A DNA stretch of 54,366 nucleotides from Intoshia linei (taxonomy: Eukaryota; Animalia; Orthonectida): assembly GCA_001642005.1 (NCBI GenBank), contig LWCA01000116.1, positions 1 to 54,366 of the forward strand, read 5' to 3'. The notes under the pieces are model-generated. The model searched no databases. It was not told the DNA's origin and worked only from the letters and a program-made list of their open reading frames with translations. Shown piece after piece: positions 1 to 54,366 of the stretch. Made by a program: the position numbers and the translations under genes. Within the stretch, counting starts at the first letter, position 1. Every line of letters starts with the position of its first letter.

Positions 1-210
1 GAGCACAAATATATGTATTGTTGCTAGACGTAATAAATTGCCTTCAAATTAAATAAAAGTATTGTCTAATTACTTTCTATTGACTGCTATTGTATTTATT
101 TGATGATAGAATTTACAATTTGATGTTAACGCATTTTATTTGATAGCTAATAAATCGACTGCCTAATAAAAATTAACGGATAAACGAAGTTAATTTACTG
201 TTAGTTTAAA

Positions 211-392
211 TAGTGCGACCAGAAGTACGACTTTTGGCACTGTTCCAAAGTCATACTTTTCAAAACTAAATACTTATAAATTAAAATTTAATTTAAATGT
301 TCATTTTTCTATTAAAAAATTAATCAAAAATATATTTTGTTTCTAAGCAATAAAAGTACTACTTTTAGTACGACAAAAATATGGTCAGCCTA
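211..392. mobile_element. MITE with imperfect TIRs and 7-bp TSD (GTTTAAA)
   Basis: Ends TAGTGCGACCAG.../...ATGGTCAGCCTA; GTTTAAA at 204-210 and 393-399. Confidence 0.6.
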
Positions 393-400
393 GTTTAAAT

Positions 401-559
401 TAAAGTGGCCAGAAAAAATACGTACTATCAATTTTAGTTTATTTGGTGATAAATGTAAAGCCAAAACTACTTATCTATGATGATAAATAACAATTTTCGG
501 CTTGAAATTTATTCCAAATAAACTAAAATTGATAGTACGTATTTTTTCTGGCCACTTTA
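401..559. mobile_element. MITE with ~46-bp perfect TIRs (TAAAGTGGCCAG...) and 7-bp TSD TTTAAAT
   Basis: taaagtggccagaaaaaatacgtactatcaattttagtttatttgg at 401 is the reverse complement of the sequence ending at 559; TTTAAAT at 394-400 and 560-566. Confidence 0.85.
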
Positions 560-1064
560 TTTAAATGTATCCAATTCAATCTACATTTTTTTTGAAATTG
601 TAGGACGATTATTAATTTTAAATTTTACTCCAACATTTGAAAAATATTGGTTGATAATATGTTAAAAATTATTTTTCACCGGCAATGCGTAGATTCGTGT
701 GGTTGAAATTTTGAATTTATATAAAATAAAATAACTTTTATCAGAATAATCTCTTTTTTTAATTGTACGACCATTAATTATTTCAAATTTTTTGTTTTAC
801 ATAAAATTAATATTAAAATAAAATAATTTCGAAATAAAAAAAATGAATATTAAATCAGATTGAACAATCTTCGATGTGAAAACATAGTTACAATAACCTA
901 CTTAACTAACGTAAGTCTTAGTGCGTCAATTATTATTTAATCATCGTCATAACAATATAAACCATATAAATTATTCAGAAAAAGTGAACTAATCTTTAAA
1001 TTAATTTACAGTAATTTAAACATAAACAGCAACTCAACTTTCTATATTCTATATCTTTCTTTTA

Positions 1065-3992
1065 ATGGACAACCTTGCTCCACCAGATTTTACTGAATTA
1101 TGGTAAATTATTTAAATGTTGGTATATAATATTCTATATATATAACTAAACATGAATAGTATAAATGTTGATAATGAAGAAGAATTTACGCTTAGTCCTG
1201 TAGTGGAAAGATTGAAATGCAAAGCAAATAATAGAAACCGGCAAAAAAGTAATTTAAAACAAAAAATGATATATATAATATATTTTCCAATTTAGAAAAT
1301 CAAATAAGTACTAAAATTGCTTGTTAATATAACTTGTAAATTATTAGAAAATAGACTCGGTGTCAAGAAAATCATAATGCACCATAAAAAAAAAGATCCC
1401 ATACTTAAATTGAAGAATATCAAAACTAACGTATTGCTACCTAAATGTGGGCGATTTTTATGCAATTACACGGTTTATAATTTTTTAAACTTTTAATTTT
1501 AATCTAGCCTGCGACAAATCTTGGTAAAGGAATAACTGTTTTTGTTATGCAGAAATATGATGGTATCTAAATAATTTTAAATTTAATTTTATTCTAGGTG
1601 CCAATCGTTCAGTAAGTTTTCTACCATATCGGTTAAATTTAATATTTAATGAAAAATTTATCGATTTACAACAATTTATATGTTTAATTTAATTTTTTAA
1701 TTTAGCTTTCTCCATTAATCAATGTTCGATCCAAACGAGAAAATGTACATTATTATCAATTTTTGTTTTTTAATTTTAATTTTAGGATTATGATTTAACT
1801 AGAATGAATAATCGCGTATTTTTAATTTAATTTTATTTATAATTTAAATGTTTTTTAGAGTTATCAAAATGCAACACCTCCAAATGTGTATAATAAGGCA
1901 TGTGTTTTTATTTTCACTTCTTCAGTTGTATTTTTTAGTCTCCAGTTAATTTTAATGGATTTGGACGAAATGGGGATTTTCAGAAACGGGTATTGTATTT
2001 ATTATTTAATAGTGCTAAGTTAACACGAATTAAACATTTTTTAGCCACAAATAGGTGTTCAATCTTATCAATCCGGTCACACTCAAATGCACGCACAGCG
2101 ACCGGTACTTTTTATATTTGACTAGGTTGACTGTTATGTACTATGTACAAACAGCACCTAGCTCTGCCGAGGGCACATTTTTATAATACCAAAAAAAATG
2201 ATTTCACGTTGAAAATCTAACTTAAAAATCCTACTATTCACTAGTATTAACCTTTTAAAGGAGTGGTTCCCAAATATCACATTACTTTTTACTTTAAAGT
2301 GAATTATTCCATCTTATTTTTTTTGTTAAAATTTTAAAAAAAAAGGACAATTGGCCTTTTCGACCCGTAAGATGTGAGTTTGGGAGGTTGAAATTTATTT
2401 TGCTAACACTGTTAAAAACTGTAATTCAAATGTGGACTTTATAAAATTCTAAGACGAGTAGTTATTGAAATAAACGGTAACATACAAAAAAATATTGCAT
2501 AGCATATTAAATTTTTTTAAATTCAATGAATATCTAGATCAAGGGTTTTAATGGAATCGCTTCTAATGGTAATTTTTTTTATTTTTTTGATGATTATTAA
2601 TTTATATTTAGGCAATACACTCAGTCCTATACAATATGGTATGTTATTTTTCTTTTTTGTCCACTTTATTGTTTTGTTTTTATGAAAATTTTTGAAAATA
2701 AGAAATTCGTAGCAATGATAAAAAAACAAAAGGAATCAATTTATTAGATTGAAACTTATATTTCTATATTTCAAACATGTATAGAGTCAATTACTATTTT
2801 TTTTTAAATGGTAGGATGAATATTTTAATTCTAAAATTTGAAAAATATGGGTTGATAATATGTTATTTATTTTAAGTTATTTTTCACCGGAAACGCGTAG
2901 ATTTTAAGAAACAAGCTGGACGGGTCATATGCAAGGGTCTCTGAAAACACCTTTAAAACGTAGATATGATACTCCACTATTCATCTTTAATGTAGTTGAC
3001 GTTTTGGTAGATTTTGGCTATCGCTGTGTGCTTATAATACAAGAAACAAGCTGGACTGGTCATATGCAAGTGTCTCTGAAAACACCTTTAAAACGTAGAT
3101 CTGATACTCCACTATTCATCTTTAGAGGCTAAATCTTTAAGAGGTTAAAATTTTGTATTTAGATCAACTGGAATGAGCTCCACCAGACTTCCTTTTTGAT
3201 TTTTTTTTGATTCTAAGACTTATTTTATTTTTTAAAAGTTTTCATATATATTCAGTTACATATTCGAACCGTTATATGTTCAATATTTTAAAGTTTTTAC
3301 TATAATTTTAATTAGATCGAAACACGTTGGAAAAATATTCTGGTCAATATTACCATGTAATGCAATATAAGTGCTGTGTAGAGTATCTAAATTAAAAAAC
3401 TCCCAATAAATTTTTCATTATTTCTGGGCGGTTTCATTTCGACACGGCACTGTACAATATTTTAAATTTGTTACGATAATTATAATTTTTAATTCTAGTC
3501 TGAAGGAACAAGGTCTTGGCCTTGTAAAATTCTAAACTATCATATGCCTAATGAGACGTTAATCGGAATTGCTGCCAGTTGTGGTAATTTATTGGTAATT
3601 TTAGATTTCATTGTTAATGCATTTACTTATTGTACAAGTATAGTCAGGGTACAAATACTGGTAACATCAATATATTTGCACTCATTTCATTAACCACAAA
3701 ACACCACTATTATCAAACGTTACTATTTAACTTTTATCAACTCTTTAAATCAGAGCTATCAGTTTAATTTCAATGCAATAACGTTTCATCATATTTTTGA
3801 AATATAATAAATGACTAATATTCTAAATATGTTGTCCAAACTTTTTTCAAGCCCCTGTTATGTTAAAAAATTAGTTTTTAAACTTAAATGTATTTATTGG
3901 TTTAGGGTCAAGACTTTTCGGCAGGAAACTTTACAGCCTACTTTAAAGAACACAGATCAATGTTAAAATTTGGAATAGAAATGGAAAAGTAA
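1065..3992 (+). CDS. Micro-exon-rich gene of unknown product (low-complexity N/Q/R middle, possible degenerate RRM-like C-terminus)
   Basis: Hand-spliced open frame over exons 1065-1102, 1160-1248, 1296-1307, 1348-1472, 1508-1562, 1598-1611, 1706-1744, 1786-1815, 1859-1897 (GC donor), 1939-1989, 2045-2104, possibly ~3256-3277 and 3316-3356, then 3499-3594 and 3906-3992. MDNLAPPDFTELC...SEGTRSWPCKILNYHMPNETLIGIAASCGNLLGQDFSAGNFTAYFKEHRSMLKF. 3' end uncertain. Confidence 0.6.
2122..2510 (-). mobile_element. Internally deleted copy of the dominant non-autonomous Helitron-like repeat (intronic)
   Basis: Same terminal block (gtgccctcggcagagctaggtgctgtttgtac...cagtcaacCTAG|T) as the copies ending at 48737 and 52295. 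Confidence 0.75.
2906..3124 (+). repeat. Direct duplication of an ~83-bp unit (2906-2988 and 3041-3124) inside Helitron fragments
   Basis: aagaaacaagctggac.ggtcatatgcaag.gtctctgaaaacacctttaaaacgtagat.tgatactccactattcatcttta occurs twice with about 3 mismatches. Confidence 0.9.
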
Positions 3993-4789
3993 TTTTTTAT
4001 GCGATTGTATGCTGCAAATGTTATAATTTTATTATGTTTGTACTTTTACGTCTAGAATGTAGAATCTAGAGATTTTGAATTAAGTCGCATACTCTAATTA
4101 TGATTGTTTTTTAATAAGTCGGATTATATTGAGATCATTCATTATATTTAATTTAACAGTGCTAAAATGTCATAAATAGACCAATCATCTGATTATTATT
4201 ATCGTTAGAGTGATTTTAGGTATATAAGTCTCAATTTTCATAATTTCATTTAAGGGGAATTTTTTGAAAATTTTCCTTCAAGCGTTTGGTTAAAAAAAAT
4301 CTTATAAAACGCTTCCCTTAAATGTTTAGTAAAAAAAATAATTTGAATACTTTTCAAGGGTTGGTAAAAAATATAATCTGAAAATTCCCGATGGATAGTT
4401 TGGTAAAAAATGCTCTTAATATATAATTTTTATGTAATGGAAATTGAGACTTATTTACCGTTTCAACGTACACTGCGTTTCATAAATAACGCAAATCTGA
4501 TTTTCACGTTTTTAAAATTAGTCAAATATTACCTTGTATACAAATAATCATGAAAACATTCAAATAATTTTACAAGATATTAACAGATGTAAATAATACT
4601 CAGTTATTTTTAACCTATTGTTCCACTAAGTCCCTCAGTAAATCGCTCATATATTAACATTTAATATTTTTAAATACAAAAACCTTTTCCCAAAAATAAC
4701 GCAACTTTTCTTGTATACTAAATAATTTATTACTATCCATTTCCTTTACTTATATAAAAATGAATGTCTATGTGTAACCATTTATTGAA

Positions 4790-5214
4790 AAAATTTTAAT
4801 CTGAATAAGTGACGCCTTCACTGTCAAAATAAGTACTATATATTATCACATTGAAAATGACAAAATAGGTTTCTACAATTTTTAGGATTGGACTGTTTTT
4901 ACTTTATTTTTAATATTATATACACATTCTGTCGAATAAATTAAAATGTGATGACATTTTTTTTAAATTCTTTACACCAATGTTAACAAAATAAATTTAA
5001 CCTGGAGTAATTATCTTTAAATTAAAAGGTAATGTGATATTACGGGTCCATGTGTAACAAGTTTCGAACCACTTCTTTAAATGATTGATAGTATCGAATA
5101 GTAGCACATTTAGATAAAATTTTCTTATTGAATTTATTTTTTTGGCAGAATAAAATGTCCGCCCTCGGTAGAGCTAGGATGCTGTTTGTACCAAGTACAT
5201 AACAGTCAAACTAG
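4790..5214 (+). mobile_element. Partial Helitron-like repeat copy
   Basis: Ends gccctcggtagagctaggatgctgtttgtaccaagtacataacagtcaaaCTAG|T. Confidence 0.75.
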
Positions 5215-5647
5215 TAAACAATATATTTATTTAATATTCATTTAAAAATGAATCATTTGACTAAATCAATTTAAAAGTTATATTATTCATTTTTTAATTT
5301 CTTCAAGAGGTCAGTGGTTACATCAGTGTATTCCAACTATTTTTGGTTGGCGACACATATTTAAATCTCAAAAAATTTCGCGACACACCAATCAAAAAAA
5401 TAAACTATTGATTAATAAATATAGTTGAATCAATTTTTTTCTAATAATAATCTGAAAATAAGCTATGTAACAATAACAATAATAATACTACCTAACAATA
5501 AATAAAAGTACACATAAGAGATATCACCCAAAAATGTATATAAGAATAAAAAATACCCGAATTAAGATTTTGACTGTAATTTAATCCATTGATTTAGATA
5601 TGTCAATAGTGAAGACATTATACGAAATCGGTAAATAATAATGAGTA

Positions 5648-6916
5648 CTAATTTTTATTTATACAAATGTAAACTATTAAAATTAAAAATGTAATTATTA
5701 TAATATGGACATTAAAATGATATAAAATCAAACTGTTGATTGTTGCTACAAATAAAAATTTGTACGTGTTGGATATCGTTGATTTGACTTTGATTAGTTT
5801 TTTCGTTAAAAGGCCTGTTTTGATTTTTGGAATTTTTTCGGAATAAGTCAAAAAATTTGGCTAAATAAATAATACATTGATATTTAAACGTTTACTAATT
5901 ACCCATCCGCCAGTGTCTTTAATCCATCGTCCAATTTTATGGTGTATATAAAATCCTATAAAATCACCTACATACTTTGATAGTTCTGGGTTGTCATACT
6001 TTTGTGTCATCCATCCTCCAAAAGCGTATATACTGCAAACTCGAGACCAATTTGGAGTACCATCTTGGAAAACCATGTCTATCGTGTTTGCTAAAAATTC
6101 AAACCCATGAGAAGCAGATTCAATCTCAGTGTCAGAAAGAATTTGTACAAAATAGGGTTCGTATAATTGGCAAAACATGTTTACAGATAATTTCATACTT
6201 TTTTCATAAACTCTGGTTTGTTCGTTATCGTCTGCTTCCAAATCCTTCGCGTCGATGGTTCCGTCCATTGTAGCTACCCGGCTCACAATCTTTTGACCAA
6301 TGCGACGGGAAATTGACTCTATGTTTGAAATTTCTCTATCCATTCCCATGATTTCTGCATTTCCGGAACCGACACTTTGTGCACACACACTGCATTCTAT
6401 ACAATATTGACGAACTGATTCATTTTTAATGCCCAATTTTTCAATGCTTTCATTAATTGCACTCATTTGCATTTTTAAATACATTGACTGGCTTTCTGTG
6501 CTACTTAATCTTGCCGTTAATTTATTAATTTCGTTCATTTGATTTTCTAGTTGTCTTTCAATGTGATTTATTTTGTATTGGTAGCATGACGTTTTGTCGA
6601 TATTGTCCATTCCCCATTCTTGTTTAACGCTGACCATGTCAGTTTCAGTCAAAATCTCTGCAACGTAATTGTACTCGGCTTCATATAACGCTTTGATGAA
6701 TTTATCGTACGCTTTTTTGCCTTTTTTCATCAAAATGTCTAAAAAAATTCGGTTCGTTTCTGCATTTTCCATTCTGTTTTTTGCAGAATTTAGTCGATCA
6801 AGTTCGTAAAAATTTAAAACGTTTTCTTGGTACAGTATGTCTTTTATCACAGTTATTTCCAAACACTCGATCAATAATCTGTAATTTGCTTTTATGCGGA
6901 GAAAGGGATTTTCCAT
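5648..6916 (-). CDS. CARD + coiled-coil + Bcl-2-family domain + C-terminal transmembrane anchor (408 aa, 2 exons)
   Basis: Exon 1 6916-5903: N-terminal CARD-like motif FLDILMKKGKKAYDKFIKALYEAEYNYVAEIL; BH1 VFQDGTPNWSRVCSIYAFGG; BH2 WIKDTGGW. A 42-nt phase-0 GT-AG intron (5902-5861) joins in frame to exon 2 5860-5648 (PNFLTY...VHIIIITFLILIVYICINKN*). Confidence 0.88.
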
Positions 6917-7014
6917 TTCATTAAATTTAAAAACTTTATTAACAAAATGTATTGTGTCTATGAATAACCAAATAGTGTATCACAATTTATTTATATATAC
7001 AAAATCTTTAAAAT

Positions 7015-10000
7015 TTATAATTTCCGCAGTTCAAGTATAGTGACCTAAAATTAAGTCTGTATATGGATTTTCAGATATTTACCGATCCGTCGGATGCTGA
7101 TGCGCCAACTTTGTCACCAGTAGAGTTCCAAGATACTTCGAAGAATCCACCAGTTCCTTGGTGAGATGTTATCAAATTTCCATTCTAAATTTATATTGTA
7201 TTGCATTTAGTTTAATTTTGAGTGTATTTATACCTGTACGTCCCAGATGTGGACTTTTTTGTCGAATGAACCACTGGCAAGTTTGGTACCGTCAGGACTA
7301 AATGCGACAGAATAGACAGGTTCGCTGTGTAAAGCTAAACAGTGAACAGACACTCCTTTGTTTACGTCCCAAATTCTGATGGTGGAATCGAATGAAGCAC
7401 TATAAAATTTAATATTTTCTTAAAATACATTTACTACAATTTAAATTACACCCTTCATAGACGGTGTCTTGTAATTGTTAAGTTAAGACACTATCACTGT
7501 ATTCTGTAGCTCAACCCAAAATGTGATTTCGTAGATTGAAATTTCTTTCGCGAAATTATTTACTCAGAAGAGTTTCAAAATGACTTGCGGCCAATGTATA
7601 GTCAAATTTCAACACTACTACTACATCTACTCATGTACGACCATGATTGGTCTATTTTTGATAATTGGTAGTAGAGTGAAACCTCAAATATTATTCGATA
7701 TTCGAACTTTTTAGTATTAATCAAGTTAAATTGTATTTTATATTAATACATTCTAAACTTAAATGACGAGTACGATGAACAGTGGTTTTTAAACATTATT
7801 ATGTAATGTAATTTAAAAAAAGCTGTTTAACCACCGAATTACTATCCGCGGTTTATTAAATAATAGTGATATTTTGAAATCTTAATCTTACGATTCATCA
7901 AATTAAATGTCCAGATTGTTAGAAAGTTAAAAAAATCCAATTTGTAATACTGTTTTTCGAGAATGAGGTTTTTCATAAAGTCCTTCAGGGTCAAAAAAAT
8001 AAAATGAGTCATATAGTTTTAAACAAAATAAAAAAATTTCAATTAACATGATTGTAATTTTTAACCTCTGGCATTTACATGGTAAAACCACAAATTTCCC
8101 TTTTTTTAATTAAAATATTTAAAATCTTTTGAACAAATGGTTCGTTACTAAAAATATCATATTATTGGAAGACGAATTAACGGTTCTCATTTTTTTAAAT
8201 TTTTAAGTTATAGGTTGCCTTATAGGTTGAAAAGCATTTTTTAATATTTAATTAGGTCCATAATTAATAAAAATTTGGAATCGTTTACTCAATGTTCCAT
8301 ACCGGTATATTTAAAAAAAATTGGACGCAGAGAAAAAAGCATTTATATCAATTTAATAACCCCAGAGCAGTGATAGTTTCTGATTCTAGTTTTTATTAAC
8401 ATTTAAATATCTAAATCATCTCAGTTTTATCAGATTTGTATCTGTTTTTATATCGAAGTATCTTTGAAATGTGGATAAATGGTTTATAAGGGTAATAAAT
8501 AAATCCTGTATGAAAAAAAACGTCTATCACGCGTTGTCATGTGTTACCATTTCTAAATATTCACTTCCATCAGCTAGACTTAAAAGGCATTAAAACCGGT
8601 GAAACTCTGATAATGTTTCGGAAACGTAATATAAGTTAATTTATTATAATTATTCAAAGTGAAAAAATGTACATATCGTAAATTGCAAATCGTAATATAA
8701 AGTTTATGGGTTTAAAAGGTTAAATTTATCGAAAATATGTAAAATTTAATTAATTTTATCATCAATAATTAAACAGTAGTCTTAATTAATGGTAAATTCC
8801 TTTTACACCTAGAATAGAGTAAAATCACGAGGGTACAAATCTATTGAGTGAAAGGTAAGCATTTAATTGGAAATCTTGTTGGTCGAACTGTCTTTTTACT
8901 ATTTTTTTTATACCCCATTCTAAAATTTATTTTAAACCACCGTCATATTTTTTCAGTACATCTACTACCATGTTTCTAAATGATGTGAAATTTAATTATG
9001 ATAATTAGTGACACTAAAAATTCCATAAATAAATTTGAATAATTTATTCAATAAACTGCATTTTGGTTGTCCGAGTCAAAGTTATTTACTGTTATTTAAA
9101 TTTTAATTTTTGTTGATTAATTTAATCAGAGACCCTCAGATTTTAGTCCACCCACACATTTGATGACAGATAAATTAAATAAGGTTTTTGTTATCCCGTT
9201 AAATAAGTTTGTACTGTAATAAAAATACCTAGCCAGTCGATGACCAGATGAATCCCATCTAATTGTGTAGACTTCTCTTTCATGAGAAACTAAACAATGA
9301 GTGCATTGGTTCTTCCAAATTCGAACAGTCTTGTCATCAGAACAAGACGCTAACAATTCACCCGAGGGGTTCCATCTTATTGAGTTCACCTCGTTTGAGT
9401 GACCAAGGTGGGTCAATATTGGGGTTTCCTTTCCTAGTTGGCAAACATGGATTTGTTTATCGGTTGAGCAAGATGCAAACGTACAGTTATCTTTCCAATC
9501 AACATCGAGAACGGCGGCTAGAATGTATTTATAAAAATGAAAAGATGAAATGTATATTGTACCAGTATGACAGCTAAATTCCTTCTTGTAAGTGGCAGAG
9601 GCAACGTCCCATATTACTGCAGTCTTAGAAATGTTTGAAAATTCATCTAATAAATAAATACCTTGTCTACACCGGCACTAACAACATAATCTCCAGATTT
9701 ATTCCATTTAAGTGCAAATATAGGTCCGGTATGATGTGTCAATGTTTTTACACATTCGCCTAGAATTTAATTAAAATTAAAAGTATTTCAAAATGTTATT
9801 TAGAAAGTTTATTTTAATATACCATTTAAATCCCATATTCTTGCCAGTCCGTCATATGATCCTGTAGCTAAAAGTGTACCATTTTGCTAATAACACAAAT
9901 TACACATGAAGCCATAAAAACTTACATTCCAATCAAGTGAAGTAACATCTCTACTAGATTCAAGTTGTGCAGTTGCGGAAGGTTGGTGTTTTAAAATTGT

Positions 10001-11714
10001 TTGTGATATAGAGTCGATGTTTGTTGCAATACCGAGATGCATGTCTGAATCAAGATTTAAATCCCATATTCGAGCTGTAGAATCACCGGATCTGAATATG
10101 TATATTGAAAATTATTGATTTTTAAAGCAAGCAAAATGGTTTCATGGAGTCATTACCCTGAAGCCAATAAATCAGATTTTGGATTCCAAGAACAAATGAA
10201 TACTTCTGAATCGTGACAACGCAAAATACTTGCATTATTTCCCCATCTTTCTCCTTTTATGTCATTGTCGGTTTGTTTTTCATCGTCTATAAAAGAAATT
10301 TTAAAAAAGAAGCGTTTGTGTAAAAGAATAAAATCATGCAAAACTTTTTAGATTCAACCGGCCAAAATTGGATGAATAGAGACTGAAAAAATGAACATTT
10401 CAGTTAAATTAAATTAATATATGGTGTATTTAATTTAGTTTAGACCAACGTATCACTCGTCGAAACAGTTTATATGGTTCGAAAGGACGAATCAATCACG
10501 TATACGTATTTGTAATACATTAATTTTTCATCAACTATATATTATCATAGGTAACAGATAATTGAGAAACAGGGTCGCAAAAGTTGTTACTGAGGTTATA
10601 TGAAAATTATTTACGAAATATGCAAAATTTTATTTTTTCGGTTCACAACGAAACAATAAAACATTTATTATAAGTTATTTAGACATTAATCATCTTAAAA
10701 TAAAGGAAATTATATTTTCAGTCGTTCATACCAAAAGGTGAAATCCATGTTTTACGTGAATAAATGAAATAACTGCTAGAAAAACGCAAAATAAAGTAAT
10801 AATTAAAATGTATTTTTTAATGTCTATAAAATATTAATGTTTTTAGATTTGATACTTTTAACGTAAAAGAAAAAAATTACAAAAATCTTGAATTCATGTT
10901 AAAAATACTAAATTTTAATTAAAAATATTATTTGTTATTTTTAACTAATTATGCACTAATGATTAAGGTAATGGTTCTCAATTATGGAAATTTCAATGTA
11001 GAGTCGAACCTAGTATTCTCGACCTCCACCTCTCCCTTAAATATACAAAACTTTGCAAACGATGCGTAATGTAATATTTCAATAATACAAGTCCTTAGAC
11101 ACCTTCCCACGACCTGAACTTGACTGTTATGACGATTAAAAATATTTCTAAATTATGCATTTAAGAAAAAAGAGGGTGGCAAGTAATATATCGGTACGGT
11201 AAGATCAGCTCTGCCCTACTATTGGCAACGAATTGAAACACTTTTTGTTGTTCAGAAAAATTTTGTATAAACATACCTATATCAGGTGTATCATTTTTTT
11301 CGATTTTGACAATTTGACCATTCTTTTTTGAATTGTTTGATGGAGTTGTAAATAAAGCTTCTATGAGAGTTACAGTCGGTGTATCTGTTTCTTCTCCATT
11401 CTATTGATAAATTTTTTTGAGTTGAAATTGATTCAAAATAAATAAAAATCTCACTTCATTTATAGAAAATTCCACTTGAGAATATTTAAGAGCCTTTTTC
11501 ATGAGTGTCAATAGAGCTGCTGGAGGAACATACGATTCAAGGATATTAGACTCGGTAATATGAGATTCCATACTAAAAGTGTAAGCAGTATGCCTGAATC
11601 CTATTAAATTATAAATGAACAAATATTCATGTATAAATTAAATCACACAAACTTACCCGACTCAAACAAATATCGGTAAATTAAATAATTTACTTCGTCA
11701 GCATTTAGGCTCAT
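7015..11714 (-). CDS. TBL1X: Transducin beta-like 1 / ebi (LisH + WD40 NCoR/SMRT corepressor subunit), 12 exons
   Basis: [28 protein letters not shown] (LisH), [79 protein letters not shown]. Exons 11714-11657, 11600-11455, 11400-11277, 10286-10157, 10091-9926, 9886-9823, 9759-9662, 9623-9563, 9517-9229, 7399-7234, 7184-7083, 7044-7015; all GT-AG and in phase. Confidence 0.96.
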
Positions 11715-11900
11715 TTTGAAATTTTGGTTAAAAATAAAGTTGGTTTGTTGTTGCCAAGATGAAATTTACAAATTTCAAATTTAAAAATTTATCATGTAGA
11801 GTAAAATTGCATCAATATTACGACGTAATATTTACGTTATTAAATCCACAAATTTGATCAATAATAAATTAAAAGATTGGAATATTTACATTTATTTATA

Positions 11901-12667
11901 TTATTTTTTTTCATTAGAATCCAAGAAAATTTGTGCATTTTATTTTGCTTTCAATTATTTGTTTTAACCACTCTTGTCGAAAACGTAGTTGATCAATTCT
12001 TAATTTTTTATAATAGAGAATCATTATATTTAGTACCGTTTAATAATAAATCTCCAACATTCCAAAGTATAGTGAATTTCAACTGGTTCATTCTTGGGTT
12101 TTATTTTTGATACAATAAAAGTAAAATAAATTGACGCTGTGGCACGAGGAACAGGCTATATTTAAAATTAAAACATTGGTACAATACAATTTATTTGCAA
12201 TTACATACAATGTACTATATATAGTAATTGTATCTCACGTAATACATAAATTACCATTTGCCGAGTTGGTATACTCCATCGGGTTTCAAAGTAATGTCTA
12301 GTATCAAACTCTCGATCTTCTGTTCCAATGAATTCCAGAAAGTATTTCCAAGACGTATTAAATGACCAACTCTAAAATTTATGTGTTTAGTTTGATACAT
12401 GTTTAATTTGGTTACATTTATAATTTCAACAATTTTTTGACGGGCACATTCAGAATTGTAAAGACCAATTTTTATGTCTTGTATTGGTTTTGGTGTATGT
12501 TCTTTATCAACGTTTTGATTGTACAAATTATCTTGCAATTTACAAAATTTGATGAAATTGTTGTGCAAATCCGAGGTAGTTTTTTCCTCAGATGAGTTTA
12601 ACAGGACCAAAGATATCAATTTTTGAGATTCTAATTGAACGTCTAAACTTTTCGTTTTACCTTCCAT
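11901..12667 (-). CDS. AKAP14: A-kinase anchor protein 14 (AKAP28 family, motile-cilia protein)-like, 4+ exons
   Basis: Exons 12667-12416, 12371-12255, 12155-12037, 11998-11901 give ...RHYFETRWSIPTRQM|PVPRATASIYFTFIVSKIKPKNEPVEIHY...LRFRQEWLKQIIESK, matching the AKAP28 motifs RWSIPT, PRATASxYF and FRxxWLKxIIESK. An extra upstream exon is possible. Confidence 0.85.
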
Positions 12668-12879
12668 TCTATTTTTTACTTAATTGTAACCATTAATTGG
12701 TCTTATAATGTTTACTGTTTCCATGTTTGGTTTTGTACAAGTAGGGCAGGCAGTTGTGTATTGTTCCAGTTCAATTGTGTAGTTTTAGTACAGTTAATTT
12801 AATTAGGTTTGTCATTCTATACTAATTATTTTATTTTTATTTATAAATTTCACTCATAATTCACCAATTTTATTCATAT

Positions 12880-13172
12880 TATACAATATTAAAATTATCA
12901 ACCAATATTTGTTAAAATATTTCGATTAAAATGTAAATATTAATCCTGCCATTTCAAAAAAAAATGTGCATTGAACGTCTACACATTTTCAATAAAAGAT
13001 ATGGGTGAAAATCTATTAAATTCATTCCTTCTTATTTTCAAAACATTTTGTTTAAAATTTAAATTACTACTACAATAGTAGGATTTTTATGTTAGATTTT
13101 TTTGGTAGAATAAAAATGTACCCTCGATAGAGCTAGGTATTGTTTGTACGTAGTACATAACAGTCAACCTAG
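12880..13172 (+). mobile_element. Short Helitron-like repeat copy
   Basis: Ends ...gagctaggtattgtttgtacgtagtacataacagtcaacCTAG|T. Confidence 0.7.
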
Positions 13173-13693
13173 TAAAATATAATTGTTTATAAATTTATGA
13201 AAAATGATTTAATTGTATGAAATTTACCTTTATATAACAACCGAAACTCTTATTCTCCCTATTAATATAATTTAAATAATATAAATATTTTTAATTTGCG
13301 AACTGAACTATTATTGTAGTAAAAAAATATAGTATTGTATATGATATATCACATTATTAAAATAATGTACAAAATAATAAACTTATCATTTATTTTAAAT
13401 TACAGTTTGAAAATATAATATTTTAAATTTTATCGTGAGCATATTTCATGAGTTATCGAATTTTACTTGTACAATTATTGTAGAATGTACTCAAAATATG
13501 AGCTATAACCAAAACTTTATTATATCACGACAACAATTTGTTTACAGTAAAGTTTAGATAAACCAATTGAGAATTTCAATTATAGATTTTGAAATAAATA
13601 TTAAATCATAGGATTATTAGAGTCCATTTCCATTAAATTTGTAAAAATTAGTTACAAGATTAAATTTCAAATAATTACATATTTTATAAAAAA

Positions 13694-13766
13694 TAGCAGA
13701 GCGTGGTTTCGATCCACGGACCTCTGGGTTATGGGCCCAGCACGCTATCCACTGCGCCACTCTGCT
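13694..13766 (-). tRNA. Initiator tRNA-Met (CAT)
   Basis: AGCAGAGTGGCGCAGTGGATAGCGTGCTGGGCCCATAACCCAGAGGTCCGTGGATCGAAACCACGCTCTGCTA: A1-U72 pair, GGG/CCC anticodon stem, ATCGAAA T-loop, downstream T-run. Confidence 0.97.
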
Positions 13767-13845
13767 GATTAAATAAATTCCAATAATGTTTAAATAGAAA
13801 TGTATTCCTTATGTATCCCTAACAGTATTCTTTGATATTTATATC

Positions 13846-13968
13846 AGTGGTTCTCAACCTTTATCATTTCGCGACCCTACCTGTTATGAACAACAAATTT
13901 TTATTAGTGGATGTGATTTCATGGAAAATTTTAAATCTTCTTGAGAATCCCCGGTTGAGAAACCATGA
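13846..13968. mobile_element. hAT-Charlie-type MITE
   Basis: cagtggttctcaacc ... ggttgagaaaccatg imperfect termini. Confidence 0.55.
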
Positions 13969-15599
13969 TTTACATCAATGTTTCCCTTGTAAATCCGCAT
14001 TAACATAATAAATTGCAATAAAAAAATATAAAGTAATAAAACGACTCTTACAATAATGACTTTTTATATCCCCAGGGAAAGACAAATGATTATCACATAA
14101 TTCACCTAATATTTTTTTACTTTGTATGATTTCTAAGTACCCATTACAATAAAATTTTGAAAACTACTTGGTTACAATTTGTAGCTAAAGATGACGTTGG
14201 TTTTGTAAATATATTCAAAATAACTTTAATTAACCAAAATGTTAAATTAAAAATATATAATTAACCTAATATATTGTATCAAGTATGAATAAAACTAATG
14301 CACTTGTTATAGAAGGTATTAAAATAATAATCTAGTTATTGTACAAGTGCATTTTTATTCGGTAGTATGAATAATTCATAATGAATTTAACCAATTGACA
14401 GAATCTTGACCCACTCTATATTCTTTTATTTATTCTGAACGTATCTAAAATTAGTTAGTAATTGCATTTAAATGTACATGACTATTATGGGAAATTTTGA
14501 ATATTGAAACTTATTGTAATACTAATGCATATAATAAAACGGATAAAATTCACCACAGTTTGTATTTTCTTGCGTTTGCAATGGAGTGTCATTTAAGTTA
14601 TTTCAAAAAGATTAATTAAGAATTAGAAATAAAATCGCTCATTAGCAGTAGAATAATCCTGTATCGAATCGAACGTGAAAATACGAACCCTGATAACTCT
14701 TCCTACTTGGTTAAATTCCTGGATATTAACCTTTTGACTTATTTACTAAAAATTTTGAATATTTTTAAAAAAATAATAAAAACTGTTTTAATTTTAATAT
14801 AGATTTTTATTATCAATAAAAATTTGCATTTATTTTAGCTGAAGGTTTAATATTAATATAAATTAATAATAATTGAAACAATGTATATTGATTATTTTAC
14901 ATTTCTCCTCTGTGTCTTGTATACTTTTTAATATACCTTTTAAAACAATGTAAACCCATGGTGTCAACTTATATGAGGGTGTATGTGTTTAAGAGGCTAT
15001 GATTAGAGTTTATTGAAATATACTTGTTATACAATGTAATCATTTATTTTTAAAATAAATTAACTATTTTTGAATAAACTGACTTAAATTAAACTCGTAT
15101 AGCTAGACTTCTGTACTTGATCCGAAGTGTGGAGTCCGAATATGAAATTTGTTACTTTTAAAGTATGTGTATTCGGATCATACCGGTTCATGCTTTTTAT
15201 ATAATATCACACGACCCGATTTGGTTTATTTGTACAGCTGTAAGAATCAGTATATAGTATATAATACGTAATTTACACTAGCTTTAGAATCAATACATCT
15301 CATAAAGTCTGAACCAAAAGCTAAGAACTACCTGGACCGTTTATTGTCGATGGGATTGGATAAATTTTGTAATTGTTAATATGTATGTTGCATAGAATGT
15401 CTACAACTGGTTTTAACATTTTGTTTTGAACCAAACTTTAAGGGGGGTTTTTTTAGTATTTTTTTTGAACCAAACTTTCAAGGGGGGTTGTAAGATTTTT
15501 TTTTAAACCAAACTTTATGGGGTAATTTTTTTAGAAATTTTTTGAATCAAACTTAAAGACAACTTTAAAATCTGGGTTAATCTTAAATCTTAATCTTAA

Positions 15600-16386
15600 C
15601 CCTTACGAGACAATTGGATGTATAAATGCCAAAAACTACACTCATAAATATAATTCAATTTACATTGGTTTGTATTAGGGATGACAAATAACCGGAAAAA
15701 AATTAACCAGTTAATTAACCGGTTAAAATTGATATAATAAATTTTTTATTATTACTATTATATATAATAAAATTTATTAGACATCTTTAAAAAATTGTTT
15801 TAAAAAACATAGTGCATCAATGTTTTCATCTGAAAGCCTAGATCTAATTTTAGTTAGAAATAGACTAACTGATGAAAATGTTCTTTCTGCTTCCACACTT
15901 GTCGCTAGAATAGACAATATAGACGTATATAATGATTCTAAAGGTTGAGTTCTTAGTTGTGTAATTTCGTAACATTTTAATACAGTACTGATGTTATTAT
16001 TGATAGGTATGATGTTTGTATTCTTGGCATTCATGTATTCTTTTAAAAATTGAGATTGATTATCATTATTTAAAATATCGTGATTTATTTGGGGTTCACG
16101 GAATTGTTTTTTTTCACTAAAATTGTCGTCAATATTCAATCTTTTAAGTTCTATTTCTATATTTAATCTTATTTTTTAGGCAATAATGGAAAAATAGTCT
16201 CCCTCATATTTCTAAAATCATGTAGATATGATATAATAGAATTTTTTTATACTACGTGATGTATATCGTTTAAAAATAAAGTCATAAAATTTGTGAATTT
16301 TGAGCTTTAAATTTTAGTGTTTTTTAACATTTCAAAAGTGAAATTTTTTGCTTTCAATTTTGAAAATCAGCATAGTCTCGTAAGGG
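15600..16386. mobile_element. piggyBac-type non-autonomous element with nested hAT fragment
   Basis: TTAA|CCCTTACGAGAC ... GTCTCGTAAGGG|TTAA: perfect 12-bp TIR and TTAA TSD. Confidence 0.85.
15676..16139 (-). pseudogene. hAT transposase 3' fragment (C-terminal dimerisation domain) with terminal TAGGGATG end
   Basis: LYTSILSILATSVEAERTFSSVSLFLTKIRSRLSDENIDALCFLK; TIR-like end at 15676. Confidence 0.85.
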
Positions 16387-17623
16387 TTAATCTTAAATCT
16401 TAAAAACCACCTTGAAAGTATGGTTCAAAAAAAATCTTAAAAACTTTCCTTCAAATTTGGTTCAAAAGAATTTCTAAAAAAACCACTTTTAAAGTTCTGT
16501 TCAAAAAAATTTCTAAAACTCAAAATTAAAATATAAATGAAAATTTTACACATTCTACGACTTGCCCATAGAATGTGTACATTTCACAGTTTTACCCATT
16601 ATATACGACATATAAGTATTGCGTATAAACCATTACCTGAAAACTATTTAAATTACCCGTTAAAAAAACCCTCAAACAACTTGAAATATTGATTTGAATT
16701 AGAACCAATTACATATGATAAATAGTCTTATTTATTTGTGTAATATTATTGATATATCTAATATTAATTATGCGAAATTAATATCATTGAATCTACATGG
16801 CACAGTAATTTGATAGAAATTTATTCAATAACACATATCATAACTTACGTTAGATCCTTGCACAGATACGGACGGAAAAACCTTTTTTACATATTGACCG
16901 ATCGAGTTATTCATTGTAAAATTTTCAATATACAGTAATAGATTTTTTGTAATGGCACTAATTGTACATCGTTGCTGGCTATGTAGCGGTTAATATAAAT
17001 AAAATGGTCGAAAATACTGGTAATGAATCATGATCACGATTCACAATCAATGTTTAAAATTTAAATAAACAGGCGATTACGGGTGATTGATGAATCATTT
17101 GGACGGCTACGAATATGTAAGAACCTGAACATCTCAGCGCATACAGGCAGAGCCGAACCTATTAAGATTGAGGTCACACGAAAATGAAAAATAGACTCAT
17201 CACAATTTTTGTCGAAAACGATGAGTAGTATCATATAGCTCCTAAGGATCTTGACTTGACATTTTAATTTTAACAAACATAAACTTCAGATATTCAAGAA
17301 TATAATTTTTTAAAGCTAAATTTGGAAAATGAGACCCCTATATTACAAAATTTAGAAATAGGGTTATAAGGTTAGGTTAGGTTCTGAATGCATGGCTGTA
17401 GTCTACAATGTACAGTGTACACTCTACATTACAATATGAAAATTGTAATTATGTATGTTATTTAAGAAAATAACAATCTTTTCCTTGAAACATTAATGTC
17501 AGAGTAGTTATTTCATGTCGATTTTGTATTTTTAGTTCAATTATTCCTAAAATTTCAATTTTTTAAAATAATAAGATTAACAATAATTTTACATATTTAC
17601 CCATTTATATAAGTATATTTTAA

Positions 17624-17707
17624 GTCAGGATGGCCGAGCGGTCTAAGGCGGTAGACTCAAGTTCTATTCCACTCATGTGGGCGTGGGTTCGAATCCCACT
17701 TCTGACA
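17624..17707 (+). tRNA. tRNA-Leu (CAA), intronless
   Basis: GTCAGGATGGCCGAGCGGTCTAAGGCGGTAGACTCAAGTTCTATTCCACTCATGTGGGCGTGGGTTCGAATCCCACTTCTGACA; long variable arm; T-run terminator. Confidence 0.95.
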
Positions 17708-18140
17708 TTTTTTTAATTTTTGTATTTATTGACTGTGACATTGCCAAATTACTTTTTTTAAATTTTCTATATGGTCAACTTACATTTTAGATCAGTATTT
17801 CTTAAACGGTGCACCTGATGCACTATTGCGTCCCAATAAATTTTATGTCTACCCAGTGAAAAATTGAATACGAACTATGCACCATTTAACAGTGTTGTTA
17901 AATCAGAATTTAAAAACTTTTAAATTTGCAGCTTTGTATTGTATTGAATGGTTCCGTTTGGACGCCAAAAATATTTCAGAAATTGGTAAAAAAAATTGCA
18001 TACTTAAAAATATAATTAATATTTACATTAAATTTAATAATTGATGTATATAACACCATGAAAACAATATTTACGTATAAATATTTTAGGGTCTATGGAC
18101 CATGATAAATAGATTTTGAATTTTGGGTTCCTCGACGTTT

Positions 18141-21100
18141 ATGACTTTGGGAAGCACTGGTTTAGATTTACTCTTAATTGTAAATTTTTATTTATTTTAA
18201 ACACTTTTTTTATATTTGGTTATTTTCATTGTTTAGACGTGGAAAACAACACTATAGCTGTGCAAAGTGAAAAAAATGAGTTGGACAGACAGAATTTTTT
18301 TAAAACAAACCAATCTACCATTATAAAACTTTTAGAAAATCAGATTGATCGGAAAGAAAAGGTTTGTATAGGGAATGTGTACTATATATACATAATATAT
18401 TTGGTAATAAGTATACATACAAGTAGACCTGTTCATGGTTTGGTTTGGTTCAGAACCATAAACCAGTTAAATTAAACCAAACCATTTAATCGGTTTACTA
18501 GCTTGTTTAACCATTTAAATTTATATTTATTTTATAAGTTCATCTTAAATAAAAAGATGTCCAAATCTCGATTCGAACCTATCCACGCAGAACACAATTA
18601 TATGACTGTAACCACTGTGCCAGTTAGACATCAAAAGTATATATTCGAATAAAATGAAAATAAATTTATTAAAGATAAATGGTTTAAACTATTTACAAAC
18701 CTAACCAAATCATGAACAGGTCTACATACAAGGCCCTGTATGGGTGCTAAAATAGTAACTCCTTTAATTATAAATGGATGATATTTGAAAACATGAAACG
18801 TATCATTTGTTACATAGTATTCAAACATCTATGTATTTACGATGACGTGGAACTGAATTTATTTGGATAAATGCTTCCAGTGTACAAGTTGAGTTTATTG
18901 AATTTTCCAGTTATCATACATGTATGTCGTTTTCTAATTTTCAAATTCTGCACAAAGAGTTAAAGATATTGACAAGGATATGATCTCAAATGAAGGTAAT
19001 ATTCTGGAGGCTTGGTAATAATTACCAGAAAAATTTTGGACATGAAAAACTTGGCCTTTAGATTTCAAATTTTCTTGTCAGTCACTAAATTTTTCATTTC
19101 AACTTATTTATGCCAACTTTTTACGACTATTAATTCTTTCAGATCTGCATTAAGAAGTAGCGATGTCCGATAAGTAGAACTAAAAAATAAACTCATTGTG
19201 TAAAACTGAAAGTTTCAAAAATATGATGTTAACATGAAAATCTCTATAAAAAATAAATAAATATGAACCATATATTTTTCTGTAGCTCCATAAAACATTG
19301 ATAGAAATAATTGTGTGAAAATTGAATTCGCTAGAAAAATTCGTTATGACCTCCGGTCATATTATAATGAACAAAATTATAATTCATTGTCAATTTATAT
19401 TATATCCAACCGTAGAATTCAGTCTTACCATTATTATTATTAATCCATATATTTTTCCTAATGTCTTTTATTCGGGTTTATTTTCTAACGTACGAACCGA
19501 GAAATTTGATTGTAAATTCTATTTTTTGACTATGGTAAATATTCATTTAGATTTCAAATCTTGTCAAAAATTGCAATAATTGGACAAAGGAAATGTCTGA
19601 CTTTAATAATTTGGTTGACAAGAGTCATCAAGAAAATAAAAAATTGATAAAACAGTATGTTACCATAATTATCTATATGAGAAGTTAAGAAAGAATACTT
19701 GGCTGAATGCAACTACAATGTCCGCTAAAATGTTACCTTACATTTTTGAGTGGATGTTAAAATTAGAATTTGAATGACCAGGCTTGATTTATCCTACTAT
19801 TTTTATAATTGTAAAAATTAAGTGGTTTTCTAATTAAAAGTTCATCCTGTCTAAAGATGTTAGATTATGAATGAAAAAATTTTTCTATAAGGAAAAATTC
19901 TATTAATACTTTGTAAATCACTGATATCACATTTTGATATACAATTGATGTTTAGAATGGAATCAGCAAATAGTATTTATCACAATTTTGGTCCAATTAT
20001 TCAATTTTTAACTTTGCCAAAGAAATTCTCTGAAGCCTTTAATTCCGAAAATATAAAGGATGCTATAGAAATTTATAGCTTTACGGAATCTCTCATCACA
20101 TGCTATCCTCAAATTAATTTTTTCCAGGTATACTTAATAAATATGAATGGTAGATAAAATAATAATAATATTATATTGACTATTTGTATTGCTTGTATAA
20201 CTGGAAGCACCGTCCTGTTGGAACACATAATCGGATAAGTTCATCATTTAGAGGAAGTGTGGAGATTATTGCTGATTATATTTATGTATTCAATTGAATT
20301 TATGGTTTTGTCAACTCATTGGTACGAAAAACAACCAATACCATTACACTATCAAATCAAATTTTTTTTGTAATGCCTTTCATTTTTCCGACAAAGTATT
20401 TTTTCCATACCATTATACCCGTATAACATTATTTTTGATTCATTCGACCAAATAACTGCTTTCTAAAATTTGTTGGGTTTTTCAATAAAGGGTAAAGATA
20501 GTTTTTTTCGCTTACACCTATTATTTTCTGGAATATAAGGTCGCCTTATTGGTGAAACATATATTAAACCCAATGGCTTATAATACCTCCCAACTCTTCT
20601 TGGAGAAATATCAATATTTAAATCTGTTTTTACCTAATTGCATATTTTGACTGAATTGGTTTTTTTGTCACTGTCAATAATATTGCGTATTTTGGAAGAC
20701 AATTGTAAAGTTCACTTTGAAGATCTACCGGAATAAAATTTTCGCGTCAGCTTACCGCCTTTCTCATATTTATTTATCACTTTGTTCACACCTCCAAGAA
20801 AATAATTCGGATTATTAGATATTTTCGTTTGTGTCGTTACTGTGACTCACATGCAAATGACTCTTTCCTGGTTTATTTTAGAATATTTTTTAGTCATGTA
20901 AAGGGTATTTTTAAATTATAATATTCAAATTTTATGACCGATAAATAAACTTTCACTTTTTTTGGCCAGGTATATGGTTTTGCCCAATTACATCGAATAG
21001 TATTGATTCAATATTGAAAATAAATATGGCATGTACCTAAACTTCTGAGCACCTTCATTTAACTGTTCTGTTATATCAATTAAAAACTTCCTTATACTTT

Positions 21101-24100
21101 ATTTCAAACTTTCACTTTTTTTTGTCCACAACTGTATAATATTATATCATTTATATAATAATAAGATGTAATAAAAGGTGCAGATCTAACATCCTAAGGT
21201 TTACCAGTCCGTATCAGCCAAAAGTTTCTATTAGCCGGTCGTACCGACACGTTATTTAATCTCTAATCCAAGCAAACAAAACTATCAGTATACGTAATTT
21301 ATACAGTATGCATTGATATTGAAAATTTTAGTTAATATTTGAAAGAATCAAAAAAATAGTTGATAAAAACATGTATCTGCTATTACGTTATATCGAAGGA
21401 AGGTTGAATGCAAACAAGGCACTAATATTTATTAGTGCACTAAGTACCTTTCGACATGCTAGTAATGAAGCTAGTTTGTTAATTTATTTTCAGGTTTTAA
21501 TTCATATGATTTGTTGCCAAATATTTTAGATTCGTCATCGAAACATTTCCAATAGCGTAGCTAATATTGATACAGACAATGGTAAAATTTTTTTGGTTTT
21601 CCAATGAGCTATTAGTACATTACTCCTGGCCAGTTTTCTTAACCGGTCCATCGCGGCGCATTGGTGCGCCATGTGTATTGTTCAATTACGCTGCAAAAAA
21701 ATTTGAGTCTGTTTGATAAAATTTTATAAGTCAGTATCAAACTTTTATATTGATTTCACTAAGCACAGATCTCCCATTAATAAACCAATATAATAATAAT
21801 TTCATTTAAAAAAAATATATTTTTATCGTTTTTCATCTTTGTAGATTTCTGAATATCAATGTATTTTTTTCTTATAACAATACAAGGTACAGCCAATTTT
21901 ATTTATATTTCACAGATGCACTTAATAAACCCTGAAGTAAAAAAGGTTAAGAAACACTGCTCCTGATTATATCAAATGTCTTCATTTTTGTCATGTGATA
22001 TACATGTGATGTAGTTGTGTTGGGAAAGAGTATGCTGGATGTAATTTTGTTTTATTCTAATTCCTAATTTAGCTTACTCAAAAATCGTTAAATTGTTAGA
22101 TGTTTATCAGAGTTTGTTTAAAGATACCATTATTATTTGTCATCAAGTTTTTAATGAAAGAAACTTATTAGATAAAACTAAAACTGATGAAAATGATTCC
22201 TTGTTATATGGAAATTGTATTGTCCTTCACTGGTCCAATATTGAAGTAATTTTTTACATTTCCTTCTTCTGTTTCTAATTTTAAAATTGTGTAGATTTCA
22301 CAATTAGTAAAAGATTTGGTTGAAAATATGAAGGAATTGGATTCCTATCAGTATGAATCTGCTTTACAATTATGTTTGGTTTACGCAAAATCACTTAAAG
22401 TGATTTGTTGCGATTTTTCAATAATATTCTTGAATAAATTGACCAAATTCAAAATGATGAGATTCAAAGACGATTTAAAATCTGCTGAAAAAAGGTATGT
22501 TTTTAATATAATATATTAATATTATTATATTAATTAATATTACATTTGTTTAATTGTAATATAAATTATATAAAATATTACCAACCAATATCGCAGTCGA
22601 ATTATAATCTTTGTCGATTATAATGTCATAATTATCATTACTCCCTGCTTTCATATTGCAACATTTAAAAAAATGAAAATATAACGTAAAAACTAAATAA
22701 AAAGCTGAATATTGCAATAATTACATTCGAATGATTAAAATTCAAAATTTGATAACATTTTGTATAAGAATATTACCTGGCTATTAATATTTATCAAATT
22801 GCGCTAAAAATTTTCTCATAAACTTGGTATAAACATAAATAAGACGGTAACTTGATAACAAAATTAATTTTAAATTCAACAAGCAAAAATAGTGATAAAG
22901 TATAAAAAAAAATTATATTTCCAAACTATTACTGCATTTCAACGAATATTGAAGATAGCCTGACATTTAAAGTTTTCTTTATATATACTACATATTACAA
23001 AATTAAAATTGAACTTTATTTTAAAGGAAATTAGCTTTTGAGTTTTTAAACGATGTACCGACTTTATAATATTGTCCATGTTTAGTTTTACTGTTTATTT
23101 TTTAAAATTTGTTTCTAGCTCAATTGTTTTGGATTTTATTTTTTGTTTGAATACAATTTAAATAATGTAAATAGCCAGAATTCGAGAAATTAAATCGTTA
23201 ATATTAAAATCCAAAAAAATTGAGCTAGAAAAAAATTTTAAAAAATAAACAGTATAACTAAACATGGACAATATTATAAAGTCGGTACATCGTCTAAAAA
23301 CTCAAAAGCTAATTTCCGTTAAAATAAAGTTCAATTTTAATTTTGTAATATGTAGTATATATAAAGAAAACTTTAAATGTCAGGCTATCTTCAATATTCG
23401 TTGAAATGCAGTAATATTTTGGAAATATAATTTTTTTAGACACTATACTGTACAGTGTACACTTCATAGGATTTTTAAAGGTTTAGTTTTTTAATTATAA
23501 ATTGAACATTTATATTATACATTTAGATATGAAAATACAATCTCTAATTTTGATTTGAATGGATTTACTTTGCGGAAACTGTCAGATAAGTTTGAAGAGG
23601 TTATATTTAGATAAGTACTTTGAAAATTACGGGCAGGTGTGATTTACAACTCTTGACTTTAAAAAATGTATATAATCATTGATTTATGTAAGACTTGCTA
23701 TTTGGAATGGAGTAAAATGTGATATTTTCGGCAAAACCATATGATAATATGACTTGTAAAATCTTGATTTATTAAATTTCATAAAATCAAAAAAAAAATG
23801 AAATTTTGACAAGCCCCAATTTATTATATAAAAAATTTATTTATAATGTAGGAAGTGGACCATATGAAACTAATGAATTACCCATTATTCGTTGTTGTAT
23901 GTAATGATGTCATTGATGGTTTGTACAAATTATCACACGTTACTGATACATGTGGTGCATTAGTCGATGAGTGGTTTTCATTGTTTCTAAAATCCATTTA
24001 TCAGACAACAAAAAATCGGTTATTCAGGTTATATTTACAATTTTATTTACAATTTTGAATTACAACTTTGTGACTTTTAAGACGAAGTTGGTTATAAATG

Positions 24101-25165
24101 CCCAAACTTACCCAACTTACCATGCTCGAGGTCACCCTAAATCAATAATAGGCTCAAAAATTGTCACAAACGATAGTAGTGTTATATTGCCCTCAGCCAC
24201 TTTTTTAGTGCTTTTGACTTGACATTTTAAATTTAACACAAAATAATTATGATAATGACGAATATATATTGTGCTAAATGTCAATTTGTAAAAATGAGAC
24301 CCCGTTTTATTAAAATTTCGTCAAGCTCTTCCCCGAAAAGAGATCTCGGTGCGGTAGGTTGGGAACTGTGAATTTTTATTATCTTTTTTGCAATTTAATG
24401 TATGCTGATTGAACAATATATTTAAATATTTTCATTTTTAATCAAACTTTGAGTGAATTGTTTTTTTTAATATCATTTCTTTTTTTCCAGAATTTAAATC
24501 TAAACGACTCATAGTAACCTTTGAAGTCTCTTTTTTATTAATAATTATATATCAATATATTTTAGATTGCTAAATGACTACACAAACGATGATAATTTAA
24601 TTATAAGCGATAATTTAACTAAGGTACAGCGACTACTCCAAGTATTCTATGAAGTGTTTGTGAATTTTTGTTCCAAAACTCTCAGAGCTTTATTTAAAGA
24701 TTCTTCAGAGGTAATTAATGGAATGAAATAAAAACTTTATAAATTAAATTTACAGTGGTTTCCAATCTTTTGTGCATGCAACCGTCTTCATTTTTCGAGA
24801 CCTCACAATCAAAAATATGACACAATTAATTTTAAAATTTTATAAATGAATCACAAGAAATGTAGTTTAAAAATTAGGTGTCAATTATTCAATGAATCGT
24901 CAATCCATGACGCAAAAGATTACACTAAAAAATTTAGATTTTTTTAATTTTATTGATTTAAAAAAGGTAATTTGGGTTTTTGAGCGTAGCTATATGATTT
25001 TTTGTGCACATAATACACTTGAAACCACTGTTTCACCCTTTATATTTATTTAATCCATTATAGAAATTGTTCCATTTTAATGAATCTCAAACATTTTTAA
25101 AACAAGCCAACATTGAATTAATAAATAAATATAGCATGTCAAGTAGTGAAATAAATGTTGACTGA
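18141..25165 (+). CDS. COG8: Conserved oligomeric Golgi complex subunit 8, highly divergent (~500 aa, 12 exons)
   Basis: Exons 18141-18159, 18237-18361, 19551-19654, 19956-20127, 21332-21493, 21530-21581, 22073-22245, 22295-22494, 23527-23599, 23852-24027, 24566-24710, 25064-25165, all in phase. Colinear similarity to COG8 as recalled: IIQFLTLPKKF...DAIEI, LHWSNIEISQLV, LCLVYAKSLKVICCDF, MKLMNYPLFVVVCNDVI, VFVNFCSKTLRALF. Confidence 0.75.
18424..18724. mobile_element. hAT-type MITE with 8-bp TSD, carrying a tRNA-derived cassette
   Basis: TIR TAGACCTGTTCATG / CATGAACAGGTCTA; perfect TSD CATACAAG at 18416-18423 and 18725-18732. Confidence 0.9.
18556..18632 (-). pseudogene. Degenerate tRNA-like sequence (tRNA-Ser-like) with A/B boxes and T-run
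   Basis: GATGTCTAACTGGCACAGTGGTTACAGTCATATAATTGTGTTCTGCGTGGATAGGTTCGAATCGAGATTTGGACATC followed by TTTTT. Confidence 0.6.
20170..21134 (-). mobile_element. Tc1-like transposon remnant (degenerate DD34E-type transposase, one TIR)
   Basis: Broken frames PIRRPYIPENNRCKRKK..., KAVIWSNESKI, VFQQDGASSY; end TA|CAGTTGTGGACAAAAAAAAGTGAAAG at 21134 with an inner direct repeat at ~20947-20968. Confidence 0.8.
21630..21959. mobile_element. hAT-Charlie-type MITE in COG8 intron
   Basis: cagttttcttaacc ... ggttaagaaacactg; degenerate TSD ctcctggc/ctcctgat. Confidence 0.55.
22904..23437. repeat. Long near-perfect inverted repeat (arms 22904-23138 and 23205-23437, 66-nt spacer)
   Basis: Arms are reverse complements with only a handful of mismatches. 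Confidence 0.92.
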
Positions 25166-25211
25166 TTAATCTTATTGATACATCACTTGTGACATAACAG
25201 GGTAGTCTAAG

Positions 25212-25555
25212 CAGAGCCGTTTTAAGGCATGGGCAATATGGGCTGTAGCCCTGGATCACTCATTAAAAAAGGCCTCCAAATTAATAAAAGTACTTTACAT
25301 TTATATCTTAAAATTTTTTGTGACTGCATGGTGCATATTTTTAAATGAAAAAGTAAACTTTGTTCATTAATTAACATGTAAGTAAGTTTTTGTAAAAGAA
25401 ATAAAAGTTATTAGAAACCTACATAATATCTTTTAATGCTTTTATTAACACTTAATGAAATAATACTCTTAGTCTTCAACCAACAGTATGCCTTGTCTTC
25501 TAAAAAAAGGCCCTTTGTTTAGCCCAGAGCCACGAAGTGGCTTAAGACGGCTCAG
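25212..25555. mobile_element. hAT-type MITE
   Basis: CAGAGCCGTTTTAAG ... CTTAAGACGGCTCAG; TSD agtctaag/ggtctaag. Confidence 0.75.
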
Positions 25556-26176
25556 GGTCTAAGAACACTGGAGTGAAGACAAAAAAATGATTTTAGAAAA
25601 GTTCATGTTTTGATGAGATACGCCTATAAATGTTAATGGTTTAATTTATCATACACTGGGTTGTTTTGATTAAATTCAATTTTTTTACTGAAACATTGAA
25701 ATTTTTTTTTTCGTATTTTGTGTTTTATGATTTTAAATTCAGTATTCATAAAATTATTCATATTGTAAATGTTTACATTTCTCATTTTAACTGCATCAGT
25801 GTCCAGGCATACTGAATTAAAATTTTCTTTGTATAGTTGGTATTCTATTTCCAAGTTTTTATAATTTATTAATTGTTTATTTCTATTTTCTTTGTTTTTT
25901 ATGTGTTTTCTTTTTTTTTCTAAATATTTATTTTAAATCTGTTTATTAAATTAAATATAATAATTATTATTTATTAATTATTCTATAAGTATAATAAATT
26001 ATTTTAAATCTGAAAAAAATAAAATTTTAATAAGACTAAATTTTCGAAATTTCTTAATGTAATGTTTTTTCCCTTTTTGTGAAAGTTTGCAAAAAATGCT
26101 TCAAGTTGTGATGAGTGGTATTACTTCCATGACAACATACTTTGTTTATCATAGCCGCAAGAATAACCAGGTTACA

Positions 26177-26341
26177 TAAAATGACCAGATTTAATAACTA
26201 CTATAAATTTTGTTTATTTGGAATAAATCTCAAGACGTAACTTAAGTCAAAAATTTTTATTCGTGATCAGTGATCACAGATAAATAGTTTTGAGTCAAAA
26301 CACTTTAAAATTTATAGTACTTATCAAATCTGGTCACTTTA
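26177..26341. mobile_element. MITE with TAAA(G/A)TGACCAGATTT TIR and 7-bp TSD GGTTACA
   Basis: Inverted termini; GGTTACA at 26170-26176 and 26342-26348. Confidence 0.7.
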
Positions 26342-26571
26342 GGTTACACAGTGTTGTTAAGCAGTTACTAGTAGCAATTTGCTACGCAAAAAAACATCAC
26401 TATTTCAGCAATTACTCGGATGAAAAGTCTTTCAAAAGAGCACTTGATTTTGAAATAAAATAAACTATATTTCTATGCAAAATTATTTAACGTGACAACT
26501 CAATAAATTATAAATGTTATTGTTCAATTTATTTATAAACAAATGTGCAATTTACTTGAAATTTTGAAATA

Positions 26572-27096
26572 ATGGGAAGGCACGATAAATATGATGATGT
26601 CGATTCTCTAAATAGCTCTAAAGATAAGAAAAATAAAAGTAAAAAAAAATGCAGATCAAGATCAATAGACCACCGTGAATCTAGAAAAAAGCGCCACCAT
26701 AAACGTTCACTTTCGAGATCTCGTTCGGGTTCTAAATCACGCCACCGACGAAGAAAAAGTAGAGACAGATCAAGGTCTCGACAACGACGTCGACATCGTA
26801 CTCCTCGTAGAAAATCAAAAAATAGATCCAAATCAAATTCTCGAAAAAAACACATTTATAAAGAATCTGAAAAACCTACAATACCTGAAATACCAAAAAC
26901 TGAACAAGTTGACCCCGCAATAGACAAAGAAAATGAAGAAATGCTCAAAGTAATGGGGTTTTGTAGTTTCAATACAACAAAAAATAAACAAGTTGACGGA
27001 AACGACGTTGGATCAACAAAAGTAAATAAACGACGCATTTACCGACAATATATGAACCGTCGTGGTGGATTCAACAAACTTTTGGAAACAAAGTAG
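26572..27096 (+). CDS. SNRNP27: U4/U6.U5 tri-snRNP 27 kDa protein (intronless)
   Basis: RS-rich N-terminus plus EEMLKVMGFCSFNTTKNKQVDGN...KRRIYRQYMNRRGGFNKLL. Confidence 0.96.
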   Translation: MGRHDKYDDVDSLNSSKDKKNKSKKKCRSRSIDHRESRKKRHHKRSLSRSRSGSKSRHRRRKSRDRSRSRQRRRHRTPRRKSKNRSKSNSRKKHIYKESEKPTIPEIPKTEQVDPAIDKENEEMLKVMGFCSFNTTKNKQVDGNDVGSTKVNKRRIYRQYMNRRGGFNKLLETK

Positions 27097-27935
27097 TGTT
27101 AATAAAATTACTTGTATTATATTTTAAGTTTCTTAGTATGGACCGTAGTTGTAAAACATTTTGTATTTTTTCTTTTTTTTTTTGATCGTTCCAAATCATT
27201 TTTTTCAAATTTTTGTCATATACAATTGGACAATCGCGAATGTATTTACTATACGAACAAGTTCGGCCCATTTGAGAACCTTTGGGTATCTCGATTGGGT
27301 AAATTTCTGATAATTTCTCTAGAACCGTTTCTTTTTTAGTTTTTTCACGTTTAGGTATTTTAAAATTATCCATTATTTTTTCTTGAAATCTAATTTTTTT
27401 AAAGTTTTTTAATCTTTCAATATCTAGTAATTTACTTTTTGTACTTTCGCCAAATTTGACAATCTCCTTGATTGTTGACGAAACTATAATTTTAATTAAA
27501 ATTTCATAAATTAGGTTGAGTGATTACTGACAGTTACTGACGAAATGTAAAAGTACCTATTATAAATCCTGGAATTTCCTATTTTTATCCAATTTTCTTT
27601 GTCTGATTTACATACACTTGCATTCTAAATTAAAAAAGTGTTAACATTACATTATAGGTTTTTGATTCTTCATTTATTCGAAATTTAATTTTTACCTTTA
27701 TTTTTTGATGAGCTGCGCCAACCCTTTGCTCATAAAAAATGTGACAATCATTTTGAATTTTTTTATATCGATATTTTATAATGTTACAATCAATTTCTTT
27801 AATGTTTAAATCTTGACAGTGAATGTTGTATGGTTTGTTTATAAAAGCAGATCTGACTATGTTTTCATCGTTTTTTATTATATACTGTCGTTGGATTATC
27901 GGCAGATCAATATTCAATTGAGTTGTATTCTTCAT
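27071..27935 (-). CDS. TEX52-like protein, about 4 exons
   Basis: Exons approx 27935-27651 (donor uncertain), 27624-27557, 27485-27435, 27389-27071. YPIEIPKGSQMGRTCSYSKYIRDCPIVYDKNLKK...VLQLRSILR and DCQIWRKY resemble the TEX52 core as recalled (IPPPSWMGQNSF...LKLRSEAR; DSNVWR). Confidence 0.6.
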
Positions 27936-28663
27936 TTTCGATTGGAATTTACAAATTAGATCATTTTGTTTTATTAGCCGATATTTTTACATTTGTCTCA
28001 ATTTTTGTTTACTTTACCTGGCTACTGTAATTGATTCGAATCAAGTCAACGTCACTAATTTCAATATGTAATGATTATTTAATTATAATTTTAACATTGA
28101 AAAGTAAATAGAGTACATCGGATTATATATTTTTTCAAATATCAATCGATTATATTTATTGAAATTTTTATTGATTTTGATTTATTAAATTTTAATGTTT
28201 TATTTACTATGATTTATTTTATTTACATTAGATTTTTTTAATGTATATTTAAAATATTGCATATGCTGAAATTGTGGTCAATAACCGCATATAAACAAAG
28301 ATTTTTAATAATTGTATTTTTACTTTTTTGTACATAAATTTTAAATTATAAGTCAAACTATCATTTTCACGGTAGTTATGTTTATGTATTTTATACTGTA
28401 GAAGCTGCTTTTGTGATCACTCCCGCGCAACAAATTTTAATTAGTGTAAATAATCTGAACATTTTTGACTCAACATATATGGCATTGTTTCAAATTTTTT
28501 TTTTAAATTTCCGTGGAATGGAAAAAATAAAATGCGACTTAGACCAGTCCTACAGTTAGAGTCAGATTAGGATAATGGTTCCAAAGCGTAGTAGTGCTGT
28601 CGCAAGATTCGCACATGTGTTCGCATAGGCCGTACGCCGTACCTTTATATTTACATCAGTACA

Positions 28664-29046
28664 TCCTTATATAATACGCTTTGCAATATTTGTTTGTCTG
28701 TATGTGTTATCGTTTATTTCAATAACTACAAGTCTTAGAATTTTATAAAGTCAACATTTCAATTACAGGTTTTTCCGGGGGTGTTAGCAAAATAAATTTC
28801 AAACTCCCACATTCAGATCCTACGGGTCAAAAATGACAATTGTCATTTTTTTGAAAATCAAACGAGTTGGAGACTTAAAAAAATATATACTCTGATACGG
28901 ATTTTAAAATCATAAATGTTATCATAGATTTACATTTAAAAAAATATATTTTTAGGACCAAAACCACAAATTACCCTTTTTTTTTTAATGAAAACAGCCC
29001 TAAAATTAAAAAAATGGGATAATAATTGTTTTTAAAATTCTTTACG
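28664..29046 (+). mobile_element. 5' part of Helitron-like repeat, truncated at an n join
   Basis: A|TCCTTATATAATACGC...gtttgtctgtatg start; matches the other copies. Confidence 0.65.
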
Positions 29047-29659
29047 NAGAGTCTAGATCTTTCGAATCATTTCATTATCATCATAGTTCAAATTTTCACA
29101 TGTTGAAATACGAGAACAGATATTATCATGTTTATATTTAACTAGCTTGGCAGTTTTGTACTACGTACAAACAGCACCTAGCTTTGCCAAAGGCACTTTT
29201 TTATTATACCTTTTATTATTGGAGTAATAATTTCAAAAAAAATTTGCCACATACTCATAAATTACAAAATCCGTACTGTAAATCGGATGGGGTAGAGTCA
29301 ATTAATGTTGAGAGGCACGTGGGTTTTAAGGGTGCGAACATTGTGAATCAAACCGGGATATCACCAAGTACAATAATTCGTAAAAGTAAAAGAAATACGG
29401 TAATTCCAAAAAAATATTTGCAGTATACATTATTCTAATTTTCTAAAACGAAACTGATTATTATTGAGCGGGAATTATTAGTATTCACCTGAGTTTGAAT
29501 TATACTGCTGCGTAGCGTAAGAATAATTTAAAAAAAATGAAATTATTGTTCTTGAAACGACAACGAAATAAAACGATTTTTTTTGGTGGTCGATTGATTG
29601 TTCGTTGAAATTTTTTTTAATTTGTGATTGTGGATATTAACTCAACGATTGACGACGAG

Positions 29660-30436
29660 GTGATGTCAGGATTGGGTTCACATCAACCAGAAGGAGATTT
29701 ACCTCAAAAGGACATTAACCAGTCACAAAAACAGGAGGTTAGTAATTCTATTATAAACGCGTTAAAAATGGGTTATACTACGGGCCACATGGAGTAATTT
29801 CCAAAGATATACAGAATGGCATAAATGGAATTGGGTGACCAAGTTAGCTTTTTTGAAATTGATTATTTCAAAAAAAGAGCGTGAGAGAATAAGTAGTATT
29901 CTAGGTAATTAGTGCGGAAATGTGGATCTTTGGATCAAGGTTTTGTTAAAACGTTTGGGTCTTTTGACAGATTAAATAAGTCATTCCTGCTTTTTAAAAC
30001 ACGAATAACTCGGGGTAACAAAATAGAGGACGCAGCTCATGAGATGAGTGCCGATATTATGGAGGCAATCCCGGGGCTCATTGACAAACAGGTTGAGAAG
30101 TTTGTCGAGAAAGAGGTGCTCTATCGTGTGCAACAGGTTAAAGCAGAGGTTGCCATGATAGCGCTCATGTGGGATATACCAGGTAGTACGACAATTTATG
30201 ATAGATTGTCTACTATCTTAGGGGGTGTACATTTACGTTTAGGGGCTTCAAGAGACATTTTGCGAACCAACAAGAAAGATGTGAAGCAACGTAATTTCAG
30301 GGAGTGGGTGCCGAAAAGCCAGCTGCAATGCCATCAATGCGGGGAATATGGACACATTGCCAGGAATTGCTCAGAGGATACGAGGCCGTGGAAGGAAAAA
30401 TTAATCAATGGGCCTGGGTCAGAACGGGAGATGTAG
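29660..30436 (+). pseudogene. Degenerate retrotransposon gag-like remnant with CCHC zinc knuckle
   Basis: CHQCGEYGHIARNC; locally higher GC; upstream frame broken; no pol seen. Confidence 0.6.
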
Positions 30437-30686
30437 CAATTACATCACTATGGGATGACGAAGGAATTACAGATCACTTCGAACTAATTTATATATTTGT
30501 CAAGCTTTATTAAAATTTTCTTTCCAAATATTGTTTATTCTGATAATCGTCACAATGAGTATTTGAAAATTAAAAATTGCGTAGCAATAAAAAAAATCCG
30601 AAAGAATAAACTATATAGATTTTCACCCATATGTTGCACATTTTTTTTGAAATTGTAGGATCAATGTTTTTATTTTAATCGAAATA

Positions 30687-30881
30687 CAGTCAAACTTGTG
30701 GATAGTGAACATTTGCTTCCTAATTTTTGTAATGTTCATTATGAAAAAATAATGAACAATGAAAATGACAGTGAAGTGAACATTATTAATTATGAATATA
30801 AGTTTATTTTTTATATAAGTCAAGTTAGTATAGTAATATCAGTTAAGTTTACTATTTGTTCACTATCAACAAGTCTGACTG
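30687..30881. mobile_element. pogo/Tigger-type MITE inserted at TA in a Helitron copy
   Basis: TA|CAGTCAAACTTGTGGATAGTGAAC ... GTTCACTATCAACAAGTCTGACTG|TA. Confidence 0.85.
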
Positions 30882-30907
30882 TATTTGAAAAATATTGGTT
30901 GATAATA

Positions 30908-32165
30908 CAGTCAAACCTCAATTTAACGAACAACCACTTACATGAAAATTTATTGTTCGTTAAAAAAAAGTTAACGAACTAACAAATTTATTTTTAATTA
31001 ATTGATTTTTTTATAAAAATCACATATTGTTTTGGGTCTTTCTTTTAATATAGTTTCTTTCATGGGTCGTAATGCGATTAAGCCATTCAAGTTATCAGAA
31101 ATAAAGAATTTTTCTTGTTTATCAATACATTTTAGAGCTTCAATTCTAGATATAATGTCAAACTCTCGATTTCACTACAGGTAGAATAATCAAAGCTGTC
31201 TTTATGATTGGTGTCTTCTTCTATGGGCAGTATCAAATAATCAATGAATTCATCGTCACTATAGTCGTTTTCATCATACGCAGGGAATTCATCTGTAATT
31301 TTTGCATTATTTTCCACAAGATATATCACTATTTGATAAAACGTATGTTCTAGAATACGAATTTTTAAAAAACAGGCCTGTCTCATTGCAATTATAAATG
31401 TTCATAAAACTATATTTCTCTTTACTTTTACAAAAATCTGAAAAGCTTCAAATTCACCTGTATTCACAAGACCTGCCTCACCACTAATAACACGAGAACG
31501 AATATTATGACGTTTTTGAAAACAGGAAAACCACCCATTTGAAGGTCTGAAATTGGGTTTTTTCAGACGTTTCCCGATTTTAAGAGCCATTGTTCGAATC
31601 ATATTTCCTGAAATAATTAAATTTTTCGATCTCTTTCGAACAAACCACTCATATACTAGTTTGTCGCTTTCAGCGGTTGCAAAATTAATAAACATGCATT
31701 TGTCCTCAAATCCATCTATTTTAAAGAGTCTTTAAAATTTTATTAATCACACCAAGAGGCATGCCAAATTTAATTGAAAGTTCTATTTGAGTATATTCTG
31801 CACTATTCATTTCAGAAAAATTTATAACCTATCTTTTCTTGTAATATATAAATTTTCTTTTTGATTGTTTCTTTTTAGCATCATAATAGATTTTTTATTT
31901 ATTATTAAAAAAAGATGTAATCGTACTTATTTTATATTTATTTCTTCATTATTTATCTACAGTAATGTTTATCTCGAAAAGTTCAGTTTAAGTTTTAATT
32001 TAATTTCAATATGAATCTTTATCAATTATTTTGGATCAATTCGCCAGATACCAGTCGATAAAAGGATACAATAATATTATGGCATCATTGCATGTATACA
32101 TAATGTTTAAAATCGTTCTAAAATAAAATCATTTTTTTTTAATTTTTGAAAAAGTTTGTTCGTTA
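30908..32165 (-). mobile_element. Tigger/pogo transposon remnant with CENP-B-type HTH
   Basis: DKLVYEWFVRKRSKNLIISGNMIRTMA...FRPSNGWFSCFQKRHNIRSRVISGEAG (31402-31695); TIR CAGTCAAACCTCAATTTAACGAAC at 30908. Confidence 0.88.
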
Positions 32166-32879
32166 AAAATTATTTTTCACCGGGAATGCGTAGATTCCTG
32201 GGGTTGCAATTTTGTATTTATATCAACTGGAATAAGAATTATTGGTTCTATGTGTCAATTATTTAAAAAATTGAGTTACAGTAACAATATCTTACTAACA
32301 AGTATTTGAAACACTCACTATAGTAAATGTTATCAATCTAAAATCTTAAAATGTGTGATTTCTATTTTAAAAATGGAGGTGGAAATTTTAAAAAAATATG
32401 TGTGAATTATGGGGTTAGGGGAGATTCTAAAAAAGGTTGATAACCCCTGGTCTAAATAAATGCTTCTTAAATCATTAAATGAATTTTTATATTATGTTTA
32501 TAAAATATTTCTATCTAATATAATTTATATTTTTTTTCTAGTTTTCATTCTACTAAATTTTTCAATGTTGAACATTCCACTGTTGAGTTGTTCAACTGCA
32601 TCAAAATCGACATTTTCACCAAGTTCTCTTTCAAATATGAACAACCTTTAGTCTGATAATTTAACTTAAATTGATGTTACTAGCATATAAAATTATACAT
32701 TAATTAATGATAAATGCTCATTATATACATAAAACGTAAACGATGGGTCCTAGAATTTTTTTTTAAATTTTTCACAATGTTAATACACAAATTAAAATAT
32801 TTTAGGGAACATTTATCACGCCAGGAAGGCGGCCGTCCCTGCACCCACCTAGATCCGTTACTGGGATGGATGCCTCACA

Positions 32880-35800
32880 ATAAAAATAATCGTTTTTTTT
32901 GAAATCGTTCGTTCACCGAAGATATACAGGTTATATTATACATTTTTATTTTCCAAACATTTTTTATAATCTTCAAATTTTAACCCTACAGCAACGAATT
33001 TATAAAATTAAATTTATATTAACTGAAACGTTATTTTTTTTATCAATAATTGTTACAAATTTAACATAAAATGGTAAAAAGAAAAGTAACATTCACAAGA
33101 AAAAAGGCCAAAAGTATGGACAAATTTTCAACATCAATGATTTTTATATTACAATCCTTTGCAATAATGGTAACATTCGACTGAAATATTTATAAAGTGA
33201 AAATTCAATTAATTATTTATACACAATTGGTATTTTTAAGTATTTATTAACATGGTACTTAATATATGTCATCACATTGAAAATGACAAAATNTTTCAAA
33301 CTCCCACATTCAGATCCTACGGGTCAAAAATGACAATTGTCATTTTTTTGAAAATCAAACGAGTTGGAGACTTAAAAAAATATATACTCTGATACGGATT
33401 TTAAAATCATAAATGTTATCATAGATTTACATTTAAAAAAATATATTTTTAGGACCAAAACCACAAATTACCCTTTTTTTTTTAATGAAAACAGCCCTAA
33501 AATTAAAAAAATGGGATAATAATTGTTTTTAAAATTCTTTACGCAAATGTTAACAAAACAAAATTAAGATGGAAAAAAATGGGATAATTGTTTTTAAAAT
33601 TCTTTACGCAAATGTTAACAAAAAAAATTAAGATGGAAATAATTCTTTAAAGTAAAGTGATATGATGGTTCCACTTGAAACAAGTTTGGGGATCACTCAT
33701 TTAAAGAATTGATAATAGTTAATAGTAGGATTTTTAAGTTAGATTTTCAACGTGNTATGATTAATTTTTTTTAAGCATGCCAAAATATGCGAAATCTAAA
33801 TATAAAAAAATTTATCCTAGTGAATTTACTAAGAATGACGATAATTTATTTTGTATGAAATGTTGCTATATTATTTTTACAAAATTAAATTTTGTTTAAT
33901 TACACCACAATTTAGCAAAATACAAGAGTTTTATGCATATTGTCAGTATTGGAAGTTCAATTAAAACATCGAATGACTTTTCATCAGAAATGGGGGAAGA
34001 AATTGTATCTGCGGACATACCTCTAAAAAGTTAAATAACGTCAAGTTAAGAACAACATTTAAAAAAAGGAATAATTTAGCCATCTGAAAATAGAAATAAA
34101 ATTGATGCTTTGTATTTGACAGAAATGGAGAGAATAAAAAAATATTGTATTAATAAATTAATCTTGATCATTATGGACGAAACTGATTTAAATGGATATA
34201 AGTACATTAATACTATGATCGGAACATTAGAAACACCTCAGAATGTAATATTATATGATTGTAAAAATAGTACAAGTAATATGAACGGACAAATGATCAT
34301 TCATACTTTTGATGATACAATTAAAAATAATTAAAACAAAACAAAGAAACTTTTAAATAGAAAATATTTGATTTTGTACGACCCAAATAATACACTTTTT
34401 ATTCATCTTTATTAAGACTTAAATTAAGGATCGGAAACCATTTGCATGTAGTGGACCACTTTTCTATTTTTTACAGATATATTAAAAATAGTGGATATGA
34501 CTAACGAGTACTAAATTTAAAAAAGGTTATGAAATCCTGAATTAGATATTTACGGACATAAGACAACGCTGATTGTTCTACAACTATCTAATAATGGCAA
34601 TACAATTATGTTTTAAAATTTATATAACGGTGCTACTGCCGACAAGGCCCCAGAAATATTATTATTATGACAAATAAAAGATTTTATCACTGTTTAGAAA
34701 AAAATTTAACGAAAAAAACAACACTACGTGAATTTTTTTCCAAAAGTTAATAAAGTTAAATAAATTTCATTTGTAAGTTAAATTTTTTTGTTTTTATAGG
34801 TTAAAAAAAAATCGTCCTAGTCATCACATTGAAAATGACAAAATATGTTTTTATAATTTTATTTTTTCTGGAATTTATGCTATTTATGACAATTTTTAGG
34901 ATTGGACTTTTTTTACTTTATTTTTAATATGATACACACATTCTGTCTAATAAATTAAAAAAATGGGATAATTGTTTTTAAAATTCTTTACGCAAATGTT
35001 AACAAAACAAAATTAAGATGGAATAGTTCACTTTAGAGTAAAAAGTAATGTGATATGACGGTTACACCTGAAACAAATTTTGGAACCACTCTTTTAAAGG
35101 ATAGTTAATAGTAGGATTTTTAACGTGAATTTATTTTTTTGGTATAATAAAAGANATTTTATTTTTAATATTATACACAGATTCTGTCTAATAAATTNTT
35201 TTAAAATCATAAACATTATCATAAATTTAAATTTAAAAAAATTATATCTTCAGGGTCAAAACCCTAAATTACCCTTCCTTTTTTTTGAAAACAGCCCTAG
35301 AATTTCAAAAAATTTACAGGTGGTAAAGTTGTATCATGTTAATACACATAAAAAATTTGAAACCGAATAAGTGACGACTTCTCGGTAAAAAAAGCATTTT
35401 AGTATTTATATATTTTTTTTACAAATCATTTTATTAAAACAATAAATGTGAAATAATTAACATTCCGAAAATTTAAAAAAAAAATTATTTTGAAAGCTTA
35501 TTCCAGTTGATATAAATACAAAATTTCAACCCCAGAAATCTACGCATTCCCGGTGAAAAATAATTTTTAATATATAATCAACTAATATTTTTCAAATATA
35601 TCGATTAAAATCAAAAATTGAAAATGTAAATATTGATCTTACAATTTCGAAAAAATGTGGATTGTACGTCTACACATTTCCAGTAAAGACATATGGGTGC
35701 AAATCTATATCTAAATCTATATAATTCATTCCTTCGGAATGATTTTTCATTGCTACCCTATTTTTAAATTTCAAATTTTCATTTTCAAAAAATTTTGTAA

Positions 35801-36868
35801 ACTTTAATTAATTTATGACATTACAACAACGTAATATAAAATATAAAATTAAATTTATACTAACTGAAACGTTATTTTTTTTATTGATAATTGTTACAAA
35901 TTTAACATAAAATGGTAAAAAGAAAAACTACATTCAGTAGCTAACAGTCCAAAATAATGAAGATGAGACGTCTCAATGAGTATCAAAAAGAACATGATAT
36001 TCGAAATAGATAAGAAAAATTGTTTTTTTAATTTTTTTTAATTAATCATCATACTGTATTCATTCTGATTTACATTTAGGAAAATTTTTAGTAGACAATC
36101 CAATTTTTTTATAAAACAAAGAAAAAAGGCCAAAAGTATGGACACATTTTTAACACATCAATCATTTTTATATTATAATTCTTTGCAATAATGATAAATT
36201 TCGACTGAAATATTTATAAAGTGAAGATTTAATTAATTTATACATAATTGGTGTTTTTAAGTATTTATTAAATTGGTACTGAATATATGTTATCACATTG
36301 AAAATGACAAAATAGGTGATTATAATTTTATTTTTTTTGGAATTTATGCTATTTATGACAATTATTAGGATTGGACTGTTTTTACTTTATTTTAATATTA
36401 TACACACATTTTGTCTAATAAAATTGGACTGTTTTTACTTTATTTTTAATATTATACACACATTCTGTCTAATAAAATTAAAAAGTTTTAACTTTATTTT
36501 TAATATTATACACACATTCTGTCTAATAAATTAAAAAAATGGGATAATAATTGTTTATAAAATTCTTTACGCAAATTTTAACAAAACAAAATTAAGATGG
36601 AAAAAAATGGGATAATTGTTTTTAAAATTCTTTACGCAAATGTTAACAAAAAAAATTAAGATGGAAATAATTCTTTAAAGTAAAAAGTAATGTGATATGA
36701 CGGTTCCACCTGAAACAAAATTTGGGACGACTCTTTTAAAGAATTGATAGTTAATAGTAAAATTTTTAAGTTAGATTTTCAACGTGAATTTATTTTTTTG
36801 ATATAATAAAAGAGTGCCCTCGGCAGAGCTAGGTGCTGTTTGTACGTAGTATTTAACAGCCAAACTAG
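32880..36868 (+). repeat. Cluster of Helitron-like repeat copies and internal tandem subrepeats, interrupted by n joins
   Basis: Repeated blocks aaatgggataattgtttttaaaattctttacgcaaatgttaac and ttatacacacattctgtctaataaatt; CTAG|T end at 36868. Confidence 0.8.
33790..34334 (+). pseudogene. hAT-related (CGGBP1-like) transposase remnant
   Basis: Fragments YPSEFTKNDDNLFCMKC, ADIPLK, IIMDETDLNGYKYINTMIGTL, with frameshifts. Confidence 0.55.
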
Positions 36869-36896
36869 TAAATAATAAAAAATAATTAAAACTTAC

Positions 36897-37481
36897 AAAT
36901 AAAATTCAAAATTCGCAACAATCAACTTGAATACCCATAGTAAGCTAACTTGAAAAGGCCAATACATTGATCCGTTGCATATAAATGATTTGCAATTGAA
37001 ATATAACTTAGATGCACCGAGTCCTGGAACTATAATAAAAACTGTATTAAATCTAATAAAACCAAAGAAATATCTGCATGAAGAATTCCAATGATTTATC
37101 AGCTATTTATAGGTATATTGACATTAAATATTTTCAGGGATTATCACAATTTGAAGCCTTACTAAATTTATAAGAGACTAGTAAAATGTGTTAAAATACG
37201 ACAAATTTTTAAAATTTGAAAATTTAATTGTGTATGTATTGTTCATCTTACTGGCTTCGATTAGTAGAAAATTACCAAATTTGTATAACTGTATTTCGAA
37301 AATTAAAAAGATTTCATACAATTTAAAAAAAACAACATTATTTGCTCCAGTCACTACCATTATATTTAAAAATGCATGTAGTTTTATTAGATGTACACTA
37401 ACCTATCACAACTGGTGATTGTTTGGTATATGCTATACAAAAAATTGAACAGACCAAAATAGAAAATTTTAACACATTCAT
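36897..37481 (-). CDS. LCAT / lysosomal phospholipase A2 (PLA2G15)-family gene, first two exons only
   Basis: Exons 37481-37403 and 37029-36897: signal peptide MNVLKFSILVCSIFCIAYT then KQSPVVI|VPGLGASKLYFNC, the family PVxxVPGxxxSxL motif. Confidence 0.7.
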
Positions 37482-37864
37482 TAATATTGTGTAGAAAAAT
37501 TTAACTGTATATTAATGTAAATATATCATTTGTACTATAGATTCTGTATCTAAATACGACGTTAAAACTTGTGTAAATACATGTAGATTATACATTGTAG
37601 AATATATTTTTAATTGGTTTCGAAAATTTTCAAAGGCAATTCGTAACATAAAAAATAATTATTCATTTTTCACCGTGAACTACTTTCTGTTTACTCAAAA
37701 AAGGTATATTTGAACACAGGTTAATGAATATTAAATGATCAGAGTAAAGAAGTAATTCCGAAATGGTGCGCCAGAAGCTGAATCTGATTTTTTTTAAATT
37801 TACATTATTTATTTTAACGATCTATAATTTTAAATTTTCATATAAAACCAATTATAAATTACCA

Positions 37865-39669
37865 ACTTGGCTGTTTTGTACTACGTACAAACAGTAACTA
37901 GCTCTGCCGAGGGCGGACTTATCTAATTCTACCAAAAAATAAATTCAATAATAAAATCTTTGTTAAAAATATTACTCATTATTAACAATCATTTATAGAA
38001 TTCATTCCTAAACTTGAATTTCACATTATCTTATAATTTAAAATGAATAATTCCCACTTAATCTTATAATGTTAGCATTTTGGTATAGAATTTAGAAAAA
38101 ATAAATTTGTATATTCATTATCTTCTTTCGATGATTAAAAAATATTAATTTTGTATGAATAATTAACGGAAGCAGCCGTTTAAAAACATATTTTGGATAA
38201 ATTTTACCGACATTGCAAAGCATTGTAATCAATGCAAAAATGATAATAACAAAGTTGTACTTTTCGTTGTTGTAGTGTTAAAATAAATTTCGTTAAATTT
38301 TTCGAAAATGAAAAATTGCGAAGGAATGAACTATATAGATTTTCACCCATATTTTTTTATTGGAAATGTGTAGAAGTTCAATGCACATTTTTTTTGAAAT
38401 TGTAGGATCAATATTTATATTTTTAATTTAATCGAAATACAGACTTATGGATAGTTAACATTTGGTTCCGAATTTTTTTAATGTTCACTATAAAAAAATA
38501 ATGAACAATAAAAATAACAGTGAAATTAAACATTATTAATTATGAATCTAAGTTTATTTTCTATATAAGACAAGTTAGTATAGTAACATCCGTTAAGTTC
38601 ACTATGAACAAGTCTGACTGTATTTGAAAAATATTGGTTGATAATACAGTCAAACCTCAATTTAACGAACAGCAACTTACATAAAAATTTCTTGTTCGTT
38701 AAAAAAAGTTAACGAACAAACAAATTTATTTTTAATTAGTTTATTTTTTTATAAAAATCACATATTGTTTTGGGTTTTTTTTTAATATAGTTTATATTAT
38801 ATTATTTATATATATTATATNAAAGATTAATTGGATAGAGCCTATTCCAGTTAATATAAATATAAAATTTTAACCCAAGAAATCTATGCATTCCCGGTGA
38901 AAAAGAATTTTTAATACATTATCAACCAATATTTTTCAAATGTTTCGATCAAAATAAAAATTGAAAATGTAAATATTTATCTTACAATTTCAAAATAAAT
39001 GTGCATTGAACGTTTACACATTCCTAATAAAGAAATATGGGTGAAAATCTATATAATTCATTCCTTCGCAATTTTTGAATTGCAAATTTTATTTTTCAAA
39101 AAATTTTGTTTAAAATTTAAATTAAAACTACAACAACAAATTACTAACAGTAATACAACTTTGTTGTTATCATTTTTATATTTATTACAATTTTTTGCAA
39201 TATTAGTTAAATTCAAATTCATAAATAAAGTTAAGTTTTTATAATTTTATTTTTTCTGAAATTTATGCTATATATGACAATTTTTAGGGTTGGACTGTTT
39301 TTACATTATTTTTAATATTATACGCACATTGTGTGTAATAAATTAAAAAAATGGGATAATAATTGTTTTTAAAATTCTTTACGCAAATGTTAACAAAACA
39401 AAATTAAGATGGAAAAAAATGGGATAATTGTTTTTAAAATTCTTTACGCAAATGTTAACAAAAAAAATTAAGATGGAAATAACACTTTAAAGTAAAAAGT
39501 AATGTGATATAATGGTTCCACCTGAAACAAGTTTGAGAACCACTCATTTAAAGGATTGATAATAGTAAATAGTAGGATTTTTAAGTTAGATTTTCAACAT
39601 GAATTTATTTTTGTGGTATAATAAAAATGTGCCCTCGGCAGAGGTAGGTGCTGTTTGTACGTTGTACAT
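37865..39669. repeat. Helitron-like copies (minus then plus) including a duplicate of the MITE + Tigger-end composite
   Basis: About 38330-38790 matches 30610-31050; the plus copy 38840-39669 is cut by TAGGGTG at 39670. Confidence 0.75.
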
Positions 39670-41170
39670 TAGGGTGTCTCTTTTTTTTTAAAAATTTAAA
39701 ATATTGTTGGACCCTCTATAATAAATGCAAGTATTTTTAGAATTATATAATCATACTGCAAACATTTTTAAAAAATATTAAATAACGAATGTGAGGTCAC
39801 CAAAATGAAAAGTTCAATTATTTATTGAAAATAGAACTTTATTTATATATTAATATTAATTTTTTAGCAATAATTACATAATAAACGATTTATTTATATA
39901 CATTCATGGTGGATACTATTTTTTTAATTTCGCTTTTTGTCTTTGAGAGAATTCTTGCTTTTTATATTTCACTAATGCCCTCTCTGCGTTATCGTTAACG
40001 ACGGGTGCGCATCCTACCTTTGAAATGTTATAGGAAATGTAATTATTATGTTTATTGAATTACTTTAATGATGTTTTACTCAAATTTTTAAGATTTGAAA
40101 ATTTTTTTACTAAGAAATAACCAATTCTTAATCATTAATTGATCCTTTTTTAGCGTCAGCAGCCTGTAACCAAAACAAAATTTATCCATATGCACAAAAA
40201 ATTAAAAATGACATTTTAGTCGATCTATCAGACGTATAGTTACGTATTAAAAATACATCAATTTAGCCATCCAACGAGCTTTAGCTACAGCACCAGGCTT
40301 TAACAATTTTACACTATTTCCTGTTTAAACTGACAGGAATAAAGAGCAACATTCTATATAGTCAGCACGAAAATAATTACTCAAGTTCGAAAGTTTTTTG
40401 ATTGTATTAGTAAAATTAATTCCTGTTTGATGTACTTTTGGTGGATTATATATTATTTTAAGAATTATAAAATCAGGCGCATGAGGACTTCTAAGTGCAT
40501 TTGTATTTTTTAAAATATTATTTTTAATTTTTTTTTAATTTGTTGAATCGTAATAATATTTAAGCAAGTTTTGGTATATATCAAATATTTCTTTAGCTAC
40601 CTGTCTCAAAGGAAAGAATATTATATATTTTGTTAATCTTATAATTTGGCGTAAAACCTCGTTTATTGGTTGTAGTTGGTAATTTGTTTTTATTAAATTG
40701 AAATTCTATGTGAAAACCAATTAAAGTATTACCACTTCTCTTCTGCATATTGAAAATTTAATTTTACTTGTTTATTTCCATTTGGACAGGTAGCAAAGTT
40801 AAATTATTGTAACCAGGTGCAACCTCAAAAGCTCGATGGATGTGTCGCCTGATATATGCTATGTTTTAGAGTCTAAAACCATATATTCTCAATGTAGACA
40901 GATCTGAATTAATGCTATCTTTGTTAAGATTTACCGGTACGGTTACATTAAGTTTTGGATGGATGTGACCAACGCTAAAAATGCACATCGCAATGATGTT
41001 GAAATAGAAAAACGTTATCACAAATTAAACATTGAATCAACATCGATGAAGCTATATTTGATGTTGCGTTTGATAAACATGACAATCACAATTACTAGAT
41101 GGGACTTAATATTACAAATATTGGGGTTGCACCAGTGGTTAATGATGCTGCTGAGCGAGCACTATCTAAA
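39670..41170. mobile_element. Two oppositely oriented remnants of one transposase family (probably hATm-like)
   Basis: Minus strand: PGAVAKARWMAK (~40262-40297) and VVNDNAERAL (~39974-40003). Plus strand: PGATSKARWMCRLIYA (~40813) and PVVNDAAERAL (~41132). TAGGGTG terminus at 39670. Confidence 0.65.
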
Positions 41171-41274
41171 TCAGTGGTTTTCAACCGGGGGCCGCGAAAT
41201 TTATAAATTTGCAAAGTTCAATTTCATCGTCAATTATAATTAATAAAAATGAGTGGCATTTAGTATTACACTAG

Positions 41275-41716
41275 ATTGGTCATTAATACAATATGTAAAA
41301 CAATTGTATTGAGGGAATCAACACGCAAGTACTTAGTTAGCAGACGATTTGCTGTAAATGAATAATACTGAAAGCGAAACAACGTTTTACCAATAACAAC
41401 ATCACTATTTTGCATTCAAACAAAAATTGCAAGCCTATAGCAAATTGTTTCAATGCAATAAATACCAAATGTTATTTGCACAGTATTCAAAGAATTTTAT
41501 TGAGTGTCGTTGTAGAAAAGTCTATCATGGAGCCTATCTGTAATTATTGCTATACTATTATTAGTGTAATGAAAATACTATCTGTGCAATAACAATACGT
41601 TGGAATAATATAAAAACGTGTTGCTATATCCACTATTGTACATAGTAAATCATGAGCCAATGTCAACAACCTTTGAGTAAAATTTAGTTCATTCATTCGT
41701 TGTATACATATCCAAT
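41275..41716 (+). promoter_or_regulatory. Cluster of CCAAT boxes upstream of NF-YA
   Basis: GATTGGTC (41275), GAGCCAATG (41657), ATCCAATCA (41712). Confidence 0.4.
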
Positions 41717-41810
41717 CAAATATTTTCAGTATTTACGAAAATTTTTTATATTTGAAGTAAATTACATATACATTATTAACCGACTGAGAATAATCCACAT
41801 TTAGACATAT

Positions 41811-44664
41811 ATGAACAATGTCAAAAGAAATACACAGGTTAAATTAGAATCTAAAGAAAATATCAATTCTATAAAATCGATAAGAGCAAACACATCGGTA
41901 AATATTTACATTTACATTGATATATTCTTTAGCAAATGATTAATGTGGGACAAAGTCCCCCAGCTATATGTCAACCTCCGTTTATTTCAATGGCCGACAG
42001 TGCCACCAGTCAAATCCAGTTTTTATCAAATCAAAACAATTTACAGGTATTTCTTCTTGATTTAAAATTTTACACAAATCAGCAGTTTATGCCACAGTGT
42101 GGATTGCTACCGTCAATGGGAAATTTCCAGTTTAATCAAACTCTAAATCAAAATAATGGTATCGTTAATCAAACTACGTCTTCCAATGTGTTACAATATC
42201 AAAACCACCAAATACCTTTAAATACTCAATTATCTTCCCAAACAACTGTTATACCCAATAATATCATTTCAAATCACTCCATTGTACCTGCTCATGATTT
42301 TATTCAACTTCCGAATGGTCAAATAGTACCCACCTTTCTGGGTATGATTGGAAATCAGCCATTAATTATGGTTAATTTTTTAATTTTTGCAGTCCTTGAT
42401 TAATGAATGATAGGTAATACCGCAAATACAAAATATAGATGTCAACCGTACAAATCAAAACAATTTTGTGAGGAAAAATGAGAATGAAATGAAATTATTT
42501 TTTTCAAATCGTTTAAATGAATTTGTTACTAATTCTACAAAAATTAAAAAAAAATCTGAAGAACCTTTATATGTAAACGCTAAACAATGTAAGTTAAATT
42601 CTACATTATAAAATTATGATTAGATGACCGTATTTTGAAACGAAGATCAGCTCGGGCCAAGTTAGAGAGAGACGGTAGAATTCCTAAAGAAAGAAAGGTT
42701 TTTTAATTGATCTTTTTAGCTTCAATATTTGTTTTAGTAGAGGGTGTTACCTGTAAATTTACAGTATGACTCATTAATAATTTCGCGATTTGGCTATAAC
42801 ATTTACAATAAGTGATTTGATACTACACTAGAAATAAGCACCCGGAAAATACTAATTATTTTTTAAATATGTACAATAATAATGTACACTGTACGTTTGA
42901 AACCCGGTCTTAACGTATAATAATCAAACTATAATGGCTTATGGTTGTCCACAGCGAAAATAAGGTTGAGAGACATTCGTAGATTTAAACAGCTGTGTAT
43001 AGAAATGAAATATAATCATAGAATTCTCCTATTTTATACCGAGGTCGTTGGTTATGTAAAGGATTTTTGTAATTGTAGAATCGTGAATTATTTTAAAAAA
43101 TTTTGTTTTTGTTAATAAAATAGTTTCGAAATGAAAAAAAATGAATACTAAAGTATTTTTTTGACCGTGAAGGCGTAACTTTGTCGCATTAAAATTCATT
43201 GTGTTTTTATTTATTATTTAACTGGATATAACTGTATCAACTTTATTTTTTATTTTAAATTCTAGGACTATATTTATTTTTTAAAAAAAGGGTAATCTGG
43301 GGTTTTGGCCGTGAAGATATAATATTTTGAAATTAAAATTTATCATAATGTTGATCATTTTAAAATCCTTATCAAATTGTGTATTCTTTATAATTCTGGG
43401 ACTCGTTTGAACTTCAAAAAAAGGATAATTTTAGTTTTTGACCTTGAAGGACTTAATTACTGAAAATGACATTTTCGATGAAATATTACCCTCGGAAAAC
43501 TGTATTAGAAATGAATACTCTTAAAACCCTAAGCCTGTTACTTTCTTAAGTAAATGGTAACAAATAAATAAACAGACATACATTTTAACATGTATATAAA
43601 ACTGGGTGTCTGTGTATCTGTCTGTCTGTTTGTTATGGTTTATTTTAATAACTAAGGGTCTTAGAGTTTTAAAAATTCCACATTTCTAGTACAGTTTTTT
43701 CCGGTGGAAAAATTAAGATAAATTTTAATGTCAGAAACGTGCATCTTACAAGACAAAAACAGTATTTAACTTTTTTTTAAAAATCAAACGAGTCTTATGA
43801 TTTAAAAAATATAGACTCTGATACAGATTTTAAAATCATGAAGATTACCATACATTTAAATTTCAAAACGTTATGCCTTCAGACCCAAAACCACAAGTTT
43901 TCTTTCATTAAAAAATGGAAATAGTCCCAGAATTTAAAATTTTTTTGATTACTATACCAAACGGGGTGTCAAACTGCTCACCCGCTCATACTGTGACATT
44001 CGTTAATATTAATATTGTCAATAACCAACGTAGCTAGCCAACTTTCGCTGTAGATAACAAGACATAAAACTAGTTTCAAATATTTTTGATTGTAAGGGTA
44101 ACAGATTAAGTCTTAATAAAAATAATTTAATAATTAATAAAAAATAAATTAAAAAATTAATTTTTATCTTAATAATTTGTCTTAATCATTAAGACAAATA
44201 AAATAATAATGAAATGCATGGTAAGTTTAATTGTTGTATTTTAAACATCATGTAAAAACGAAGATGATAATAAAGTGTAATTGTACCTTAAATAAATGAT
44301 ATAAATGTAAAATAATAAATTTAATAATTCTCAAATATCGTTCGCTTTTTTTCAATTGCTCACTTGGTAAATTTTTGCTATAAATCATAAGGATATTTTT
44401 CATAACGACTCTTGAAACAGTTTATTATATTAATATATATTAATTTTGATTTATTTTTAAATTTAGAGATATTTACACGAAAGTAGGCACCGACACGCTA
44501 TGAATCGATGCCGAGGGAATGGTGGACGATTTCACACAAAAAAAGTAAAAATTGAAAATCCTGAAAATTTAGATTATACACCTATCCCAAATACCAACCC
44601 TATTATGGTAAATTCATCTCAGACCTCATACATAAATGTAAATGAAAATAAAGTTAAATTGTAA
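41811..44664 (+). CDS. NFYA: Nuclear transcription factor Y subunit alpha
   Basis: Q/N-rich N-terminus, then EEPLYVNAKQY|DRILKRRSARAKLERDGRIPKERK|RYLHESRHRHAMNRCRGNGGRF; last exon 44467-44664. Confidence 0.96.
43090..43945. repeat. Head-to-head pair of Helitron-like 5' fragments in NF-YA intron
   Basis: Minus copy ~43090-43585 and plus copy ~43590-43945 with a (TCTG)n microsatellite. Confidence 0.6.
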
Positions 44665-44880
44665 ATAATAAATCATTATTTGTATTAATAATTTATAATA
44701 AAATTTTACATGCTTATGTTTACATTACAGTGTTAATTCTTATCGACTGTAGATAATGTATATTTTTTAATAAAAAATAAAATGGGTGTTATATTTGAGT
44801 ATTGTGAATTAAACACGACGTATTACTTTGTAGTTAATGAACTTTTTGAATCTAGAATCTAGATTAATATAAAACGTAAC

Positions 44881-47800
44881 ATGACGCCCAACATGTATTT
44901 ATACCTATCGATTTTGTACAAAATTTGCATTTTAGTTTTTTCATTTTTAACATTGATTTATATTTACGACAGACATGCAATTTTTCCTTACATATTTGTG
45001 TTATACAAGTATATACATTAATTAAATATTTAATAAAAACAGATTATTAACTTTGCATTTACAATACAAGAACACTTTTCAAATTGATATGCTCTTCACA
45101 AGGACACACAATGGGAAGGTAATTAAAATTGACATCTATTAAATCTTTGCCGATAAGAAGTGAATTCACTGAACATGGACTACAGAACATATTTAATTAA
45201 TTTGATGAATTCTTTTAGTTGAATACGAGAGCACGTGTGCAACTAATAAACTAGCTTTGTAATCTTGCAACCAACTAATATTTTAAAGCTATAATATATT
45301 TTTAGATGCAAATCTGGCGGTGTCTCCCATATACCGAATTGTGCAACAGAAACCCAGCGTGTTTGACACTCAAGGAAATAGACACTTCTTGCCGTATTAA
45401 CATTTGATAGAAATATATAATTTTTAGGTTTGTTTAGTTGCAATTTTGGTTTAGTCAACGTGTATCATACGTGTGACGACGGTAGGTGTATTTTGCGTGA
45501 AATGATTTGTAATGAAATTATTGACTGTGTATATGACGAACTTGAGATGTCAGATGAATCACCAAAACTTTGCAGTAATAATGATTATTTATGTATCTTA
45601 ATTATTAGAAAATTTTGTGTGTCCTTTTGAAAGAATGAAAAAGTGTGGCACGGAAGGTTGTTATTATGGTAAATTAAATATATGTTATTTATTCAATATA
45701 TCGTAGTTAAACATGAATGTGATGGAATAAAACATTGCTTCGATGGCACCGATGAACAAGAAAATTTATGCAGAGGTATAAAATGTCCTAGTGAAAATTA
45801 TTTTCAATGTGCATATGGAGCTTGTATTTTAAAAGAGCACATATGTGATGCATACAATGATTGCAGTGATGGATCCGACGAAGATGAAAAGTTGTGCTGT
45901 TTATATTTAATTATATTAATTATTTATTTATTGTTATAGCAAATTTTATCTGTCAAACAAAGTATTCTTTCTATAACGGTAGATCCTCCTACCTAGTCGA
46001 ACATTTGCAATATATATCCCAGAATAATACCTGTATACCAATGTTTCATGTTTGTGACGGAACATTTCACTGTAGAGATAATTCTGATAAAATCAAAACA
46101 GCATGCAGTACTTTTAATTTTATTTGATAAACAACATTTTTGAAATTAGTATATTGCAGAAATTTCTAATATTCCTAAAAATATAAAAATTATAAATTTT
46201 ATATTTACATTTAATTTTACATTTAATTATTAGCTGAATACCAGAAATCCGGCCTGCCGGCAAGACCATGTGCTAGATGGCAATACCATAAATGTTCATC
46301 AGGTGCTTGTGTTTTATTGTCTCGTATTTGTAATGGAATAAAAGACTGTAATGATAATAGAGATGAACAACGGGCTTGTAGTAGGCACATTCCAGGTAAA
46401 TATTATTAAAATCATCAAAAAAATTAATAGAAAATAAATAAATAATTAATAGTATGAAAATATTATTTATTAATAATTGAACACGTAAACTAAATTAAAT
46501 TTAAGTCCTATTTAACTAAATTTCAACATTATGACGAACCAAAAATTCCGTTAACAAAAATTCATTATATCAAGAGCTATAAAAATATAAAAAGATTCCA
46601 ACACATGGGTTCTTAACCTGGAGTGCCAGCATACCAGGGGTGCCAAATCGGTTTTTGGGAGTGCCAGAAAATTTTTGAATAAAAATAATTTACAGTTATA
46701 CAGTCGATTCTCTTTAATTTAAAATACATAATATTAAAATATATTAAAATAAGCGTGTTACATATTTTCATACAAATTTGAACTGTTTGATTTTCTTATT
46801 TTAAAATTAATTTATACTAATAAACAATTTCCAACTTTTTTTTGTGCACCCAGACAAAATTATTATTATATGAAAGATAATTTTGAGATTTTAAGAATGA
46901 GATATATCATTACACAAATCTAAAGGCAGTTTTTGAATAAATCGACAAAACGTAAATGATTAATTTTTTAAAAAATATATCAAAAACCTAAAACTTTGAT
47001 TCTATGTTTCAGCACTTTATAATGACTATTTTTTGATGCAAATACAAATACTAAATTAACTATTCTATCGGACTAATTCATCAAAAGGTACATATTTTAT
47101 ATTAAATCTTTAAAAAAATCTTAAAACATTATTTAAAACTTGAATATTATATTTTATTATATATATTAAATAGTGAATAAAACTTAATATGGCAAGCATC
47201 GAATCACATTTAAAATAAACTATAATTCTAACTTACATATAACACTATACATATACATATATATATATATAATATTACATATACACGTATATATAAATAT
47301 AAATATTATACTAATGTATAATATGCTACGCGATTTTTGTGTGTGTGTTCCAGTTTATTGAAATAACTACCAGTCTTATGATTTTATAAAGACCACATTT
47401 CAATTACAGTTTTTTCCGGGACGTATAATAAGATAAATTTCAACCTCGCCATTTTACATCTTACGGGCGAAAAACCCCTGTGTTCCTCTTTTTGAACATC
47501 AAACGAGTTGGAGAATTTAAAAAAATATATTCACTGATACAGATTTTTAAATCATAAATATTATTATAAATTTAAATATAAAAAAATTATATCTTCACGG
47601 CCAAAACCACAAATTACCCTTCTTTTTTTAATGAAAACAGCCCTAGAATTTTGAAAAATACGTACAGTTGTATCATGTTAACACACACAGAAAATGTCAA
47701 TCCGAATAAGTGACGACTTCACGATCAAAAAAGCATTTTAGTATTCATATTTTTTTTTCTGAAATATTTTATTAAAACAAAAAATGTGAATAATTTATTT

Positions 47801-49160
47801 CCGAAAATTAAAAAAAAAAAATTATTCTGATAGAGCTTATTCCAGTTGATATAAATACAAAAGTTCAACCCGAGAAATCTACGCATTCCCAATAAAAAAT
47901 AATTTTTCAATATATTATTAACCAATATTTTTCAAATATTTCGATTAAAATAAAAATTGAAAAATGCAAATTGATCCTACCATTTCATAAAAAAAATGTG
48001 CAATGAATGTCTACACATTTCCAATAAAGAAATATGGGTGAAAATCTATATAATTTTTAAATTCTTATTTTCAAAACATTTTGAATACAATTTAAATGGA
48101 AACTAAACAACGAAATTTCGATAAAATTCGACTGAAATGTTTATAAAGTGAAGATTCGGTTAATTATTGATACATAATTAATATTTTTAAGTATTTATTA
48201 AATTGGTACTGAATATATATCATCACATTGAAAATGACAAAATAGATTTTTATAATTTTATTTTTTCTGGAATTTATGCTATTTTGACAAAATTTTTAAT
48301 GAGTGTTTTTACTTTATTGTTAAGATTATACAACTCATTCTGTCTAATAAATTATTTCTTTAATTTTATTTTTTCTGGAATTTATGCTATTTATGACAAT
48401 TTTTAGGATTGGACGTTTTTACTTTACTTTTAATATTATATACATATTCTGTCTAATAAATTAAAAAATGGGATAACAATTGTTTTTAAAATTCTTTAGG
48501 CAAATGTTAACAAACAAAAAATTAAGATGAAATAATTCAGTTTAAAGTAAAAAGTAATGTGATATGATCGTTCCACTTGAAACAAATTTGGGAACCACTC
48601 CTTAAAGGATTGATAATAGTTAATAGTAGGATGTTTAAGTTAGATTTTCTACGTGAATTAATTTTTTTGGTATAATAAAAATGTGCCCTCGGCAGAACTA
48701 GGTGCTGTTTGTACGTAGTACATTACAGTCAACCTAGTTAAATCTATATAATCTTTTCATAAAATTGTTGGCAAAAAACTAAAAAAATAAGGATTTGACC
48801 ATCTGTACATATAATGGTGATATTAACTTAACTAACTACATACATTATTAATGTAGTTAACATAACATGTATTAAACTAACTATATTAATCTATACTTAA
48901 TAATTTTACATTTATATGTAGATTTGGAAGTAAGTCAATTTCCATATGGAATGGTTCAAAATGAATTATTATATAATAAATTAGTATATTCTGTCGCTGG
49001 CGCAGTAGGATTATTTTTGTTTTTACCAATTATATATGTTATTTTAACAATGTTAAGAAGATTTATATACAACAAATCTTTAAGATTGTTATTTCGCATC
49101 ATTTACAATAAATATTTAATTAACGAATTTTTAAAATTTTATGCCATTAATTCTTCTTAA
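44881..49160 (+). CDS. LDL-receptor class A repeat (about 6) single-pass membrane protein
   Basis: CDDGRCILREMICNEIIDC, CDGIKHCFDGTDE, CAYGACILKEHICDAYNDCSDGSDE, CDGTFHCRDNSD, CSSGACVLLSRICNGIKDCNDNRDE; TM exon 48922-49160 (LVYSVAGAVGLFLFLPIIYVILTMLRR). 5' exons uncertain; apparent frameshift near 45319. Confidence 0.8.
47305..48737 (+). mobile_element. Near full-length non-autonomous Helitron-like element (~1.4 kb, intronic)
   Basis: Contains all shared blocks; terminal hairpin and CTAG|T at 48734-48738; no TIR or TSD. Confidence 0.8.
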
Positions 49161-49375
49161 AATATAATTAATGTGAATATCAAAATTTAGCTAAAGGGTA
49201 CATATATTAATTTAAAAATGAATTATCATTACTGTATTGATCGATATATAAAATATTCATTGTCTATTGATATTTTTGTTTTAAATTTCAAATGTATACA
49301 AATGTATATTGTACATTTGTATATGTATTTATTTATAAAATATGTTTGAAAAATATTAATTGTCATATTTCAACC

Positions 49376-51683
49376 ATGACTGATACATTAAAAGTGAAAT
49401 ATTTCTTACTGGTAATTTCAGCATTAATTAATGCATTTTTTACTTTTGAATTGACGTACGATGCAATAATTTCATCAAAACATGATGGTATGATATTTTA
49501 TTAATATAGTAATTTCCAACAATCCATAATCCCACTTGTAAAAGTAAAAATAATTGAAAAAAATATAAAATACATTAAATTTCAAAAAATGACGTGATTA
49601 TGAAAGTATGGAAATTATTATTTTTAATTTAAAATAAATTTTTGATAAGTTATTGAAACCGGCGGAAATTATATTTGGACTAGTTACCTCAACAAAATAA
49701 AATATTCTAATCTTTATGCGGAATCTAAGAAAACAGGCGACTTTGTGGTTGATGTTGTATTAATAGAACCGAATATATATAATTTTACGAAATCTGGTAC
49801 TTCTTTTAAATTGAGGGATTGTAAAAAAAATGTAATTTACAATATACTCATGCCAATTCGATCATCACAACAAAATTTGAATACAACGTTCATGAGTTTG
49901 AAAAATGAAAAAAAATGTGTAAAAAATTTAAATGGGCACATTATATTAACAAGCACTTGTAAACTTTGTAGTTTGATTGTAAAAATTGAAAATGAAGGTA
50001 AACTTTGCAATTTTTTGAACTTATATATCCGTATTTAGGCTTGTTGAATCATTATGACTTTTTTATAAAGGTAAATTCGTATACTATAAAATGTAATAGC
50101 AAAGAAACATGTATTATTGATAGTGAAAAAATTGGGTACTTGTCAATGAATTCATATTATTCAATCGTTTAGTAAAAACTACAAAAATGTGTTATTGGAA
50201 TTTGATTATCCACCAACAAACCATACAGAATCGGGAACATGTTATAGTTTGTATTCAGCGGCATGTTTCTATAAGAAATCAACAGATTGGTCTATTGAAG
50301 GAATTAAAGTTATTTTTTTACTACAAAAATGATATTAACAAAATTATTTTAAATGTTTTGAAAATTAAAAAATTGCGTAGTAATGAAAAAAACCCGAAAA
50401 AATCCATTTATGAGATTTCTACCCATATCTCTTTATTAGAAATTTGATGACGTTCAATGCACATTTTTTTTTAAGATGTAAGATGAATATTTACCTTTTT
50501 ATTTTGTATTTATATGAACTGGAATAAGCTTTATCAGTATAATCTTTTCTTTTTTTTAATTATGGGACCATTAGTTATTTCAAATTTCTAATTTTACATA
50601 AAATTGTTAATAAAATAGTTAATAAATAAAAAAAAAAACTAAAGTGCTTTTTTGAACGTGAAGGCGTCACTTTTTCAGATTGAAATTTTTTGAGTGTTAA
50701 CTGGATATAGCTATATCATCTGTATTTTTTTTTTTTTAAATTCTTGGACCATTTTAATTTTTTTAAAAAATGGTAATCTGGGGTTTTCATCGTGAAACGT
50801 TACTTTTTTCGGATTACAATTTATGATAATGTTTATGATTTTAAAATCTATCCCACAATTTATGTTGTATAAAATTCTAGGATTTTTTTTATTTTTACAA
50901 AAAAGGGTAATTTAGGGTTTTGGTCGTGAATATATAATATTTTGAAATGTATCATTATGTTGATGATTTGCCTCTTACTTTCTTAAATAAACCGGAACAG
51001 ATGAACAGACAAATAAACAAATAGACATTGTTAACTAACTTACATTATACATTGTATAAGTGAGGAAATTCATATACAAATGTATTCAATTCAAATTTTA
51101 TTTATCAACAATTTATGATAATAAACCATTTTCATTAAACACACCATAAAATACAGTGTAAATCAGTACAATCACCAAAATTTAAGTATTCCTTTTTTGA
51201 AAAAACTGAAAATTCTCAAAATAAAGTGTATTATGATTTTGGAAATTTTTGGCATTTCTTTTTCCATAACTTTTGTGTGTATTATACTGTGTTTATGATT
51301 ACTAAAAACTTTTAGGTTGGTCCTCTGACAAGTAAAACACATTTACATTGTGTTTCAAACCATTTAACAATATTTTCGGGTGATTTCTTTGTCCAGATGA
51401 ACACTATCGATTTAGACAATTCTGGATTTACCAAATTGAATGAAAATCCAATTGCATTTTCAGCAATCGTTATTATTTTGTGTTTATACATAATCATTTT
51501 GCCTTTTGTACGAAGACAAGATAGAATTGATTTAGAAAAGGTAAACAAAAATAACAATGCATTAATAATTTTTTACAATTATTATTATATTTATCTAGAC
51601 GAGTCTCAGTTACATTGTTGAAAATATTGATCATAAATTCATTTATTTGGTAGATATTATAACTGGAAATGTGTTGTCAGCTG
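49376..51683 (+). CDS. Polycystin-1-like protein (signal peptide, GAIN/GPS, TM1, start of PLAT); 3' exons not found in window
   Basis: Exons 49376-49487, 49650-49997, 50039-50135, 50173-50308, 51316-51540, 51599-51683: CFYKKSTDWSIEGIK|VGPLTSKTHLHCVSNHLTIFSGDFFV...NPIAFSAIVIILCLYIIILPFVRRQDRID...YLVDIITGNVLSAG. Confidence 0.88.
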
Positions 51684-52294
51684 GTAATTTGACTTAATTT
51701 ATACAAGTATTCTTATCGGTCTGCGAAAATTGGACTAAATACAGTAGTCCATATAATTTAAATTTTAAAAGAAACATACGTTTTAATTTAAATTGAAAAA
51801 TAATTTTTTATTAAAAAGTTGGTTAATGATGTTCTTCTTTGAGACACAAATGATCCATTTGTCCAAATGTATCTTTCGATTTGTGCTGATGTAGACTTAA
51901 TAGTCATTAATGCATCACGAAGAGAATATAAGTATTTTGGTAATGTTTAATCTTTTAGTATTGAATTCAAACTCTGCTAGCTACCTTTTTCGATACTTTT
52001 TAACATAAGGTAGAAAAGGTAAAAAAAGTGTAGTTAACCTATATTGAAAAATGTAAAAAATTAAATATAATTTACCGGTAACTCTGGAATAGATCTGAAT
52101 TAATTTGTCTAGTGACTTTTATAATTCCATTACATATCCGTAAATCTTGCAAGATCGGTATCATCTCTGAGTTCATCGTTAGATGAATCAATAAACTTCA
52201 AATACTCTCAATACTGTTAAAAAAAATCATAGAATTATTGTTTTGGCTAATTTAAAAAGAAAAGTTAAGACGGCTTAGCATATTATATTTGAAA

Positions 52295-53467
52295 CTAGGT
52301 TGACTGTAATATGTACTACGTACAAACAGCACCTAGCTCTGCCGAGAGCACATTTTTATTCTACCAAAAAAATAAATTCATGTTGAAAATCTAACTTAAA
52401 CATTCTACTATTCACTACTATCAATCCTTTAAATGAATGGTTCCCAAACTTGTTTCAGGTGGAACCGTCATATCACATTACTTTAATTTTTACTTTAAAG
52501 TTAATTATTCCATCTTAATTTTGTTTTGTTAACATTTGCGTAAAGCATTTTTAAAAATTTTAAAAACTGTTATCCCATTTAAGGATTGTAATAAATATAA
52601 AAATAATAATAACAAAGTTTTATTACTTTTAGTTTCGTTGTTGTAGTTTAAATTTGAAATTTAAAAATTGCGTAATAATAAAAAAAATTCCTAAGGAATG
52701 AATTATATAGATTTTCACCCATATTTCTTTATTGGAAATATGTAGAGGTTCAAGGCTTGAACTTCAAGCACATTTTTTTTGAAATTGTAGGATCAATATT
52801 CACATTTTCAATTTTTATTTTAATCGAAATATTTGAAAAATATTGGTTGATAATATATTAAAAATTATTTTTTACCGGGAATGCGTAGATTTCTGGGATT
52901 GAAATTTTGTATTTATATCACCTGGAATAATCTTTATCAGAATAATTTTTTTTAATTTTCAGACCATTAATTATTTCACATTTTTTGTTTTAATAAAATA
53001 TTTGGAAAAAAAATATATGAATACTAAAATGCTTTTTTGACCGTAAAGTCGTCATTTATTCAAACTGAAATTTTTTATGTGTGTTAACAGGATACAACTC
53101 TACCACCTGTAAATTTTTTGAAATTCTAGGGTTATTTTCATTAAAAAAAATAATGGAAATTTGGAGTTTTGGTCCTGAAGATATATTTTTTTTAAATTTA
53201 AATTTATGACAATATTTATGATTTTAAAATCCGTATGAGAGTATATATTTTTTAAATTCTCGAACTCGTTTTATTTTCAAAAAAAAGGATAATTGGGGTT
53301 TTTGACTTGTAAGATATGAATTTGGGAGGTTGAAATTTATTTTGCTAACACCCTGTAAAAAACTGTAATTGAAATGTGGACTTTATAAAATTATAAGACT
53401 GGTAATTATTGAAATAAATGGTAACACACATAAAAAAAATATTGCATAGCGTATTACATAAGTAAGA
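52295..53467 (-). mobile_element. Near full-length non-autonomous Helitron-like element (~1.17 kb)
   Basis: 5' TCTTACTTATGTAATACGC near 53467; 3' hairpin and CTAG|T at 52295. Confidence 0.8.
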
Positions 53468-54366
53468 AAATCGTCAATTTTTAGTGGTCCTAGTAAGGAT
53501 ACTACATGTATAATATACATCAGCCATGTCAAACTCAAGTACGTGGCGGCCGGCCGCATCATAAAAAATTTTGTAGCATGAATAAAATTTAAACGCAAAT
53601 TTCGACAAATTTATTATTGAATAATTTTTTGAATTTGATTATAACTCCAATATCTCCATAATGTTTTGACACCCATTAGGGTTACATATTTGTATTGTTC
53701 AATATCTTTAACTATCAAATTCAGACATTTTAATTTTTTCACAGAGACGTGATATAAATTAAAATATTGGCTCAAAGGTTTGTTTTGCGTTGAATATTTT
53801 AGCGGGTTGTAAAAATCGCAACCGAGAAAAAAATCGTAAATATGTTTGGAATTCGAGCGGTATGGTTTGTTTAATTTTTGAAAATTTTGTTCGGTCATCG
53901 ATGCTAATATTATTCAAAAGATAATACATATTAACGTCGTCGATTACGGAGCAAAATTGGCGAGTTCTTTCTTCTTAATTATAATTCTATCTTGGAAGTT
54001 TTTTAAATTGTTATGTATTCATTATGCAAGATTGATTTTTTAACATTAATATTCGATTGATATAACTAGAATTTTAATTTAATATGGTTTGCAAGTATTA
54101 ATACAAATTTAGAATTAATTGTTAATTACCATTATTTACATTATTTAATGTTTATAAGCATGCTTTTAATCATATCACTGATCTAGTTTAGGTCTGACAA
54201 TGATATACTATTCAATTTGAAATATTTAATAATATAAATATATCATGTATATTATACATTATACTAATAATATAGTATATATACATTAGGGTGTCCACTT
54301 TTTTAAAGATCAAAAAGTATATTTGCATATAGATGTATTTTTATGCGCTGATCACGATTATGTATA

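What the first reader, a model, noticed from the sequence alone, without database searches (positions are those of the whole stretch)
5648..6916. Tail-anchored CARD-Bcl-2 fusion protein: candidate new apoptosis or innate-signalling module
Seen: one uninterrupted 1014-nt exon encodes a CARD-like six-helix domain (aa ~1-92), a heptad coiled coil (~110-165) and a Bcl-2 domain, so the fusion does not depend on a splicing guess. A 42-nt intron then adds a hydrophobic C-terminal anchor. Known: Bcl-2 proteins and CARD adaptors/caspases (Apaf-1/CED-4, caspase-9/CED-3) are normally separate genes; CED-9 holds CED-4 at mitochondria non-covalently, and MAVS is a CARD on a mitochondrial tail anchor. I know of no characterised CARD+Bcl-2+TM protein, but I cannot search. 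Inference: this may hard-wire a caspase or apoptosome docking site onto an organelle-anchored Bcl-2 fold, with the coiled coil as spacer or oligomeriser.
Basis: partly seen in the sequence, partly recalled or inferred. Interest (0 to 1): 0.92.

Follow-up and report, generated by a model that had tools for sequence, protein, structure and literature searches.

The report
Conserved CARD–Bcl-2 fusion protein, Intoshia
The tiny parasitic worm Intoshia linei really does encode one protein that joins a caspase-recruitment (CARD) domain to a Bcl-2 cell-death regulator, but it is a fast-evolving member of an unstudied family also found in the annelid Capitella and about 40 other unnamed sequence clusters, and not a one-off.

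Summary
Observation confirmed. One stop-free 1014-nt exon (window 6916→5903, minus strand) encodes three parts:
- a CARD (Pfam 41 bits; AlphaFold model matches Apaf-1, caspase-9 and MAVS CARDs at Z about 14);
- a 52-residue heptad helix;
- a full Bcl-2 fold (Pfam 48 bits; Z 15–17 to NRZ, Mcl-1, Bcl-xL).

The 42-nt GT..AG intron lies at the family-wide BH2 position. The tail anchor depends on the gene model. The deposited 391-aa protein ("Bcl-2-related protein A1 [Intoshia linei]") splices it out.

The architecture is not unique. About 44 clusters at 50% identity share CARD–linker–Bcl-2, and their Bcl-2 domains form one clade (SH-aLRT 96). The only named member is a Capitella teleta hypothetical protein. 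I found no paper describing the family.

The docking idea is only partly supported. Six-frame searches of the Intoshia genome found no CARD-caspase and no Apaf-1. The other CARDs are a DLG5-like CARD+PDZ protein and a weak CARD-only candidate.

Likeliest function (inferred): a membrane-anchored, pro-survival-type Bcl-2 scaffold whose CARD recruits a CARD partner. Published surveys found no Apaf-1 in annelids, which makes the family worth testing. No RNA data covered the gene.

Verdict: new variant of a known kind; interest 0.6.

The parts
5903..6916 (-). Exon 1: 338 codons encoding CARD, coiled coil and the whole Bcl-2 fold up to the BH2 Trp (GGW)
   Evidence: Stop-free ORF from the first ATG after a stop. 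100% identical to deposited P0001 residues 1-338.
6647..6895 (-). CARD domain (aa 8-90; fold spans aa 1-94)
   Evidence: Pfam PF00619, 41.3 bits. Genome scan gives 44.2 bits at these coordinates. Structure matches at Z 14.3-14.4 to the Apaf-1/caspase-9 complex, Apaf-1 and MAVS CARDs.
6437..6592 (-). Heptad-repeat helix (aa 109-160), candidate coiled coil
   Evidence: One continuous helix in the AlphaFold2 model; pLDDT block means 85-96 for aa 111-160, lower (62) at its first residues. 10 of 15 a/d positions hydrophobic. A linker-region HMM built from the family matches most members.
6374..6421 (-). Conserved short helix after the coiled coil (aa 166-181; family consensus around G-L/I-T/S-E..V..Y/F-L)
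   Evidence: Alignment A1 and predicted helix 166-181. Function unknown.
5903..6337 (-). Bcl-2 fold (aa 194-338): BH4-like helix, loop, BH3 region, BH1, BH2
   Evidence: Sequence search aligns aa 198-338 to human Bcl-2 from its N-terminal (BH4-side) end to BH2, E 9e-10. Pfam PF00452, 47.7 bits. Z 15.8-17.1 to NRZ, Mcl-1 and Bcl-xL.
6041..6052 (-). BH1 core, N-W-S-R here (family and classical consensus N-W-G-R)
   Evidence: W290 is invariant in alignment A1; G291 is present in at least 90% of members but is Ser in Intoshia.
5861..5902 (-). Intron 1: 42 nt, GT..AG, phase 0, directly after the BH2 Trp codon
   Evidence: Sequence. Also used by the deposited model. 39 of 44 family representatives read 'V' after GGW and stop soon after, as expected from an unspliced GT donor at this position. 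Spliced members continue D/N/Q-A/G-F-L/V, compared with P-N-F-L here.
5648..5860 (-).
   Evidence: Translation. Open frame and hydropathy are unlikely by chance. No RNA coverage.
5660..5716 (-). Candidate C-terminal transmembrane anchor (19 residues, mean hydropathy 2.71, followed by N-K-N and the stop)
   Evidence: Spliced homologues P0003, P0017 and P0019 carry hydrophobic C-terminal segments with hydropathy 1.65-2.23.
5648..5765 (-). Alternative: 118-nt second intron of the deposited model, which would delete the anchor
   Evidence: Derived by mapping P0001 onto the DNA. Much longer than the 38-49-nt introns seen nearby.
5581..5647 (-). Alternative exon 3 of the deposited model (22-residue non-hydrophobic tail plus stop)
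   Evidence: pLDDT below 50 for residues 359-391 of the model.

Best explanation
This is a real, intact gene of the orthonectid Intoshia linei. It is a fast-evolving member of a conserved and, as far as I could find, undescribed subfamily of Bcl-2 proteins. The layout is an N-terminal CARD, a helical coiled-coil linker, a complete Bcl-2 fold of the pro-survival type, the ancestral BH2 intron and (probably) a C-terminal tail anchor. Shown: both domains by sequence and by predicted fold, the single-exon fusion, conservation of the layout in about 44 clusters, and one clade for their Bcl-2 domains. Inferred: the tail anchor places the protein on an organelle membrane (mitochondrial outer membrane or ER, as for classical Bcl-2 proteins). 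The Bcl-2 groove senses BH3-bearing partners. The CARD makes a CARD-CARD contact that holds or assembles a CARD partner at that membrane, with the heptad helix as spacer or oligomeriser. In annelids the natural partners would be the CARD-caspases (caspase-2, caspase-Y), which in that lineage lack Apaf-1. In Intoshia, where no CARD-caspase or Apaf-1 was detected, the partner would be the small CARD-only candidate, the DLG5-like protein or the protein itself.
For: Pfam CARD and Bcl-2 both score above their cut-offs in one stop-free exon. The AlphaFold2 model has mean pLDDT 84.3. CARD matches reach Z about 14 and Bcl-2 matches Z 15-17; Foldseek top hits are Bcl-2, Mcl-1 and Bcl-xL. Sequence search aligns aa 198-338 with human Bcl-2 from its N-terminal end to BH2. 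HMMER against 1.84 billion representatives gave 141 hits, and about 30 of them (330-430 aa) align over nearly the whole exon. All 10 top hits, and 25 of 27 aligned members, have CARD plus Bcl-2 by Pfam. Domain HMMs built from the family find 44 representatives with both domains. In the Bcl-2-domain tree, 43 of these 44 fall in one clade with SH-aLRT 96; the 7 short Bcl-2-only rows inside it are likely fragments. One named member is Capitella teleta ELT87488.1. The intron position and the x-x-F-L start of exon 2 are conserved, and spliced homologues end in hydrophobic anchors. The open, hydrophobic reading of exon 2 is rare by chance. This gene is one of only two Bcl-2-domain matches and three CARD matches found in a 41.6-Mb genome. 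Published surveys found no Apaf-1 in annelids or molluscs but did find CARD-caspases there (PMC10959488, PMC11463336).
Against: No experiment or RNA read bears on the gene: read laying returned no contig over 5486-6943. The deposited gene model lacks the anchor. No CARD-caspase or Apaf-1 was detected in Intoshia, so the classical partner is missing here. The CARD-only candidate is weak: 24.4 bits, half the domain. The Intoshia branch is long (1.5 changes per column) and the BH1 Gly is replaced by Ser, so the function may have drifted. The taxonomic range is known only for two named species.
Confidence: 0.55

Rival explanations
1. Self-assembling signalling adaptor in the manner of MAVS. The CARD does not dock a caspase but polymerises with itself, or with the CARD-only protein, on the membrane. 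The Bcl-2 fold and coiled coil control that assembly, and the output is stress or innate signalling and not caspase activation.
For: The CARD model matches the MAVS and RIG-I CARDs as well as it matches Apaf-1 and caspase-9 (Z 14.3 against 14.4). The layout of CARD plus C-terminal anchor resembles MAVS and BinCARD (4fh0, Z 11.4). No CARD-caspase was detected in Intoshia.
Against: CARD folds cannot be assigned to partners from Z-scores. The self-association test of the linker gave no verdict. No downstream signalling components were examined.
Confidence: 0.2
2. Soluble CARD-Bcl-2 protein without an anchor, as in the deposited 391-aa model. The hydrophobic reading of 5648-5765 would then be intron sequence that mimics a membrane helix because A+T-rich DNA encodes Ile, Phe, Leu, Tyr, Asn and Lys.
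For: The deposited model has GT..AG boundaries and an open third exon. The window is 26% G+C.
Against: A 118-nt intron is long compared with the 38-49-nt introns seen nearby. The deposited tail has hydropathy 0.22 and pLDDT below 50. Only 0.38% of open 36-codon windows here are as hydrophobic as the read-through tail. Spliced homologues end in anchors.
Confidence: 0.25
3. Decaying relic. In this very reduced parasite the gene has lost its pathway (no Apaf-1, no CARD-caspase) and persists without its original function.
For: Longest terminal branch among the CARD-Bcl-2 members (1.5) and BH1 G-to-S change. Missing classical partners.
Against: 338 plus 70 codons stay open where stop codons are frequent: only 8.5% of 36-codon windows in this window are open. 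Both domains still score above the Pfam cut-offs and fold with high confidence. The splice sites are intact. Small runs hold 0.69-0.83 of the sampled words of the stretch, and at least one of them contains spliced RNA.
Confidence: 0.05
4. Annotation or assembly artefact that fuses two neighbouring genes.
For: None found.
Against: There is a single uninterrupted frame and the N-terminus aligns from residue 1-8 with homologues. The same layout appears in about 44 independent clusters from ENA, Logan, JGI and NCBI sources.
Confidence: 0.01

Closest known systems
Pro-survival Bcl-2 proteins (Bcl-2, Bcl-xL, Mcl-1, zebrafish NRZ, Trichoplax trBcl-2L2)
   Same: Full helical Bcl-2 fold with a BH4-like first helix, BH1 and BH2. 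Intron directly after the BH2 Trp. Probable C-terminal tail anchor.
   Different: About 190 extra N-terminal residues forming a CARD and a heptad helix. The BH3 region lacks the G-D pair (family consensus T-M-R-x-x-V-x-E). BH1 is N-W-S-R in Intoshia.
CED-9 / CED-4 of C. elegans
   Same: A membrane-anchored Bcl-2 protein physically tied to a CARD-bearing component of caspase activation. The model matches CED-9 (1ohu, Z 11.4) and the CED-4/CED-3 CARD chains (8jol Z 12.6, 2a5y Z 12.5).
   Different: There the link is non-covalent and CED-4 carries an NB-ARC ATPase. Here the CARD is in the same polypeptide, no NB-ARC protein was found in the genome, and no binding has been shown.
MAVS and BinCARD/CARD19 (tail-anchored CARD proteins)
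   Same: N-terminal CARD plus a C-terminal membrane anchor. CARD model matches: 7dni Z 14.3, 4fh0 Z 11.4.
   Different: Neither has a Bcl-2 fold. No sequence relationship beyond the CARD superfamily was tested.
Capitella teleta hypothetical protein CAPTEDRAFT_198866 (ELT87488.1, UniProt R7T3X7)
   Same: Same family and layout: CARD, linker, Bcl-2 and a hydrophobic C-terminus after the BH2 intron. It aligns over Intoshia aa 7-338 at 26% identity, E 4.8e-16.
   Different: Uncharacterised. Capitella has CARD-caspases (a caspase-Y, ELT97848.1, is cited in PMC10959488), whereas none was detected in Intoshia.

Membership tests
Bcl-2 family (multi-motif) | Sequence match to the Bcl-2 profile (PF00452) above the curated cut-off | tested here: met
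   47.7 bits against a cut-off of 31.4, aa 248-338. 49.2 bits in the genome scan.
Bcl-2 family (multi-motif) | Helical Bcl-2 fold around a central hairpin | tested here: met
   AlphaFold2 block pLDDT mostly 84-97 over aa 201-340. Z 15.8-17.1, rmsd 2.0-2.4, 136-146 residues aligned to NRZ, Mcl-1 and Bcl-xL.
Bcl-2 family (multi-motif) | BH1 (NWGR) and BH2 (W..GGW) motifs | tested here: met
   N-W-S-R and W-I-K-D-T-G-G-W are present. W290 and W338 are invariant in the family alignment. The BH1 Gly is Ser here.
Bcl-2 family (multi-motif) | C-terminal tail anchor | tested here: inconclusive
   Present in the read-through model (hydropathy 2.71) and absent from the deposited model (0.22). Homologues have one. 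No RNA data.
Bcl-2 family (multi-motif) | Binding of BH3 helices in the groove; effect on cell death | not testable with these tools
   Needs peptide-binding and cell assays.
CARD (death-fold superfamily) | Sequence match to the CARD profile (PF00619) above the curated cut-off | tested here: met
   41.3 bits against a cut-off of 23.9, aa 8-90.
CARD (death-fold superfamily) | Six-helix death fold | tested here: met
   pLDDT 88-98 over aa 1-100. Z 14.4, rmsd 1.9, 92 aligned to 4rhw_E; Z 14.3, rmsd 1.5 to Apaf-1 1z6t.
CARD (death-fold superfamily) | Homotypic CARD-CARD binding to a partner | not tested
   Candidate partners were only listed. No pair was submitted to complex prediction.
CARD-linker-Bcl-2 subfamily (defined here) | Collinear CARD, helical linker and Bcl-2 in one polypeptide, with Bcl-2 domains forming one clade | tested here: met
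   Full-length alignments. 44 representatives carry both domains. The Intoshia row lies inside the clade with SH-aLRT 96; this is a quick tree and the Intoshia branch is long.
Apoptosome-type platform (Apaf-1/CED-4/Dark) | NB-ARC ATPase next to the CARD | tested here: not met
   No NB-ARC in this protein. The only genomic NB-ARC hit has ORC1/CDC6-type motifs, judged by eye.

The most novel reading that the evidence does not exclude
In the annelid lineage, orthonectids included, published surveys find CARD-caspases but no Apaf-1. There the CARD-Bcl-2 family could be the missing link of the intrinsic death pathway: a membrane-anchored Bcl-2 sensor that directly holds, or on BH3 engagement releases or assembles, CARD-caspases. 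That would be a covalent counterpart of the CED-9/CED-4 arrangement. Intoshia would then show what remains of this module after the CARD-caspases are lost.
Probability: 0.2. Interest if true: 0.85.

Novelty: new variant of a known kind. Interest (0 to 1): 0.6.

Why it matters
How initiator caspases are activated in molluscs and annelids is an open question. Extensive searches found no Apaf-1 there (PMC10959488, PMC11463336). A conserved protein that fuses a CARD to a tail-anchored Bcl-2 fold works like a Rosetta-stone fusion: it predicts a direct physical link between Bcl-2 regulation and CARD signalling, and it can be tested with a few binding and localisation experiments. For Intoshia, the protein is one of only two Bcl-2-domain matches and three CARD matches found in the whole genome, so it is central to whatever death machinery this reduced parasite keeps. 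The practical correction is that the database name "Bcl-2-related protein A1" hides the architecture, and the deposited C-terminus probably lacks the anchor.

Tried and rejected
- RNA support: the look-up of sequencing runs found three small runs holding 0.69-0.83 of the sampled words. Read laying placed no contig on 5486-6943, possibly because of its filter.
- The search for homologous proteins with exon 1 found only the deposited protein. With alignment A1 it found 4 proteins. With P0004 it found 6 family members (the query included) plus ordinary Bcl-2 proteins.
- The listing of cluster members gave one species name, Capitella, among 30 clusters.
- The ESM Atlas gave no usable hit for exon 1 or for P0004.
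- Complex prediction on two copies of aa 100-192 returned "no answer" (score 0.02). This is no evidence either way.
- Paper searches for CARD-Bcl-2 phrasings and for the Capitella accessions returned nothing relevant. The apoptosis-evolution papers I read do not mention the architecture.
- The NB-ARC hit at C2038 has ORC1/CDC6-type AAA+ motifs, read by eye.
- The CARD-only candidate shows no pairwise similarity to this CARD and has no PDB sequence relative.
- No tRNA or Rfam family lies in 4800-7400.
- Exons were searched by reference, and the deposited 391-aa protein P0001 was the first row of the alignment used for folding.

Full report
**What is in the sequence**

The gene lies on the minus strand. 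From the first ATG after an upstream stop (6916), a frame of 338 codons runs without a stop to 5903. Pfam finds two domains above their curated cut-offs in this single exon: CARD (PF00619, aa 8-90, 41.3 bits, cut-off 23.9) and Bcl-2 (PF00452, aa 248-338, 47.7 bits, cut-off 31.4). A sequence search of solved structures aligns aa 198-338 with human Bcl-2 from its N-terminal, BH4-side end to the BH2 G-G-W (E 9e-10). The Bcl-2 part is therefore a complete fold and not a fragment.

Directly after the BH2 Trp codon comes a 42-nt GT..AG intron (5861-5902). The next exon is in phase.

**Fold**

I folded the deposited protein P0001 with an alignment of 131 relatives (A2). The result had mean pLDDT 84.3 and pTM 0.62. 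Block means are 88-98 over the first 100 residues. There is one long helix at 109-160, a short helix at 166-181, and block means of mostly 84-97 over the Bcl-2 part.

A search against 48,161 PDB representatives that does not rely on Foldseek split the model into two clear parts:
- Residues 1-94 match CARDs: the Apaf-1/caspase-9 complex 4rhw_E (Z 14.4, rmsd 1.9, 92 aligned), MAVS in 7dni (Z 14.3), Apaf-1 1z6t (Z 14.3, rmsd 1.5) and the CED-4/CED-3 holoenzyme (Z 12.6).
- Residues 191-348 match Bcl-2 proteins: NRZ (Z 17.1), Mcl-1 (16.9), Trichoplax trBcl-2L2 (16.6) and Bcl-xL (15.8).

Foldseek agrees for the Bcl-2 part. In helix 109-160 one heptad register puts L/I/V/M/F at 10 of 15 a/d positions, against 25% overall, so a coiled coil is plausible.

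**The C-terminus is the uncertain part**

The organism and an existing annotation came out of the first protein search. P0001 is "Bcl-2-related protein A1 [Intoshia linei]", 391 aa, 100% identical over exon 1, with both Pfam domains already recorded. Its model uses the same 42-nt intron. It then removes 5648-5765 as a second, 118-nt intron and ends in a 22-residue non-hydrophobic tail.

- The last 36 codons are open and contain a 19-residue stretch with mean hydropathy 2.71. Of all 36-codon windows in this 26% G+C window, 8.5% are open and only 0.03% are both open and this hydrophobic.
- The deposited tail has hydropathy 0.22 and pLDDT below 50.
- Introns seen nearby are 38-49 nt, not 118.
- The properly spliced homologues P0003, P0017 and P0019 begin their last exon D/N-A/G-F-L, compared with P-N-F-L here, and end in hydrophobic segments with hydropathy 1.65-2.23.

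I put the anchored form at about 0.75. RNA could not settle it. Three small runs hold 0.69-0.83 of the sampled words of the stretch. One of them contains a spliced contig of the neighbouring gene, so it holds RNA. Even so, read laying placed nothing on 5486-6943, possibly because of its filter.

**It is a family, not a singleton**

HMMER against 1.84 billion cluster representatives returned 141 hits. About 30 of them, 330-430 aa long, align over nearly the whole exon (aa about 7-338). All ten best have CARD plus Bcl-2 by Pfam. Of 27 aligned members, 27 have Bcl-2 and 25 have CARD at E ≤ 0.001. Domain HMMs built from the alignment find 44 representatives with both domains, and most of them also match the linker HMM.

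In a quick maximum-likelihood tree of 123 Bcl-2 domains, 43 of these 44 fall in one clade with SH-aLRT 96. Seven short Bcl-2-only rows sit in the same clade and are probably fragments. The Intoshia row lies inside it on a long branch of 1.5.

39 of 44 representatives read 'V' right after G-G-W and stop within a few codons. That is the signature of an unspliced GT donor, so the single-exon fusion and the BH2 intron are conserved across the family.

Only one member carries a species name: Capitella teleta ELT87488.1 / R7T3X7, a hypothetical protein. An annelid relative is what I would expect if, as I recall from the literature, orthonectids are reduced annelids. I did not test that here.

**Literature**

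Phrase searches for CARD-Bcl-2 in several spellings, and for the Capitella accessions, found nothing relevant. None of these papers mentions the architecture:
- the ancestral apoptosis network paper (PMC2246300);
- the amphioxus domain-shuffling paper (PMC2575513);
- the Acropora repertoire paper (PMC4715348);
- the two recent surveys of intrinsic apoptosis across metazoans and lophotrochozoans (PMC10959488, PMC11463336).

The surveys do state that no Apaf-1 could be found in molluscs or annelids despite extensive searches, while CARD-caspases (caspase-2, caspase-Y) are present.

**Possible partners in Intoshia**

Six-frame Pfam searches of the 41.6-Mb assembly gave the following:
- Bcl-2 domains: this gene and one conventional small gene on C718.
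- CARDs: this gene; a single 986-aa open reading frame with CARD plus PDZ domains, which resembles DLG5 by domain content (from memory); and a weak CARD-only reading frame on C1413 with a 42-nt in-frame intron (24.4 bits, half the profile).
- Caspases: about four loci, whose upstream reading frames show no evident long prodomain (read by eye).
- No DED; two weak Death-domain hits.
- NB-ARC: one hit whose sequence shows ORC1/CDC6-type AAA+ motifs when read by eye.

The classical CARD partners, an initiator caspase or Apaf-1, were therefore not detected here. The search works exon by exon on a fast-evolving genome, so a divergent or intron-split CARD could have been missed.

**How it most likely works**

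Shown: the domain content, the fusion, its conservation and the pro-survival-type fold.

Inferred: a tail anchor places the protein on an organelle membrane, the groove binds BH3-type ligands, and the CARD makes a CARD-CARD contact that holds or assembles a partner there. The heptad helix would act as spacer or oligomeriser. In annelids the obvious partners are CARD-caspases. In Intoshia they would be the CARD-only candidate, the DLG5-like protein or the protein itself.

A test of self-association of aa 100-192 gave no verdict and counts neither way.

Rivals, with my odds:
- a MAVS-like self-assembling adaptor (0.2);
- a soluble form as in the deposited model (0.25 for that feature);
- a decaying relic (0.05);
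- a fusion artefact (about 0.01).

**Verdict**

I class it as a new variant of a known kind, a CARD-bearing subfamily of Bcl-2 proteins. Interest is 0.6, mainly because it gives a testable handle on caspase activation in animals without Apaf-1.

As the operators required, I did not build, search or fold the joined 408-aa model. Exons were used by reference, and the deposited P0001 was used for folding.

Noticed in passing
window 5150-5260 (+): A 65-100-nt element with at least 571 candidate copies across the genome; the 40 scored copies are 81-97% identical. Its 5180-5213/5216 part sits in many different RNA-type contigs at very high depth, with different sequences following it. In the genome it is followed by GTAAAC, with GT at 5214-5215. 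It could be a spliced-leader RNA gene family or a SINE/MITE carried in transcripts. Some contigs hold it internally, which argues against a simple leader. No Rfam or tRNA match.
   Followed up: partly
window 6973-7400 (-): The neighbouring WD40-repeat gene on the minus strand has two introns of 38 nt (7043-7080) and 49 nt (7185-7233). A spliced contig in run X3 confirms both, which shows that X3 contains RNA and that introns here are very short.
   Followed up: partly
L016:2333-2707 (+) = G000:C1413:5832-6206: Candidate CARD-only protein: a 124-codon open frame with a 42-nt in-frame GT..AG intron at L016 2519-2560, giving about 110 aa when spliced. Pfam CARD 24.4 bits, covering only the first 55 profile positions. 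It is the only small CARD candidate in the genome.
   Followed up: partly
L014:2446-5403 (-) = G000:C2803: A single 986-aa open reading frame with an N-terminal CARD (27-32 bits) and at least two PDZ domains. It resembles DLG5 by domain content; this comparison is from memory.
   Followed up: partly
L015:3934-4611 (+) = G000:C718: The only other Bcl-2-domain gene found in the genome. It is a conventional small member with a BH1-like D-G-I-N-F-G-R and a BH2 ending G-G-L, split by short introns.
   Followed up: no
window 6041-6052 (-): The BH1 core reads N-W-S-R, whereas at least 90% of family members have N-W-G-R. From memory, this Gly matters for heterodimerisation in human Bcl-2.
   Followed up: no
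L017:4468-4869 (-) = G000:C2038: The only NB-ARC hit in the genome (24.8 bits) shows ORC1/CDC6-type AAA+ motifs (G-N-P-G-T-G-K-T, then F-D-E-I-D, then G-D-I-R-N-A-L-D) when read by eye. No Apaf-1 homologue was detected.
   Followed up: yes
P0001 (deposited protein): The database name "Bcl-2-related protein A1" hides the CARD. The third exon of the deposited model probably replaces a real membrane anchor.
   Followed up: yes
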